This document shows, piece after piece, positions 1 to 64,000 of a stretch of DNA of 64,000 nucleotides. Position numbers and translations under genes: made by a program. The notes under the pieces are model-generated. The model searched no databases. It was given only the letters and a program-made list of their open reading frames with translations, and had not been told where the DNA came from. Within the stretch, counting starts at the first letter, position 1. Each line of letters starts with the position of its first letter. Origin of the DNA: a virus. The stretch covers positions 1 through 64,000 of the IMG/VR virus record IMGVR_UViG_3300043411_001170. One strand, written 5' to 3'.

Positions 1-71
1 TATTGAAAGAAGTCAGGTTGTGTATTCGTTACATTTTCTGCATCAACGAAAAACGAGTCTTTTGCGGCCAT
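1..71 (-). CDS. 5' end of a gene running off the window (MAAKDSFFVDAENVTNTQPDFFQ...)
   Basis: ATG at 71 with GGTGAG RBS upstream, open to the window edge, directly downstream of 89..1225 in the same operon. Confidence 0.6.
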   Translation of the reverse strand, partial: MAAKDSFFVDAENVTNTQPDFFQ

Positions 72-88
72 AATCTCACCTATTCTGA

Positions 89-1225
89 TTAAGAGATAAC
101 CCCATCTCTGGTTGCTCCGATAGTATTCCATCTAACTGTAGAACCATCCCAAGGTAATATATGTTTTACAACAGTTATCGAAGCTGATATACCAAAACAC
201 ATCCAAGTGGCCCCTACATTTGTATCATTTGGTGTAAAACCATAACAGACTCTCCAGAAATCAGGATCTGCTGTTCCGACATCCGAAAGATTTGAACATA
301 CTTTCATTGGATATAAACCATATCTATTCGGAGTATCCGTTTGCGTATTTGGCTGAACCTTTTCCATCGCTAAATTCCAACCAAATCCAACATCTTTTGT
401 TGTGACTCCATCTCTGCTAGTAATTCCTCCATCCCTAAGAGCCTCTGTACCTGTTGTAGTTCCCCATATATTTGTTCTATCTAAGCTTGCTCCTTGAGAA
501 GCGAACATGAATAAGGGGGCTACAGCCGTAATTTCTGAAGGAGGCAGATAAAATCCACCACCTACACAAAAGTTATCTAAAGTAGGAGTTCCACGGGCAG
601 CAATATTGATAAACCAATTATCTTCGTCTGCTATTAGATCCATAAACAGGTTAGTTGTTACGTTTGATGTATATCCCATCATGTTTTGTTTCGACGTTGC
701 AAACGCTCCACCTGTTGCATTAGATAGAGGGAACACATAGAGCGTTCCATTTGTCGGAGTAGTCCAAACAGGGTCTGATTTTACATGTGAACCCATTGAT
801 CCTGACGTGGGGATAAACGGGTTAAACGGAGCACCAAATTCGTCTAGGGCAGCAGCCATAGAAAAACCTAAATAAGATGCCGTTCCTGAACCTGCTGTTC
901 CACGAAATAATGCTGGATTACCTGGAGAAGTACCGAAAATAGGAGAGGCTGTCCATTGAAAATGAACATAATAAGGAAGAGGTCTTTGAACCGTTGCTAC
1001 AAATTCAAAAACTGCCCAGGCATTTGTTTGAAACGGATTTGCCCCATCATGAAAATCAGTCCCTGTAGCAGCGTTCCCATTATTTCTAGCTATTTCTGTG
1101 CAGTAACCTTGTGTTTCCAAGTATTTGAAGAAATCCCATGTTATTTTAAAGATGGATTGAGAATAGTTGGCTAAAGTGAGGCCAGTCAAATAACAGTTAG
1201 CTTTAAAATGGGGAGTTCCAGCCAT
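89..1225 (-). CDS. putative virion structural/tail-associated protein, paralog of 1246..2469
   Basis: 378 aa, G/T/A/N/W-rich; shares blocks CTEIARNNGNAA, NAWAVF, GFSMAA, DNWFI, CVGGG, DFWRV, PWDGST with the neighbour; co-oriented with the tail fibre. Confidence 0.6.
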   Translation of the reverse strand: MAGTPHFKANCYLTGLTLANYSQSIFKITWDFFKYLETQGYCTEIARNNGNAATGTDFHDGANPFQTNAWAVFEFVATVQRPLPYYVHFQWTASPIFGTSPGNPALFRGTAGSGTASYLGFSMAAALDEFGAPFNPFIPTSGSMGSHVKSDPVWTTPTNGTLYVFPLSNATGGAFATSKQNMMGYTSNVTTNLFMDLIADEDNWFINIAARGTPTLDNFCVGGGFYLPPSEITAVAPLFMFASQGASLDRTNIWGTTTGTEALRDGGITSRDGVTTKDVGFGWNLAMEKVQPNTQTDTPNRYGLYPMKVCSNLSDVGTADPDFWRVCYGFTPNDTNVGATWMCFGISASITVVKHILPWDGSTVRWNTIGATRDGVIS

Positions 1226-1245
1226 ATTTTAATCTCACATATTAA

Positions 1246-2469
1246 TTAGGATATTATTCCATTTCTTGTAAAATTACTACATCTTATTGTAGATCCATCC
1301 CAAGGCATCATTAGACTAGCTACATTAGGATCACTTGCTTGAGTAGTACCTGAAAACAGTATATGGCTCTTAGTAGATGTAGAGTCTCTAGGGTACAGTC
1401 CGTAAGTAACTCTCCAAAAATCTTGATCTGCGTGTCCAACATGAGATGTGCTTGCACATACTTGTAACGGGTATAATGGAAATTTTGAAGGGGACGTTGC
1501 AGTATCTGTTTCTAAATTCGCACGTCTTCTTTCCATTTGAGAGTCCCAACTAAAATCAACTGCTACATTTGCTGTTGGTGTGGCATTAGTTGTATTTCTA
1601 CCAATGGCACCTTCTCTTGTGCCTGTTCCTGCCGAAACGCCCCAAACATTTGTCCTATCTACAAAACTAGCGGTAGTTCTAGTATTGAGCATAAAAAGCG
1701 GGATTTCTGGACTAATATTAGAAGAATGGGGGAAGTAAAGACCGCCACCAACACAAGCCAAATCATTAAAAGCATTGTTTACATTAAAAGCAATAAACCA
1801 GTTATCTGCATCCCCGATACAGTCTATTCTTAATGACGAGGTTGCTGAACTTGTAGATAAGCCAATTGTATTTTGTTTATTCGTTGCATGGGTTCCACCT
1901 GTTTCGTTTGAGATAGGAAAGAAATAATTTGTGGGATTTCCAGCCGTTCCTTTGGCATTCCATACAGGTGTTTGTTTAGTATCAGATCCCAGCGATCCAG
2001 TAGCTGCAAAAGGCCAAGGCCCATCTGTAGCATGAGGAGATGATGCAGGAGCATCAGCAGAGGTTAATCCTGCTGCCATAGAAAAACCTACCTGAATATT
2101 TCCTGAGTTTCCTGCACTATTATAGATTAATCCAGGTGATCCAGGTGCTGTTCCAAACGCAGTTCCTGAAGCCCATTGCATGAGTACACAGTAGGGAAGA
2201 GTTCTACTAGGAGATGCTGGAAATTGAAATACTGCCCAAGCATTTTGCCCAAATGCAGAGGCTTCATCATAAAATCCAGTACCTAAAGGTGTAGGAGAAA
2301 ATGTAGCCGCGTTTCCGTTATTTCTGGCTATTTCAGTACAATGGCCTTCTGTTTCCATCTGTTTAAAGAAATCCCAGATAATCTTAAATGCTGCCTGATT
2401 TAGCTGTATCTGTGTAAGATTGGCAGGATCTAAAAAACAGTCTAGTTTGAAAACTTTTGTACCACTCAT
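1246..2469 (-). CDS. putative virion structural/tail-associated protein, paralog of 89..1225
   Basis: 407 aa, collinear similarity to 89..1225 over the full length. Confidence 0.6.
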   Translation of the reverse strand: MSGTKVFKLDCFLDPANLTQIQLNQAAFKIIWDFFKQMETEGHCTEIARNNGNAATFSPTPLGTGFYDEASAFGQNAWAVFQFPASPSRTLPYCVLMQWASGTAFGTAPGSPGLIYNSAGNSGNIQVGFSMAAGLTSADAPASSPHATDGPWPFAATGSLGSDTKQTPVWNAKGTAGNPTNYFFPISNETGGTHATNKQNTIGLSTSSATSSLRIDCIGDADNWFIAFNVNNAFNDLACVGGGLYFPHSSNISPEIPLFMLNTRTTASFVDRTNVWGVSAGTGTREGAIGRNTTNATPTANVAVDFSWDSQMERRRANLETDTATSPSKFPLYPLQVCASTSHVGHADQDFWRVTYGLYPRDSTSTKSHILFSGTTQASDPNVASLMMPWDGSTIRCSNFTRNGIIS

Positions 2470-2493
2470 CGCACACCACCTTTAAAATATTAA

Positions 2494-3009
2494 TTAATCG
2501 TGGAATTCATATTTAATTTCACCCAATCTCGGATGTTTTTCTATGATTTTTCTTAATTCAGCCATTGCGTCTGGATTTTGCAGTCCATTTCTTGTAAGAT
2601 TAATAAAATTCAATTTCGGAAATTTCAATAGTTCTTCAAAACCACGATAATTTACAATATCATTCTTTCTCAGATTCAACATCTCAAGATTAGGAGCGTC
2701 TAAATTTCCTATACCAACAAACGAGGGAATATGACTATTTGTGAGATACAGGTATTTTAATTTTGGGGCATTAAATCCTTGAAAATCTCTAAAATTACCT
2801 ATACGTCCTCCAGTTAACCGTGCGACTTCGACATTCGGAGCCGTTATCCCCGTAAAGTGGTTTAGGGTTTCTATATAGGTATCCCACTGTCTTGCATTTA
2901 TATCTAGCCCTATTTCTCTTAATCTTGAGATAGAAGGATCGTCATCTGTTTGACGTATTTTTGCCGCTAGTTTTTTAATTGCTATTGATAAACTCATGTT
3001 ACTATCCAA
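2494..3009 (-). CDS. small leucine-rich-repeat protein with KxA leader
   Basis: LRR-like units APKLKYLYLTNS, APNLEMLNLRKNDI, FPKLNFINLTRNGL; N-terminal IKKLAAK. Confidence 0.7.
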   Translation of the reverse strand: MDSNMSLSIAIKKLAAKIRQTDDDPSISRLREIGLDINARQWDTYIETLNHFTGITAPNVEVARLTGGRIGNFRDFQGFNAPKLKYLYLTNSHIPSFVGIGNLDAPNLEMLNLRKNDIVNYRGFEELLKFPKLNFINLTRNGLQNPDAMAELRKIIEKHPRLGEIKYEFHD

Positions 3010-3018
3010 TAGTTAGGG

Positions 3019-6000
3019 TTAGAATCCAATTTCTAACCAAGCTTTTGATAACTTTGTTATATCCGTACCTAAAGTGCCGTCATTTGTCATTCTTACTTCG
3101 TACATCGTTTCAACATCTCTTAATTCTCCAGCCCCAGATCCTACAACAAGTAATCCACTACGGTACGTTGTAGGTGAGTCACTTCCAGCACCTGTAGCTG
3201 TAAGAGTAGATCCCGTCACTAATTCTGTCCCAGGCTCATCGATATTTTGTAGATAAACAGTTCCTGTTAAAGCAGTGTCGGACATAGCTATTGTCGCACA
3301 AAATCTAAATGTTGTTCCTTGTCCATAAACAAGAGGATCTATTGGTGTATTTTCTTCAGTTAGTAAAGTAGAAGTTAAACCGTCTACTTCATTTTTACCT
3401 GCTAGATTCAAAATCTTTAGTTGTGGGAATCTAATACCTGTAGGTAGGACACCTTCATATACAAATGTTGTTGCAGTAGGAGTATTAAATCTGGGCAAGA
3501 TATTCGGAATACTAACATGGGTGATCCCAATAAATCTCAATTCGCTTCCTGCACCGTCATCTTCTGAAATATATATGTTTTGTGGGCTAGGTCCGAGTAC
3601 AGATATTTTAGTATTTGTCACAAGTACATTTAATGTCGAAGCAGATCGTGCAACAAAAATTGGAACATCTACCGTACCAGAGGCTGTTAGAATATGAATC
3701 GAGCAATTATTTAATACCGTTGAATTTGATCCGAAAGTATCGTCGTGACAAATAGCTGAGACAACCGAAGTAGATGCACCATCATTCTGACTAATTTCAA
3801 GGATACATTCGCTTAAGTTAATGGCACCAGCTACTACTGCTGTATCTTTGACAGTTATTGCAGCTATTTCTTGATCTTGACAGTCAGTACCTACAACCAA
3901 AGTACATTTCCTCAAAAAGATCTCATTGTCCGAGGATGTTGCTCGATATATAGCGGCGTAAAAAGTTCCAGAAGGAGTTGCGTGTGAAGCGGTGAAACTA
4001 AATCCGCTATTGTTGGCAACTAAAGTTCCCCCATTGATTCTAACCGCACTAGAATCACCTGTTTCTGCATCTTTTGCGATAGACACATTTACATTATTCA
4101 ATTCAGTGTACGAGATATTATTTATAATCAAAGCTGCTTGGTTAGGGACCACTTTAGCGGGAGTGCTCAACAAAGTAACGTCTTTTAAAGTACAGCTAGA
4201 GTTAGCAGTTACAATGACTTGAGTAATAATTGTCCTATCACCACGTCCAGCTAACGTGCATTGATCTGGCATGGTTACAATTTCGTTGTACGTTCCTGCT
4301 TCAGCAAAGATAAGAACATTTGTCTGTGCAGCCGTTATAATATCAGCACATGCACCATTAATTGATTGATATGGATGTTCTTGATCGAACATACTCAATC
4401 CAGTCCTTGTGTCTGATGCACGTTCATGTCCAGAAGATACCCATACTGTTTTTGCATAATTACTGGTTATTGGGAATCTAATACCCTGCACAGTTCCACT
4501 ATGATTAAAAATAAGAGTTGTCCCAGAGAAACGCTGTGGAATACTGGATTGTGGTTCTAAATAATGTTCTTCTGCAATAAATATTTGAATACTTCCGTTA
4601 TCATCTTCAGATACGAAATTATCTATTACAACAGTGTTAAATAAAATCGTGTTATTGGAAGCACTAAGTACAGTAACTGCATCCAATAATGAATATAAAA
4701 TTATATCATTTCCTGCTGCAAGGGATTCCAATTGGACATAGTTATTAGATGCTTTTATGTTTCTAACACCACCTGAAGTATCTGAAGAAATGAAAGATAA
4801 CTTACCAGTAGAAGCTCCATTTAAGCATCTAACGTGTACTTTACATGAGTCAATAAATATTTTGTTTGCGTTCCCTGAAGTGGTTCCGTAAATCGCACAG
4901 AAATTATCAGCAACTGTTGCACTATTCAATGATAATATTAAGTTTGAATTACGAATATCTACAGTATCCGAATTTCCAGATATCTCTATCAATGAATAGA
5001 ATCCAGTTCCAGGCCCAGTTAAAGATCCTGTAAATGTAACAGTTGTGTTGTTCAGAACAAGAGTAGAGGTAGCCCCTGTTATTTTTATACTGGTCTGATC
5101 TGTCCCAACAGCAGTTCTGGTACTTGATACAGTACAGTTATCTAATGTTACCTGAGCATTAACAACTTCTAATGTTAAGGTATTTGGGACTACTGTTGTA
5201 CCTGTATTTTCTATTTTTAGATCTTTTAGAGTAAATCCTAAAAATCCTGAGCATCCGACGTTAGAAATTATAGTTGTCGGACCCTCACCAATAAGATTGA
5301 CGGAAAATGCAGATAAGGTAACATACTCATCGTAAGTTGCTGCCGATATTTGAATAGCAGTACCTGCAACAGATACTGCATCAACAGCAGCCTGAATTGT
5401 TGCAAATGGATTCTCCATATCATATGGGTCTAATCCTGTTCTCGTATCCGTAGCCCTTTCGTGATTTTTCGCAACATAAATTGTTTTAGCGTAATTACTG
5501 GAATTTGGGAATTTAGTACCATCTGATAAAGTTCCCGTATGAACGTAAGTTCCAAGAGTAGCACCTATTCTAGCAGGTGGTACTGTTCCTGTGGGAAAAT
5601 CAGCCCATACAACATCTAATAATTTAAGTGTATTTCCTACTTGTTCAGAAGAACCTGCACCTGTAGGTGCTTGTCCTAGCACAAAAGTAGGGGAACTAAA
5701 AACAACATTAACTGTCCCAGAAGAATTCACAACAGCAGGAGTAATTGTTCCAGTACCACCCGAATTAAATCTAGGATAGGCACTTATACCACGAAGGTCT
5801 ACGTTACCCTGAGATGCTCCAATAGCACCAAATCCTGCTGCAATACCTGTAGGTCCAGAAGCTACACCATCGAAACTACCTGATAAAGATCCACCACCTA
5901 AAGAAAGGATATCATTAGCGGCATTGGTTCCTTCATGAAGGATACCATATACTTTTTGTGCGGCAGCATTTGACGAAGAGTAACAATCACAGTCCTGTAA

Positions 6001-6948
6001 GTAAAGAGTATTTACTCCTGCACCTGTTGTAATAATCCCGCCATAAGCAACAGTAGAAGCTCCTCCGTGCAGAGCTACAAGTCCAAATCTACAAGCATGT
6101 GCATTTAGTGATCCCCCATTTACAGTAACAGCACCTCTATCCCCTGCATCAGAATCAAGGTAGAAGTCTTCGTTATTTACTCTGGTTAAGTAAACTGACG
6201 TTCCATTACTTATTTCAAGTGGGCTTTCATTTGGAGCAACACTTGCTGCGGCATCATTATATAGTCTAACATCACTAATTCTATTATTAGCACCACTAGA
6301 ACAAATAACCCTAGTGATATAGACTTGTGATCCCATTCCTTTTATATCTATATACTCACCCAACGTAACTACTTCATCGTAATATTCATCAGCTACGTAA
6401 ATAGTAACATTGAATTCTAAGGCTGCTACGATCTCATCAACAGCAGCCTGAATCGTCTCAAAAGGATTCTCCATATCAAAAAGATCTAGCCCGATTCTAG
6501 TATCTGTAGCCCTTTCATGTCCTTTCGATACAAAAACCGTTTTCGCATATACACTTGTAGAATTACCACTACCCCCACCACCTGCTTGAGCAAAAACAAG
6601 AGGGGTAACACCTACAGTGATTGGATTGTCAGTAGTGACCATCCAAATTGAAGCAGCATTTGTAGTTCCTGCCCCAACAGCAACTAACATACCCTCTGAA
6701 ACTTTACCTGTAATTGCATCCTCAGATCTTTGTAAAAAATTTCCTGCAATTACGTCATAAATTCCATTTTGTGCAGGAGTAGATTGATCTTTTACAAGGA
6801 TTCTATCACCGACACTTAAGGATGCAGAATCAAGAGTCGCAAAACTGAGAGCAAGATTTATATTTATTCCTATAGTAGCTGCCCGAACAGACTTCTTTAT
6901 AGCTTGTGAAAGTTTATTTTGATCATTAAGCGTCAATAAATAAGTCAT
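3019..6948 (-). CDS. tail fibre/tailspike with three tandem pectate-lyase-like beta-helix modules
   Basis: N-terminal fibre motif SVRAAT..GDRILVKDQ..AQNGIY..RSEDA; three repeats starting YAKT(V/I)xVxxxHERA(T/S)DTRxGL, each followed by beta-rich sequence. Confidence 0.75.
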   Translation of the reverse strand: MTYLLTLNDQNKLSQAIKKSVRAATIGININLALSFATLDSASLSVGDRILVKDQSTPAQNGIYDVIAGNFLQRSEDAITGKVSEGMLVAVGAGTTNAASIWMVTTDNPITVGVTPLVFAQAGGGGSGNSTSVYAKTVFVSKGHERATDTRIGLDLFDMENPFETIQAAVDEIVAALEFNVTIYVADEYYDEVVTLGEYIDIKGMGSQVYITRVICSSGANNRISDVRLYNDAAASVAPNESPLEISNGTSVYLTRVNNEDFYLDSDAGDRGAVTVNGGSLNAHACRFGLVALHGGASTVAYGGIITTGAGVNTLYLQDCDCYSSSNAAAQKVYGILHEGTNAANDILSLGGGSLSGSFDGVASGPTGIAAGFGAIGASQGNVDLRGISAYPRFNSGGTGTITPAVVNSSGTVNVVFSSPTFVLGQAPTGAGSSEQVGNTLKLLDVVWADFPTGTVPPARIGATLGTYVHTGTLSDGTKFPNSSNYAKTIYVAKNHERATDTRTGLDPYDMENPFATIQAAVDAVSVAGTAIQISAATYDEYVTLSAFSVNLIGEGPTTIISNVGCSGFLGFTLKDLKIENTGTTVVPNTLTLEVVNAQVTLDNCTVSSTRTAVGTDQTSIKITGATSTLVLNNTTVTFTGSLTGPGTGFYSLIEISGNSDTVDIRNSNLILSLNSATVADNFCAIYGTTSGNANKIFIDSCKVHVRCLNGASTGKLSFISSDTSGGVRNIKASNNYVQLESLAAGNDIILYSLLDAVTVLSASNNTILFNTVVIDNFVSEDDNGSIQIFIAEEHYLEPQSSIPQRFSGTTLIFNHSGTVQGIRFPITSNYAKTVWVSSGHERASDTRTGLSMFDQEHPYQSINGACADIITAAQTNVLIFAEAGTYNEIVTMPDQCTLAGRGDRTIITQVIVTANSSCTLKDVTLLSTPAKVVPNQAALIINNISYTELNNVNVSIAKDAETGDSSAVRINGGTLVANNSGFSFTASHATPSGTFYAAIYRATSSDNEIFLRKCTLVVGTDCQDQEIAAITVKDTAVVAGAINLSECILEISQNDGASTSVVSAICHDDTFGSNSTVLNNCSIHILTASGTVDVPIFVARSASTLNVLVTNTKISVLGPSPQNIYISEDDGAGSELRFIGITHVSIPNILPRFNTPTATTFVYEGVLPTGIRFPQLKILNLAGKNEVDGLTSTLLTEENTPIDPLVYGQGTTFRFCATIAMSDTALTGTVYLQNIDEPGTELVTGSTLTATGAGSDSPTTYRSGLLVVGSGAGELRDVETMYEVRMTNDGTLGTDITKLSKAWLEIGF

Positions 6949-7077
6949 ATTTTAAAACTCGTGAACTATAGTTACTATTCAATAAAAAATTGCAAGCCAA
7001 TATAGGATAAAATTGTAATTCTATCATGGTAAACTATTAAAACTCTATTTTATCGAACCAATAATAGGAATGCCCAA

Positions 7078-7103
7078 CATAAAAATATTATAATATTTTT
7101 ATG
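7078..7103. promoter_or_regulatory. perfect 26-bp palindrome in divergent intergenic region
   Basis: CATAAAAATATTATAATATTTTTATG is its own reverse complement; lies between divergent 6948(-) and 7166(+). Confidence 0.4.
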
Positions 7104-7165
7104 CTAAATCTACTATTAATAACATTAAACATGTCCAAGTAAGGATATGTTAAGGAGCATACTAT

Positions 7166-7753
7166 ATGTTATTGATCGCGTTAGTTGGTGAAAGTGGTGC
7201 GGGAAAAACTACTCTTGAAACAAATTTATCTGCCGATGGTTACGCTCAAAAATTGATATCAACAACTTCTAGAGCCAAGAGAGCGTCAGATGCGGATAAT
7301 GCTTATTATTTCGTAACTAGAGAAGAATTTGAAAATTCAGATCAATTTTTAGAGAAGGAAATATATGGAAATAACTACTATGGTTTATCTAAAGCCGAAT
7401 TAAAGCGTGTAAAGGATAAAGCTTGCTTTGTCTGCACTCTTGGAGGTTATGAACAGATCGTAGCAAAAATAGATTTTAAAGCCATTTTGTTTTACATTAC
7501 CTGTGATAAAGAAATTTTGAAGAATAGAATGCTATCAAGAGGAGACTCACTAGAATCTATCGAATCTAGACTAGCACAAGATAAATCTCGCTTTAATGAC
7601 ATAGAGGAAATTTCTAAATACAATAATTTTGAAATAGTCGTGATAGATAAAATGTATCCAGCATATAAAATAGATACATCAAACCTAAATGAAGTGGAGA
7701 CACTTGAGTTAGTTAAGAAAATAATAGTCGGTGATTCTTTTTTCCCTCTATAA
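7166..7753 (+). CDS. gmk: guanylate kinase-like NMP kinase
   Basis: P-loop GESGAGKT, ISTTSR, YYFVTREEF, YGNNYYG, RMLSRGD. Confidence 0.85.
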   Translation: MLLIALVGESGAGKTTLETNLSADGYAQKLISTTSRAKRASDADNAYYFVTREEFENSDQFLEKEIYGNNYYGLSKAELKRVKDKACFVCTLGGYEQIVAKIDFKAILFYITCDKEILKNRMLSRGDSLESIESRLAQDKSRFNDIEEISKYNNFEIVVIDKMYPAYKIDTSNLNEVETLELVKKIIVGDSFFPL

Positions 7754-7768
7754 CTAAAGGATGATTAA

Positions 7769-8716
7769 ATGGATTGGCAGAAAGAACTTGAAGAAGGAAG
7801 AACGGTTATAAGAAGGGATAGTTCTAATCCTATAGTAAAAGAAGCCATAAAAAATGGCCATGAATTTTGCGGAGAAGAACTATTAAGTACTCGTATACTA
7901 TCTGAACTCTATTACATAGTAAAAAGAATAATAGATACTGACTTTGATTCTGAAAACGATTATATTTATGACGCATCTTTCGATTTAATGATTGAAGACG
8001 CCATATTTACGGGTATACCAGAAGCAAATCAAATACTTGATAAAATTTTATCTCCAACTTTATCAGTGGCCGATGGAGAAATTAACAATAATTTCTCAAA
8101 TATCGATATTGAATCGGCTGATAAAATACTAGACGTAATAGTTCAAGTAACCCCTACTCATATACATTCTGACAGGCCATATAAAAAGACTTTTAATTTA
8201 TCGCATATTAATAATATAAGAGATGTAAAAAGGATCTTAATATATAAACTATGTGAAGAATTTACTTCTGTACTAAAAGAAAGTAGATACTCTGGATATC
8301 TTATTTTTAATAGCACAAGGATAGTAGATTCAAAAATTCATGAGGATACTTTAGAGGAATATCTTACTGGACGTGGAAGTGCTTATTTAACTATTTCTAC
8401 AAGAAGTTTAGAAATAGTGTCGAATAATAAATTCTCATTTTATGTAATGGTTTTATATAACGGTACTTCTATACAGTATTTTCAAATAAATATTAAAAAT
8501 AAAAAATATCAGGCATATGAGCGTCTAGTTGTAGAAGGGTTCTCTGATATTAGGTGGAACACGCCCTGGTTAAGTATACGTGTTGAAAACCATACATTAG
8601 AATTATTGAAGAATAAAATTCGTCTATACGAGTATAGGATAAAGAGAGTATACCATGAAATACTTTATATAGACGAAGATGACAAAGTTCTATTATTAAC
8701 CAGTCCTGCTTACTAA
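7769..8716 (+). CDS. hypothetical protein
   Basis: 315 aa ORF with AAGGA RBS; no recognisable motif. Confidence 0.7.
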   Translation: MDWQKELEEGRTVIRRDSSNPIVKEAIKNGHEFCGEELLSTRILSELYYIVKRIIDTDFDSENDYIYDASFDLMIEDAIFTGIPEANQILDKILSPTLSVADGEINNNFSNIDIESADKILDVIVQVTPTHIHSDRPYKKTFNLSHINNIRDVKRILIYKLCEEFTSVLKESRYSGYLIFNSTRIVDSKIHEDTLEEYLTGRGSAYLTISTRSLEIVSNNKFSFYVMVLYNGTSIQYFQINIKNKKYQAYERLVVEGFSDIRWNTPWLSIRVENHTLELLKNKIRLYEYRIKRVYHEILYIDEDDKVLLLTSPAY

Positions 8717-8721
8717 TAGAG

Positions 8722-8949
8722 TTAAGTATCTGAGTATTCAAATTTTAAAGATTCTAAAGTTGTTATCTTAAATTCTTTAGTTAGCATGGCTTTGAATAAA
8801 GACCATGTTCCATTTTTTATAAGCTCCTCTATAGATCCAGTTCCTTTAAAGATAATACGATCAAATTGATCCCCTATCTTTTTGGCTTCACCATAAAACA
8901 CATCAAAACTAGTTGCTGTAATTTTATACTTGATCACAAGAGTTGCCAT
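8722..8949 (-). CDS. small hypothetical protein
   Basis: fills the gap between plus-strand genes; GAGGG RBS precedes ATG at 8949 (MATLVIKY...). Confidence 0.5.
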   Translation of the reverse strand: MATLVIKYKITATSFDVFYGEAKKIGDQFDRIIFKGTGSIEELIKNGTWSLFKAMLTKEFKITTLESLKFEYSDT

Positions 8950-9019
8950 TTTACCCTCTAAATTAGTCGAAACACCTTCCCCCATCTAGAAAAAAATAGA
9001 ATAGAAAAAAGGATAAAAA

Positions 9020-10522
9020 GTGGACCTTACAAGGTTAATAAAAACAGTAGAAATGGACAGATCTTATATTCCTCAGTTGAAAAGAGAAGTAAGAAGATCT
9101 GAGGACATAATACTATCATTATATGTTATATCCCTACACCTACCTAATAAATTGTTATGGAAAGGTGTACTCCATATATTTTCAGAGATTCTACGTAGAC
9201 TAGATAAAGACCAAATAGATGAGGCTACAGATAAAATAAATATATGGTTTTCACACTGGCCTGATAAAATTAGAGCTATCAGCGTCTATAACTCTAGTAC
9301 GGTAGTAGGGGATAAATATGAAGACTATATATTTATATCTAATTATTTTTTAAGAATATCTAAAACATTAATCTATTTAGGTAATATCGAACTAAATCAA
9401 ATTTACGAAGTGTTAGATATAAACAGACATTTATCTTCTCTTGTACTAAATGTAGATCTAGTGCAAAAACCTATTGAACTAGATCTGAGTAAATATACAA
9501 ATTTATCTTATTTCAAGATAAAAAAAGATAGATACAGTAATGATCCAGATATAAAAGTTCAATTACCCGATTCTATTGAATTTGTTGGTTTACATAGAGT
9601 ATTTCCAAATAGAATGTTAATTTTCAACAGTCGGTTATTTTCAAATTTAACTTCACTTCCTAATCTAAAAGCTATATCTGTTCCTATAGACACGTTGGAT
9701 TCAAAACAAGATTATTATGACCCGACCAATATTTCATTCCTGTCTAGTATAATAAAGGAGAAAAATATTTCGGGGCTTGATATGACAATAGGTATAGATA
9801 CTAATTTTAGGGCAGATCCGTTCTATACCCTTTTTGAAAGTATCGTATCTCGTTCACATCTTCTAGAAACATTAGCAATTCGTTTTACATCTGATTTTGC
9901 TAAAAGCATCATAGTATCTAATATGTTTAATCCATTGAATAATAAATGTATTAGTTTTAAAAATTTAAAGAAATTAAAAATAGCCAATTTTGATCTAAGT
10001 TCTATGGAACATATAGACTTTTCACGTCTAGAGGAAGTAAAAGGGAAATTTTCTTCCCCTGATACTATTTCAGAGATGCCAAGATTAAAAAAATTAACAG
10101 GGTATTTTTCAGCAGATATAAATACTGATCAGGCGTTCAAAAAAGTAAATAACGAAAATTTATTGCACTTGGATATACACTTAAAGAATTATTTTACTAA
10201 TATTTTTGACAAAGTATTACCTTTGCCAAGAGGAGTATTTCGATATGCAAGGTATTTTCCTAATTTACGAGTATTAAAAACAAAACAATTTCATCCAGAA
10301 AAACAATACTCCTATATAAAGAAAATGGGTAATGACTGTCATCTGGAAACAGTTATGATTAAAGGGAGTCAAAGTGCTCCTTTACTAAAACCAAAAGTAT
10401 CAGATAATATTATTGCTATGCAGTATCTATTTGGACATACGGATACAAAAAGTACTATATTTAACGAGAATAAGGGATTATTTATCATTGAAAGTAAGAA
10501 AAGATTAGATAGTCCGTTCTAA
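9020..10522 (+). CDS. divergent leucine-rich-repeat protein
   Basis: repeated LxxLxL units (YTNLSYFKI, LPNLKAISV, FKNLKKLKI, MPRLKKLTG, FPNLRVLKT). Confidence 0.6.
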   Translation: MDLTRLIKTVEMDRSYIPQLKREVRRSEDIILSLYVISLHLPNKLLWKGVLHIFSEILRRLDKDQIDEATDKINIWFSHWPDKIRAISVYNSSTVVGDKYEDYIFISNYFLRISKTLIYLGNIELNQIYEVLDINRHLSSLVLNVDLVQKPIELDLSKYTNLSYFKIKKDRYSNDPDIKVQLPDSIEFVGLHRVFPNRMLIFNSRLFSNLTSLPNLKAISVPIDTLDSKQDYYDPTNISFLSSIIKEKNISGLDMTIGIDTNFRADPFYTLFESIVSRSHLLETLAIRFTSDFAKSIIVSNMFNPLNNKCISFKNLKKLKIANFDLSSMEHIDFSRLEEVKGKFSSPDTISEMPRLKKLTGYFSADINTDQAFKKVNNENLLHLDIHLKNYFTNIFDKVLPLPRGVFRYARYFPNLRVLKTKQFHPEKQYSYIKKMGNDCHLETVMIKGSQSAPLLKPKVSDNIIAMQYLFGHTDTKSTIFNENKGLFIIESKKRLDSPF

Positions 10523-10544
10523 ACAGCACAAGAGGATTTTAAAT

Positions 10545-11033
10545 ATGAAAGGAAGATTGTCGTTCACCGATGTTAAAAACGCATTAGGTGAAGAAAATGC
10601 TGTAATGGTATTATTGTCGAAGAAATTCTCATTAGAGAATGAAAAACTAGAGATACTAGATAAAATAAAAGAACTAGACAGTGAATCAGAATATATCGAC
10701 TCACAGATAGATATAATGGAAAAAGAAAAATCTGACATTAAAATGTTAGAGACTTTTCTAAACAAAGAATATGGTGGATACGATACACCGACTTCTTATA
10801 GAGAGAGTTTGATTTATTCTTTTTTGGATAAACTAGAAGCTGAGAAAATATACGAGGTATCTTCTGTAGAAATAAAAAATAGAGTATTTCCGACAGAATC
10901 AGATAACAAGGCAATACCTTCTATAATTGGTAAAGCAATAGAGAAATCTGGACGATGGGTAGCAAGGAGGAAAAAAGTTGCGGGTAAGGAATTCACACTT
11001 TACTGCTTCTTTCTCAACAAAAAGTCAAGGTAA
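10545..11033 (+). CDS. coiled-coil protein with possible C-terminal winged-helix domain
   Basis: heptad-like N-half; C-half helices followed by a basic hairpin (WVARRKKVAGKEFTLY). Confidence 0.5.
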   Translation: MKGRLSFTDVKNALGEENAVMVLLSKKFSLENEKLEILDKIKELDSESEYIDSQIDIMEKEKSDIKMLETFLNKEYGGYDTPTSYRESLIYSFLDKLEAEKIYEVSSVEIKNRVFPTESDNKAIPSIIGKAIEKSGRWVARRKKVAGKEFTLYCFFLNKKSR

Positions 11034-11035
11034 GT

Positions 11036-11524
11036 ATGAAAATAAAAATAGAAGTCGATTCACAAATAATCACTGTCCCAGAAAATTACTCAAACAGGGT
11101 CGTAAATCTGCTTTTCTCAGAATTGAAAAGTACGATGGACATGGATACTAAATTATTAAATGGTCGTATTGACCATCTTAAAGAAAGAAAAGAAGAAGTC
11201 ATGGAATTGAAAAAAGTATATCTCAAGAATCTAAAAATCACAAATCAATTTTTATCCGAAATTGATAATGAAATAGACTCATTTAATCTAGGTGGATCTG
11301 TAATTAGTATTAAAGATGTCGATAGTGTACGACTCTACTTAGAAGAAGCTTTGAAACAAAATAAAGATTTTGTTAAAAGTGCAGATCTAGCATCTGTTGT
11401 GAATATTAAGAATGTGTCTGGACGAGCTTACTCTAAAATTACTACTATTATCGCAAAATTTTTCCCAGACTGGAAAAAGGCATACTATTCAGGTGCTAGA
11501 GGATACAGATTTTGTAAAAATTAG
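11036..11524 (+). CDS. coiled-coil protein with possible C-terminal winged-helix domain
   Basis: same length (162 aa) and architecture as 10545..11033 (WKKAYYSGARGYR wing). Confidence 0.5.
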   Translation: MKIKIEVDSQIITVPENYSNRVVNLLFSELKSTMDMDTKLLNGRIDHLKERKEEVMELKKVYLKNLKITNQFLSEIDNEIDSFNLGGSVISIKDVDSVRLYLEEALKQNKDFVKSADLASVVNIKNVSGRAYSKITTIIAKFFPDWKKAYYSGARGYRFCKN

Positions 11525-11596
11525 TACAAATACTCTATAATTTAAGTACCATCACAATATGATGGTATACAAGACAATAAAAAACTGAAGGTACAA

Positions 11597-12790
11597 GTGA
11601 TGAAGAAGACAAAGAAAGCAGAAAGTACCCAAGAAAACAAAATACAAGATACTGCTCCTACAGAGACGGTGTCAGATCAGCAGTTGGAGTCCAATTTCGA
11701 GTATATCGTAAAACATCTGACAAGGGGAACATACAATAATAATTATTTTAGACTCCTGTTGAATTCTGTATTTAATGGGAAAATTTATAGAGAGTATGCA
11801 GATTTTCTAAGACGATCTACCGTTTACGGCTTTATAAAGAACTTCTTATACGATAGTTGCTATCAGTATGAAACCGTTCATACAGGTAGAAGGGAAAAAC
11901 CTGATAGGATCAGGATCTTTTCTCTTTCCTTTATGAAGGAACTAAATATTGATATTACCATGAACTATGTCAAGGTATTTTTCAATATTTTTGAGACTAT
12001 AAATAGGATGTCGGATACGGAAAAATATGTATATCCTAGCAGAGGACATTTAAATGCCTCTAATCTCCTCGTTCTAAATCAGGACGAAGATATTGCCCTA
12101 TATAATACTGTATACCAATTATTGAGAGATTTTCCTATCGTAAGCAGTGTTAAAACATTATCTGTCGGTAATCTAAAGAATAATTACCTATTTATTAATG
12201 AGTTGGCAAAAAATATTCCTCTTGGACCTTGGTTATCTTTTGATGCTGTGCCTACAAAAGATAACGAGGCTCATTTGTCAAAGGTTCTTGAAAAGTACCA
12301 AGATCTTTTTCGATGGAAAAACTATAAGGGATTCTTTGTAGATCCTTGGAAATATGTATATGGTACTCTCAAAAATTCTAAGGCAGATTCATTTGATTTC
12401 AATAAGTTTTCTTATTTTGAGAAGGCAATTAATTCGTACTATAAGTTATGTGTAAATAGTGGAAATATTCATTGTGTAAAACCTATTATCGATTTTTTCA
12501 ATTCCGATGAGTTTTCAGACGAAAATTTATTGAAAGTCTATGAATTAATCGAAAAGGGATTTGCTACAAAGAAAGTATCAGAGAAGCAGGCTGTTGAAGT
12601 TAATTGGCGTTCTATGTTAGATGTGATTATTTTGATTGCTGGTGATTATCAAGAAATCCGTAACAACGCTCCTATTGACAGAACACCAAATGAAAAAACT
12701 TTTACTGATTATTACTTAAAATCTAATATAGAGAAGGTAATAGATAGAGTATCTATTTTTAGAAGGGATGTTCTAAAGGTAGTCGGATAA
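11597..12790 (+). CDS. hypothetical protein, possibly FtsH ternary system X6-like
   Basis: 397 aa helical ORF directly upstream of the X5-like gene; only weak recalled resemblance to X6. Confidence 0.4.
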   Translation: MMKKTKKAESTQENKIQDTAPTETVSDQQLESNFEYIVKHLTRGTYNNNYFRLLLNSVFNGKIYREYADFLRRSTVYGFIKNFLYDSCYQYETVHTGRREKPDRIRIFSLSFMKELNIDITMNYVKVFFNIFETINRMSDTEKYVYPSRGHLNASNLLVLNQDEDIALYNTVYQLLRDFPIVSSVKTLSVGNLKNNYLFINELAKNIPLGPWLSFDAVPTKDNEAHLSKVLEKYQDLFRWKNYKGFFVDPWKYVYGTLKNSKADSFDFNKFSYFEKAINSYYKLCVNSGNIHCVKPIIDFFNSDEFSDENLLKVYELIEKGFATKKVSEKQAVEVNWRSMLDVIILIAGDYQEIRNNAPIDRTPNEKTFTDYYLKSNIEKVIDRVSIFRRDVLKVVG

Positions 12791-12857
12791 ACTCTATCTA
12801 ACAATATGTGTCTAAGACTTGTTCTAGTAAAACCAGAAAAGAGAGAAGGAAAATCAA

Positions 12858-13430
12858 ATGAGCCAAGTATATCAAATCCGTCTTGAAGGCAACGTCACCC
12901 AAAATATCTGCATCGATGACCACATGACTCATCGTGTAGAATTGACGGACATTCTCACCACAGGTGAAATGAACGAAATCCTCAAGCAAGAACTTCTGAA
13001 GCAAGGTTGGAAACAACAAGGTGATAACGTCTTTGTAAAAGAAGAAGACGGTGAGAAGGTAGAATGGGACGTTGAAAGCGGTGAAGTTAAAGCAAAGATG
13101 AGGAAAGAACAAGAAGTATCTATCGATGTTGAAGTTACGGGATCTTCTGGAAATAGATCTGCTGCACATGAAAATGCAGAACGTGCTCTCAAGCAGAAAA
13201 AAGCAGATGCAGCCCTGAAGATTGCAGATCAACAACAGAAAGAACTCGAAAAGATTTCTGCCGAACTTCAAAAGAACGAAAAAGAACGCACTAGAAAAAT
13301 CAATGGAGTACTTTCTCGTGTTTATACAGAAGCCTTGCAGAAGAAAGCTGCTTCATTAGGCTCTATCACAAGCGTTGAAGAAAGCCAACTTGGTGACAAC
13401 CACCAAGTAATCATCCGAGTAGAAGCCTAA
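12858..13430 (+). CDS. FtsH ternary system domain X5-like protein
   Basis: MSQVYQIRL..DDHMTHRVELTDIL..EMNEILKQEL..QGW and C-terminal YTEALQKKAASLGSITSVEE..IIRVE match the recalled X5 pattern. Confidence 0.65.
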   Translation: MSQVYQIRLEGNVTQNICIDDHMTHRVELTDILTTGEMNEILKQELLKQGWKQQGDNVFVKEEDGEKVEWDVESGEVKAKMRKEQEVSIDVEVTGSSGNRSAAHENAERALKQKKADAALKIADQQQKELEKISAELQKNEKERTRKINGVLSRVYTEALQKKAASLGSITSVEESQLGDNHQVIIRVEA

Positions 13431-13436
13431 AAATAG

Positions 13437-13479
13437 CCCCTCAGTTTATTGTCCTTATTTAATAAACTGAGGGGTTTTT
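13437..13479 (+). terminator. intrinsic terminator
   Basis: 14-bp stem CCCCTCAGTTTATT/AATAAACTGAGGGG followed by T-tract. Confidence 0.85.
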
Positions 13480-13497
13480 GTATTTAAGGGAGGACAG

Positions 13498-14016
13498 ATG
13501 GAACCGTTAAATAACTACGAAGAATATAGAGAAAATTTCGATTATTTATGGAATGATCTTGATTACAAGTCAAAGTATTTATTATTAAATAATGATGAAT
13601 GGAGAAATTTGGCAGAAAGTTCTTTTACTTTATTTTCAATTTTAATATTAAAAAACAAAAACAGTGATACTCAAATATTAGATTTCTTCCGCTATAAAAA
13701 ATTGGACCGAAATTTTATCGAATTTCTACTTATGAGTATACCTGATACAGAATCTGTAAAGTACATTCTGAATGATGCAGAAGAAAATCAAGAAATAGTA
13801 ATGGCTATGGTTATAAAGTTGGTACAGTTTTGGTGGGTTTCTGAATACTTTAATGAAATTTTTCCTTTCCATTGTGAACATATAAAAGATCAAGTATTAG
13901 AATCTTTACATTGGATTGTTCAGACAGAAAACACTTCAGAATATAGTTTAGTAAGTATCACCATCAAACAATTTGTGGAAACGATACGTGAATCTATTAA
14001 CAATCTTTTCATCTAA
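13498..14016 (+). CDS. hypothetical protein
   Basis: 172 aa, GGAGG RBS. Confidence 0.7.
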   Translation: MEPLNNYEEYRENFDYLWNDLDYKSKYLLLNNDEWRNLAESSFTLFSILILKNKNSDTQILDFFRYKKLDRNFIEFLLMSIPDTESVKYILNDAEENQEIVMAMVIKLVQFWWVSEYFNEIFPFHCEHIKDQVLESLHWIVQTENTSEYSLVSITIKQFVETIRESINNLFI

Positions 14017-14030
14017 AGAGTTATTAAAAA

Positions 14031-14753
14031 ATGTCTAAAAAAGTACAGAAACAACTAGACAAGGTAGTATCCATTTCAGATACCCATTTTGGTATACAAG
14101 ACCAAAATGCCATAAATACTGTGCTTTCATTTGTAAGGCATGAAAAGCCACAAACTGTCGTACTAAACGGTGATATTTTAGATACACACAGTCTTTCAGA
14201 TTTCTTGAAAGACCCTACTAGATCAGAGTCTTTTAAAGACGAAGTAGAGATGACAAAAGATTTCTTAGCAAGTCTAAGAATGATCGTTCCAAATGCTACA
14301 ATAAAGTTCATAGAAGGAAACCATGAGGACAGACTAAGAAAGTTTTTATGGAAACATCCTAGTATTTTTGCAGTAAAGGAATTGACCTTTCAGTCACTAC
14401 TTCAACTAGATCAACTAAATATAGAATGGTTTGCATACGGTGAACACTATATTTATAAGGGATGTGTGTTTACACATGGATCAAGAGTGTCGAAAAGTTG
14501 TGCGTTAGATAACTTACAATCGTATGGTAATAGTGGAACCTCTGGACATACCCATAGGCTATCCATGTCTAGCAAAACAGTATTGGGACGCACTCTATAT
14601 TGGGTAGAATCTGGATGTCTATGCAGTCTAAAGCCTGACTTTATTAAGGGTGTTGCTGACTGGCAACATGGATTTGCTTTTGGATGGTGTGTAGGATCTG
14701 ATGATAATCTTATTCTAAAACCTATGAGAGTTGTAGATTCTGATGTTTTCTAA
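14031..14753 (+). CDS. calcineurin-like metallophosphoesterase
   Basis: DTH, GDILD, GNHE, HG and GHTHR motifs. Confidence 0.9.
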   Translation: MSKKVQKQLDKVVSISDTHFGIQDQNAINTVLSFVRHEKPQTVVLNGDILDTHSLSDFLKDPTRSESFKDEVEMTKDFLASLRMIVPNATIKFIEGNHEDRLRKFLWKHPSIFAVKELTFQSLLQLDQLNIEWFAYGEHYIYKGCVFTHGSRVSKSCALDNLQSYGNSGTSGHTHRLSMSSKTVLGRTLYWVESGCLCSLKPDFIKGVADWQHGFAFGWCVGSDDNLILKPMRVVDSDVF

Positions 14754-14767
14754 AAAAGAGTAGGCAA

Positions 14768-15256
14768 ATGTCTAAGAAGACAGTGGTACTGAATTTTTCA
14801 TACGATCCATTAAGAGAAATAACGTGGCAAAAAGCAGTGACACTTATATTTCTTAATAAAGCAGAAGTGATCTCAAATCACGACAAATTTATAGCAAGTC
14901 CATCAATAAAAATGCAAATCCCTGCCATAATCAGATTAACTTCTCAAGTTAAATGGAAATGGACTTCTACAAGATTCAGCCGTCAAAATGTCTTTAGAAG
15001 AGATAAGTTCAGATGTCAGTATTGTGGAACAAAGCATACAGCGTCTGAACTTACCTTTGACCATGTTGTTCCAAAAAGTATCGGTGGAAAAACTGGTTGG
15101 TATAATATAGTGTCAGCTTGTAAAGCATGTAACCAGAAAAAAGGTGATAGGACGCCTCAACAAGCAAATATGACTCTATTATCTGATCCAAAGCCTCCTA
15201 AAATATCACTGCACCAATTTTCTGAATTTATAGAAGATACGCCAGAAACCGAATAA
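14768..15256 (+). CDS. HNH endonuclease
   Basis: RRDKFRCQYCG..TFDHVVPKSIGG..NIVSACKACNQKKG. Confidence 0.92.
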   Translation: MSKKTVVLNFSYDPLREITWQKAVTLIFLNKAEVISNHDKFIASPSIKMQIPAIIRLTSQVKWKWTSTRFSRQNVFRRDKFRCQYCGTKHTASELTFDHVVPKSIGGKTGWYNIVSACKACNQKKGDRTPQQANMTLLSDPKPPKISLHQFSEFIEDTPETE

Positions 15257-15269
15257 ATATTATTAACTA

Positions 15270-15302
15270 AGGCTCCTTAACTGGAGCCTATTTTATTTTT
15301 TT
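15270..15302 (+). terminator. intrinsic terminator
   Basis: AGGCTCC/GGAGCCT stem followed by T-tract. Confidence 0.75.
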
Positions 15303-15306
15303 ACCT

Positions 15307-15828
15307 ATGCAATACGTAAAACAATTTATAGATAACTGCTTACTAACTGAGAATAATATCACAACACCTATTTATGATATTATATATAGTTACTCCTACT
15401 GGTTAACTAGATGCTACATAGGAAAACTAATAAATCCAACATCAGAATATAAATGGAAGTCGATTCTAAAATCTAACGGATTTATAGTAAATAATGATAT
15501 TATATTAAACGGTATGATTAAAGAGGAAGAAGATTGGGAGTACGTTTCTAGTATACAGTATAATTGTTTTATCTATTTAATAGAAAATACAGACACAGGT
15601 CATATTAAGATTGGCGTTTCTCGTAAACCTCATCGTAGGCTAAAACAATTACAGACAGGTAATCATATCCCTTTAAAGATGCTTGGTACTATACAAGTAG
15701 GGAATGCTTTTGAAGTAGAGTCTATTATTCATAAAGTATTTTCTAAATCCCGTGTTCATGGGGAATGGTTTAATATAAACCGTGATGAAATAGACTATTT
15801 AAGTAGTTATTTTTTAGAAAGTAAATAA
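15307..15828 (+). CDS. GIY-YIG (T5orf172/Mug113-like) nuclease with N-terminal winged-helix-like domain
   Basis: IYLI..IKIGVSRKPHRRLKQLQTGN..E..IH..GEWF. Confidence 0.85.
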   Translation: MQYVKQFIDNCLLTENNITTPIYDIIYSYSYWLTRCYIGKLINPTSEYKWKSILKSNGFIVNNDIILNGMIKEEEDWEYVSSIQYNCFIYLIENTDTGHIKIGVSRKPHRRLKQLQTGNHIPLKMLGTIQVGNAFEVESIIHKVFSKSRVHGEWFNINRDEIDYLSSYFLESK

Positions 15829-15875
15829 ACTGCTTTTTTGATACTATGCAGTTACTTAATTTTTAAGAGGTTATT

Positions 15876-16814
15876 ATGCTGAGAGAATTATTAGAAAAGA
15901 AAAAATTAGAACTTAAAAGCGAAGATGTCCAAGAGGAAATAAAAACAGTAATCGAATCATATGTATCACAGAAAATCAAAAATCTATTTCTGAGTAATTT
16001 TTTTACAATTGGATCGTTATTTAAGAATACTATAAAGGGAACAGATGAGGAACAGACTAAAGTTATACAACTATTATTTGCTTTTTCTTATGCGTGTCTT
16101 GCTGGACAAGGAGCAGTTAATAGGATTATGTTTGGCGTCCCTATCGAAATATCAGATAACATAGTTAAGACCTCATTTAGTGAAGTTGTCTATGTAAATA
16201 GACCAGAAGAACCACCTACACCGAAGAAATTATCGTTATCTGTTTTTAGTACCTACATTAATGTGATCAAAGAGATCAATACTAATTTAGAATTGGATCA
16301 TTTAAAAATGGTATCTGATTTTGATAGTATCTGTACAGATCATTTTAATAATGATCCTAGAGCAGCATTACATTATGCCAGTCATTTATTTGAATCAACT
16401 CTCGTTGTCTACACACGTCTTTCAGCTACTCTTTTACTAAGAGCCTTATCTGATGTGAACAGTGCAAGTATTTTAGAAACGTTTAATAAGTTATACATGA
16501 AATCAAAGATAAAACAGATGAAGGTCATAAACAAGCAGTTTGACAATTTAATTATTACTGAGGATACGTATACTGGTGAGACTGCTATAGATGAAAAAAT
16601 TATTGATTCATCTGGAATTTTTAAAGAAGTAAAGAACGATGATATTACCAATTTATACTGTCAAGAAGCCTTATTGAGAAAATGTGAGACATCAAATGTT
16701 AAGATAATCGACGAGTCTATCACAGGCAATTTTAAACATTTATCAAAGCATTTGAATATTCATTTTAAAGCAGCCCGTAGTAAGGTAAATCCTTCTAAGT
16801 TTTATATGAATTAA
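15876..16814 (+). CDS. hypothetical protein
   Basis: 312 aa, GAGG RBS. Confidence 0.7.
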   Translation: MLRELLEKKKLELKSEDVQEEIKTVIESYVSQKIKNLFLSNFFTIGSLFKNTIKGTDEEQTKVIQLLFAFSYACLAGQGAVNRIMFGVPIEISDNIVKTSFSEVVYVNRPEEPPTPKKLSLSVFSTYINVIKEINTNLELDHLKMVSDFDSICTDHFNNDPRAALHYASHLFESTLVVYTRLSATLLLRALSDVNSASILETFNKLYMKSKIKQMKVINKQFDNLIITEDTYTGETAIDEKIIDSSGIFKEVKNDDITNLYCQEALLRKCETSNVKIIDESITGNFKHLSKHLNIHFKAARSKVNPSKFYMN

Positions 16815-16830
16815 TTGTCTTTAAATCGTT

Positions 16831-16890
16831 TTGATCAGTATACGATAAATATAGTATAATAGGTGTAGGCAGCAGTGTGGTTGCCTACAC
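16831..16890 (+). promoter_or_regulatory. sigma70-like promoter followed by 5' leader hairpin
   Basis: TTGATC (16831) - 18 nt - TATAAT (16855), then hairpin GTGTAGGCAGC/GTTGCCTACAC. Confidence 0.5.
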
Positions 16891-16922
16891 GAAACCGAAA
16901 AAGAAAGAAGAAGGAATAGAGT

Positions 16923-17291
16923 ATGCGTAAAGCAGATTTGAAAGCAACTGGCCTGTACATTTGTCGTGAATCCCTTAAAAGCCCTGATTCTCCTCGCGTT
17001 TTAGCGAAACTTGCACAATCTACGGGTGAAGGAGAGGGAGATCGTTCGGTTAACTTGATGGTAGTTAAAAATCCAAGAGGACAACACTCTGTTGGGTCTA
17101 CTTTCAAGGTTGCAGTTGCACAGATTACTACAGAATATACAGGGTCTGTAGAGGAATTTTCCGAGTCGATGGCTCTAAAGCTGGAAAGTCAACGGAAAGA
17201 GAGGGAAGAAAAGTTTGCTCTTGATCTTCCAATGATTAAGGAAATTTACCTAGATGATCCTGAAACATTCAGGAATCTACTTAATCTTTAA
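16923..17291 (+). CDS. hypothetical protein
   Basis: 122 aa, own promoter, RBS and downstream terminator. Confidence 0.7.
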   Translation: MRKADLKATGLYICRESLKSPDSPRVLAKLAQSTGEGEGDRSVNLMVVKNPRGQHSVGSTFKVAVAQITTEYTGSVEEFSESMALKLESQRKEREEKFALDLPMIKEIYLDDPETFRNLLNL

Positions 17292-17325
17292 TCTCAGACT
17301 AAAAATAAAATAAAAACAGACGATG

Positions 17326-17357
17326 AAGGCACATTTATTTTGTGCCTTTTCTATTTT
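17326..17357 (+). terminator. intrinsic terminator
   Basis: AAGGCACA/TGTGCCTT stem followed by T-rich tail. Confidence 0.65.
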
Positions 17358-17367
17358 AAGAGGAAAA

Positions 17368-18783
17368 ATGAAGGTAACACTTACAAATGGTTTTGACAAT
17401 TCCTATAATAACGCTATAGCATGTGCTTACTCATGCTATTCTCCAAAAATAGTCACAGAGGAGGTTGTAGAGAAAAATCCTGAACGTAGAGATTCAGTAG
17501 CAGATTCTACTTTTAAAGCTAACCATTTTACAGTCTACCAACATGCTCACTTTCAATTTGCTATTGAAGGAGTCAGTAGACAATGTATCTGGTCTTTTTT
17601 ACATAATCAAAAATTTTACAATTCAGAACAACAGTCTCAGCGTTATGTAAAGATGAAAAGGGAGAAAGTTTATACACCTCCTTTTGTCGGAAACTTAGAC
17701 TATGATAAATTTGTCAGTCATATATTTTCGATTTATGAGGATTTATCAAAACTTTTATATCCAATAGCTTCTGAAAAATATTACAGTATTTTCAAAGCAA
17801 GAAAAAAGCATGACAATATTTATTCAAAGACGATTGAGAAGAAATGTATTGAATCTGCTAGAGCTATTCTTCCTACAGCTATGTTGAGTCATCTATATCA
17901 TACAGTAAATCTTACTACCTTACATAGATTAAGAATGGAAGCACACAAATCACAGACACCTGATGAAAGTATTCCATTAATAAAAGAAATGTGTAGACTC
18001 GTTGAAGAACGCCATCCAGGTATATTCAGAATACAGTATGAAGATCAAGATCCTATTTATTCAGAGACAGATTATAGTAGGGCTTTATTTGCAGTTTTTG
18101 AACCAGAATCAAAAATTGTAAATTTCTTACCGATTTCAGAAGAACAGTTAGTCTTTATCGCTAAAAATTATGATCCCTCTATTTTAAGTGATGACGTATA
18201 TAATAGTGTGATGCTGGATGAAGATTTATTATCGACTACAGGACAACTAAAGAATCTAGTACAATATACTTTTGAGAAATCAACTACACATTACACAGAT
18301 TCACAAGAACAACGTCATAGAGAACTTGCACAGGTACGAGGGAAAGTCAGAGAAAACGCTAGATATTCGATTCCTAACATTATACAAGAATCTACAGAGG
18401 CAACAAATAAATTTAGAGAAGGGATAGATGTCATAAGGCAGTTTATTTTTGAAGCAAATAGGTATGAAGAGAATAAAAAGTATACACAATATCTTTTACC
18501 CAATGCTGTAGAGGTTAACACCTTAACTTCTGGAAATTTATTTGGATATCTGAATAAATGGAAGATGAGACTGTGTTTAAATGCTCAAGAAGAAGCTTTT
18601 GACATAGCCATGCAGGAAATTGAACAGGTTAAAAAGATACACCCTAATCTTGGACAGTGGATCGGTGCTCCTTGTCATATAAGGAAATGGAAGGGTATAA
18701 AGCCAATTTGCCCAGAGGGTGATAGGTTTTGTGGCATACCTGTTTGGAAAGAAGATATAACCAAAGTCACAAGACTTCTTTAA
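17368..18783 (+). CDS. thyX: FAD-dependent thymidylate synthase, long double-domain type
   Basis: HFTVYQH..FAIEGVSR, NSEQQSQRYV, ESARAILP in domain 1; SQEQRHR, YLLPNA, RLCLNAQEE in domain 2; start moved to ATG 17368 (GAGG RBS). Confidence 0.85.
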   Translation: MKVTLTNGFDNSYNNAIACAYSCYSPKIVTEEVVEKNPERRDSVADSTFKANHFTVYQHAHFQFAIEGVSRQCIWSFLHNQKFYNSEQQSQRYVKMKREKVYTPPFVGNLDYDKFVSHIFSIYEDLSKLLYPIASEKYYSIFKARKKHDNIYSKTIEKKCIESARAILPTAMLSHLYHTVNLTTLHRLRMEAHKSQTPDESIPLIKEMCRLVEERHPGIFRIQYEDQDPIYSETDYSRALFAVFEPESKIVNFLPISEEQLVFIAKNYDPSILSDDVYNSVMLDEDLLSTTGQLKNLVQYTFEKSTTHYTDSQEQRHRELAQVRGKVRENARYSIPNIIQESTEATNKFREGIDVIRQFIFEANRYEENKKYTQYLLPNAVEVNTLTSGNLFGYLNKWKMRLCLNAQEEAFDIAMQEIEQVKKIHPNLGQWIGAPCHIRKWKGIKPICPEGDRFCGIPVWKEDITKVTRLL

Positions 18784-18790
18784 TTTTGAT

Positions 18791-18820
18791 AAAATGCCCT
18801 TTTATGAGGGCATTTATTTT
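18791..18820 (+). terminator. intrinsic terminator
   Basis: AAATGCCCT/AGGGCATTT stem followed by ATTTT. Confidence 0.65.
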
Positions 18821-18841
18821 CAGTCTGTAATAAGAGGAACC

Positions 18842-19342
18842 ATGAAACAGTATACGATGGACGAGAAAAGAGAAATATATAAAAAGTGGAGATCATTAAT
18901 TAATATGGATCTCTCTGAACTTGAAAAATGGTTAAAGAATCCTTGGAAAATGAAGGCATCTTTATCAAAAGATCAAGCAACTGCACATGATATTGTATCA
19001 GGGCATACATCATTTAACCAAATAATGAACATGGTAGAGATGACGTTTAAAGATTGGGAAGATGAAGACTTTTACCATGCTAGACGACATAACAGTTTTA
19101 ATTCAAGAATGTTAGGAAATAATCCAGGTAAGCCTGTGAGTTCTGATGTTCCCATGTCAAAATGGGAGATCTCATTAAGAAATTGGGGACATGACCCAAG
19201 AAAAGGAAATAGTCCAGGTAAAGATAAAGTAGAAGCGTGGTTAAAAGATTATTTTCCTGAAAAGGAAGCATCAGACAAAACCAATAATATGGTAGACATT
19301 ATAAAGATAGCAGCTATGGGGTTAAGAAATGTACATAGATAA
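18842..19342 (+). CDS. DUF3140-like protein with C-terminal KEAS/KIAA motifs
   Basis: LINMDLSELEKWL and SLRNWGHDP signatures; start moved to ATG 18842 (GAGG RBS). Confidence 0.75.
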   Translation: MKQYTMDEKREIYKKWRSLINMDLSELEKWLKNPWKMKASLSKDQATAHDIVSGHTSFNQIMNMVEMTFKDWEDEDFYHARRHNSFNSRMLGNNPGKPVSSDVPMSKWEISLRNWGHDPRKGNSPGKDKVEAWLKDYFPEKEASDKTNNMVDIIKIAAMGLRNVHR

Positions 19343-20210
19343 TGATGAACCATTGATTCAGGTGTCAAAAGATCCACTCTATGAGTTATGGATGGATAAA
19401 ATGGCAGCCGAGTCATTACCAAATGCACAAGCAGTTGTATCTTATTTAAAATCTAGGATCAGTTCTTCTTTTGAGGGTCTTTACCTAGATATTTATGTTA
19501 AGAACGACAATAACGAGGATCATGTTATAATTGATTACTTTCAGGCTTCTAGTAAACTTCCAGCAAATGAAGTTATGAAGTCATCTGTTTATGTAAAAAT
19601 TAAAATATCAGCAGATACAGGATTTAGATGGATCTCTGGGACTTCGGTTCCTGATAGAATCAGAGCAATACCTATAAGCCCTATTCCAAATATCCCTACA
19701 TTTAGAAAAAGATCTGGAAAACCTCTAAATGTTTTGAAATCTACCGTAGAATACTTTATTGCCAATCAAAGCATTTTAAAGACACCTATGGGTGGAGACA
19801 ATAAAGATCTTCTCACACCTTCAGTTTCAGATGAAGATGCTATACAGAATCCTCAAAAAAGAAAAATAAACTACATAGAGGGAAATAAACCTAAATCCCA
19901 AGTAGTAGATACGACTATAAGCGTTAATAGAACACCAGACGGTCAAGGGTTTCATCCTTGGACAAGATCAGATAAAGATCTACTACAGACTTTAGATGCA
20001 TTGGTTCCAGGATATAAACTCAAGATTAATAATCAAGAGTTTCCAATCTATGAAGTAAAGAAAGTAGAAAAAACACAGAGAGGTCTGACAGTATTTATAG
20101 CATCTCCTTCAGATAAAGCTTTATTAAAGAAAGTTCAAAATACAAAAACTCTGAAGTATGTATCGAGAGAGAGTGAAGGTCTAGTTTCTTCTATGAAAGT
20201 AAAGAAATAA
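19329..20210 (+). CDS. hypothetical protein with KxA leader (DKMAA)
   Basis: 293 aa ORF overlapping the upstream stop. Confidence 0.7.
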   Translation: MYIDNDEPLIQVSKDPLYELWMDKMAAESLPNAQAVVSYLKSRISSSFEGLYLDIYVKNDNNEDHVIIDYFQASSKLPANEVMKSSVYVKIKISADTGFRWISGTSVPDRIRAIPISPIPNIPTFRKRSGKPLNVLKSTVEYFIANQSILKTPMGGDNKDLLTPSVSDEDAIQNPQKRKINYIEGNKPKSQVVDTTISVNRTPDGQGFHPWTRSDKDLLQTLDALVPGYKLKINNQEFPIYEVKKVEKTQRGLTVFIASPSDKALLKKVQNTKTLKYVSRESEGLVSSMKVKK

Positions 20211-20235
20211 TATAAGATAGTAAATAACGGTAATA

Positions 20236-20271
20236 AAAAGGGTCACTTGTAATGAGTGACCCTTTTATTTT
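20236..20271 (+). terminator. intrinsic terminator
   Basis: AAAAGGGTCACT/AGTGACCCTTTT stem. Confidence 0.85.
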
Positions 20272-20531
20272 GTATCTTTTATCCATAATTCGTTTATAGA
20301 AAAAACATAGGTGTCACGCTTCATTTATTCTAAAAGTCCTTTCTATTTATTTAATAGAAAGTCATAAGTGAAGCAGATAATTCTTTAATAGAGTTTCTTA
20401 AGAGAGAGAGGAACTTTTTGTTAAAGAATCTTCTTCAACATGCACTCATGCTCCAATAACTAAATTATTTTGTTTTGACCTATCCACAATCCCAAGATTG
20501 TGTGAGAAGGTGTTACCCAAGGGACTTAAAA

Positions 20532-21257
20532 ATGTCGTTAGAAAATGCACTTATCAAGATGGCTTCTGAAAACCCTGAGCTTGCCGAAGATGTGATCGAC
20601 ATCCTCGCAGCTGCTGAAGACGAAGACGAAGATTTCTATGCTGATGAAGATGAAGACTTTTGGGCTTCCGATGACGAAGACGAAGATTTCTACGCCGAAG
20701 ACGAAGAAGATGATGAGGAAGATGAATTGATCGAAGCCATGTTGCACCTTGCAGCAGAAGGCGGATCAGGCGCTTCTAAGTCCAAGCGCAAGGGCAAGCG
20801 TGGTGTTCAACTTACTGGCGAAATGGGTCGTGCTCTTGCTCCCCACGTTCGCGGTAGAAAATCACAATTCCCTATGGGCCTCTACCTTGCATTCTTGAAA
20901 GAAAAGGGCGAACCCGTTTCGATTCCTCCTTTCAAGCAAAATGCTGCTGCCTTCAAGAAATGGATCAAGACCAAGGCCAAGAAAGGCGGCGCATGGTACA
21001 AAGCCCGTATGAAGAAAATCCAAGGTCGTAAGCAAGCTCTCCGCGATGCTTTTGAATCTGCTGGTGGCGCTCCTGGTGCCAAGGACAGCACCATTAGCAA
21101 CACTCTCCGCAAGGTCAAGAGTGTAATGCGCGGTCGTAAGGCCGTTGAGCCTACTGGCAAGGGAACTCCCGGTAACGCTTGGTCCAAGGAAGATCGCGCA
21201 GCCCTCCGTGGCGCTCGCAACAAGTCTGCTTCCTTGGCAGAAATCCTCGGATACTAA
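20532..21257 (+). CDS. bipartite acidic/basic protein, putative abundant DNA-binding core protein
   Basis: starts MSLENALIKMASENPEL; DEDEDF(Y/W)A repeats, then K/R/A/G-rich C-terminal region; visibly higher GC than its neighbours. Confidence 0.65.
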   Translation: MSLENALIKMASENPELAEDVIDILAAAEDEDEDFYADEDEDFWASDDEDEDFYAEDEEDDEEDELIEAMLHLAAEGGSGASKSKRKGKRGVQLTGEMGRALAPHVRGRKSQFPMGLYLAFLKEKGEPVSIPPFKQNAAAFKKWIKTKAKKGGAWYKARMKKIQGRKQALRDAFESAGGAPGAKDSTISNTLRKVKSVMRGRKAVEPTGKGTPGNAWSKEDRAALRGARNKSASLAEILGY

Positions 21258-21352
21258 GTTCTATAGGGTATAGGTAACGAGCAAAAGTAGGGAGAGGTTG
21301 ACTCTCCCTCAAAAAAGGTTCCTAGCCGTGTACTCTAAAAGTTAAAATTAAG

Positions 21353-21389
21353 AAAGGGTAGGTGTTTTACACCTACCCTTTTCTTTTTT
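21353..21389 (+). terminator. intrinsic terminator
   Basis: AAAGGGTAGGTGT/ACACCTACCCTTT stem followed by T-tract. Confidence 0.85.
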
Positions 21390-21473
21390 ATAGTTAGTTT
21401 TTACGCTTAGGTTTGTCTACTGATACACTATCAATTCCTATAAAAATATGGAAAATACGAGCGGGGATTTTAT

Positions 21474-22517
21474 ATGGATGAGTTTAATGATGCCTTAGAG
21501 TATTTTGACTATGCCGATAGTGAAGAAGGAAAATTAAAAGAAGAAGAGAAGAAAAGGTGGCTACCAGTACAGTTAATTTTAAAAGACCTTTATCCTTTGC
21601 TTGGAAAAGTAACGAATAGAAAACTTGCAAAGGTAACATTTTCGTGGAACGAATGCTGTATTCGATTTAAAATTAACGATGAACTTTTTAAATTTGTCCT
21701 TGATATGGATGAAGAAGATAATTTACAACTTTTACTTTCTTCTGGAAGAGGAAAGAAAAAGCAAGAAACAACGTTGTTGGAGTTTGATAGCGGAGATTTC
21801 TTAAATAAAGAAGAACGTGCTGAAGTCGTTCGAGAACTTCTAAAATGTGTTCTTGGTGTTTTAAATAACTATCTCCCAGACCTAGTTAATACTCCAAAAT
21901 GGTTAAAAGACGAACAGAAAAAAGAACAGAAAGCTCAAGAACTGGAAGATGATCTTGATGATGAAGAGGATGACGGAGAATATGAGGACGAGGATTCTGT
22001 AGCCTATGATGATGACGAAGAAGATTACTTAGCGGGTGCTAAATATGACTATGACGAGTATATAAAATTAGTAGATGATCTTTTTGAAGATGGGCAGATT
22101 GATGAGGAAGAGAAAGAGGATATTCTCGATCTTGCTTATGAAATGATCCATGTTATTGATGATCCTTCTCTTACACCTGCTGGTGGTAAGGGAAAAAGTA
22201 CAAGATCAGTTAAAAAAGCTCCTGCAAAGACATCAAAATCACCCGTTAAAAGAAATCGTGTACTTACTGATTCTGACGGATTTACGGAAGTACAAAGAAA
22301 ATTCCTCTCATATATGGATCAAGTAAGATCCCATGCCAAATCTGAATTAAAAAGAAAGAAAAACATTGTTAATAATAAAAGAACTGTAGGATTTATTACA
22401 GGCATTATAGATACTATACATAGAGGGAAAGAATTAACTCCTGGCCAACGATCTGGTCTGGCTAAGGTTCTAAATTACTATAAGCAAAATGTTTTCGGTT
22501 TTGGTATTGACGACTAA
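21474..22517 (+). CDS. hypothetical protein with acidic middle and basic C-terminus
   Basis: 347 aa; D/E tract followed by K/R-rich tail. Confidence 0.7.
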   Translation: MDEFNDALEYFDYADSEEGKLKEEEKKRWLPVQLILKDLYPLLGKVTNRKLAKVTFSWNECCIRFKINDELFKFVLDMDEEDNLQLLLSSGRGKKKQETTLLEFDSGDFLNKEERAEVVRELLKCVLGVLNNYLPDLVNTPKWLKDEQKKEQKAQELEDDLDDEEDDGEYEDEDSVAYDDDEEDYLAGAKYDYDEYIKLVDDLFEDGQIDEEEKEDILDLAYEMIHVIDDPSLTPAGGKGKSTRSVKKAPAKTSKSPVKRNRVLTDSDGFTEVQRKFLSYMDQVRSHAKSELKRKKNIVNNKRTVGFITGIIDTIHRGKELTPGQRSGLAKVLNYYKQNVFGFGIDD

Positions 22518-22535
22518 CTATATTGGGGTAAATAT

Positions 22536-23111
22536 ATGAATATGAGAAAATTAGCAGCTGCTCTGACAAGTTTTGTAAATAAGGTAGCCGTTTTAGGTTT
22601 ACCAACTGACAATTCAGGATATGCTCAAGCAAAAGAAATACGTTACAATTTACTGAGGGAATTGAAACTCCAGAAAGTAAAGTATGACGTAGATTTATTG
22701 CCTATGGGATCATATGGAAATCTATTCGGTCAGCATCGACCAGTAGCAATAACATCTAATGACGATCTTGAACCAGTTCATATCGGAATCGATGATGAAT
22801 TGGAAGACGACGATAAATTAGCTGTTTATATTGGAAGACCTAAGAATAAATATGCTTATCTTTATTTCAAATCTGACTTATCAGATTTAGATGGTAAGCT
22901 CGATGTTTTAATTGGAATCGTTAATGACTATATGGGAAGTGAAGATCAAGATGAAGCAGACTCTGTTCTTGAGCTAGCTAAGAGACAATATCCAGAAAGA
23001 AAATATGATAGCGTTGATGTACATCCTGCGGTAAAGGGAATTAAATTTCTCCCTTCAACGAAAAATCGCCCTGATGTCGCTTATCCCCGTGGACGCCAAA
23101 GAACAAGATAA
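22536..23111 (+). CDS. hypothetical protein with KxA leader (MNMRKLAA..NKVA)
   Basis: 191 aa; 5' region nearly identical to that of 25023..25475. Confidence 0.7.
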   Translation: MNMRKLAAALTSFVNKVAVLGLPTDNSGYAQAKEIRYNLLRELKLQKVKYDVDLLPMGSYGNLFGQHRPVAITSNDDLEPVHIGIDDELEDDDKLAVYIGRPKNKYAYLYFKSDLSDLDGKLDVLIGIVNDYMGSEDQDEADSVLELAKRQYPERKYDSVDVHPAVKGIKFLPSTKNRPDVAYPRGRQRTR

Positions 23112-23125
23112 TAGCTATAAGAAAG

Positions 23126-23148
23126 AAAAAGGGGCGTAAAAGCCCCTT
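23126..23148. terminator. terminator between convergent genes
   Basis: AAGGGGC/GCCCCTT stem with upstream A-tract. Confidence 0.7.
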
Positions 23149-23156
23149 ACTCTATT

Positions 23157-23501
23157 TTAATAGGTTTCCGTAACCAAATCAAAAAGATTACGGGCTAAAC
23201 GATCTACGTCAGATAAGGGTACTTTCAATACTGTCTTACCTGTTTTATTATTTTTCACTGTAATACTCTTTCCAGCTAAGGACAGAGATAATTCTAGAAT
23301 TTTATCTACAGATTGAGTGTTATCTGATACCAGTAAGACATCTCTTTTTGAATATGACTTAAGAGGGGAATCTTTTTTTCTAGCCATAGCATTAAAAATA
23401 ATAGACGCCCTATTTGTAATCTCATGGATATCATTTGACATCGCTGCTATTTTAATGAGCAGCTTATTAAAACTGTTAGCTAGTCTTGTAGTGTTTGACA
23501 T
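23157..23501 (-). CDS. hypothetical protein with KxA leader (TRLAN..IKIAA)
   Basis: 114 aa ORF. Confidence 0.65.
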   Translation of the reverse strand: MSNTTRLANSFNKLLIKIAAMSNDIHEITNRASIIFNAMARKKDSPLKSYSKRDVLLVSDNTQSVDKILELSLSLAGKSITVKNNKTGKTVLKVPLSDVDRLARNLFDLVTETY

Positions 23502-23512
23502 GATTAAACCTA

Positions 23513-24778
23513 TTATTTCTGTATTACGTTAAAAAGACCAAAGAATGTAAGAATACTATGAATAGTCAGAATATCAGATAAATACTGACTTGCTGTAAAA
23601 GGTTCATTAGCTTCTGCTGCTTTTTTGAATGCCGCAAAAACTTTGGGCAGTATTTTTACACCGTAAGTAAAGAAGAGTTTCGTGTTTGCATCCTTTACAA
23701 GTTTTCCTTCCTTATATGCTTTCCTAATATTAGTTGCAATATTTTTACATCTTACTTCTACATTGGAAATGGCATCAGGTGCAAATTTTTGAGGTCTAGG
23801 AAGATTATCCATTGTATAGACATCTGGAATAACTGTTGTAACTGGAGGAGATGAAAGTACAATTTGATCTGCTTTCTTCCATTTTCTCAAAATTGCAAAA
23901 ATAATGGACTTATATATTGTCTTTGCAACAGAATCTACATTTTCAGTTGAAAGTCTATTTAAGCATAATTCAAGAAGCATCTCTACATTTAACGCCTTTG
24001 AAGGTTTCCCATTATCTTTTTCGGTATAGAAAATGTAATTTAAAATATTACTGATCATGGAGTATTCAGAAGGAGATAAGAAATTCTTACTGATTCCATT
24101 CATCTGATTTAATACTTGGACTCTATGAGTAAGTTTTTTATTTCTTTTTCTACCACCACCTTTAAGATTGGTGAGAAATTCTTGTACCCTGGAAACTTCA
24201 TTTTGAGGAAGTACGTTAGATGTGAGTAGTTTTTGTAAGGTGCTTGTTTTTACCTGAACGGAAGAAAAATAAGATTTCTTCCATGTACCAAATAACTTCT
24301 CTACTTCCTTTCTGATATTAGAGTTGTACTCTCTGAGTCTCTTTCTTTTCTCAGGATCTTGAATAGTATCAAATAGATTTTCGTCCTTATACCATGTTTT
24401 CGGTACAGTTTCTTTTTTAGTAATAGGATTTAAAACAGGCTTTGATCCACCATTATCTCTAGTGTCATAAGCCCATAATAAAAAAGGAACTGTAATAGCG
24501 CGATCTCTTACACCGGGTTGATATACTGCTTGTGGTGCTGGTGGATTTGCAGGTTGAGGACCAATAGGGACAGGGGGAGGTGTAGGAGCGGGTTTTTGAG
24601 CAGGTGGAGGAGTAGAAGGGACAGGAGTTGCGTTTTGAACGGGAGGTGTAGGAGCAGCTTGTGGGAGAGTAGATTGAGGAGGAGGTACAACGTCTAAACC
24701 TAGATCAAGAGGATCTATGTTTTCCTGCTCTGCTAATCTCATTAAAGTTTGAAAACGATTAAATCGTGGTGATGACAT
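23513..24778 (-). CDS. hypothetical protein with RxA leader and Pro-rich linker
   Basis: 421 aa; LMRLAE followed by P/Q/A-rich segment. Confidence 0.7.
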   Translation of the reverse strand: MSSPRFNRFQTLMRLAEQENIDPLDLGLDVVPPPQSTLPQAAPTPPVQNATPVPSTPPPAQKPAPTPPPVPIGPQPANPPAPQAVYQPGVRDRAITVPFLLWAYDTRDNGGSKPVLNPITKKETVPKTWYKDENLFDTIQDPEKRKRLREYNSNIRKEVEKLFGTWKKSYFSSVQVKTSTLQKLLTSNVLPQNEVSRVQEFLTNLKGGGRKRNKKLTHRVQVLNQMNGISKNFLSPSEYSMISNILNYIFYTEKDNGKPSKALNVEMLLELCLNRLSTENVDSVAKTIYKSIIFAILRKWKKADQIVLSSPPVTTVIPDVYTMDNLPRPQKFAPDAISNVEVRCKNIATNIRKAYKEGKLVKDANTKLFFTYGVKILPKVFAAFKKAAEANEPFTASQYLSDILTIHSILTFFGLFNVIQK

Positions 24779-25022
24779 TTTATATTGACCTATTTAGTTA
24801 GGATTTTTCTTTAATAGAGTACAGTATATTTACCCAATCAAAAGATAATAACACTCAATTCCCTATTTTATTATAAGAATAGGAAGGTCGGACATAACTT
24901 GTCCGATTTAATAGTTTTATATTTTAAGAGAGAGAGAGTAACTATTTTTTGTTACTAAAACGTAAAACTATTTAACTTTTTTCTACATAAGGGTAGAAAA
25001 TTCTAACAAAGGTAATAAATAT

Positions 25023-25475
25023 ATGAATATGAGAAAGTTAGCATCAATCTTGAAATTAGCAATCAACATGGAAAAATATAATAAAGAGTTGGATGAGCGG
25101 CACGCGAAAAAAGTGAAAGAGTCCAAAGAAACAGGGCTGCTTTCTAATAGTGTTATCAAAACGTTGAAAGCTATTGGATATTCAGTAAATGTCATCCCTC
25201 CAGATGAGGATGTGCAACCCTATTGGCATCCTACCATAACTGTCGAATCTGAAACAAATGCCCTAAAGGATCTACATATTAATATTCCTCTTTGGAGGGA
25301 TAATCAGGGAAAGATAGATGCAGGAGTTGTAACCGAGTTTTATGTTGGAGATGGAGGAGGAGAAGTTAAAAGCAAAAATAGTGCTACTGTTCTCAAGACT
25401 ATAGTACGATTAGTAAAAGAATATTTTTCAGCAGGAAATCAAAAAGAAGCAAACAAGATTTTAGGACTGAGATAA
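25023..25475 (+). CDS. hypothetical protein with KxA leader (MNMRKLAS..LKLA)
   Basis: 150 aa ORF. Confidence 0.7.
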   Translation: MNMRKLASILKLAINMEKYNKELDERHAKKVKESKETGLLSNSVIKTLKAIGYSVNVIPPDEDVQPYWHPTITVESETNALKDLHINIPLWRDNQGKIDAGVVTEFYVGDGGGEVKSKNSATVLKTIVRLVKEYFSAGNQKEANKILGLR

Positions 25476-25480
25476 AAAGA

Positions 25481-25515
25481 AAAAAGGGAAGCACTGTAAA
25501 ATGCTTCCCCTTTTT
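25481..25515. terminator. bidirectional intrinsic terminator
   Basis: A-tract, GGGAAGCA/TGCTTCCC stem, T-tract, between convergent genes. Confidence 0.85.
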
Positions 25516-25544
25516 CGTATCTAGCTATTTATTTTACTAAGTAT

Positions 25545-25838
25545 TTATTCAGCGACAGCTTGTTTGAGAGCAGGGCTTGGTTTAAACTTGAGAACATCGT
25601 GAGCGGGAACAACGAGAGATTCACCAGTTTTGGGATTACGACCGTTACGTTCCTTACGTTCCTTCAATTCAAAAGTACCAAATCCACGGCATGACACTTT
25701 ACGATCTTCTTGGATCGATTCACCCAATACACGGAAAAATAGTTCCGTCATGGATTCTGCGTCCTTCTTGGTAACAGTGTGACCTTCACTGGTCAAAGAA
25801 GCGTGGAAACGTTCAGATAGTGTTTTGCGAGTTGCCAT
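25545..25838 (-). CDS. hup: HU/IHF-family DNA-binding protein
   Basis: GFGTFELKERKERNGRNPKTGE..VLKFKPS..LK. Confidence 0.95.
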   Translation of the reverse strand: MATRKTLSERFHASLTSEGHTVTKKDAESMTELFFRVLGESIQEDRKVSCRGFGTFELKERKERNGRNPKTGESLVVPAHDVLKFKPSPALKQAVAE

Positions 25839-26138
25839 TAAAAATTCTCCGTTACATCGTTTTGAAACTATTAAACTAAAATAGTTTCTTAAGTAAGGTA
25901 CTATTTACTAGGACTACCAACTGTAGTCCAGACATGGTCATATTACCATGTTCCCTATAAAGTTATAATAAAAATCTTGGGAAGAAGTACAAATTTTATA
26001 TGACGAGGGTTTTTCCCACGTGTATTTTCTAACATGGCTTTAAACTGGTTAAACTATGTTTTCTGGAAGAAACTTTAATCCTTTAATATTCATTTATAAT
26101 GGAATATCTAAATCTCACTTTAACTATACGATAATATT

Positions 26139-27239
26139 ATGAATTTAGCACATAAAATAGAATTCCGTCCGTGTACGGACAAACAGGAAATCTTATTAAA
26201 GAAATCCTGTGGTGTAGCTAGATTCACCTATAATTGGGCGCTAGCCCAATGGAACTCTCAATATAAATTAGGTAATAAACCTACTCCCAATAAATTAAAG
26301 AAACAATTTAATTCTATTAGGAGAGAAGAATTTCCCTGGACTTATGAAGTTTCTAAATGTGCATCGGAGCAGGCTTTTGCCAACCTTGGCACCTCCTTCT
26401 CCAACTTTTTTAAAAAGATAGGTAAATACCCTAAGTTCAAAAAGAAGGGAGCCAAAGACTCCTTCTATATCTCTAACGAGGCATTTAAATTAGAAGAAAA
26501 TAAACTCAAATTATCTAAAATAGGGTGGGTCAAGTTAACTGAAAAATTAAGATTTAAGGGAAAGATAATGAATTTAACGGTCAGCAGAAAAGCTGACCGA
26601 TGGTTTGTATCTTTTAACGTTGAATTAACTTCCGAAGAGGAGTCTTCCTATAGACTCGAAAACCAAGAGTCTATAGGAGTTGATCTAGGAATTAAAAAGA
26701 TAGCCACGTTATCAAATGGAGAATCCTTCGATGGCCCCAGGCCCATGAAGAAATTATTAAAGAAAGTAAAGAAATTATCTAGAAAGGTATCAAAGAAAGT
26801 AAAAGGATCTAAAAATAGAGAAAAAGCTAAAGAGAAGTTAGCTAAGTTACATATGAAAATAGGAAATATAAGAAAAGACAGCCTACATAAGTTAACGACT
26901 AATCTTGTAAAAGATTATGGAGTAATATGTATGGAGGATTTAAATGTGAGAGGGATGGTAAAGAATCACAAGCTGGCAAGAGCCATAAGTGATATGGGAT
27001 TTGGAGAATTTAGAAGACAGTTAGAGTATAAGAGTAAATTAAGAAATGGAAGGATATTATATGTGAATAGATTTTATCCTTCAAGTAAAACATGTAGTTG
27101 TTGTAACTATAGAAAAGAAGAATTAAGTTTAAGTGAAAGAGAATACGTATGTGAGAATTGTGGAATAGTAATAGATAGAGATGTAAATGCAGCTATAAAT
27201 ATAAGAAGAGAAGGGATAAGGGCTTGTGAAAGCCCGTGA
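26139..27239 (+). CDS. tnpB: TnpB RNA-guided endonuclease (IS200/605/IS607 family), no cognate transposase in window
   Basis: CGVARFTYNWAL, PKFKKK, RuvC GVDLG / MEDLNV / DRDVNAA, Zn ribbon CSCC..CENC. Confidence 0.95.
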   Translation: MNLAHKIEFRPCTDKQEILLKKSCGVARFTYNWALAQWNSQYKLGNKPTPNKLKKQFNSIRREEFPWTYEVSKCASEQAFANLGTSFSNFFKKIGKYPKFKKKGAKDSFYISNEAFKLEENKLKLSKIGWVKLTEKLRFKGKIMNLTVSRKADRWFVSFNVELTSEEESSYRLENQESIGVDLGIKKIATLSNGESFDGPRPMKKLLKKVKKLSRKVSKKVKGSKNREKAKEKLAKLHMKIGNIRKDSLHKLTTNLVKDYGVICMEDLNVRGMVKNHKLARAISDMGFGEFRRQLEYKSKLRNGRILYVNRFYPSSKTCSCCNYRKEELSLSEREYVCENCGIVIDRDVNAAINIRREGIRACESP

Positions 27240-27269
27240 GTTGTTTTAGTTTTTTAGAGTAGGTGTATA

Positions 27270-27411
27270 GTACCGTAGGCTATACGGGAATTAAAGTCTG
27301 TGGAGATTGAACCTCTGGTTTTAAATTTATTTAGGATTAAGTTTGATCGATGAAACAGAAAATTATTGTGCGTTCACTTTTGATGTAGCAGGTTAATTCA
27401 ATGATTTCTCC
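27270..27411 (+). ncRNA. putative TnpB omegaRNA (right-end scaffold plus guide)
   Basis: typical 3' scaffold ACCGTAGGCTATACGGGAATTAAAGTCTGTGGAGA..TCGATGAAACAGAAA; TCTGT (27297-301) pairs with ACAGA (27355-59); boundaries approximate. Confidence 0.65.
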
Positions 27412-28093
27412 AAGAGATGTACTAAATTTAGCGATAACACACCCTGGACATAAAAAGAAAATCCTTGCTATTCTAGTAGACGAAGGATTTCCTATAGGTA
27501 TGCTTAAAATTGCGATGTTTACGTTAGAAAGAAAACATCGCACTATGATGAAATTAGCCGAAGAGGGTATAGACTATAATATAAAGCATATGAACTGGAA
27601 CGGTGCTCTGTATGGAAAATTCGTAAAAGAATATAAACAGAGAAGTGAAGACGAACAGAGACTTATCTGGGGAAATAAATGGAATAAATTTAATAAAGAA
27701 TTAACTGAAGATGGTAGAAAAATATGGAATGAATGGCAAAAATCTAATTTGATTGATAATATTGGACATAGATCTAAAGTAGAGCAGAGAAGAAAAGAAG
27801 AGGGATTAGGTCCATTACCAAAACCGCCAAAGAAACCTAGAAAAAGTAATCAGAAGGAGACTCCTTTACCACGTCCACCTTCCGAAAGTGCCTCATCTGA
27901 GAGCAATCCATCAACGGGTACAGCACCTAAGAAAAAGAAACAAAAAGCCCCTAAAAAAGAAAAACCTGTACAGCAGGATTTTTCTGGTGGAGTTGATATC
28001 GATGCCCTTGTAACTCAACAAATGAGTCCAAAACCAGCTACTGCTGAAGATACCAACGCTTTGTTTAGAGACAACGTTGATGACTTCAGCTAA
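27401..28093 (+). CDS. hypothetical protein with KxA motifs and basic Pro-rich tail
   Basis: LNLAITHP..ILAIL, LKIAM, MKLAE. Confidence 0.7.
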   Translation: MISPRDVLNLAITHPGHKKKILAILVDEGFPIGMLKIAMFTLERKHRTMMKLAEEGIDYNIKHMNWNGALYGKFVKEYKQRSEDEQRLIWGNKWNKFNKELTEDGRKIWNEWQKSNLIDNIGHRSKVEQRRKEEGLGPLPKPPKKPRKSNQKETPLPRPPSESASSESNPSTGTAPKKKKQKAPKKEKPVQQDFSGGVDIDALVTQQMSPKPATAEDTNALFRDNVDDFS

Positions 28094-28108
28094 ATCCCGA
28101 AAAAGGGG

Positions 28109-28420
28109 ATGCTCTCTATGACTTACGAAAATCTCATGTTAAATTTTACTTTCTCTAATTTAGAAAAGTATATAGAAGACAATATCAAGACAAGTCCGAC
28201 TATTTCTGTAGAGAAAGCAAATCAGTTACAGGTTATCATCGATAAAATAAATACCATGATGGATAAAAACCTGTTTGATCCAAATGCAAAAACTCCCATC
28301 TTTCACTGGATGAGAGTCAACATGACCTTAAAACTTTTGCTAGAATCAAACAGACATAAATTAACCCAAGCTCTTTCAAAGACCCATGAAGAACCTACGA
28401 AATTACATGATAGAGATTGA
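28109..28420 (+). CDS. hypothetical protein
   Basis: 103 aa ORF with AGGGG RBS. Confidence 0.6.
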   Translation: MLSMTYENLMLNFTFSNLEKYIEDNIKTSPTISVEKANQLQVIIDKINTMMDKNLFDPNAKTPIFHWMRVNMTLKLLLESNRHKLTQALSKTHEEPTKLHDRD

Positions 28421-28426
28421 ATTTTA

Positions 28427-28975
28427 TCAGTCTATGGCATAAATCCCTACTATGATACCAACTGCTGTAAAAACTACAGCAGTTGATCCAGAGATTAACC
28501 ACAATTCCATAGTTGTATGGGATTTTTCTAATTTATCTGAGATTTTTACATTTTCTTTATACGCTTTTTCTAAATCTGTGACGAGATCATTTCTCTGATT
28601 AGATATGTTAGTTATTTCCAGACTCAATGTTTCATAGGACTCTTTTTCAGAGTCATATAAACCTTTATAAGAATCTCGTTGAAAACTAGCTTCGTCTAGT
28701 AATTTACGGTATTCATCTCTTTCCTTTAAGACTTGTGGAAGTAGGGTTGATGTGTTTATTAGATCTTCCATAAGAAGTTTAGGGATTAGAAAACCATCTT
28801 GCCATGCTGTATTGCCAGAACATAGCCAGAAATTAGGTCTGGAGTTTCTGCATCTTGTTTCATTTACAAGATTAGGATCAGGGAGGGGTGTTAGTTCCTG
28901 TGCTTCCAATTTTGGTTTTAATCCAAGATCCAATAGAGTCAATGTCAAGACTAGGAGGGTTGTTAATTTTTTCAT
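28427..28975 (-). CDS. membrane coiled-coil protein, spanin-like
   Basis: signal-peptide-like N-terminus, coiled coil, C-terminal TM helix; overlaps 28878..29273. Confidence 0.55.
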   Translation of the reverse strand: MKKLTTLLVLTLTLLDLGLKPKLEAQELTPLPDPNLVNETRCRNSRPNFWLCSGNTAWQDGFLIPKLLMEDLINTSTLLPQVLKERDEYRKLLDEASFQRDSYKGLYDSEKESYETLSLEITNISNQRNDLVTDLEKAYKENVKISDKLEKSHTTMELWLISGSTAVVFTAVGIIVGIYAID

Positions 28976-29273
28976 CTGTTTCTCTCGATAATATGTCTAA
29001 TTCCAAAAGAGTCGTCTTTAACGTGTTTTCTCTGTTTTCTAATAGAATCAAAGTTTCTTGATGTTTCTTCTGCATCTCTGTATACTCATCAGAGATGATT
29101 TTTAAACGTGATACTGAATCATCTCTTTCTTTTTTTATCTTTTCGACTTGTTCTTGTGTAATCTTATCAAGCCTATTATAATGTATAGTAATACCTACAA
29201 TAATACTTACAAATAATAGAATAATCAGTACTATTATTACAATCCAGCCCCATAACTTGTAATTAGAATCCAT
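28878..29273 (-). CDS. i-spanin (Rz)-like protein
   Basis: single N-terminal TM helix followed by coiled coil; 3' end overlaps partner gene in another frame. Confidence 0.55.
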   Translation of the reverse strand: MDSNYKLWGWIVIIVLIILLFVSIIVGITIHYNRLDKITQEQVEKIKKERDDSVSRLKIISDEYTEMQKKHQETLILLENRENTLKTTLLELDILSRETDEKINNPPSLDIDSIGSWIKTKIGSTGTNTPP

Positions 29274-29353
29274 ATAGCTGTCCTATTGTGTGGGGATTTA
29301 TTTTGCAATCTTAGGTAAGATAAAATAGGTTATCCCTCTAAGGACGAAATTAC

Positions 29354-29806
29354 ATGACTAATAAAAAACAAATAACAAATCCTATTGAAATTGAAAATTT
29401 TGTAAAAGAGTTCCAAGAAAAGGTACGGGTAAAGCTGAACGCCTACGATACTGTATTATCTACCATCATAGAAGAAGAGTTAGAAAATACTTTAAATACT
29501 AAAAGTATGATGGAGATAAAATCTAGTGTGTTTGCATATTACCTGATTCTTGGAATCCTATTAGAGAAAATGAAAGCCACGGCTATAGATACAGGAATAC
29601 CTGAAGAGTTACTAAATGAAAAAATTGAAGAAATTAAAAATAGTAATTCTGACACAACGAGTTCTTATGTTTCAATAAAAAATAGAAAAATAACTGAAGA
29701 AGACAGTGTACCAGAAGGAAATTTTAAAGTAGAAGACGAGATGGATGGTTTATACGAGGATGTTGCCTTATTAAATCTTACGTCGAGTAAAAAGGACAGA
29801 AACTAA
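29354..29806 (+). CDS. hypothetical protein
   Basis: 150 aa acidic ORF abutting groEL. Confidence 0.65.
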   Translation: MTNKKQITNPIEIENFVKEFQEKVRVKLNAYDTVLSTIIEEELENTLNTKSMMEIKSSVFAYYLILGILLEKMKATAIDTGIPEELLNEKIEEIKNSNSDTTSSYVSIKNRKITEEDSVPEGNFKVEDEMDGLYEDVALLNLTSSKKDRN

Positions 29807-29807
29807 G

Positions 29808-31373
29808 ATGATAGCTTCGGAAAACTGTACACAAAAGAAACTTTTATCTGGGATAAATAAATGTGAAGATTTACTGACTTCGTGTTACGGTCCAAGAGGT
29901 ACATCTGTTTTAATGGAATCTTTTGGACGTAGATACCTTACTAAGTATGGGTCACAAATACTAAGAGAGTTAGTATTTGAAGACCCTATAGAAGATATAG
30001 CTAGGCGATGTTTAGCAGATGTTTCTGTAAGAACAGAATCATTTTGTGGGGATGGTACAAAGACGGCTGTACTTCTACAATGCTCATTATATAAAACAAT
30101 GCGTAAATTGATAGTAGGAGGTATGTCAGAGAAAGAAGTATATGATAAAATCTCGACTATAAAAAATGAGATTATAGATAGAGTTAATAAAATGAAACTG
30201 GATATAGGAAGAGAGTCTTTACAAGATTTAATAGACTCCAAAATAGAAGATAGATCATTAGCATCCTTAGTAAAGGAAGCTTATTTTAAATCTGGTAGAG
30301 GAACCATGATTTCTATTGGGGATTCTAAAGGAATTGATCCCTATATAGAATTCAAAGAAGGATACACTACAGAAGATGTAATGATAAGCCGTGACTTTTT
30401 TAAATCCGATGTAAAATGTATCAAAGAAGGATGTCTAGTGGCAGTTACTCATTTACCTCTAATTAATATAGAGGACATTACACCCTTCTTACAATTTGCA
30501 TCAAAACACCCTATGCTAATCGTAGCTCCTTTTATATATGGAGATGCCTTCCGTACATTAATGATGAATAAAGAGAAGGGTGTTATAGATGGCATATGTG
30601 TTAGTATTTCTTCTGAGAATATTAGAAACGATATAGCAGCAATTACTAAATCCACGCTTCTCACAAGATTTGATTTAAAGGATGACTTCGACGTTGAATT
30701 ATTAGGATCATGTAAAGAAGTTATCGCTTCAAGTCAAGAGTCAACAGTGCTTGGAAAATTAGGGATATTAACTCATGATGCACATGAGGAAAATATCAGT
30801 AGATATCTTGTGAAATTAAAAAACGAAGCAGAAGCCACAGAATCTTCGTTTAGTAGGAGAGATATTCTTAGACGTATTTCTAAAATATCAGGGGGAATCT
30901 GTCAGATAAAGATAGGTGGTTTTACAGAACTTGAAAAGAAAGACAAAAGATCTAAATTGGAAAAGGTTTTATCGTCTATAGGATTATCTATAAAGACGGG
31001 AGTAGTTCCTGGTGGGAACACTTCTATACTTTATGCTTTTTTAGATCTAAAAGAAAAATATAAAAATGATGAATTAGGACTAGAATGTTTAAAAGCGTTC
31101 ATATCTCCAATCGCTAAATTATGTAGAATATCAAATAGTCATGTTTTAGACATACTGGATAGGAATAAAGAGAATTTTAGTGACTGGAAGGGTATTGATG
31201 TAAGCGGTGTAGAGTTAGAGATGAGAAATTTTAACGCAAAGCCTCTTATCTGTGATCCTTGTGGTGGGATGGTTTATATACTAAATATCGCATTATCGTC
31301 TGCCCTAGAACTTTCAAAATCAAGTGTATATGTAAGTAAGAAAAAGGGTAAAAATGAAACGAGAAAAAGGTGA
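29808..31373 (+). CDS. groEL: divergent GroEL-like chaperonin
   Basis: YGPRG, GDGTKTA, RISKISGGICQIKIGG.TE.E, GVVPGG. Confidence 0.9.
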   Translation: MIASENCTQKKLLSGINKCEDLLTSCYGPRGTSVLMESFGRRYLTKYGSQILRELVFEDPIEDIARRCLADVSVRTESFCGDGTKTAVLLQCSLYKTMRKLIVGGMSEKEVYDKISTIKNEIIDRVNKMKLDIGRESLQDLIDSKIEDRSLASLVKEAYFKSGRGTMISIGDSKGIDPYIEFKEGYTTEDVMISRDFFKSDVKCIKEGCLVAVTHLPLINIEDITPFLQFASKHPMLIVAPFIYGDAFRTLMMNKEKGVIDGICVSISSENIRNDIAAITKSTLLTRFDLKDDFDVELLGSCKEVIASSQESTVLGKLGILTHDAHEENISRYLVKLKNEAEATESSFSRRDILRRISKISGGICQIKIGGFTELEKKDKRSKLEKVLSSIGLSIKTGVVPGGNTSILYAFLDLKEKYKNDELGLECLKAFISPIAKLCRISNSHVLDILDRNKENFSDWKGIDVSGVELEMRNFNAKPLICDPCGGMVYILNIALSSALELSKSSVYVSKKKGKNETRKR

Positions 31374-31740
31374 TAATAGTGGAACTTTTTGTGTCGAAGT
31401 TTGGATAACCTTATCAAAGGATAATAAAACGTCTAGCTGTCATATACTAAGAAAAGAAGATCAGCTTATTTGTCAGGATTTACCTTTTCATGGTGAGACT
31501 CTAATTTTACAGGGTCTTAGCCAAGAATCTGTGAAGAGGGAAATTTACTATGACCTACTAACCCGTTTGACAGAAGACGCTCATTTAATAGCAAAGGTTG
31601 CAGCCGACCCTGTGTTTAGAGTGTCATTAAATGATAAAATAAAAGAGTCTGTTATAAAGCAGATAGTAGATAGTGTAAAATCACAAACTATAGATTCTGT
31701 GATAGACGAGTTTATAAAGCGAACCAAACAAGGTCGTTGA
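31354..31740 (+). CDS. hypothetical protein
   Basis: 128 aa ORF overlapping the groEL end. Confidence 0.6.
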   Translation: MKREKGDNSGTFCVEVWITLSKDNKTSSCHILRKEDQLICQDLPFHGETLILQGLSQESVKREIYYDLLTRLTEDAHLIAKVAADPVFRVSLNDKIKESVIKQIVDSVKSQTIDSVIDEFIKRTKQGR

Positions 31741-31817
31741 TTATCTAATTTTTTTATAAAATTGATTGACAGAGACTTTTAAAGTATTTCTGCATTTTTT
31801 GTTTTTAAGAGGAATCA

Positions 31818-34800
31818 ATGTTAGATAAAAACCAAATTAATAAAATGGCTTCACTACACAGCCTTCTAACAAATGTAAGAAGAGATATCGCTTCTTTAAT
31901 GAAGGAACACCACAATATCGAAGACTCTCTCGACACATTAGAAAATCAAGAAATCGTAAGTGGTGTCAAAAAAGCCTCTCTATTACCTCAAAAAGCAAAA
32001 ATCAATAAGTCTAAAACAGAGATAACAAATAAAATTGCTTCCCTAGTAAAGCAGGCTTCTACTTTACAAGCAAAAAATGATAGAGCACTACGTCTGATGT
32101 TCTTGGACGGTGCATATGCCTACATGTCAAATCCAGCAGCTATGGAAAAATTATTAGATCTCGTTAATGATCTAATGGTAGCTGATAAAAAGCGCGCACA
32201 AGACGCTGATGATGATTTAGAAGTAGACGAGCAAGGAAATGCGTACAATAAAAAAAGCGTAGAATACGCAGAAATTGTTAACCAACTATCGGATCGTGCC
32301 AATTTCAGCAAATATAAAGTATTCTCCAGAGGTCCGTCATTTCCTGGAATTATTAACAATTCGGGTGAGTCAGAAGCAACTAAGTCCCAAATAAATGATA
32401 AACTAAAAGATCTTAATAGTTTATTAGATAATACTTTAATGCAGGCTAGTACAGCCATAGATAAATTTAGAGATACATCAAGTGTTCGCAATAGGCAGCA
32501 ATTTGATGATAAAATAGCTGATGAGATTAAAAATCTTGAAAAATCTTTGGCCTCTCTTAATAAGAAAAAAGACGCATTAAAGAAAGAAATTGATAAGGTT
32601 GAAAATATTCTTGTTAATGAGAATGAAGATAAAGAAAAACACGCTTTGACAATGAATTTTATCAATGATAAATTCAAGAAATATGTTACAGATGCAAATG
32701 AACTTTTTGAAATTTTAGAAGAAGGTATTAAGCAGTTAGGCGAAGATAAAGTAGACGAGGCTTTTTTAGCAGACCATAGAGACATCTTAAAGAAAAGTAT
32801 TGCGTCTATCATTCAGCATATAGACGTAGGAATTAGACCTACACCAAAATCATCAAATCCAAAAGTGTTTAAATCATATAACCCAAATGCATTTGAAGAG
32901 AACGATGTAACCAAGCTTCGTTTGATCATTTTCTTAGACAGACTTGTAAAGAAGCTAAATATTAATATTGCTTTAGTATCAGTAACAGTTACTGACTATA
33001 TTACAGGAACACAAGAAGATAGTTTGGCAACTATCAAATACACTCCTACAGGTAGTTTCGATAATACCAACTTGAGCAGTAGAGAAGCTGCTGCATTAAA
33101 AGTAAAAATTAATGAGTTGGTTCAGTTAGGTAAAGGTACAAAACTAGGAATACTTGAAAGTGATTCCAGAATATTCGCTGCATTTAAAGAACTTACAGGT
33201 TTCACAGACGATAAAACAAAAGACTTATCTCAAGCACAAAAAGAAAGTTATGCAGCATGGGTTACATCTTGGTTAGGTCGTGTAGATCAGGGATGGTACA
33301 GAAATATCATGTCAGCTATTTCTGGCTATACTAAAAACCTAAAAACATCTTACTTAGACAGTGAAGACGTTTATCAGACTCTATTTTTCGGTGTTTCAAA
33401 AACACAACAAGAGAGATTGAGAAGCGTACAAGAATCTTCTACAGAGGTAGCAGATTTTTATATCGACCCTTTATTCCTTGCTGGACTTTTAACTTGCAGT
33501 AAGAAAAGCAGAGGAATTGATCTTGTTAAAGACACTCCTATTTTAAAGAGTGTTGTTGGTGTGGTCGGAAAAGAATATCTATGGTCTGATAAAGGAAATA
33601 AATTATCTTTTATTTTCCCAAATAACCAAGCTATTTTAAAGTTTATTAACAAGAAAACCAATAAAATTGCTGGTTCTTTAATTCGTAAGCGAAGCGAGTT
33701 AACAATGTACAAGATTGTAGAATCTGACACATTGATGACTCCACGTGACTATCGTTCTTACATCGAAGGATTATTAATTAGAGAAGGGAAATTAACTAAG
33801 ACCACGACACCAAAAGATAAGAAATCTTTAATTACTAAGAAAAGAGAAGAATTAGAAGATAAGAATAAGATTAAAGAAATCCGTGTGAAGATGTATGAGG
33901 CATCTATCGATGCTCCTATAACAGGACAAGATGGAACCACATTTGATGATTCTGGGGCAGGAAGAATTGAAGATGTAAGTAACTCTCTATCCGACATGGG
34001 TGGATTAAAGGGAACTTTTGAATATCAAGACACCTTAACAAGTGCAAGTATTTTTGATAAAGGGGGTTACTCTATTAATCAAATTTATTTGGACATGTTA
34101 AGCGGTGATAAAACACGTTTAATGAGTTTAGTGGACTCTTACCAAGACAGAATCGTAGACCTATTAAATAGAAATCCGACAGTTAAAGAAAGTCTCACAG
34201 ATTCGTTGTCTGGAATTATTCCTGACTATGTGAGACACTCTGATAATCTATTTACATCAAAGAACGTAACGTTCTACCGTAATCAGGTACGTAGTCGTAT
34301 AAATTCGGCATTAATTCCAAAGAAAAGAATGGAATTACATGTGAATAAATTAAAAATGAATGCCATATTAGCCGCAGAAGAAGTATTTGAGGGTAATGAC
34401 GAATGGCTCAGAGATGAGTTAAAGAAAATCGATCCTCAAGCTCTTTCTTTTGCAGGATTAACGAGAATTCTAACAAGTAACGAATATAACGATCCACGAT
34501 CCCCAGAAGATAATAAACTAGTAAAGTTAGAAAAATTACTAGAGGAAGTAAGCAACCAGGATCTCACATCTACTGTTGCAGATTTAAATAAAGAGTATGA
34601 TGAACAATTAAAGAAATCTACAGATACAAAGTATCAACTAGATACGGTACAAAAACTCATTAAGACTCTTGAAATAAAGAAAGATGGTAAGTGGGACGTA
34701 AGCCAGATTTCTGCCATCAGAAATTATTTTAAAACTCCTGCTTTCGCATATTCTTCTGGAAAATTATTGGGACTTAGTGACGCCGAGATTTTTGACAAGA

Positions 34801-37800
34801 TTAGTAATTTAGAAATGTCAGATCTTGTCAAAATAAAGTCGGAATTAGAACAGTCCTATAAAACAGAATCTGAAGCCGCAAAGAAACAAAGAGCAGAAAT
34901 CTTCCGTTTATCGGACGAACAGAGAGCATTAAAAAGAAGACAAGAGGTTCTTAATAAGTTGTTAGATCTGTCCGTAGAAATGGGCGTATCGAGAGTAAAT
35001 GCAAAGGATGTCATTTATGATCTAAAGACACCCACTGAATTACAGAAAGATTTGGCTATTGCCAACTCAAATCTAAAGAAAACATTACTATCTATCGCTT
35101 CTGTAGAAGAACAAATCTCTGTCGAAGAAGATACTTTTAATAGAAAATCCTTAGAGATACACTTAGAAGGAATTAGACACATTGAGAAAAGACAATTAGA
35201 AATAAAAGAAAAATTAGAGCAAGATTTAGAAAAAAGAAAAGTCCAGTATGAAGCAGAATCTGCGGCTGTAAAAATACAAAAAGCCTTAAAGAAGAATAGA
35301 TACGAAAAGATCTTAGATCAAGAGTCTTTTGATTACAAAATTCAAAATAAGATAAATGAGTTGGAAGAACTCAGACTACAACATTTTGATGATCCAAATG
35401 ACGAGGCTAGGAGATTAGAGAAGATAAAGAAACTTGATTTAACTATTAAGGATATGAAAATCCAATCGAGAAGCATAAATGTTAATATTATGCGAAATAT
35501 GTCTGATGAAATGGATGCTCTTGCAAAAGATTATGATAACAAATCTGATCTTCCAAAAGCACAAGATAACTACAAGGCTGTAGTAGACTATCTTAATAGT
35601 ATTATTAAGAAGCTTGTGCGTTTTGAGGGTGATAATAGTCATATCCGTGATAAAATAGAAACTCGTGATAAGTTAGATAACTTAGTTAAAGAACTAGGTA
35701 ATAAAGATGGAAAATGGACTCCGTCTCAATATACTATTTTACGAAAATATCTATTGGAAAACACCAATAGACTAGACAATAAGACTACAGAGCAGCAGAT
35801 TGCAGAGTTAGACAACTATAGCACTAAGCAATTTAAAACTGAGCATGACACTCTGAAATCACAAATCGAAGACGAAGAGAAGAAGACAGAAGCAGATACT
35901 AGAGATGCCTATGTTTCTCGTTATAGAGAGATGAGAAAGAATGCTCAAGATGAATCGGCAATTCATTTGCGTTATGCTTCACCTAAAGTAATTTTTGCAA
36001 AAATTGAAGAATTACTAAAGCAGTCAAAAGATAAGTCTAAAATTCCTGCCTTGGAAGGTGAATTTGCAGAAATGACTAATCTTACATCCCTTGGTGACGA
36101 TGGGATTAACGTTAAGACCTATAACAAGATATATACTCTAATGGAATCCGTATGGTCACAGATCTATGTAAGATCTGCTATGATCGAAAAGAATAATATG
36201 GAGAGTAAATTAAATAGTCTTCTCGATAAAAAAGATCAGATGGAAGAAGAGAAGGCAAGCATGGAAGCTGATAAGTCTGTATCAAAAGAAGATATGAAGA
36301 GACACCTGTCTAGTATGGAAGATCTACAGAGATCAATTAAAAAAGTTGAAAAGCACTTAGAAGATTTTTCAACTAAAACAGGAATTTCTTCACAGATTGA
36401 GGATAAGGACAAAGAAGCCAGCATTATCGAGCTTGTCAAGAATATGGAGCAGTATATCGCCTATATTTCTGGATCTGCTCCATTGCTACTAAAGAAAGTT
36501 CCTAAAAAGGAATTGGATATCTATAGAGATATTCACAGAAAGGCTATTAAAACAGCACCTAATTTGATGTCTCTATTTGAGGGTAGAATAGAAACTCTTA
36601 GAAATAAACATGTTTCTGTTCTTTACGGAGATATCAAAAAGAAACTGCTTACAGACGGTTTAAATATAGATTCTAATATCATCAAATTGCATACCATCTC
36701 TGATGTATTTAGTGATTACGATAATGCTATCACAATGAATGCCAATATTATGGCATCTTCTGAAGTTATTCGTAATAGCATGAAACATCTATTAACAAGT
36801 GATGATGTAAAAATTGAAAGTAACAATGACGCATTAGCAAGAAAGTTATGGGATTTTTACTTTGAATTAATCAAAGTATCTGGAGATGAAGCTTTACATG
36901 TAAAAGACATTGATGATAGATTACAGGAAATAGATGCAAGAATCTCTGTAAATGAAGGGGAAATAAGGAAAATTATTGAAGCTGTTGGAAAAGATCTTAA
37001 AGAAACAACTGACCCCACAATTCAAGTTATTGTGGATAAAATAAATAGATCTGAAAAAGGCATAGAATTACCTAAAACTGACTTTAATTTAGATCCAGAA
37101 AAAAAGAATAGTTTAGTTTCTATGTTGCTCCGTCTAAAAGACGAAAGGGTCAAGTTATTAGAAGAAAGAAGAATGGAGAACATTACTAAAACATCTCTCA
37201 ATGGTTTAAGAAGATTGCAAAATATCTGGAGAATCTCACAAATACCCAATAAGCATTTCAAAGATAAAATCTCCAAGACGGTAAAGGGTACAAGTGGTTC
37301 CTTAGATGTCGGTGAAGACAAATATAATGAAGAATATTACAAGAACTTACTAGCTATACTAGAAGGTGACGTTGATCCTTGGACAAAAGGATTCACAGAG
37401 ATACTACTAGAAAAGAGAAAAGAGGACGCTAGACAAGATAACAGAGAAGCAGAAGAAGATAATGAAGATGAGTCAACGGGTTCACAATTTGTAAATAAAC
37501 GAATTGCCACCGTTGTTTGTGAAGCATTACGAGTATTTGCTGGAAAATCTATGGTGAAAAATGAGCAGAATAAAATGCAGGAAGCTGGATGGGTAGAATG
37601 GATTCGTAAAGATCCCAAAAAGCAAAAATCTATCGGTTCGGCTTTATTTAATATCATCAAAAAAGCTGAAAATATTAGAAAATTTGTATTAGCTGGAAAG
37701 AATAATTCCGAAGAAAATAGCTTATTAAATAAGCTTATTTCTTTACCTACTCCAAAATCATTGTTATCCGACACTGGAAAAAGAGAACCTGATTTAACTC

Positions 37801-40061
37801 AAAGAGAAAAGGCAGAAGCTGCAAAAAGCCGTAAATTGTCTGATGCCGATTTTAAGATGCTTGATAATTATTTAGCTATGATGCGTCCTGCTGGAAGTGT
37901 TCCAGACAGAATACAGACAATTATGGGAGAGCGAGCTAGAGCTATTTTTAATCCAAAAACAGCTATTCAATCGATCTATAAATATCTCCCTTCTCTACCT
38001 GTACAGTTTGGATTTATTAATGAAACGCTTTCACAATCTTCCGACACATTAATGCAAACTAATAGAAAGAAGAAAGCGAAAGAACAACAGGTAAAAGTCC
38101 GTTATTACTTGGATGGTACAGTAGAATCAACTATACAAGAAAAAAGAACTAGAGGTAAGTTCGGCCTTACTCAATTAAATGCCTTAAAGGGTTCTTTTAT
38201 TGGTAGTTCCTTCAGTAACGCCATAGCCGTAGCTAAAGTTACAGATAGTTTATTTGACAGTGGATTATTTGTAGATGAAATACTTGATAGATATTCAGGT
38301 ATCGGAATGGTAATGAATATCGGAAATAAAGAAGCGCAGAATTATTTCAAAAAACCCGATGCCTTTACTATGTCAGACTTTAACATAGATATTAGAAGTC
38401 TGCAAGAAGCCTATAGAATGTCCGAGGGGATTATAACAGACGAGGTAAAAGAGATTACACGTAAAATCATTACTTCATTCGGTGAAGTAACAAATGAAAA
38501 AGATCGTGATGCACTTATTAACCTCAATAGATCTCTCATTGAATTAGGAAAAGTATCTCCTACAGAAAACACAGACGGATTCCTAAGACAACATCTTGGG
38601 ATGGGTAATACGGACATTGAAGGAAATAAAGTTGGTTTTTTCTATGACCTGTATAAGGATACCGATATGTTGTCTCCTGAAGCAGGAAGAGTCATGAGCC
38701 AACTAAATTGTTTCTTTATTCAAAAAAAGAAGGGGAAGACTAAGCCTATTTGTTTATTTAATATGAACAAAATACCTAAGAATTTAAAAACATTATCGAA
38801 AGTAAGAATTGAGCTTTTAGCGCTAACAGAGAAGTATGAAAACGAAGTCGTTGATCTTAATCAAATGATTAAGGCAGCCAGAATTGAGAAAGGAAAAACA
38901 AGTACTACAAATAAAAGGGATGTAGCCAGCTATATTGCATCTTTAGTAGAGGCTAAAAGAAAACTCGTAAGAAATATCTTGGATGTAAAATATATTCTAG
39001 ATAAAAGAGGTGCAGGAGAGTACTGCAATACAAAAATTGCAGAATTAAACAGGGAATATGCAATTTTAGAAGAAGATCAAAAAAATAATCCCTTGGAAGC
39101 AAGGGCAGATACTATGAAAGATCTTCAATTAGAAATCCAAGTATACAATGGAGAAAAAACAGCTATTGGAAAATATTTAGCAGTGAGAACAGCAGAATAT
39201 GAAGACACGAAGAAAAAAGAAATAAAGAAATATGGTACTTCTGTGTCCAAGCTAAAGACTTATGATCTTGAAGATATGATTTCGGAAGTAAACACTAAAT
39301 ATACTTCTGTCTTCAATGCTTATAATCTAATAGACCCATCTATTGTACAATCAGAGTGGAATCTTGTAAAACAAGAAAAGAAGCTACGAGAGATGAGAAT
39401 ACCTATCACCTTTAACTTAGACAAAGACATTAATGTCAGTAATTTTATAGAAGAGGAGATGGAAAGATTTAAATCCTTACTTACAAATGAAGAAGATGAA
39501 AATGCAAATGTACAAGATATATTGAGAAGCCACAAAAATTACATAACAAAACTATACAAAGAAGCTATTGTAACAGTTGCCTTATCTCTAAATGGAAATA
39601 GAGAATATGAAGTCGATCTAAAGAGTCGGGAAGTTAATAGAATACTATATGTAGACGAAATGGTTTCATTCTTTGCTAGTGTAAATCCTGTCATAGACGA
39701 ACTATATAATCTAAAACAAAAAACGGATAGTATTATAAATACCCTAAAGGACGTATTACCTGTACTTTCTGATTACAATACATCAGATAAAAATAAACTA
39801 TATGAAGTCGTAAAGAATGAACTCATCAGAGAAAGTGGCGGTGACATCACAGATGAAGATATTGAAGATAACAAAGAATATCAAAATGAAATCTATTTCC
39901 GAATGAATCAAATAATGACAGGAAAGACGGCTAGAAATGAGAATTTCATCAGATATTTAAAAGAAGCTATTTCTGAGTATGGCGGTTCAGCCGTTAACTC
40001 TATATCTGCATATGCAAATGAATCTTTCTCGACTCTAAAAAAGATCGTACAAAAAGTATAA
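31818..40061 (+). CDS. giant helical/coiled-coil protein (2747 aa), putative internal virion protein
   Basis: uninterrupted ORF with GAGG RBS; four KxAS motifs in the first 81 aa. Confidence 0.75.
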   Translation: MLDKNQINKMASLHSLLTNVRRDIASLMKEHHNIEDSLDTLENQEIVSGVKKASLLPQKAKINKSKTEITNKIASLVKQASTLQAKNDRALRLMFLDGAYAYMSNPAAMEKLLDLVNDLMVADKKRAQDADDDLEVDEQGNAYNKKSVEYAEIVNQLSDRANFSKYKVFSRGPSFPGIINNSGESEATKSQINDKLKDLNSLLDNTLMQASTAIDKFRDTSSVRNRQQFDDKIADEIKNLEKSLASLNKKKDALKKEIDKVENILVNENEDKEKHALTMNFINDKFKKYVTDANELFEILEEGIKQLGEDKVDEAFLADHRDILKKSIASIIQHIDVGIRPTPKSSNPKVFKSYNPNAFEENDVTKLRLIIFLDRLVKKLNINIALVSVTVTDYITGTQEDSLATIKYTPTGSFDNTNLSSREAAALKVKINELVQLGKGTKLGILESDSRIFAAFKELTGFTDDKTKDLSQAQKESYAAWVTSWLGRVDQGWYRNIMSAISGYTKNLKTSYLDSEDVYQTLFFGVSKTQQERLRSVQESSTEVADFYIDPLFLAGLLTCSKKSRGIDLVKDTPILKSVVGVVGKEYLWSDKGNKLSFIFPNNQAILKFINKKTNKIAGSLIRKRSELTMYKIVESDTLMTPRDYRSYIEGLLIREGKLTKTTTPKDKKSLITKKREELEDKNKIKEIRVKMYEASIDAPITGQDGTTFDDSGAGRIEDVSNSLSDMGGLKGTFEYQDTLTSASIFDKGGYSINQIYLDMLSGDKTRLMSLVDSYQDRIVDLLNRNPTVKESLTDSLSGIIPDYVRHSDNLFTSKNVTFYRNQVRSRINSALIPKKRMELHVNKLKMNAILAAEEVFEGNDEWLRDELKKIDPQALSFAGLTRILTSNEYNDPRSPEDNKLVKLEKLLEEVSNQDLTSTVADLNKEYDEQLKKSTDTKYQLDTVQKLIKTLEIKKDGKWDVSQISAIRNYFKTPAFAYSSGKLLGLSDAEIFDKISNLEMSDLVKIKSELEQSYKTESEAAKKQRAEIFRLSDEQRALKRRQEVLNKLLDLSVEMGVSRVNAKDVIYDLKTPTELQKDLAIANSNLKKTLLSIASVEEQISVEEDTFNRKSLEIHLEGIRHIEKRQLEIKEKLEQDLEKRKVQYEAESAAVKIQKALKKNRYEKILDQESFDYKIQNKINELEELRLQHFDDPNDEARRLEKIKKLDLTIKDMKIQSRSINVNIMRNMSDEMDALAKDYDNKSDLPKAQDNYKAVVDYLNSIIKKLVRFEGDNSHIRDKIETRDKLDNLVKELGNKDGKWTPSQYTILRKYLLENTNRLDNKTTEQQIAELDNYSTKQFKTEHDTLKSQIEDEEKKTEADTRDAYVSRYREMRKNAQDESAIHLRYASPKVIFAKIEELLKQSKDKSKIPALEGEFAEMTNLTSLGDDGINVKTYNKIYTLMESVWSQIYVRSAMIEKNNMESKLNSLLDKKDQMEEEKASMEADKSVSKEDMKRHLSSMEDLQRSIKKVEKHLEDFSTKTGISSQIEDKDKEASIIELVKNMEQYIAYISGSAPLLLKKVPKKELDIYRDIHRKAIKTAPNLMSLFEGRIETLRNKHVSVLYGDIKKKLLTDGLNIDSNIIKLHTISDVFSDYDNAITMNANIMASSEVIRNSMKHLLTSDDVKIESNNDALARKLWDFYFELIKVSGDEALHVKDIDDRLQEIDARISVNEGEIRKIIEAVGKDLKETTDPTIQVIVDKINRSEKGIELPKTDFNLDPEKKNSLVSMLLRLKDERVKLLEERRMENITKTSLNGLRRLQNIWRISQIPNKHFKDKISKTVKGTSGSLDVGEDKYNEEYYKNLLAILEGDVDPWTKGFTEILLEKRKEDARQDNREAEEDNEDESTGSQFVNKRIATVVCEALRVFAGKSMVKNEQNKMQEAGWVEWIRKDPKKQKSIGSALFNIIKKAENIRKFVLAGKNNSEENSLLNKLISLPTPKSLLSDTGKREPDLTQREKAEAAKSRKLSDADFKMLDNYLAMMRPAGSVPDRIQTIMGERARAIFNPKTAIQSIYKYLPSLPVQFGFINETLSQSSDTLMQTNRKKKAKEQQVKVRYYLDGTVESTIQEKRTRGKFGLTQLNALKGSFIGSSFSNAIAVAKVTDSLFDSGLFVDEILDRYSGIGMVMNIGNKEAQNYFKKPDAFTMSDFNIDIRSLQEAYRMSEGIITDEVKEITRKIITSFGEVTNEKDRDALINLNRSLIELGKVSPTENTDGFLRQHLGMGNTDIEGNKVGFFYDLYKDTDMLSPEAGRVMSQLNCFFIQKKKGKTKPICLFNMNKIPKNLKTLSKVRIELLALTEKYENEVVDLNQMIKAARIEKGKTSTTNKRDVASYIASLVEAKRKLVRNILDVKYILDKRGAGEYCNTKIAELNREYAILEEDQKNNPLEARADTMKDLQLEIQVYNGEKTAIGKYLAVRTAEYEDTKKKEIKKYGTSVSKLKTYDLEDMISEVNTKYTSVFNAYNLIDPSIVQSEWNLVKQEKKLREMRIPITFNLDKDINVSNFIEEEMERFKSLLTNEEDENANVQDILRSHKNYITKLYKEAIVTVALSLNGNREYEVDLKSREVNRILYVDEMVSFFASVNPVIDELYNLKQKTDSIINTLKDVLPVLSDYNTSDKNKLYEVVKNELIRESGGDITDEDIEDNKEYQNEIYFRMNQIMTGKTARNENFIRYLKEAISEYGGSAVNSISAYANESFSTLKKIVQKV

Positions 40062-40087
40062 TATAAAAATAGGTTAAGAGGTTTATT

Positions 40088-43000
40088 ATGAGCAGCCACA
40101 ATAGTCTATGGGATCTATTCTTATCAGAAGTTGAAAAACAGGAGGCTCCTTACAAGGAGCCATTGACAAAAGAAGCATCTTCTCACTCGTCTAAAGAAAT
40201 ACTACGAGAAGCTTTTACAGAGTATACAGGAACAATTAAAACAGCAGCTACAAAGAAAAAGCCTGTTCTAAAGGAGGTTGTCCAAAGGCAACCTTTTCTT
40301 GAGTCTAGTGAAAGTATAACATCTCTTCTTATGGAAGACTATCAGTATATCGTAAATGATGCTGACGGGGTTATACCTGATTTAATTAGAATTATTCGTT
40401 CCTCAAATAAAGGAACAAGCGAAGAAAAAGAAAAAGCCGTAAAAATTCTTAATGAGTTCAAGAGTGTATTAGAGAGTACAAACTCAAAGATTTTAAGATA
40501 TATAAACGAATTAAAATCGAATAAGAATATATTTTATGCAGAAGAACAAGCATATAGAAATAAAACTATAGAGCTATTTACTAGAATGATTCAATCGGAA
40601 GTGTTGTTAAACTTATTTAGAGATAATATTCAAGACAAGAGAAATAGTACTGACATTAAAGAAGAAGAAGCAGGTGATGAAAAATTAAATAGAGGAACAC
40701 CTATCATATCAAAAGCAGATGGGGAATCTTATGAAGTTGACGAAGATGGACATGTTATATCTACAACAACTTCTAAATTACTAAGCTCAAGACGTACTCA
40801 TACAGTACAAGACATGACAAGAAAGAATACTATTACGAGAGACTTAAATATCTCTTATGTCAATAAATATATTGACAATCTAGTTAAGGATATTTACGAA
40901 AATTCTAATGTCTATCCTATTCCTTTAAAACCTTCAAGAGGAACTAGAGATGAGCAAGTTGCGGATAGAGAGCGTGCTTTAGGATATTTACGTCCAGTAT
41001 TTGAAGTTATTTTGGATACTATTAGAACACAAGTAGTAAATTTAACGGCTGACGCAAATAATCTACTTCAAAAACACCTAGAAGAATTAAAAAGGTTTAA
41101 ATCTGAAGTAAAAAAAGATAAAAATGCAAAAAGGCCCATGTTAGATTTAGAAAATACATTCTTTACTTGGAAAAAAATAGATAAAACCAGAAGTATCACA
41201 TTAGACACCCACAATAAGAACTTGCATTTATACTTACGTCCTATAGTCGTAAATGCAGTGCGTAATATATCAAGCAGTGTAGAAGGATCTACGCATGAAA
41301 AATTAATAGATGATAAATCAAATGATTTTATTCAAAGCGTGCTATACGATGAATCTTCCAATATTAATATTGGTAATATTATCATCAATAAAATTGCTTT
41401 GATTGATATGTCATATAATGAGTCAACAAAGAAAAAACAAGAAACCATCAATGAAGATATGCTGGATTCTTTATATGGGGCAATTTTCAATACGACGGCA
41501 AAAAGTACTGAAGAAAAAACTAAAAAGATTCGTGGCTATGTAAAAGAATATGCAATGGGTGTTATAAATAATTTGGAATCTGGAATAAAAAAGAGCATGA
41601 GCGATAATTATTTCACAGATCTTATCTCTCTGACTTTATCTGAATTTATGCCACTCCATGTAAAAGCAGAGAAAAATAACGTAGAAAATGAACTATTGCT
41701 TGGATTTAATAAATATATACAATCCAGTATCAGATCAAGAAAAGCACCATTTTCAATCAATACTACAGGTATTGGTGACGATTACAGAGCACAATATGGT
41801 GATTTAACAACAAAAGAAGAAAGAAATAAGTCCATAGCCGTGAGTACAGCCATAAGAGAGCTTGTAGGTAAATCACCTGTTAAGGGTGTAGACACCACAA
41901 CTAATAAATTACCAGTATCTGATCTGGATCTTATAAAAGATAAAGAAATAGATGAGCTAGCTAAAACCTATCCTGGCGTTCCTACGGCTATATCAAGAGT
42001 CGTAAATGATTTAATTGGATTAGGATCTAAAGGATCATCCGTTTTAGATGAGTCAACTAAATATATTTTACAAGGAAACGAAGGAAAAGTAGCAAAGAAG
42101 ATAGCAGATATTTTAAATCTAAAAGAAGAACAAGAGATCATAAAAAATAATCCTGATCTTTTAAATTATCCTGAGCCTGAAAGAAAAGAAAAGATCAAAA
42201 AAATCAAAGAAGAGGGATTAGGTGTAAAAGCAAAATTGAAAAAACAGAGAGATAATTTACGACTCTGGTTTATCAATATGGGAATTTCCCCAGATATTAA
42301 AAATCCTTACGATTTTAATTCTAGTATAAATGATGTTAAAATCAAGTTAAAATCTAAGGTCGATCCTCTTATAGAAGTAAGAACAAATCTGATTAATGAA
42401 CTTGAAGGTGTCGGAAAAATAAAAGATCAAGGGTTAAATAAGAAATATGACGAACTATATAATAGGTTCACGAAAGATACAAAGAATGTGATAGAGTTAT
42501 CAACTCTCAAGACCACTTCTCTGGATAAATTAAAAATAACCCCAGAGGTACTTAGAACATTCAAAAGTGTGTTTGATAGCCTATCCAATTATGCAAGTTA
42601 CTATGTAAAGGACACAGAAGAAGCTACCTCTGGGCAAGGTCTTCCAAAAGACGTTATGGATTATACGTCTAGATTAAAGATCAATAACAATACAGACGCT
42701 CTTACATCTAGAATGGGAATACCAAAAGAGTTAGTTAATTTCTTTTTTGAAGAAGTTAATAAACTCATGGAATCTGACAATAAAGCCGATAAGGAAAAGT
42801 TATCAACCATTCTGGGTGAAGTAATAGATGTTTTACTATCCATCAGGGGAAATATCTCAGTCTGTATTAAAGTTTTTACAAATTACGAAAAGAATATAAC
42901 AGATCATAATCCGAGAGGGATTAGTAATATAAATGCAAATTTAATTAATTATGAAGCGGCCTATAAACTACTAATTTCTACAGAAAAAGAATATAAAGAT

Positions 43001-44995
43001 ACGATGGAAACATTGGATACGATAGAGTCAACAAGTAAGGCAAATAAAAATGAAGAAATGAAAAATAGAGAATTAAAGGAAAAAGAAAAAGTAGAATCTA
43101 TTATTTCATTATTAAATGAAGAAGCTGAAAATATAATGAAAAACATTGAGCCAGATGCCATTTTATCAGAAATTGTAGATGAAAAGGCAAATGAGAGTGT
43201 CTATGTCAACAGTAAAGGTATAGATGCTTTGGTAAGAGTAAACCAAATTCCAAGAAAAGTATTCATGTCAGTAGTAGTAGGAAAAGACGATGTATTAGCT
43301 ATCTATGAGCCTAATACAAATAAATTCCTACCTCCTGAGTTCAATACTGATGAATTTAATATTAAAGAAATTAGGGATCAAGATCCTTTAGATTTAGAAG
43401 CTGAATTAAACGAATACTTGTCATCTAAAGATGGATCTAAAATCATTATTGATTACTATAGACAATGTGTAGAAGAAAAATTTGTAGAGTCAGCTAATAG
43501 ATGGGCATTTAAAATATATGTCCAGATTCTAGCTGAAAATGCAAATGAACTATACCCCCATAAAAATAAGTATGATCTTAAGAAAGAGTTGCTAGGAAAT
43601 CTCAAACAATTTTTAGGAAGTTCACAGAACAGGGGTTATGGAGTTCTAGCTTTTAATAAATTCCTTGAAGATAATCAAGGCGTTTCTTTGGCTATATCTC
43701 CAAAAGTCATCTCATTTGTAGAATATATCAATCAGAGCGTATTTAATGGTTCTGATCTTTTAGTTATTGACGATATTACAAAATTGATTGTATATAATCC
43801 GAATGCAAAGTTAACATTAGCAGCTAAACTTCCAGATAGTATATCTATAGCAAAGAGTTTAGCAAATAAAGTAGTAAGTAAGATAGAAACATACCAGAAC
43901 AACAAAAAGGTATTATCTACTCTTATTTCAGAAAAAGAAAGATATATTGAAAAAATCCCATTAGGGGATATAGCGGCTGTATTAAAAGGTATGGCTCAAA
44001 GTAAGGATCAGGCAAATCAAATTCAGTTACAGTTTGAAAAAGACTGGATTGAATACGTACAACTTCTAGTAAAGAACAGGCAGATAGAGGTAGAGGCTGA
44101 CCTACTTGAAAATTTAGGTGTTAGTTCCAAAAATAAATTGTTTGCAAAACAGGATAGAGACAATTTCGATATAGTGGCAAACAAGGCAACAGACTATTTA
44201 AATGAAATTTCAGATAAAGTAGATGAACTACTTGCAGAGATGGACGAAGAAGTAATGGATGAAGAGGGTGATTCTGTACCTCTTAGCCAATTCAGCCCTG
44301 ATTATGCTAAAGGGCTAAGTACTACAAGTATTCTACAGAAACTTAAAAACACTGCAAATCATCTGCAAAAAGATATTAATAAGCAAATTTCTTTAATAGA
44401 GAAGGCAGAACAGAAAGATGAATCAGAGGATGTCGGAATAGATATAAATATATTCTCAGAATTAGATGGTCCTTCTGAATCGACTACAGATGAAGATACA
44501 GAAGCTGGTGAATTATTCGTTCAGGATATAATTGGTTTTGTAAAGGTAGGTGTAGATAAATATGTAGAATTGAAAAGTTTCTTTGACGTAGGTGCTTCTC
44601 AAGAAGCAATCTTAAAAGCAAATGATATGTGGGAAAAGAGACTAGAAAGAGTAAAGATTGTAGAAGAAGCTCAAGCAGCTAGTAAAGGCGGAACAAAAGG
44701 TGTCAAACAAGAGGGAGGAGAAGAAGAGGATGTTGACACTTCAGGTCTATCAGAGGACGATAAGATGCTTTTGGAAATGGGACTTTTACAGGTAGAAACC
44801 CCTGCTACACCAGCAGCAAAACCCAAGATACAAGATACTAGAGTCGATACTAAGATTAAGAAACCAAGAGCAAATAAAAAGAAACCTGATAACACATCAA
44901 AAGCTATGACCTCGGCTCAAGTTAGAACTCTTTCACCAGAAGAAAGAGAAATCGGTATGAGTATTACTATAGTTAAGCCGACAAAAAAGAAGTAA
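40088..44995 (+). CDS. large helical protein (1635 aa), putative internal virion protein
   Basis: GAGG RBS; KEAS, REAF, KTAA in the first 55 aa; acidic then basic C-terminal tail. Confidence 0.75.
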   Translation: MSSHNSLWDLFLSEVEKQEAPYKEPLTKEASSHSSKEILREAFTEYTGTIKTAATKKKPVLKEVVQRQPFLESSESITSLLMEDYQYIVNDADGVIPDLIRIIRSSNKGTSEEKEKAVKILNEFKSVLESTNSKILRYINELKSNKNIFYAEEQAYRNKTIELFTRMIQSEVLLNLFRDNIQDKRNSTDIKEEEAGDEKLNRGTPIISKADGESYEVDEDGHVISTTTSKLLSSRRTHTVQDMTRKNTITRDLNISYVNKYIDNLVKDIYENSNVYPIPLKPSRGTRDEQVADRERALGYLRPVFEVILDTIRTQVVNLTADANNLLQKHLEELKRFKSEVKKDKNAKRPMLDLENTFFTWKKIDKTRSITLDTHNKNLHLYLRPIVVNAVRNISSSVEGSTHEKLIDDKSNDFIQSVLYDESSNINIGNIIINKIALIDMSYNESTKKKQETINEDMLDSLYGAIFNTTAKSTEEKTKKIRGYVKEYAMGVINNLESGIKKSMSDNYFTDLISLTLSEFMPLHVKAEKNNVENELLLGFNKYIQSSIRSRKAPFSINTTGIGDDYRAQYGDLTTKEERNKSIAVSTAIRELVGKSPVKGVDTTTNKLPVSDLDLIKDKEIDELAKTYPGVPTAISRVVNDLIGLGSKGSSVLDESTKYILQGNEGKVAKKIADILNLKEEQEIIKNNPDLLNYPEPERKEKIKKIKEEGLGVKAKLKKQRDNLRLWFINMGISPDIKNPYDFNSSINDVKIKLKSKVDPLIEVRTNLINELEGVGKIKDQGLNKKYDELYNRFTKDTKNVIELSTLKTTSLDKLKITPEVLRTFKSVFDSLSNYASYYVKDTEEATSGQGLPKDVMDYTSRLKINNNTDALTSRMGIPKELVNFFFEEVNKLMESDNKADKEKLSTILGEVIDVLLSIRGNISVCIKVFTNYEKNITDHNPRGISNINANLINYEAAYKLLISTEKEYKDTMETLDTIESTSKANKNEEMKNRELKEKEKVESIISLLNEEAENIMKNIEPDAILSEIVDEKANESVYVNSKGIDALVRVNQIPRKVFMSVVVGKDDVLAIYEPNTNKFLPPEFNTDEFNIKEIRDQDPLDLEAELNEYLSSKDGSKIIIDYYRQCVEEKFVESANRWAFKIYVQILAENANELYPHKNKYDLKKELLGNLKQFLGSSQNRGYGVLAFNKFLEDNQGVSLAISPKVISFVEYINQSVFNGSDLLVIDDITKLIVYNPNAKLTLAAKLPDSISIAKSLANKVVSKIETYQNNKKVLSTLISEKERYIEKIPLGDIAAVLKGMAQSKDQANQIQLQFEKDWIEYVQLLVKNRQIEVEADLLENLGVSSKNKLFAKQDRDNFDIVANKATDYLNEISDKVDELLAEMDEEVMDEEGDSVPLSQFSPDYAKGLSTTSILQKLKNTANHLQKDINKQISLIEKAEQKDESEDVGIDINIFSELDGPSESTTDEDTEAGELFVQDIIGFVKVGVDKYVELKSFFDVGASQEAILKANDMWEKRLERVKIVEEAQAASKGGTKGVKQEGGEEEDVDTSGLSEDDKMLLEMGLLQVETPATPAAKPKIQDTRVDTKIKKPRANKKKPDNTSKAMTSAQVRTLSPEEREIGMSITIVKPTKKK

Positions 44996-45005
44996 GAACC
45001 AAATT

Positions 45006-45032
45006 AAAAAGCCCTCTTGATGAGGGCTTTTT
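45006..45032. terminator. bidirectional intrinsic terminator
   Basis: AAAAAGCCCTC/GAGGGCTTTTT between convergent genes. Confidence 0.9.
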
Positions 45033-45038
45033 AATTTA

Positions 45039-45746
45039 TTAGTCGTCAAATTCTTCGTTTCCGTCACTTTCCTCATCATCCTCTTCATCAAGGATATTTA
45101 CAAAAGATTTTAATACAGATCGGAAAGAATTATTACCTAGCAAAGGGTTCTTTTTAAGATCTACTTTTTTAGGCTCCTCAATAACAGGTTTTGAAGATTC
45201 TAATTTTTTAGTTTCTTTAATTAAATTAGTTTTGGATAAATCTGAAGAATAAGATTCGGAAGCATCTGACTGATGATATTCAACTCCTGGTGTCTCATTA
45301 ATTTTCTCAATGACAGGTTTTTTACACCCTTTTTGAATTTTAATATTAGTTGTTTTTGCGGGTTTTCTTTGTTGAAAAGGTCTTTTCTTACGGTATTTCC
45401 AACGTTCAGCTATAGCTCTAGCTCTTGGTGGTTCCATCATATAATCAAAAAGAGCGTTGTCTTTTGTGACAACTAGGCTCTTTCTATATTTAAATTTTAG
45501 AGTGAGTTTTTCTTTGGATTCAGCAAAACCAGTTTCACTAAGGGGTGCTGTCTTCATAGCTGATGGACTATGTCTCCAGTAAAATTTTCCAAAAGGAAAT
45601 AATAAAGACTCCCCTTTTCTAATCTGGTAAAATAAAATTGTCATTCCCTTCAAAACATCTCTTACATAGTCTTTAGGAACACCTGTTAATTCATTTAATT
45701 TGTCTATGACACCAGTAAATAGAACACTGTATTTATCAATAGGCAT
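45039..45746 (-). CDS. divergent HU/IHF-like protein with long charged C-terminal tail
   Basis: VIDKLNELTGVPKDYVRDVL..KGESLLFPFGKF..LKFK follows the HU fold pattern. Confidence 0.6.
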   Translation of the reverse strand: MPIDKYSVLFTGVIDKLNELTGVPKDYVRDVLKGMTILFYQIRKGESLLFPFGKFYWRHSPSAMKTAPLSETGFAESKEKLTLKFKYRKSLVVTKDNALFDYMMEPPRARAIAERWKYRKKRPFQQRKPAKTTNIKIQKGCKKPVIEKINETPGVEYHQSDASESYSSDLSKTNLIKETKKLESSKPVIEEPKKVDLKKNPLLGNNSFRSVLKSFVNILDEEDDEESDGNEEFDD

Positions 45747-45773
45747 AATTAATTCCTTTGATGAGGATAAAGT

Positions 45774-46286
45774 ATGTTATCAAAAATAGCTAAAGCGATT
45801 GTTCCAATTATCAGACAACAGACTCAATTTACATGTAGTGCCGTATCTATATCTGCCTGTTTGCAATTTTTTGACAAACCATATAACGAAGATGATGTAA
45901 ATAGAGTTTTAAAGTGCGTACCTAAAAAGGGAGCTTCTTGGGAAGAGATTCTTCTATGCTTACAGTATTTCGGCATGAAGGGTGAATTAATAGTACCATG
46001 TAATTTTAAGATATTAAAAGAATGGACGGATAATGGAAATCCTGCTATTATAGGATGGAATCCACAAGGAAGACCTTGGTCACATGCTTCTGTAGTCTGT
46101 GACGTATCTAAGAGTAAAGGAATATTAATCATGGACCCAAACTCTGTTAATACAGATAAGACATTAAAATGGTGGTCATTCGATGATTTTTCAGACAGAT
46201 GGTACGAAAAGAGCGGTGATTTTGTAGTTAGAAGACCTGCATTAAAAGTATCTAAAGAAGTTGGAGTAAATGGTGAACTTCTGTAA
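45774..46286 (+). CDS. C39-like cysteine peptidase
   Basis: PIIRQQTQFTCSAVS (Q, C), HASVV (H), IMDPN (D). Confidence 0.85.
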   Translation: MLSKIAKAIVPIIRQQTQFTCSAVSISACLQFFDKPYNEDDVNRVLKCVPKKGASWEEILLCLQYFGMKGELIVPCNFKILKEWTDNGNPAIIGWNPQGRPWSHASVVCDVSKSKGILIMDPNSVNTDKTLKWWSFDDFSDRWYEKSGDFVVRRPALKVSKEVGVNGELL

Positions 46287-46293
46287 AAAATAA

Positions 46294-46318
46294 AAAAGAG
46301 AGGGCGTACCTCTCTTTT
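46294..46318. terminator. bidirectional intrinsic terminator
   Basis: AAAAGAGAGG/CCTCTCTTTT between convergent genes. Confidence 0.85.
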
Positions 46319-46351
46319 AAAAACTACTACACTTATTTAATAAGTCAGAAA

Positions 46352-47275
46352 TCAGTCTAAGAAATCTGATTTATCAAAATCTCCCAAAGTTTTAATTTTC
46401 TCTGACCAGTACCATGCAGATGGAATACTTTCTTTTATTTCAGCCGAAGAACTACCTAGTAGTTTCATTTTAATCAACGTATGAATAATACGTTTATCAC
46501 TTTCTTTCATATCTTCGGTCTGTTCCTCAAGAAGCTCTAAAAATTTTATGATAGCTTCCTTGTGTTCATAATCTTTTACAGGATTATGAAATGAACTACT
46601 TGATATGACATCATCAATACTAAAACATTCTAAAGTTCTATGTTTTCTATGATATTTAGAAACATAGGTGGCGTATTTCACACACCAGTATCCAAAAGCT
46701 TCTGGTGTAATACTCCCATATTTCAGAATGGCCGACTTTAATAAGTCTCTATCAAGACATTTAATGATAAAGTCGTTGATAAAATCATCAACGTCAGACG
46801 GTGACATTTCATTAAAATTCTTTAATCCTCTCTTAAATACTACACGTCTTACTTCATTAAGATAATCTTCCGTAATTTTTGAAAAGAAAACCTTTGTAAA
46901 AGTATCCCTATTTACACCTGATAAATAACCATAGAGATTAGAATCTTTTGGGAGACTCTCCAAAAGAGAGGGATTAGTTCCTAAAATATCTTGGGCTTTT
47001 ACTCCCATACCTATAATAATAGAAGAAGCAGATAATTTAGCGTTGTTTTCTTTTATAATATAACCTTCTTTTTTCATAAACTTGAGAAGATTACTTATAA
47101 ATTTTGATTTATTTTCGGGGGGAGTAAGTCTTTTCTCCACCAAAAGTAAATCAAATACAACTTCAGAGTTAGAGATAATTTTTGAAGGAGATGGATGTTT
47201 AAATCCGTACCAATTAAAGAAACTGAACGTGAATCCAATAGCTTCCATACCTGTTTCTACAATAAGTGGATTCAT
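46352..47275 (-). CDS. putative phage sigma-70-like factor
   Basis: region-2-like DVDDFINDFIIK..FGYWCVKY, SIDD, C-terminal HTH-like KLLGSSSAEIKESI. Confidence 0.5.
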   Translation of the reverse strand: MNPLIVETGMEAIGFTFSFFNWYGFKHPSPSKIISNSEVVFDLLLVEKRLTPPENKSKFISNLLKFMKKEGYIIKENNAKLSASSIIIGMGVKAQDILGTNPSLLESLPKDSNLYGYLSGVNRDTFTKVFFSKITEDYLNEVRRVVFKRGLKNFNEMSPSDVDDFINDFIIKCLDRDLLKSAILKYGSITPEAFGYWCVKYATYVSKYHRKHRTLECFSIDDVISSSSFHNPVKDYEHKEAIIKFLELLEEQTEDMKESDKRIIHTLIKMKLLGSSSAEIKESIPSAWYWSEKIKTLGDFDKSDFLD

Positions 47276-47969
47276 ATATCTCCCTCAATCCTGATTTAAG
47301 GTTCTTCTTACATACAAGAGAAGGAATCAATTCCTTCGCCCTATGTGACTAGAACTTTAATAGTTTTATTGAGGAAGTCAAGGGTTTACAAAATAAATCG
47401 TAAGACCTCAATAAACACATATACTTAAATATACACTTAAAAAGAATATGGATATAAAATCCATAAAAATATATGTATTATGACATTCCCTAATAGGAGG
47501 AAGGTAAGACTTATCAAGTCAGATCTTGATAAATACTATTTCTAATAGTTATCAAGAAAATTTGAAATGATAAGTCTTTTCAATAATTATTAATTTTTCA
47601 AAGAAAACTCACAAGAAAAAGGAGGGAAAAGGAATAAAGAATAGGGAGAGAGTATACTGACGATACTTATTCTTACTCTTCTTCTATAGTAACAAGAAAA
47701 ACTTTTGGAAGGAAAGATTCATAGACAAGATCAGAATGAACGAGATGATGTTATACATAGAGATCAACAACCACATGATGAGAAAGTTCAGAAACAAGAT
47801 TAGATTAATCTACTAGATGATTTTCTTTTTTTGGTGTTTTAAGAGATTGTATATTGTAAAGAAAGATATCTATATTCAATAATATATTATTCAAATTATC
47901 TATATAGTAAGAATATATCTTATATCCCTTTAATATATTCTTATAGACAGTTCGAATCCTCGTATAGAG

Positions 47970-48470
47970 GCCAATATCTTTCAAAGGCTATGGGGGTTAA
48001 ATTTACCAGATCTAACCTAAGTCTCCAATCAAGACCGCCAACACCTTCAGGCTCTAGTAATCTGCTGCCGTTTCAAGGCAGCCTGGATCGATTCACTAGA
48101 TACATTTACTTCTCAGCTTATGACCACTCCTCATCCAGAAATCTTTCCCTTATAAACTTAAACAATTTTATTTAACTTTATAGTGAGTCTGATTTCTTTA
48201 GAGTACGCACCAGTTCAAGTGGCTAGCCTTTAAAGGCGGGTACGCCACTCCCGCAAGATTTTCATCTCTACCTCCCATCATCTGCTTTGATTCTCACAGT
48301 TCATGTCTACTATTTTTCAAGTAATAGACACTCCTCCGTTATTGAGAGAACCAACATAATGGCTTTCTTTCAGAAATAATTTGTTTTACGATGATTACTT
48401 CTAAAATCTGCCATAGTGCCTTTAAGGGTCAGCACTACGATGATCCGCCAACGCAAGGTACACCCTAAAA
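47970..48470 (-). ncRNA. large multi-stem structured RNA of unassigned class
   Basis: about ten nested helices whose mismatches become G-U pairs on the minus strand, GAAA tetraloop, repeated internal motifs, GC island in an AT-rich gap; ends approximate. Confidence 0.7.
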
Positions 48471-48666
48471 TCAATTAATTTAATTAGTTATCTTATTTTA
48501 GTTTCTTGTCAGGAAACTTATTTTGATTAACTGTTAAAATTTAATCAATAATAGGTAAGGACTTTGTCGATATGTAGTTGTAAAAGAGCAGGCAAGCAAA
48601 ACAGATCGCTTGCTAGACAACACATCATACCAGAATTATTTAAGAGTTATCAACTTTGGTGAAAAA

Positions 48667-49182
48667 ATGTCAGAGAAAAACAAATTCTTTATAGATTTCG
48701 ATGGGAAGCCAGACGATTATCGCACAAGGTCAGATAGAAATAGGGGTACGGGTTTAGGAGAATCAGATCGTGTAGGTACAGTAGTAGATCCTGATATAAA
48801 GTATCAGTATTATTTTTTGAAGGGAACGGCAAATTATGTATTTGTAGAACAAATAGCATTTGCTTGTTATGGTATTTTGATAAATGCGTTACAGCCTTTA
48901 TTTCCTTTATCGAATGAAGCAGCACCATCACCTTTTGTGTTAATTACTCCAACAATTGCCCCATTACCCGGTAATATATCAAAGTTACGCTATCCCCTTA
49001 CAGTAAGATGGGATATGTGGCAATTTTCAGCGGTTCCAGTCATAGGGATGGAAGAAATAAATCCTAACAATCCTATAAATACGCAGGATATACAATACAA
49101 TTTTTTAAGATACTTTAGAAAACTGTATTATTACGTATATAACTCATTAATAGAGAATGGATTTCTTCCACCGTTAAATTAA
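48667..49182 (+). CDS. hypothetical protein
   Basis: likely start ATG 48667 (GGTG RBS). Confidence 0.65.
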   Translation: MSEKNKFFIDFDGKPDDYRTRSDRNRGTGLGESDRVGTVVDPDIKYQYYFLKGTANYVFVEQIAFACYGILINALQPLFPLSNEAAPSPFVLITPTIAPLPGNISKLRYPLTVRWDMWQFSAVPVIGMEEINPNNPINTQDIQYNFLRYFRKLYYYVYNSLIENGFLPPLN

Positions 49183-49193
49183 AGGAATAAAAG

Positions 49194-49397
49194 ATGGCCG
49201 ATAACAGTCCAATTAAAGTAGGTTCTTACGTCACTATTAGATGTCAAGTCAGAAGGAACGATGGAAATGAACCCTGTAAAGGAAGTACAGCTATCTTGAT
49301 TGCTAAAGTGCAACCCTCTGATATAGCTTTACAGGCAACCATTACTGCATCGTTCCAATGTTGTACTTGTAAAGGCGTTTTTACAATATCTCATTAA
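49194..49397 (+). CDS. small putative Zn-ribbon protein
   Basis: 67 aa with C..C and CCTC motifs, AAGGA RBS. Confidence 0.65.
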   Translation: MADNSPIKVGSYVTIRCQVRRNDGNEPCKGSTAILIAKVQPSDIALQATITASFQCCTCKGVFTISH

Positions 49398-49418
49398 TTT
49401 TAACTATTCCCCAACAGT

Positions 49419-49451
49419 AGTTCTAGGTGAACAGCCTCACCTAGAACTTTT
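49419..49451 (+). terminator. intrinsic terminator
   Basis: AGTTCTAGGTGA/TCACCTAGAACT stem followed by TTT. Confidence 0.75.
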
Positions 49452-49464
49452 AATAGGGGATAAA

Positions 49465-50094
49465 ATGAGTTCAAAGAAGAAGATCTTATTTCACGGTCCA
49501 AATGCAAAATCTGCATTTGAGAAGCATTTATCAAAGTGTTTTACAAGTTTTCCTATTTTACATATTAACGAAGAAACGACAATAGATACCATCAGAGACT
49601 TTTCTAGTTGGTTATTAGTCCCTTCATTTTCATCGAATAGTTGGATTGGTTTTGGGCCAGTAGACCAAATGAAACCAAGTTATTTTGATGCTATGCTGAA
49701 GGGAGTTGAAGAGAGCTTACATCATATTGTTTCATGGTGTAATTCGATTGCTTCTGTTTCTGAGACATATCAGTCAAGAGTTCAAACAATATGGTGTTAT
49801 GATCCTGCTGTAAAACCTACTAAAAAAGTAGAAGACAATATTATCAGTGAACTTCTGCAAAGTCATATTTATGAGGTGATCTCTATATTTAGTAGAGATC
49901 TTACTTCTGAAGATTTAATGAAAGAATTAGCTATAGACTTTATTAATTACAAAGACAACAGTAAGCATACAAAACTTTGGGAGTCATTAAGATCTATTGA
50001 TAAATATGACTCTGTGTCTGAAGGATTAAAGAAGAAGCTGATATTAAAATGTTTATTAGAGTACGCTGAAAGTACAAAAACAGGAAAGAAGTAG
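49465..50094 (+). CDS. degenerate clamp-loader delta'(HolB)-like subunit
   Basis: ILFHGP, TIDTIRD, DAMLKGVEE, SETYQSR echo HolB motifs (LLFxGP, IDxIR, NALLKxLEE, TIxSR). Confidence 0.6.
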   Translation: MSSKKKILFHGPNAKSAFEKHLSKCFTSFPILHINEETTIDTIRDFSSWLLVPSFSSNSWIGFGPVDQMKPSYFDAMLKGVEESLHHIVSWCNSIASVSETYQSRVQTIWCYDPAVKPTKKVEDNIISELLQSHIYEVISIFSRDLTSEDLMKELAIDFINYKDNSKHTKLWESLRSIDKYDSVSEGLKKKLILKCLLEYAESTKTGKK

Positions 50095-50095
50095 C

Positions 50096-51031
50096 ATGTT
50101 ATACTTTATAATCGGGAACGATGACTTTTTAATGTACCGTGCAAAAATAAATATGCTTAATAAGCATATAAATGCGGGGTTTCATCACTTTTCGTCAGAA
50201 GCAGGCTTAAAAGATACTGTTCTATCTTCTAAAATTTCCATGTATAAGACAGTTATTGTACATGATAATTTAAAGAAATCCGAACTTCCCTTATTAGAAC
50301 CTATTTTATATGACGATGATAAATCCATGATTATTTGTGGTATCTCCACCATAGATAAATCAGTATTAAAAGATTTAACATCAAGTGATAGGGTGATAGA
50401 ATATTATCAGCCTTATTCACAGACTGATAAAGAGTCATTTTACTTTAATATGCTTAAGAAGTTATGTAGAGATCAAAAGATCACGATAACTGATAAGACG
50501 GCTAGGACTATTGTAGACTTAACAGGTGTCTCACATACTGCTGATACAGGATTTTTATACTATGAAACGTTAAAGCTAATAAATTTTTGTAGATCACATA
50601 AAAAATCGGAGATACAGGAGTCAAGCCTAAATATTGTTGAGTCGTCTGGGGACTCAGGATTTTTTACGTTATTTGATGATTTATTAAATATAACTACAGA
50701 AACATTTTCGCAATTTGTAGGAAGAATTAATCAGTATGTAACTAAAGACCCGCAATTTTTATACGGGTTTTTTAATTATAGTTTTGGCATATTGGTGTTA
50801 CTAAAGGGATCTCAATTAGATAAAAGACAGAATGCAAAAGAAATAGCTAGTATTCTTGGAAAGAAGGAATTTTATATTAAGAGTGTTTTAAACAAAAAAG
50901 TTTTAAAAAATAGAGTAAGTTTATTATTGTCTATAGTAACAGATTCCCTTGTGTACTTAGAAACTATTCAGGGGGATTCTGTCGGTAAGTTTTTAACAGA
51001 CGTGTTCAGAGGGATAGAGAAGGGAAATTAG
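50096..51031 (+). CDS. clamp-loader delta (HolA)-like subunit
   Basis: LYFIIGNDDFL start, ETLKL, FFTLFDDL, IASILGKKEFYI; adjacent to the HolB-like gene. Confidence 0.6.
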   Translation: MLYFIIGNDDFLMYRAKINMLNKHINAGFHHFSSEAGLKDTVLSSKISMYKTVIVHDNLKKSELPLLEPILYDDDKSMIICGISTIDKSVLKDLTSSDRVIEYYQPYSQTDKESFYFNMLKKLCRDQKITITDKTARTIVDLTGVSHTADTGFLYYETLKLINFCRSHKKSEIQESSLNIVESSGDSGFFTLFDDLLNITTETFSQFVGRINQYVTKDPQFLYGFFNYSFGILVLLKGSQLDKRQNAKEIASILGKKEFYIKSVLNKKVLKNRVSLLLSIVTDSLVYLETIQGDSVGKFLTDVFRGIEKGN

Positions 51032-51032
51032 T

Positions 51033-51257
51033 ATGGCAAAGAACGGATTGGAATTTCAAGCAACTATTTTGGAAGCATTTCCCAATGCATCATTTAAAGT
51101 AGAATTTATGCATGGGGAAACTAAAGCTCAAGCATTGTGTACTATTTCTGGAAAAATTCGGCTCCATCAGATTAAGATTATTCCAGGTGATAAAGTATTG
51201 ATCGATATTAGTGAATATGATCTGACAAAAGGACGGATCATTAGACGCTTAGTTTGA
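51033..51257 (+). CDS. infA: translation initiation factor IF-1
   Basis: EAFPNASFKVE..CTISGKIRLHQIKIIPGDKV..SEYDLTKGRIIRR. Confidence 0.95.
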   Translation: MAKNGLEFQATILEAFPNASFKVEFMHGETKAQALCTISGKIRLHQIKIIPGDKVLIDISEYDLTKGRIIRRLV

Positions 51258-51314
51258 CAATTTAACTAAAAGGGAACTGTAGAGTTCCCTTCATCTATTT
51301 TTTAGGGATTTAAT

Positions 51315-51701
51315 ATGTTTCAACCTGAACTTTTACGATTTCATTTAGATGTCAACGGAATCGTATTCTCTTATGACGAAAACGAAAATTTTGCAAAAGA
51401 AGAGAATTTATTTAATTATTTAAATAAATATCAAGATAAGGACATTAATTTCGGTTTAGCTATATTGGGAAAAGTAGATTTTTTCTCCGATGGTATTTTC
51501 CAGTATGATCACCTTTTAAATAAAATTACCTTAACGGAAAAAGATAAAGTATCTACATTCATGCTTAATGACTATGCAGGTATGTTCTGTACTTTTTTCG
51601 CTTCTCACAAATTTGAAGCAAAATCAGAAAATCCACGTATGTCTTCAGAAGAATTAAAGAAAAGCGTAGAGTTCTTAAAATCTATACTAGATAAGAAATA
51701 A
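51315..51701 (+). CDS. hypothetical protein, possibly detached N-terminal part of RecD2
   Basis: same frame as the helicase, separated by one TAA. Confidence 0.5.
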   Translation: MFQPELLRFHLDVNGIVFSYDENENFAKEENLFNYLNKYQDKDINFGLAILGKVDFFSDGIFQYDHLLNKITLTEKDKVSTFMLNDYAGMFCTFFASHKFEAKSENPRMSSEELKKSVEFLKSILDKK

Positions 51702-51719
51702 AGTTTGACAGAGGTTTTT

Positions 51720-53330
51720 ATGTTTGAGCAAGAAGTTTTGGAATTAGTAACAAAAAACGAACAACTAGGTTCACTCTATGTGACAGTTGATTATATCATT
51801 AAAGGGATGGAACATAAGAATCTATCTACAGATGCTATCTTAGACATTCTTATGGCTCTTATTTCAAAGAAAGAGATTCATGTAGACTCTAGCTTTGGTA
51901 CTCCTTATAGAGTGTATAAAACAGAAACTTATATTAAAGAGAAATTTTGTTCTGATATTTTATTGAAAAGAAAATCTGAAATTAGTTCTGCATCTTATGA
52001 TTCCATCAGCATGTCTGATTTTAAAACTTTAATGCAACAGAGAGTAGATGATGAGGATGGTTTGCTAAGTTCTATGGAACTTACTGCATTACAGAAGCAA
52101 GCTATTGTAAATTCTTTGGTACATCCTGTGTCTATTATTACGGGTTATCCAGGTACAGGTAAAACGACGTGTCTTCGTGTACTGACAAATATATTGAAAA
52201 AGAATAATATAAATTTTTTGTTGCTAGCTCCTACAGGAATTGCTGCTAAAAGATTGTCTAATTTAACAGGGGCAAAAGCAAGTACTGTACATAGAGCATT
52301 TCAAGCTCAAGGAGAAATAGAGGACAGGGATTTTAGTTATGTCGGTATACAAAAAACAGTTCAAGAATCTGTTACTGATCAAGATTCTACATGGACGTGG
52401 GGTATTGAAGGAAGTCATTATCCAGCGGATATAGTAATCATAGATGAATCTTCTATGCTGGATACGAATTTATTATATCGTATTCTGATGTACACTAAAC
52501 CTCTATGTAGGGTTGTTTTGATAGGTGATCAAGAACAACTACCCTCTGTTGGTCCAGGGTCGGTATTAAAAGACTTAATAGCCTCAAATGCTTTTCCTGT
52601 GACAAGGTTTGAAGAGATATTTAGACAGGATGGTACAAGTCCGATTATTGTATCTGCTCATGATATAGTTAAGGGAAATTTTCCATCATCTGTTGATGGT
52701 GATTTTAAGTTCATAGAAATAAATGATGAGCAGGAAATATTAGACAAGGTTTTGGAAACTGTCTGTAACTTTTATAAAAATCAACTTAATTTCCAGGTGT
52801 TTTCTCCTAAACATGCTGGGTTATTAGGTGTTACGAACTTAAATTCTGAAATACGTGAGAAAATAAATAGTAAAAGTAATAAGAAGAAAGAATTTCAGAT
52901 TGATAAGTTTTCTTATGTGAGAGAAGGTGATCGTGTAATGGTGATTAAAAATCATTACAAAAATAATTTATTTAACGGTGATTTTGGTAAGGTCCATTTA
53001 ATAAATTTTTCTAAGAAAAGTATAGAAGTCAAGATCTTTGGCGATATTCCTAGAATATTCTCCTATAAAATAGAAGAGTTTTCTAAATATTTTAGATTAT
53101 GTTATGCTTGTACGGTACATAAGGCACAAGGATTGGAGATGGATACAATTATATTTCCAATCGTAAGAAGTCATGGCTTTATGTTACAGCGTAATCTTTT
53201 ATATACGGCTGTTACCAGAGCAAAGAAAAATGTGATATTGATAGGTCAGAGGGCAGCACTTCTTCAGGCTGTGCAAAATAACAGAGAAGATAAAAGAAAC
53301 ACCTCTTTACGAGAAAGACTTGGATCATAA
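51720..53330 (+). CDS. recD: RecD2/TraA-like SF1B helicase
   Basis: GYPGTGKT, LAPTGIAA, IIDESSM, IGDQEQLPSVGPG, IFRQ, YACTVHKAQGLE, LLYTAVTRAK; ATG 51720 has GAGG RBS. Confidence 0.92.
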   Translation: MFEQEVLELVTKNEQLGSLYVTVDYIIKGMEHKNLSTDAILDILMALISKKEIHVDSSFGTPYRVYKTETYIKEKFCSDILLKRKSEISSASYDSISMSDFKTLMQQRVDDEDGLLSSMELTALQKQAIVNSLVHPVSIITGYPGTGKTTCLRVLTNILKKNNINFLLLAPTGIAAKRLSNLTGAKASTVHRAFQAQGEIEDRDFSYVGIQKTVQESVTDQDSTWTWGIEGSHYPADIVIIDESSMLDTNLLYRILMYTKPLCRVVLIGDQEQLPSVGPGSVLKDLIASNAFPVTRFEEIFRQDGTSPIIVSAHDIVKGNFPSSVDGDFKFIEINDEQEILDKVLETVCNFYKNQLNFQVFSPKHAGLLGVTNLNSEIREKINSKSNKKKEFQIDKFSYVREGDRVMVIKNHYKNNLFNGDFGKVHLINFSKKSIEVKIFGDIPRIFSYKIEEFSKYFRLCYACTVHKAQGLEMDTIIFPIVRSHGFMLQRNLLYTAVTRAKKNVILIGQRAALLQAVQNNREDKRNTSLRERLGS

Positions 53331-53655
53331 TATGTCTGATTTAGATATAAATATAAAGATTAGAGATACTTTATTAAAGATAAAAGATAATTTAAGTATT
53401 GCAAATATAAAAATAACGAAAACTAGAGGGTCATATATTTCTACATTTGAATTGGACTGTCAAGAAAATGACTCTTCAACAAATTTATTAAGTTTTCATT
53501 ATACATCCATGTTGATGGAGATAGCTCTTGTGAGGAATTGTTATGGATCTGGAGAAATACATAACCAAGAGCAGCTTACTCAGATACGGATTATAAAATC
53601 CAGGTATGCCGATATTTTTCGTGCTTTATGCACAGAAAAAGAAGAAAGCGAATAA
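53320..53655 (+). CDS. hypothetical protein
   Basis: 111 aa ORF in the replication operon. Confidence 0.6.
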   Translation: MDHNMSDLDINIKIRDTLLKIKDNLSIANIKITKTRGSYISTFELDCQENDSSTNLLSFHYTSMLMEIALVRNCYGSGEIHNQEQLTQIRIIKSRYADIFRALCTEKEESE

Positions 53656-53683
53656 AAGATCTAATCTCAATTAGGGTTTTAAA

Positions 53684-54415
53684 ATGTCCGAAAATCAAAA
53701 TACAGACTTGTCAGATTCTCAGTTTCAAGAAGAGTTGGAAAAATATGCTGACAGTATTTATAGCAGCATCTCAAAATTAGAAGTAGAATTGGATCAAGAT
53801 CCATTAGTTCATGGTCCAGCAGCTTTAAATAAAAAAACAGCAGTGGCTAGAAATTTCCTAACGTCAGCTACACATATGCACATGGAAGTATCTAACCATT
53901 TACGATCTGCAAAACGACAATTAATTTACGAAGAAGGTATCCTTGATGCAAAAATTAAGGATATTGTCATTAATGATAAGACAGCTAGAGGGTACTCTTC
54001 TATCAAAGAAAGAGAATATTATGCCCAGCTACAACATAAAGAAGGAGTCATTAAACTTAATAACTTAAAACAATATGTTCAAAATCTTGAATTTCTATTA
54101 GAAGCTATTAAACTAAAAATAGCTGACCTAAAAGATGTTCAGGTACGTGTTCAAAATCAAGTTCGTCTATGTCAAGACGAACTCAGTACAGGAAATAAAT
54201 GGGGAAATCAAGCATCATCCTTGAAAGATGAAAAAAACGCTAATAAATATCTTGAGTTCAAGAAAAGTATCCAGCAGAGAAAAGATACTGAGATACTTAT
54301 TTCTAGTAAGGACAGCGGCTGTCCTATTCCAGAAATACTGTTACCTATGAATAACACTCAAGATTCTGCGTCTAATGACATATTAGACGATGTGGATGCA
54401 TTTTTAAACAGTTGA
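53684..54415 (+). CDS. coiled-coil protein, possibly UvsY-like recombination mediator
   Basis: long helical pattern, SIKEREYYA motif, positioned before SSB/RuvC/RecA. Confidence 0.4.
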   Translation: MSENQNTDLSDSQFQEELEKYADSIYSSISKLEVELDQDPLVHGPAALNKKTAVARNFLTSATHMHMEVSNHLRSAKRQLIYEEGILDAKIKDIVINDKTARGYSSIKEREYYAQLQHKEGVIKLNNLKQYVQNLEFLLEAIKLKIADLKDVQVRVQNQVRLCQDELSTGNKWGNQASSLKDEKNANKYLEFKKSIQQRKDTEILISSKDSGCPIPEILLPMNNTQDSASNDILDDVDAFLNS

Positions 54416-54499
54416 TCGGTAGTATAAGTACAAGCAGCAAGTTTTAATTTCTAAACTTGTTGCAAGTAATCGCCAAAATCTAATATAGAAACCGAGGGC

Positions 54500-54595
54500 A
54501 GTTAGAAGCGTCAAAGAGAAAAAAACCTGTAAAGGTGAACCTCAAAAAGACAAAATTGCTTCTAACTTAGACCATGAGGTTCAACGGAGAGAAAA
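54500..54595 (+). promoter_or_regulatory. pseudoknotted 5' leader of the SSB-like gene
   Basis: stem 54500-09/54558-67; loop segment TGAACCTCA 54536-44 complements TGAGGTTCA 54575-83, next to the GGAG RBS. Confidence 0.65.
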
Positions 54596-55408
54596 ATGGC
54601 AACAACACTTAGTTTTGATGATCGTGACTTGCAATCTTCTGGTAAGACACCTTGGCTCAAGCTTGCTGATAGTAAGCCTGTGCGTGTCAGCTTTGCGAGT
54701 TTTGCCGTTGATAAGAACGGTGATCCTGTCTCTAAGGTCGATTCACAGAAAAAAACTCCTGTGTATCTTAAAGAAGGATCTGATGGGAAGTACGTTGACG
54801 AGCAAGGATTTGACGTTCCAAAGGAAAATGTAAAGGATGCATTTCCAGAAGTCGTCGAAGAACGTGGATATTTTATTAAAGGTGTTGGTTATATTACCGA
54901 AACACCTGATGTAAAAGAATACATGAGTGGAAAAGAATCTGAGCAAAGGTATGCTACTGTAGTTGTACAGTGGAATGTTCTCGATGACGAGAAGCCTAAG
55001 TCAACCAACGACTATACTGTATCTGTCTTCGGGTTTTCTGTAAAAGTTTTACAGAAGATTATTTTTAATAATAAGAAGTGGCCTATGGTGAAGTACGATG
55101 TCAACCTAAACAAAACAGGTAATGACATCACTCCTTCTCCAGAAAGTGATAATCTTTTTGTGTGGGTTCGTGAGAACAAACCAGAGCTTTTTGCAAAGCT
55201 TTGGGAATCCATTAAGAAGGTTAAACCTCAAGCACTTCCAACTCGCTCTATGGAATCGGAACAAATTAGGAAGAAATTGAATGGTGCTTCTGGAAGCACA
55301 GAAGAATCTTCCGATAAGAAACCGAAGCCACAAGTTGATACGTCCAAGGCGTCAAGAGAAATTGAGGGTAAACTCAATAATTTGACGGTAGAAGGTTTGC
55401 CATTCTAA
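54596..55408 (+). CDS. putative single-stranded DNA-binding protein
   Basis: WLKL..VRVSF, RYATVVVQW, aromatic beta-rich core, low-complexity tail ending LPF; position before ruvC-recA. Confidence 0.6.
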   Translation: MATTLSFDDRDLQSSGKTPWLKLADSKPVRVSFASFAVDKNGDPVSKVDSQKKTPVYLKEGSDGKYVDEQGFDVPKENVKDAFPEVVEERGYFIKGVGYITETPDVKEYMSGKESEQRYATVVVQWNVLDDEKPKSTNDYTVSVFGFSVKVLQKIIFNNKKWPMVKYDVNLNKTGNDITPSPESDNLFVWVRENKPELFAKLWESIKKVKPQALPTRSMESEQIRKKLNGASGSTEESSDKKPKPQVDTSKASREIEGKLNNLTVEGLPF

Positions 55409-55429
55409 CAATTAGTTAGAATAAACTAT

Positions 55430-55463
55430 AAGGCAGGATAATATCCTGCCTTTTTATTTTTTT
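55430..55463 (+). terminator. intrinsic terminator
   Basis: AAGGCAGGAT/ATCCTGCCTT stem followed by T-tract. Confidence 0.85.
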
Positions 55464-55472
55464 GGTATCTAT

Positions 55473-56132
55473 ATGAAAGTATTAGGATTAGATCCTTCTT
55501 TTTCTAATTTTGGTTGGTGTACTATAGAAGATGAGAAAGATTTATTTAGTAATGTGACGATAGATAAAGGGAGGATTCGGTGGAAGGAGAAAACAGATGA
55601 GAGGGAATATGACTTTGTAGATAAATTTATCCTTTTGGAAAAGTATTTAAGATCTTTATTAGCTTCTACAAAGCCAGATTACATAGCAATAGAACAACCG
55701 ACATATGGTACTTCGTATGCTGAAGGTATGTACGCTCTTTTTATACAGAATATGAAGATTATAAAAGAGTTAAAATTTAATGTGTTAACCGTAGATAATA
55801 ATGAAACGAAGAGTCGTGTCCGAGATTATCTGAAGAAGGATGATAAATCAAAGGTTACTAAATCTGAGATTAAATTAGCTGCGAGAAAACATACTGGAAT
55901 TCAGAAGTGGACGGGCGATGAGGCAGATGCTTATTGGATTGGGCATTTAGGTATGAAGTTTTGGAAACTACAATCAGGTCAAATCACAGATGCTGATTTT
56001 GAACCTATTGATGTTGAACAAATTTCATGCTTTTCACTATTTGTAAAAGGTCCGAAGAAGGGTACACCTAAGAAAGTCGGACTGATTCACAGACCAAAAG
56101 ATCGTTATTTTATTTGGTCTACACAAGGGTAA
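55473..56132 (+). CDS. ruvC: RuvC-like Holliday junction resolvase
   Basis: VLGLDPSFSNFGWC, IAIEQP, DEADAY. Confidence 0.85.
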   Translation: MKVLGLDPSFSNFGWCTIEDEKDLFSNVTIDKGRIRWKEKTDEREYDFVDKFILLEKYLRSLLASTKPDYIAIEQPTYGTSYAEGMYALFIQNMKIIKELKFNVLTVDNNETKSRVRDYLKKDDKSKVTKSEIKLAARKHTGIQKWTGDEADAYWIGHLGMKFWKLQSGQITDADFEPIDVEQISCFSLFVKGPKKGTPKKVGLIHRPKDRYFIWSTQG

Positions 56133-56136
56133 GAAT

Positions 56137-57333
56137 ATGGCTAGACCTACTTCATCTGGAATTAGTCCTCTTCAAAGGGGACTAGACGCTATAGTTGCTT
56201 TAAAAGGTAAAGATATTGTACCTGTAACTATTGATACGTCAAGCCTATCTAAAAGTAAAGCAGTTATTAATTCTGGATCTATCGAAATTAACTATGCTAT
56301 CGGCGGTGAACCTAATGATGCAGGTGTACCTCCCTGCCCTGGATATCCTAAAGGATGCCTCATTCAGATTTGGGGTGAAGAGTCGGCAGGTAAAACAACG
56401 CTCGTATTACATGCATGTGCAAGTTTGCATAGTGCAGGTGGTTGTGTTGTCTATATCGATTGGGAACACGTTCTTGACCTTAAATATGCAGAAGTATTAG
56501 GTGTTGAAGTTAGAGATCCAAGTAAATTCCTTCTATTCCAGCCCAATACATTAGAAGAGGGCATTACCATTGCCTCTGAAATGATTAAAGCAGGTGTAGA
56601 TGTTGTTGTATTTGACTCTGTTGGTGCAGGCACACCAGAAAAGACGTTTAATAACTTTATCGATGATCCTTCAGAGACAGATAATCAGACCATGCTATTG
56701 GCAAAAATTTGGAGCCAAAAGCTTCCAATGCTGACATCTATGGCTGAACAAAGCGGAACTACTATCTTTGCTATTTCTCAGCAAAGAGAAGCTGTTTCTA
56801 TGGGGTTCTCAAAATCCTTTGCACCTATCCCACCAAAACCTCAAGGTGGTAATGCTTTTAAGTTTTACTCTTCTCTTCGTATCTCTTTGAAGAAGTGCCT
56901 TGCACTAAAATGCAAAGTATATGATGCGTTGTTGGCAGAAAAGGTTGAAAAAGTCATCGGTTCAAAAGTCCGAATGACTATCCAGAAGAATAAATGGGCA
57001 CCAACAGCACAGAATTGCGTAGAATTCTATGTTATTTTTGGAAAAGGCATAGATAATACAAGATCTCTTGTTGATATTGGTATTGCTCATAAAATCATCG
57101 AAAAGAAAACAAAATCTTCGTTTGTTTGGTTCTTTGAGGGTGAGGAAATTAAAGTTAATGGTCAGGAAAAATTGGTTAAGTCCTTGATTCCTTCAGGAAG
57201 TAAGGAAGAAAGGGAGTTAGCTGTTAGGAAGCAGCAAGATCTTTGGAATCAGATTAAAGCAAAATTTAAGGTTCCAAAGGGTGAGTTGGAAGATCAAGAA
57301 GAATTTATCCTTACTCCAGATGACGTAGATTAA
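56137..57333 (+). CDS. recA: RecA recombinase
   Basis: GEESAGKTT, YIDWEH, VVFDSVG, SQQRE, GGNAFKFYSSLR, KNK. Confidence 0.95.
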   Translation: MARPTSSGISPLQRGLDAIVALKGKDIVPVTIDTSSLSKSKAVINSGSIEINYAIGGEPNDAGVPPCPGYPKGCLIQIWGEESAGKTTLVLHACASLHSAGGCVVYIDWEHVLDLKYAEVLGVEVRDPSKFLLFQPNTLEEGITIASEMIKAGVDVVVFDSVGAGTPEKTFNNFIDDPSETDNQTMLLAKIWSQKLPMLTSMAEQSGTTIFAISQQREAVSMGFSKSFAPIPPKPQGGNAFKFYSSLRISLKKCLALKCKVYDALLAEKVEKVIGSKVRMTIQKNKWAPTAQNCVEFYVIFGKGIDNTRSLVDIGIAHKIIEKKTKSSFVWFFEGEEIKVNGQEKLVKSLIPSGSKEERELAVRKQQDLWNQIKAKFKVPKGELEDQEEFILTPDDVD

Positions 57334-57352
57334 TTTAATAGTTTAGAAAACT

Positions 57353-57374
57353 AAGCCCCGAATAGGGGCTTTTT
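57353..57374 (+). terminator. intrinsic terminator
   Basis: AAGCCCC/GGGGCTT stem followed by T-tract. Confidence 0.75.
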
Positions 57375-57392
57375 ATATGGGGAATCGAAATT

Positions 57393-58598
57393 ATGATCAA
57401 AGTAAGAGTAAAGAATTTTCAATCTTTGGTTGATTGTGAGATGTTAATTGACGGATTCACAACATTAACAGGTAAAAATAACACAGGAAAATCAGCACTT
57501 ATACGTGCTATTTATTCTATGTTTACGAATCCTACTTATCTTCCTATAGCTAATGATATTACAAAACCTGTAGAAGTTGAGCTTACAGGTGATGGTTTTC
57601 ATATATTATGGAAGAAAAGTAAAACTGATAATATGTACGTTATTGATGGTGTAACTTACGAAAAAGTTGATAGAGATTTACCAGAGGCACTGAATAAAAT
57701 AGGTATTAACAGCATTAATATTAATGGTAAGACAATATTTCCACAGTTTGCTATGCAACTTACAGGGCAATTATTTTTAACCAATATGCCGGGTTCTTAT
57801 TTATCTGAGGCAGTGGCTGATACTGATTCTGTTCAGTTACTGACAGATGCGTATAAGTTATCAGAAAAATCCAGAAAAAACGCGACTTCTGAGTTAAAAA
57901 TAAGAAAGAAAGATCTAGTAGATACTAATAAAACATTAGCAAGCTACGACTCATTTTTTAGTATAAAAGACGAATTTGAAATATTAACGCAAGATAAGAG
58001 TGCTATTGATTTATTGACAGGCAAAATCAAAATTTTAAAAGATATATATACTAAGATTACTACTTGTAAGAACACACTTAGTAAATTAGTAAATGTTAAC
58101 AGTGTTATTTCTGATATGAAAGAACTAAAGTTTGATGATATCAATATACTTTTAGAAAAAAGAATAACAGTTACTGACTTGCTTAAGAATTATAGTATAA
58201 GAAAGAAGGAACTGAATTCCATAGAGGCATTTGATTCTAAGGTTGAATCCAATAATATCGAAAATCTTATTTTATGTGTTGGAGATATAAAGAAAGTATT
58301 TAATTCATATTTTGAGTTGTTATCCTTGCGATCAAAAATAGAAAATCAGAGGAAGGTATTAGACGAAATTCCAGATGTAGAAGATCCTGTTTCAGTGGAT
58401 GAAGTTAATAAATTAAAACAGCTATTTAATTTATTAACTTCTTTAAATTCTCTTATTATACAAAGAAGATTATTATCTAATGAAATATGTGATACGACGA
58501 ACAGTGTTGACAGATTGGTGACTGAACATAGTCAGATAAAAAAAGACATCGCAGTATTTTTGAAGCAGCAGGGAAAATGTCCTGTATGTTCTGTGTGA
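57393..58598 (+). CDS. SbcC/Rad50-like ATPase, N-terminal half (Walker A to Zn hook)
   Basis: VKNFQS, GKNNTGKSALIRA, Q-loop FAMQ, coiled coil, ends GKCPVCSV; no signature or Walker B. Confidence 0.85.
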   Translation: MIKVRVKNFQSLVDCEMLIDGFTTLTGKNNTGKSALIRAIYSMFTNPTYLPIANDITKPVEVELTGDGFHILWKKSKTDNMYVIDGVTYEKVDRDLPEALNKIGINSININGKTIFPQFAMQLTGQLFLTNMPGSYLSEAVADTDSVQLLTDAYKLSEKSRKNATSELKIRKKDLVDTNKTLASYDSFFSIKDEFEILTQDKSAIDLLTGKIKILKDIYTKITTCKNTLSKLVNVNSVISDMKELKFDDINILLEKRITVTDLLKNYSIRKKELNSIEAFDSKVESNNIENLILCVGDIKKVFNSYFELLSLRSKIENQRKVLDEIPDVEDPVSVDEVNKLKQLFNLLTSLNSLIIQRRLLSNEICDTTNSVDRLVTEHSQIKKDIAVFLKQQGKCPVCSV

Positions 58599-58707
58599 TA
58601 TTTTTTTGAGATTTTTTGCTATTATAGGTAATATGTAGATGCTTATTCGGATATGTTTACCGAATAATGTTTACATAAAATTGAAAGATTGAAAGAAAGG
58701 CTGAAAA

Positions 58708-59526
58708 ATGTCACTAACGAAAGAAGCAGTTATCGATATGCGTAAAGATTTAATTTTAGAATTGTTGGCCGACAATGCTGTGAAAGCAGAATATTTGGGT
58801 GATGGATTGGTTGATGGAAACCAATTCTTGTTGCCTTTTGAAGTAAGATCTTGGGAAAAGGACACCGTAGAAATTCCCCTTGGAATGCTACTCGGTGTTT
58901 TTATTTCTGATGATGATGTTGGGCTTGCTGAATTGAAAAAAGCTTTCTTTAAAAAAGCTAAGACAGTTCATTTCTCAAAAGCTTGCTTCGTAACTATTCC
59001 AAATTTTGCAGATGCAAAATTGGATGATGCTCTATCTATTGCTACAATGGTATCTGTATTACTTACGTTAGACGTAAATAATCAAGGATATAAATCAGTA
59101 GTATTAAATAGAGATCTAACCTATCAAGTATATAACGCTCAGAAATCACCTAAGAAAGTAGCGGATAAGAAGCCTTCTCAAAGGTCGGAAAATCCTAAAC
59201 ATTTTGATTACCGCCCTCGTGATAGTCAATTTTCAGAAAGTGATAGTAGAGATTCTCAGCCCCAACATGAAACCTGTGGGGAAATTAAAACTTATTTTGT
59301 AGATAGAGGATTTGGATTTGTCGTGTCAAATGATGGAACACAGACATTTTTCCATATTAATAATGTAAGCGACCCAGAACTCGCTGATTTTCTTGAATCT
59401 ACTAAGCCAGAAGATATTCAAAAGCGACACATTAAAGTGTTGTGTAAAAGACGCAAGGATGCGGGTGTAAAGTATCATACAGCCATTTCTATTGAAATGA
59501 CTACACCATATCCACTGTTTAAATAA
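58708..59526 (+). CDS. protein with C-terminal cold-shock domain
   Basis: GEIKTYFVDRGFGFV..TFFHINNV (RNP1/RNP2-like). Confidence 0.8.
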   Translation: MSLTKEAVIDMRKDLILELLADNAVKAEYLGDGLVDGNQFLLPFEVRSWEKDTVEIPLGMLLGVFISDDDVGLAELKKAFFKKAKTVHFSKACFVTIPNFADAKLDDALSIATMVSVLLTLDVNNQGYKSVVLNRDLTYQVYNAQKSPKKVADKKPSQRSENPKHFDYRPRDSQFSESDSRDSQPQHETCGEIKTYFVDRGFGFVVSNDGTQTFFHINNVSDPELADFLESTKPEDIQKRHIKVLCKRRKDAGVKYHTAISIEMTTPYPLFK

Positions 59527-59556
59527 AACTAGAAAAAACTAGTATTTATAGATACG

Positions 59557-59584
59557 AAGGCCAGATAGCTATCTGGCCTTTTTT
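59557..59584 (+). terminator. intrinsic terminator
   Basis: palindrome AAGGCCAGATAGCTATCTGGCCTT followed by TTTT. Confidence 0.8.
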
Positions 59585-59608
59585 ATTACTAAAAGGATAT
59601 AAATACTT

Positions 59609-60610
59609 ATGCCTATAAAACTTCTGTGGCGAACAGATATGCATTGTTCAGATAGAACCCCGTCATATAGAACAGATAATTGGATGGAGGTTATATCTGA
59701 TAAGCTAATGCAGATAAGTAGGATTGTAAATAAAGAGGAAATCGATGCGGTTATTGACGGTGGAGATGTGTTTGATAAGAAATCTCCGTCTATGAACTCA
59801 CATAGTATGGTTAGACAGTTAGCTGATATCCATAATAAATTCTATAATTGTAAAGTCTATTGTAATGTTGGAAATCATGATTGTGTTTATGGTGATATAG
59901 CTCACATTGATTCACAGCCGTTGGGAGTTTTATTTTCTACAGGTGTATTCAAAAGACTTTATTATGAGAATGAATTGGTTCTTATTAAAGACGGAATCAA
60001 AGTTAGAGTAGTAGGTGTACCATATCACGGCGTAAAATATGATTTAGAAAAATTAAATATTAAAAAGGGAGACGAAGACTATTTAGTTATCAATGCTCAT
60101 CTACTTGCGTCGAAGCAAGGTGGGTCAATGTTTGAGTCCGAAGATATCGTATCATATGATTATCTTTCTGAATTAGATGCAGATGTATGGTGTTTTGGTC
60201 ATTGGCATAAAGATCAAGGGATTACAGAGATTGCTTCTAATAAATATGTGGTAAATGTTGGGAGTTTGACGAGAGGATCTATTGCAGAGGATCACCTAAC
60301 AAGATCTCCTTGTGTAGTGAATTTAATTTTTTCTAAGTCAGGGATTAAAATAAATCGAATAGATTTGGAAGTAAAACCTGCTTCAGTTTGTTTTGATATC
60401 GAAAGAAAAGAGAGTGTCACTGATAAAAAGCAGTTTATAGATAACTTTGTTAATATATTGAAGAATTCTAAATTCAAAACAGATCGGTCTAGTATCTATG
60501 ATAATATAAGATCTTGGTATAATAATAGTGATGCTCATAAGGATTATATTGACGTGGTTAAAGAAAGAGCGATAATTCTTGTAGAAGAGGCGGAAAAAAA
60601 TGCTCGATGA
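59609..60610 (+). CDS. sbcD: SbcD/Mre11-like nuclease
   Basis: TDMH, GGDVFD, GNHD, NAH, GHWH, NVGSLTR. Confidence 0.88.
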   Translation: MPIKLLWRTDMHCSDRTPSYRTDNWMEVISDKLMQISRIVNKEEIDAVIDGGDVFDKKSPSMNSHSMVRQLADIHNKFYNCKVYCNVGNHDCVYGDIAHIDSQPLGVLFSTGVFKRLYYENELVLIKDGIKVRVVGVPYHGVKYDLEKLNIKKGDEDYLVINAHLLASKQGGSMFESEDIVSYDYLSELDADVWCFGHWHKDQGITEIASNKYVVNVGSLTRGSIAEDHLTRSPCVVNLIFSKSGIKINRIDLEVKPASVCFDIERKESVTDKKQFIDNFVNILKNSKFKTDRSSIYDNIRSWYNNSDAHKDYIDVVKERAIILVEEAEKNAR

Positions 60611-61553
60611 TAAAAGAGGAAAACGCGACGTTGCTCCTGATAGTTCACATTACGTTATGCGATGGGTTTATTATAGTGAATATAATTCGTGCCCGCAGAA
60701 GTATTTATGGAATTGGGGGCATGAAGAAATTGATTTAGGGAATGGATTAGGAAATCCAAAAACACCTACTGATCTGTTATCGTCTCATGATTCTGCAATG
60801 GGAATAGCCATTGCCTATGCTATTGAAAAATTTTATAATGAATCATTGTGGAAAGCATCTACAATGGAGGAAATGAAAATAAAATTAAAGAAAATAGCTG
60901 TCGATAAATTAAAAGAGGAATGTGAAAATAACTATATTAATTGGGCAGCATGTCCTAGTTTATCGGAAATGGAAGTAATATGTACAGAAGGTGTTTATAG
61001 CTTTTTAACTACGTTAAAAGGAAATAAGTTACTAAGTAGTAATACAAAATCTGAGATTATTTTACGTCATCTTGTAGATGATGAGTTCTATATCAAAGGG
61101 ACATTAGATATTCTTATTGAGAAAGACGATAACTATACTATATTAGATGGGAAAAATACCAAGTATAGAGAGAAGTATCTAAAGAAAGAACAACTACTAT
61201 ATTATGCTTTACTTGTATACTTAAATTCATCTAAATTAGTTGAAAGAATTGGGTGGTTATACTATAGATTTCCTTATATTGAGGGGAATCCAGAGGAAAA
61301 GGGAGTTAAATGGGTAGATTATACTTTATTAGACTTAGAGATTTTAATGGGGAAAGTAAAATCTACTTGGGAAGGTATTAAGAATAAAAGATTTGATCCT
61401 ACACCTTCCAGCTTTGAATGTAGATTTTGTCCGTTTCAAACAGGGTGTACTTCTAGGCATGTTCCAAAAAAGAGAAATCCAAAAGAACATGAATTAGAAG
61501 TGGTAAAAACAGACATAAAAAACGGAAAAAAAATAGTCTCATTTGATGACTAA
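60600..61553 (+). CDS. PD-(D/E)XK exonuclease, AddB/Cas4-like with Fe-S cysteines
   Basis: SCPQKY, GTLD, ILDGK, QLLYYAL, CRFCPFQTGC. Confidence 0.85.
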   Translation: MLDDKRGKRDVAPDSSHYVMRWVYYSEYNSCPQKYLWNWGHEEIDLGNGLGNPKTPTDLLSSHDSAMGIAIAYAIEKFYNESLWKASTMEEMKIKLKKIAVDKLKEECENNYINWAACPSLSEMEVICTEGVYSFLTTLKGNKLLSSNTKSEIILRHLVDDEFYIKGTLDILIEKDDNYTILDGKNTKYREKYLKKEQLLYYALLVYLNSSKLVERIGWLYYRFPYIEGNPEEKGVKWVDYTLLDLEILMGKVKSTWEGIKNKRFDPTPSSFECRFCPFQTGCTSRHVPKKRNPKEHELEVVKTDIKNGKKIVSFDD

Positions 61554-61567
61554 ACGGAGTAATACCT

Positions 61568-61837
61568 ATGGATATTAAAGAAACAAAAGAAACAATTATC
61601 TCTTTATCTAATCAGAGAGATAAATTAGCGTCGGATATACAACGATTAGCTATTAAAAAAGAAGAGGCTGAGAAAAATCTAAAGTTATTGGAAGAAAAAT
61701 GTGTAGACCTTGGATTTGATCCATCTACCTTGGGCAATGAGATTGAAAAATTAGAGGAAAAATGTACGGCTATGGTCAATGATTTAGCGACCAAACTTAA
61801 AAAAGTAGAAGAGAGAATCAAGGTATTTAAGGATTAA
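61568..61837 (+). CDS. small coiled-coil protein
   Basis: 89 aa helix-(LGFDP)-helix, GGAG RBS. Confidence 0.7.
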   Translation: MDIKETKETIISLSNQRDKLASDIQRLAIKKEEAEKNLKLLEEKCVDLGFDPSTLGNEIEKLEEKCTAMVNDLATKLKKVEERIKVFKD

Positions 61838-61924
61838 TCTCTTATTGCAAATTAACAGAGTAAATAGATATTATAGAAGGTTCCCCGCTTTGCGGGGTTT
61901 TCTCAAAAAAGAAGGAAGAAGAAC

Positions 61925-63136
61925 ATGTCGAAGTTTGCGTTTACGGTAGAAGCAGGGTTATTGAAGGATGTTGTCAAGTACTTGTCTAGGTCAGTTGCAC
62001 GGGGCGAATCGACACACGTGTCATCTCACTTCGTATTTAAAAAATATGAAGGATCTAGCGGTCTTAATGCAAGTTCCTTTAATGGTAATTTCTTTTGCGC
62101 TGTAGACATTACGGAAATGGGTCTTGATCCGAGCCTTGCGTTTGGATTTACATTGGAGGCAAAAAGATTCTCTGATGCTGTGTCTCTTTTGAAAGATAAA
62201 GACGCTGTAAACTTTTTGTTGGACGACTATATTTCGAGTTCTCCAAAAATTACGGTAAAAACAACTACAGGTAGAATTAAATTCCAGTCGATGAATTGGG
62301 AAGATGCTCCAGACTGGAAGGCATTTACATTTAAGTCGTCTATCTCTCTTGATATTGAATTACTTAAAGATTCGTTTGGTTTTTGTTCTAACTTTTGTAA
62401 AAATCTACCGCAGAATCCATCAATCAGTATTATTGAGTGTGTTGACGGTACGGTAAAATCAACAGATGGTGTTGTTATTGCCCAGGTTAAATGTGTTGAT
62501 TTTGACGGGATTTCGTTAAAGACTCACATTAATAACTATCCTACATTAAAACATGCCTTGTCATTTGCCAAAACTAATTCAAAAGTACAAGTACAAGAGT
62601 CGGAGAATGGATCTGTAACTTTTTATAGTTACACGAATGACGACGGCCCTCTACAGAATTTTTGTTTTGGTGAAACAAAAGTCCTTTATTCTATCCCAGA
62701 AGAAAAAACAAAATGGGATGATGTGTGTGACGGTTATTTATCAGTTGCAAAGAACGATCTGTTAACGGCCTTAAATTTTATTAATTGCGGGTCGGTTGTA
62801 ACAAACACAAGCCCTGTACAATTTGTTTCTGTGAGCACTAATGAGGGTAAGTTGGTATTAGAAATGGCATCTAATATTGATGACGAACCTTGTGTTGGTG
62901 AAGTTAATCTAGAAACAGATCCAGTTCTTGAAAACGATGCCGTTCAAGTTATGAATCTTCAAAAGTGCTTATTTTCTTTTAAAGACCTACTCAACGTTAT
63001 TAAGAACATGAAAACTGATAATGTTGTAGCTATGGTGTATGCTAGTGACAAAAATGTTGTTCTGTGCTTTAGATCTTTTACGACGGGACTAAAATATCAA
63101 GTGACTTTAGGTGGATTTATTAAACCTGCCGAATAA
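61925..63136 (+). CDS. dnaN: DNA polymerase III beta-like sliding clamp
   Basis: ~400 aa with three similar alpha/beta domains; STDG motif, FSFKDLLNVIKNM pattern; replication context. Confidence 0.7.
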   Translation: MSKFAFTVEAGLLKDVVKYLSRSVARGESTHVSSHFVFKKYEGSSGLNASSFNGNFFCAVDITEMGLDPSLAFGFTLEAKRFSDAVSLLKDKDAVNFLLDDYISSSPKITVKTTTGRIKFQSMNWEDAPDWKAFTFKSSISLDIELLKDSFGFCSNFCKNLPQNPSISIIECVDGTVKSTDGVVIAQVKCVDFDGISLKTHINNYPTLKHALSFAKTNSKVQVQESENGSVTFYSYTNDDGPLQNFCFGETKVLYSIPEEKTKWDDVCDGYLSVAKNDLLTALNFINCGSVVTNTSPVQFVSVSTNEGKLVLEMASNIDDEPCVGEVNLETDPVLENDAVQVMNLQKCLFSFKDLLNVIKNMKTDNVVAMVYASDKNVVLCFRSFTTGLKYQVTLGGFIKPAE

Positions 63137-63155
63137 TTAAGTATCTTTAACCAGA

Positions 63156-63189
63156 CATAAAAGGACCGTAATCGGTCCTTTTATGTTTA
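63156..63189 (+). terminator. intrinsic terminator
   Basis: CATAAAAGGACC/GGTCCTTTTATG stem. Confidence 0.75.
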
Positions 63190-63201
63190 TAGGAGTATAA
63201 A

Positions 63202-63828
63202 ATGTTGGAAATGTTTGACTCGTTAAAAAACGATATTTTAGTAATTGACTCAAAAGTAAAGAATCTGAATAAGACGGTTGTATCATTAGTAGATAGGATT
63301 AGTTTTCTAGAGAAAGAAGAAAAAATATTAACATTGGTATCTGCGTTATACCAGAAAATGATAGATAGTTGTTTGACAGAGAATAAAGATGTATTAAGAG
63401 ATCTGATGAAAGAAGCTATGAGAAGTGTATTTGTAGATCAAGATATAGATGTTGATGTTGAATTGGGGATGGATAGGAAAAAAGTTTCTATGGAATTAGT
63501 AACCATTACAAAAAATAAAGATGGTAGAGTAGTAAAGGGAAATGCAAATGAGTCGTTTGGTGGATCGCTAGCAACAATTCAGTCTCTAGTTCTCCGTATC
63601 TTAGTCACTCTAAAACGAGGATTACGCCCCGTCATTTTTATAGACGAGGGATTATCTGCGTTAGAAGATGATTACGCATCGAAAACAGGTTCTTTTTTGA
63701 AGATACTTTGTAACAGGTTAAATATTGATATTCTTATAATTACACATAGTACTGCTTTGTTCGATGAAGGTGATAAGAGATATATAGCAATCCCTACTAA
63801 AAAGAATGTTATATTCAAACCTGTTTAA
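63202..63828 (+). CDS. SbcC/Rad50-like ATPase, C-terminal half
   Basis: coiled coil, signature-like SFGGS, Walker B/D-loop IFIDEGLSALE, H-loop IITH; no Walker A. Confidence 0.85.
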   Translation: MLEMFDSLKNDILVIDSKVKNLNKTVVSLVDRISFLEKEEKILTLVSALYQKMIDSCLTENKDVLRDLMKEAMRSVFVDQDIDVDVELGMDRKKVSMELVTITKNKDGRVVKGNANESFGGSLATIQSLVLRILVTLKRGLRPVIFIDEGLSALEDDYASKTGSFLKILCNRLNIDILIITHSTALFDEGDKRYIAIPTKKNVIFKPV

Positions 63829-63838
63829 AGGATATGAT

Positions 63839-64000
63839 ATGAAGTCGGAATCAGATGTAAGAAATAAATTAAAAGAAGTTAAATACAGATACTTAAAGAA
63901 AAATATAAAGCAAAAAAGAAAACATATCCCACAAAATTGTAGTTTTAATGCAGAATTAGTCTCGTCTAAGGACGAGGCTAGCGCTATTAGTATCTGTACA
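63839..64000 (+). CDS. 5' part of a basic hypothetical protein (MKSESDVRNKLKEVKYRYLKK...)
   Basis: AGGA RBS, open to the window edge. Confidence 0.6.
   Translation, partial: MKSESDVRNKLKEVKYRYLKKNIKQKRKHIPQNCSFNAELVSSKDEASAISICT

What the first reader, a model, noticed from the sequence alone, without database searches (positions are those of the whole stretch)
47970..48470. Unassigned ~500-nt ornate structured RNA on the minus strand
Seen: a GC-enriched, non-coding island with nested helices (plus coordinates 48414-19/48432-37; 48359-63/48410-14 enclosing 48372-80/48394-402; 48287-95/48346-54 enclosing 48304-12/48322-30; 48218-23/48244-49; 48137-43/48191-97; 48053-58/48095-100 enclosing 48064-69/48077-82; 47995-8002/48010-17). 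The helix 48277-82/48439-44 closes a multi-branch junction. Apparent A-C mismatches become G-U wobbles when read on the minus strand, which also gives a GAGAU-GAAA-AUCUU tetraloop hairpin (48255-68). Short motifs recur: GGAGUG three times, UGAACUG twice (each 3' of a helix opened by GGAGUG), GUUGGCGG twice, UUGAAA loops twice. This suggests repeated tertiary or protein-binding modules. I could not see hallmark motifs of RNase P, tmRNA or group I/II introns. Inference: a large phage ncRNA in the size class of ROOL/GOLLD, possibly a new class.
Basis: partly seen in the sequence, partly recalled or inferred. Interest (0 to 1): 0.85.

Follow-up and report, generated by a model that had tools for sequence, protein, structure and literature searches.

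The report
Candidate large structured phage RNA
A huge phage carries one unusually long gene-free stretch that looks like a 650-760-base folded RNA of no known family, but no relative could be fetched, so its structure has not been tested by evolutionary comparison.

Summary
The window is part of a 137.7-kb fragment of a huge phage. The stretch lies in the longest ORF-free gap of that record, 1,315 nt against 336 nt for the next. Five of them hold a G-U that would be an A-C mismatch on the plus strand. The minus strand folds better than shuffles (z -4.15 for 521 nt, -5.35 for 771 nt; plus strand -2.07). Against the phage's own DNA it ranks only 47th of 2,196 blocks. The motifs recur far above chance. 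No Rfam family matches. In one metatranscriptome, the only two contigs on a 6-kb stretch both lie in this gap. A promoter-like site and a 5' hairpin suggest that the RNA runs from about 48617 to about 47860.

The decisive test failed for lack of data. Relatives exist only in assemblies I could not fetch. Every pattern, protein and covariance-model search gave chance hits only. Verdict: a probable new large phage ncRNA (about 0.5), with no covariation support and no known function.

The parts
48624..48653 (-). Promoter-like site: -35 TTGATA, 18-nt spacer with TG, -10 TATGAT. It would place the start near 48617.
   Evidence: 10 of 12 consensus matches, the best of 8 sites in the gap. Consensus match only. 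The number of sites (8) is not above the shuffles (6.8).
48592..48613 (-). 5'-proximal hairpin, 8 bp with a 6-nt loop. It may be a stabilising 5' stem-loop. It was also scored as terminator-like.
   Evidence: -10.4 kcal/mol, z -3.76. An RNA-run contig reads through it.
48501..48548 (-). AU-rich 5' region with two small hairpins (UUGAUUAA/UUAAUCAA and GUUUC/GAAAC).
   Evidence: I25. There is a weak, non-significant RAGATH-19 alignment here (20.5 bits against a gathering score of 85.6).
48277..48444 (-). Core domain: a four-way junction. P1 closes three arms: P2, P3/P3a and P4/P4b.
48297..48334 (-). Module A: GGAGUG, a hairpin with a UUGAAA loop, then UGAACUG. A purine-rich GA/GAA internal loop lies under the hairpin.
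   Evidence: z -3.65.
48255..48268 (-). GAGAU-GAAA-AUCUU hairpin with a GNRA-type loop. It overlaps the AUG of an 11-codon mini-ORF.
   Evidence: (pair probability 0.79).
48211..48251 (-). Module B: GGAGUG, an insert holding the 12-nt perfect palindrome GCCUUUAAAGGC (48237-48226), then UGAACUG.
   Evidence: Isolated fold z -0.02, so the pairing is ambiguous. Competing pairings GCGGG/CCCGC and GCGUAC/GUGCGU appear.
48137..48197 (-). Long AU-rich hairpin closed by AGAAAUC/GAUUUCU.
   Evidence: 0.97.
48053..48138 (-). 3' domain: module C (GGAGUG 48130-48125 ... UGAAUCG 48095-48089) and the UCUAGU/ACUAGA helix enclosing the GCUGCC-UUGAAAC-GGCAGC hairpin. CUGGAU/AUCCAG (48138-33/48088-83) crosses that helix, so a pseudoknot or an alternative fold is possible.
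   Evidence: (0.94 and 1.00).
47995..48017 (-). Hairpin GGUUAGAU/AUUUAACC.
   Evidence: 0.96.
48445..48452 (-). GUUGGCGG, 5' copy.
   Evidence: the only two copies in the record.
48035..48042 (-). GUUGGCGG, 3' copy.
47863..47982 (-). AU-rich compound hairpin, then U-rich sequence. Candidate 3' end or terminator of the RNA.
   Evidence: -33.4 kcal/mol, z -3.15; z -4.21 for 47850-47999. The 3' end is inferred, not mapped.
48272..48609 (.). Span covered by the only two contigs of an RNA (metatranscriptome) run on 45000-51000: 48272-48422 and 48461-48609, both 100% identical.
   Evidence: Contigs give no strand. DNA carry-over cannot be excluded.

Best explanation
The gap encodes an independent, stable, highly structured non-coding RNA of about 650-760 nt on the minus strand. 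It would start at a sigma-70-like promoter near 48617, diverging from the gene row to its right, which an earlier first-reader note reads as replisome genes. It would end in the AU-rich hairpin cluster near 47860.

Its anatomy, 5' to 3':
- a 5' hairpin;
- a four-way-junction core;
- a GNRA hairpin;
- three copies of a GGAGUG...UGAAYYG purine-rich internal-loop module;
- several hairpins with UUGAAA, UUUAAA or UUAAA loops.

Inferred mechanism: the RNA acts in trans as a scaffold. The repeated modules and loops would be repeated docking sites, either for several copies of a protein or for other copies of the same RNA. The 12-nt palindrome GCCUUUAAAGGC and the near-complementary CUUAAAGGC loop could form symmetric kissing contacts like those that hold ROOL, GOLLD and OLE multimers together.

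What is shown and what is inferred:
- Shown: the sequence features, the fold statistics and the absence of coding signal.
- Weakly indicated: transcription.
- Inferred: strand, ends, tertiary contacts and function.
For: (1) This is the longest ORF-free gap of the 137.7-kb record, 1,315 nt against 336 nt for the next. No small gap ORF is on record or matches a family.

(2) Folding on the minus strand: z -4.15 (0 of 100 shuffles as good) for 521 nt and -5.35 (0 of 20) for 771 nt. The plus strand gives -2.07. In sliding 150-nt windows the minus strand is the more negative in 11 of the 14 windows between 47850 and 48500.

(3) 12 of 12 helices are complementary. 5 of them need G-U pairs that exist only on the minus strand. 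9 of 12 have pair probability of 0.79 or more.

(4) Motif recurrence. GGAGTG: 3 of the record's 17 copies lie here. GTTGGCGG: 2 of 2. ATCATCGTA: 2 of 2. GGAGTG..TGAACTG: 2 found against 0.01 expected.

(5) A promoter-like site (10 of 12 matches) lies just upstream of a 5' hairpin. A separate promoter-like site (TTGACT, 47381) and a hairpin lie in front of the downstream gene. This argues that the RNA is its own transcription unit.

(6) RNA run X4: 2 of 2 contigs laid on 6,001 nt fall at 48272-48422 and 48461-48609, and none fall on the flanking genes. A DNA run of the same study covers scattered other places.

(7) The minus strand is G-rich here: plus-strand GC skew -0.17 to -0.37 over 47900-48499.
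Against: No homolog was obtained, so no covariation or conservation test exists.

Against the phage's own DNA the folding is not exceptional. The four 250-nt windows between 47876 and 48500 score z about -1.5 to -1.7 and are not among the 25 most extreme. The best 500-nt block ranks 47th of 2,196.

The junction-closing helix has pair probability 0.26, and module B folds no better than shuffles.

GC enrichment is only 1-2 sd, and stronger GC islands in the record are coding.

The promoter scan finds no more sites than shuffles do (8 against 6.8).

The RNA-run evidence is two contigs of depth 2, without strand, and DNA carry-over is possible.

A covariance model of the core found nothing in 76 distantly related huge-phage records. 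If the RNA is real, it is lineage-restricted or fast-evolving.
Confidence: 0.5

Rival explanations
1. Replication-origin or control region. The G-rich minus-strand transcript would serve as an origin transcript, an R-loop or primer RNA in the manner of ColE1 RNA II or the T4 oriF/oriG transcripts (recalled knowledge). It runs into a very AT-rich unwinding tract. The TTATCAA/TTGATAA inverted repeats would be protein-binding sites.
For: The G-rich transcript is followed by one of the most AT-rich tracts of the record: 47791-47950 at 19% GC, and only 0.06% of 150-nt windows are at or below 0.19. A 35-nt-arm inverted repeat at 47506-47578 carries four TTATCAA/TTGATAA motifs, and the same 13-mer lies over the RNA promoter's -35. 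The locus lies upstream of a RecD/Dda-like helicase (PHROG match) and of genes that an earlier first-reader note reads as clamp-loader genes.
Against: Cumulative GC skew shows no turning point here. No iteron-like direct repeats were found beyond short weak pairs. There is no DnaA-family gene in the held 31% of the genome. Several other tracts are equally AT-rich. An origin does not explain three repeated internal-loop modules or G-U-dependent helices. Pfam did not confirm the clamp-loader reading of the two genes to the right.
Confidence: 0.15
2. Non-functional DNA. The gap is a decayed gene or a recently acquired mosaic segment, and its helices and repeats are chance or a relic.
For: Folding is only in the top 2% of the phage's own DNA. 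There is no detectable homolog anywhere. A relative about 92% identical over 45001-47658 stops aligning at about 47660, so the gap lies at a mosaic boundary.
Against: Phage genomes are compact, and this is the only gap above 336 nt. The motif recurrence is far above chance. Helices show strand-specific G-U pairs. There is no frame-shifted protein similarity. RNA-run contigs lie only here.
Confidence: 0.15
3. Cis-acting leader. The structured RNA is the long 5' untranslated region of the downstream minus-strand gene 46352-47275 and controls it by termination or antitermination, or by translation.
For: It has the same strand and lies upstream of that gene. A terminator-like hairpin sits at 47337-47320, just before the gene's ribosome-binding site. 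The protein has weak sigma-factor and winged-helix leads, so it may be a regulator.
Against: About 580 nt of unstructured pyrimidine-rich sequence (z about 0 to +2.7) separate the folded part from the gene. A promoter-like site (TTGACT-16-TAAAGT, 47381-47354) lies in between. No RNA-run contig covers 47276-48271 (a hole proves little). No riboswitch or leader family matches.
Confidence: 0.12
4. Plus-strand element: a long structured 5' leader of the plus-strand gene row that begins at 48667.
For: The plus strand also folds better than shuffles (z -2.07). There is a promoter-like site on the plus strand at 47854-47883. RNA contigs carry no strand.
Against: 5 of 12 helices have an A-C mismatch on the plus strand. 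The MFE is -110.6 against -149.4 kcal/mol. The GNRA and UUGAAA loops exist only on the minus strand.
Confidence: 0.05

Closest known systems
ROOL RNA (rumen-originating, ornate, large)
   Same: A large, many-helix non-coding RNA carried by phages with no known protein partner. It has multi-branch junctions. Self-complementary loops could mediate RNA-RNA contacts, as the kissing loops do in the ROOL octamer (PMC12286853, passages read).
   Different: No match to the Rfam model even at E up to 10. No tRNA genes in the 64-kb window, whereas ROOL is often near tRNA islands. No homologs, so no covariation-backed structure. Multimerisation is untested.
[quoted passage not shown]
   Same: Size class: about 650-760 nt here, and many GOLLD members exceed 800 nt. 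Phage-borne. Two-part architecture, with a junction core and a 3' domain.
   Different: No Rfam match. No adjacent tRNA. Sequence and predicted fold are unrelated. Expression during lysis is not known here.
ColE1 RNA II / phage origin transcripts (recalled knowledge, not from a call)
   Same: A transcript several hundred nt long, folded and G-rich, that runs into an AT-rich tract beside genes read as replication genes.
   Different: There is no evidence of an origin, of RNase H processing or of an antisense regulator. The repeated internal-loop modules have no counterpart.

Membership tests
ROOL | Significant match to the family covariance model (conserved pseudoknotted fold) | tested here: not met
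   cmscan against Rfam 15 found nothing for this family at gathering score over the whole window, nor at E up to 10 on 47400-49000 and 47950-48625.
ROOL / GOLLD | Frequent location beside phage tRNA islands (typical, not obligatory) | tested here: not met
   ARAGORN: 0 tRNA or tmRNA genes in 64 kb.
GOLLD | Significant match to the family covariance model (conserved 3' region) | tested here: not met
   no match.
ROOL / GOLLD / OLE-like self-assembling RNAs | Homo-oligomer formed by RNA alone | not testable with these tools
   The only lead is a 12-nt palindrome at 48237-48226 and a near-complementary loop at 48433-48418.
Group I / group II introns, RNase P RNA, tmRNA | Match to the family models; flanking exons for introns | tested here: not met
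   No Rfam match. ARAGORN finds no tmRNA. No split ORF flanks the stretch.
Any conserved structured ncRNA class | Compensatory base changes among homologs | not testable with these tools
   No homolog was fetched.
RNA-primed replication origin (ColE1 RNA II type) | G-rich transcript running into an AT-rich unwinding tract | tested here: met
   Minus strand G-rich. 47791-47950 is at 19% GC. This is necessary, not sufficient.
RNA-primed replication origin (ColE1 RNA II type) | Origin activity and a persistent RNA-DNA hybrid | not testable with these tools
   GC skew gives no turning point.

The most novel reading that the evidence does not exclude
A new class of giant ornate phage RNA, about 700 nt, unrelated to ROOL, GOLLD or OLE. 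It would be built from a four-way-junction core plus three repeated GGAGUG/UGAAYYG modules, and it would assemble into a higher-order RNA-only or RNA-protein particle through its palindromic and mutually complementary loops. It would be restricted to a sparsely sampled lineage of freshwater/wastewater huge phages.
Probability: 0.3. Interest if true: 0.85.

Novelty: new variant of a known kind. Interest (0 to 1): 0.6.

Why it matters
Only a handful of bacterial and phage RNAs longer than 500 nt with elaborate folds are known. Their functions are still open, and two of them were recently shown to form cages larger than the ribosome (PMC12286853). A further, unrelated example in a huge phage with no tRNA island nearby would widen that group. 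It would also give a fresh, compact subject for structure work. Its repeated modules offer an easy handle for mutagenesis and pull-downs. If it proves instead to be an origin transcript, it would mark the replication start of an uncultured huge-phage lineage.

Tried and rejected
Known RNA families: Rfam at gathering score and at E up to 10 gave only non-significant rows. These were MIR4245 on a palindrome at 47506-47578, sR30, sn2524, CRISPR-DR54, and RAGATH-19 at 20.5 bits against a gathering score of 85.6. ARAGORN found none.

DNA similarity:
- blastn 'distant' against 50,697 phage records: no match.
- The nearest GenBank phage by helicase and terminase (LR745208.1, 44-45% aa) has only a 19-nt chance match inside coding DNA, and 0 pattern matches.

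Flanking-protein route:
- The 307-aa protein has two relatives (66% and 64%), both held only in Logan assemblies.
- The search for related loci found no relative with the single proteins, nor with alignment A1 in viral, metagenome and genome collections.
- The terminase subclade alignment A4 found no close relative in genome contigs (2 distant rows) or in viral contigs.

RNA pattern scans. The hits fetched were screened by blastn against the gap sequence and by motif content:
- 16 hits;
- 12 hits.
None is a homolog. One look-alike of module B (L358) lies inside a 143-aa ORF that looks like a tail-protein gene (my reading of the sequence) and was rejected.

Distant relatives:
- 80 IMG/VR records with terminase 34-47% identical were found.
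- blastn on 46 of them (4 further records were not held) gave only short matches. 9 of the 10 inspected lie in long ORFs, and the tenth lies in a short AT-rich spacer.
- Covariance model R1 on 76 of the 80 gave one 13-bit match, inside an ORF of more than 1,000 aa.
- Positive control on the window: 229.6 bits.

Paralogs: none in the record.

Spurious-ORF route to relatives: 0 of 8 gap ORFs are on record.

Earlier scan notes: no look-alike stretch in other genomes.

Sequencing runs:
- Runs X2, X3 and X5 give no cover of the RNA at 80% likeness or more that could serve for comparison.
- In X2 the relative's 6,143-nt contig ends at about 47658. The missing cover beyond that is not evidence.

The 307-aa neighbour: the AlphaFold model has mean pLDDT 67.7. 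Foldseek against the PDB gave no match at E 0.001 or better. Weak sigma-factor and DtxR-type winged-helix rows are leads only.

Literature: two searches (listings only, apart from passages of PMC12286853) showed no report of such an RNA in huge phages. A text search cannot find a sequence, so this is not a claim of absence from print. Supplementary files were not consulted.

Full report
Where it lies. The window is the first 64 kb of a 137,687-nt virus record that CheckV rates 31% complete, so it is a fragment of a phage of several hundred kb. Hallmark genes lie further along the record: terminase, portal, protease and major head protein. The lineage is thinly sampled. Terminase relatives at 86, 86 and 75% identity exist only in Logan/ENA assemblies, and the next relatives are at about 45%, many on contigs of 250-470 kb. 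The helicase has a single related cluster at 74%, and the rest are at 50% or below. The nearest GenBank record is a 485-kb uncultured phage at 44-45%.

The observation. The stretch lies between the start of a minus-strand gene (46352-47275, 307 aa) and the start of a plus-strand gene. The plus-strand gene is 48667-49182, 171 aa, and this form is the one on record. With ORFs of 70 aa or more masked on both strands, 47295-48609 (1,315 nt) is the longest open gap of the whole record, and the next is 336 nt. The largest ORFs inside it are 61 and 59 aa. None of the 8 looked up is in a 15-billion-protein collection, and none of the 6 scanned matches Pfam or PHROGs.

GC in 200-nt windows is 0.38-0.405 over 47900-48399, against a record mean of 0.345 (sd 0.045 for 300-nt windows), and it reaches 0.46 in 150-nt windows. 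The enrichment is real but modest. The strongest GC islands of the record are coding. The plus-strand GC skew is -0.17 to -0.37, so a minus-strand transcript would be G-rich.

Helices and strand. Five contain a G-U that would be A-C on the plus strand. In the ensemble of a 771-nt transcript, nine helices have mean pair probability 0.79-1.00. The junction-closing helix (0.26), the base of the second arm (0.41) and the module-B helix (0.62) are uncertain.

Is it more than chance? Against dinucleotide shuffles:
- minus strand, 521 nt: -149.4 kcal/mol, z -4.15, 0 of 100 shuffles as good;
- plus strand, 521 nt: -110.6 kcal/mol, z -2.07, 2 of 100 as good;
- minus strand, 771 nt (48620-47850): -210.5 kcal/mol, z -5.35, 0 of 20 as good.

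A harder control uses the phage's own DNA. I regressed the MFE of all 250-nt windows on their G and C content. The four target windows between 47876 and 48500 then score z about -1.5 to -1.7 and are not among the 25 most extreme. The best 500-nt block ranks 47th of 2,196 and the best 750-nt block 58th of 2,192. The thermodynamic signal is therefore consistent along the stretch and strand-biased, but moderate.

Repeated motifs are the stronger signal.
- GGAGTG occurs 17 times in the record on both strands, and three of those lie on the minus strand within 210 nt here.
- TGAACTG occurs 11 times, two of them here. Each lies 38-41 nt after a GGAGTG, and a third TGAATCG follows the third GGAGTG at the same spacing.
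- GTTGGCGG and ATCATCGTA each occur exactly twice in the record, both times here.
- The combined GGAGTG..TGAACTG pattern occurs twice against 0.01 expected.

Folded alone, modules A and B place a GAA on the 3' strand next to a CGG/CUG-type closing helix. In module A a GA faces it. From general knowledge this looks like a purine-rich, sheared-pair type of internal loop. That is a recalled resemblance, not a test.

Hairpin loops also recur: UUGAAA three times, and CUUAAAGGC/CUUUAAAGGC twice. GCCUUUAAAGGC is a perfect 12-nt palindrome. The 16-nt stretches at 48433-48418 and 48237-48222 are 81% complementary to each other (I11).

Ends and expression. The best promoter-like site of the gap is on the minus strand at 48653-48624: TTGATA, 18 nt with TG, TATGAT, 10 of 12 matches. 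The number of such sites in the gap is no higher than in shuffles. An 8-bp hairpin at 48613-48592 follows directly (z -3.76). Downstream of the last helices lies an AU-rich compound hairpin at 47982-47863 (z -3.15). After it the sequence loses all folding signal (z 0 to +2.7).

Seven public runs share words with the locus. I laid four of them on 45000-51000:
- The metatranscriptome run X4 contributes exactly two contigs, 48272-48422 and 48461-48609. Both are identical to the window, and none fall on the flanking genes.
- A DNA run of the same study (X5) covers scattered other places: 45330-45542, 48638-48802 and 50258-50459.

If two pieces fell at random on 6,001 nt, both would land in the 1,391-nt gap about 5 times in 100 (my arithmetic). 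This is a weak hint of preferential RNA cover, without strand information.

What it is not. No Rfam 15 family reaches gathering score in the window. At E up to 10 only noise appears. There are no tRNA or tmRNA genes in 64 kb. ROOL, GOLLD, OLE, RNase P, introns, riboswitches and leaders therefore all fail the one membership test I could run.

The missing test. I could not obtain a single homologous sequence.
- The flanking 307-aa protein has two relatives (66 and 64% identity), but only in Logan assemblies.
- Protein-guided scans of IMG/VR, of the metagenome collection and of GTDB genomes found no relative of the flanking proteins. They found no close relative of the terminase either.
- Four RNA-pattern scans returned only chance hits. 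A striking look-alike of module B lies inside an ORF that looks like a tail-protein gene.
- In 76 of 80 distantly related huge-phage records, a covariance model of the core gave one 13-bit hit inside a long ORF. blastn on 46 of them gave nothing usable.
- A strain about 92% identical over 45001-47658 (run X2) stops aligning at about 47660, at a short stretch that occurs on several X2 contigs at higher depth. The gap therefore lies at a mosaic boundary. Whether that strain has the RNA is unknown.

Interpretation. The most economical reading is an independent minus-strand ncRNA of about 650-760 nt. I give it about 0.5. The mechanism I commit to, at low confidence, is a trans-acting scaffold. Its three repeated internal-loop modules and recurring loops would be repeated docking sites. 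Self-association through the palindromic and mutually complementary loops is the most interesting variant. In the OLE and GOLLD structures, symmetric kissing loops with palindromic cores join identical chains (PMC12286853, passages read).

Rivals:
- an origin or control region whose G-rich transcript runs into a 19%-GC tract, with TTATCAA/TTGATAA repeats that also overlap the RNA promoter;
- non-functional mosaic DNA;
- a cis leader of the 307-aa gene, which has weak sigma-factor and winged-helix leads but also its own promoter-like site;
- a plus-strand leader, disfavoured by the G-U pattern.

Novelty and score. If real, this is a new family within the small known group of large ornate phage RNAs. 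It is not a member of any known family. Existence is probable but unproven, so I score interest at 0.6.

Noticed in passing
window 47506-47578 and 48641-48653: A 35-nt-arm imperfect inverted repeat carries four TTATCAA/TTGATAA motifs. The same 13-mer (TAAGAGTTATCAA on the plus strand) overlaps the -35 of the RNA's promoter-like site. It is a candidate operator shared by the RNA and the 307-aa gene. Both strands fold strongly here.
   Followed up: partly
window 47610-47693: In DNA run X2 this short pyrimidine-rich stretch lies on at least three contigs at depths 16-41, against 10 for the related phage contig. The related contig (about 92% identical from 45001) ends here, and other contigs continue with unlike sequence. 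It may be a mosaic junction or a repeated element. There is no second copy in the window's own record.
   Followed up: partly
window 48230-48276, minus strand: GGGAGG, then 5 nt, then an 11-codon ORF (MKILREWRTRL) inside the structured region. Its AUG sits in the GAAA hairpin. It could be chance in purine-rich RNA, or a leader peptide.
   Followed up: no
window 46352-47275, minus strand: A 307-aa protein with no Pfam or PHROG family. The AlphaFold model (mean pLDDT 67.7) has a confident N-terminal helix-plus-beta-hairpin domain. The nearest leads are viral Sigma70_r2 clusters (Atlas score 0.92) and weak Foldseek rows to sigma factors and DtxR-type repressors, none at E 0.001 or better.
   Followed up: partly
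window 47791-47950: One of the most AT-rich tracts of the record (19% GC), with nested AT palindromes, directly after the folded RNA.
   Followed up: partly
window 20475-21257: The strongest GC island of the window (up to 55%) is a 260-aa ORF with acidic DEDEDFYA-type repeats followed by a lysine/arginine-rich half. It has no Pfam family.
   Followed up: partly
window 25876-26750 and 28001-28500; record 124751-127375: These blocks fold more strongly for their composition than the target does: top ranks in the genome-background control, and 26126 overlaps a 300-nt gap at 25839-26138. Not examined.
   Followed up: no
window 48427-48557, minus strand: A weak full-length alignment to Rfam RAGATH-19 (20.5 bits, gathering score 85.6, E 0.97) over the AU-rich 5' part. 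I treat it as noise.
   Followed up: no
window 49465-51031: An earlier first-reader note reads the two genes to the right of the gap as clamp-loader subunits.
   Followed up: partly
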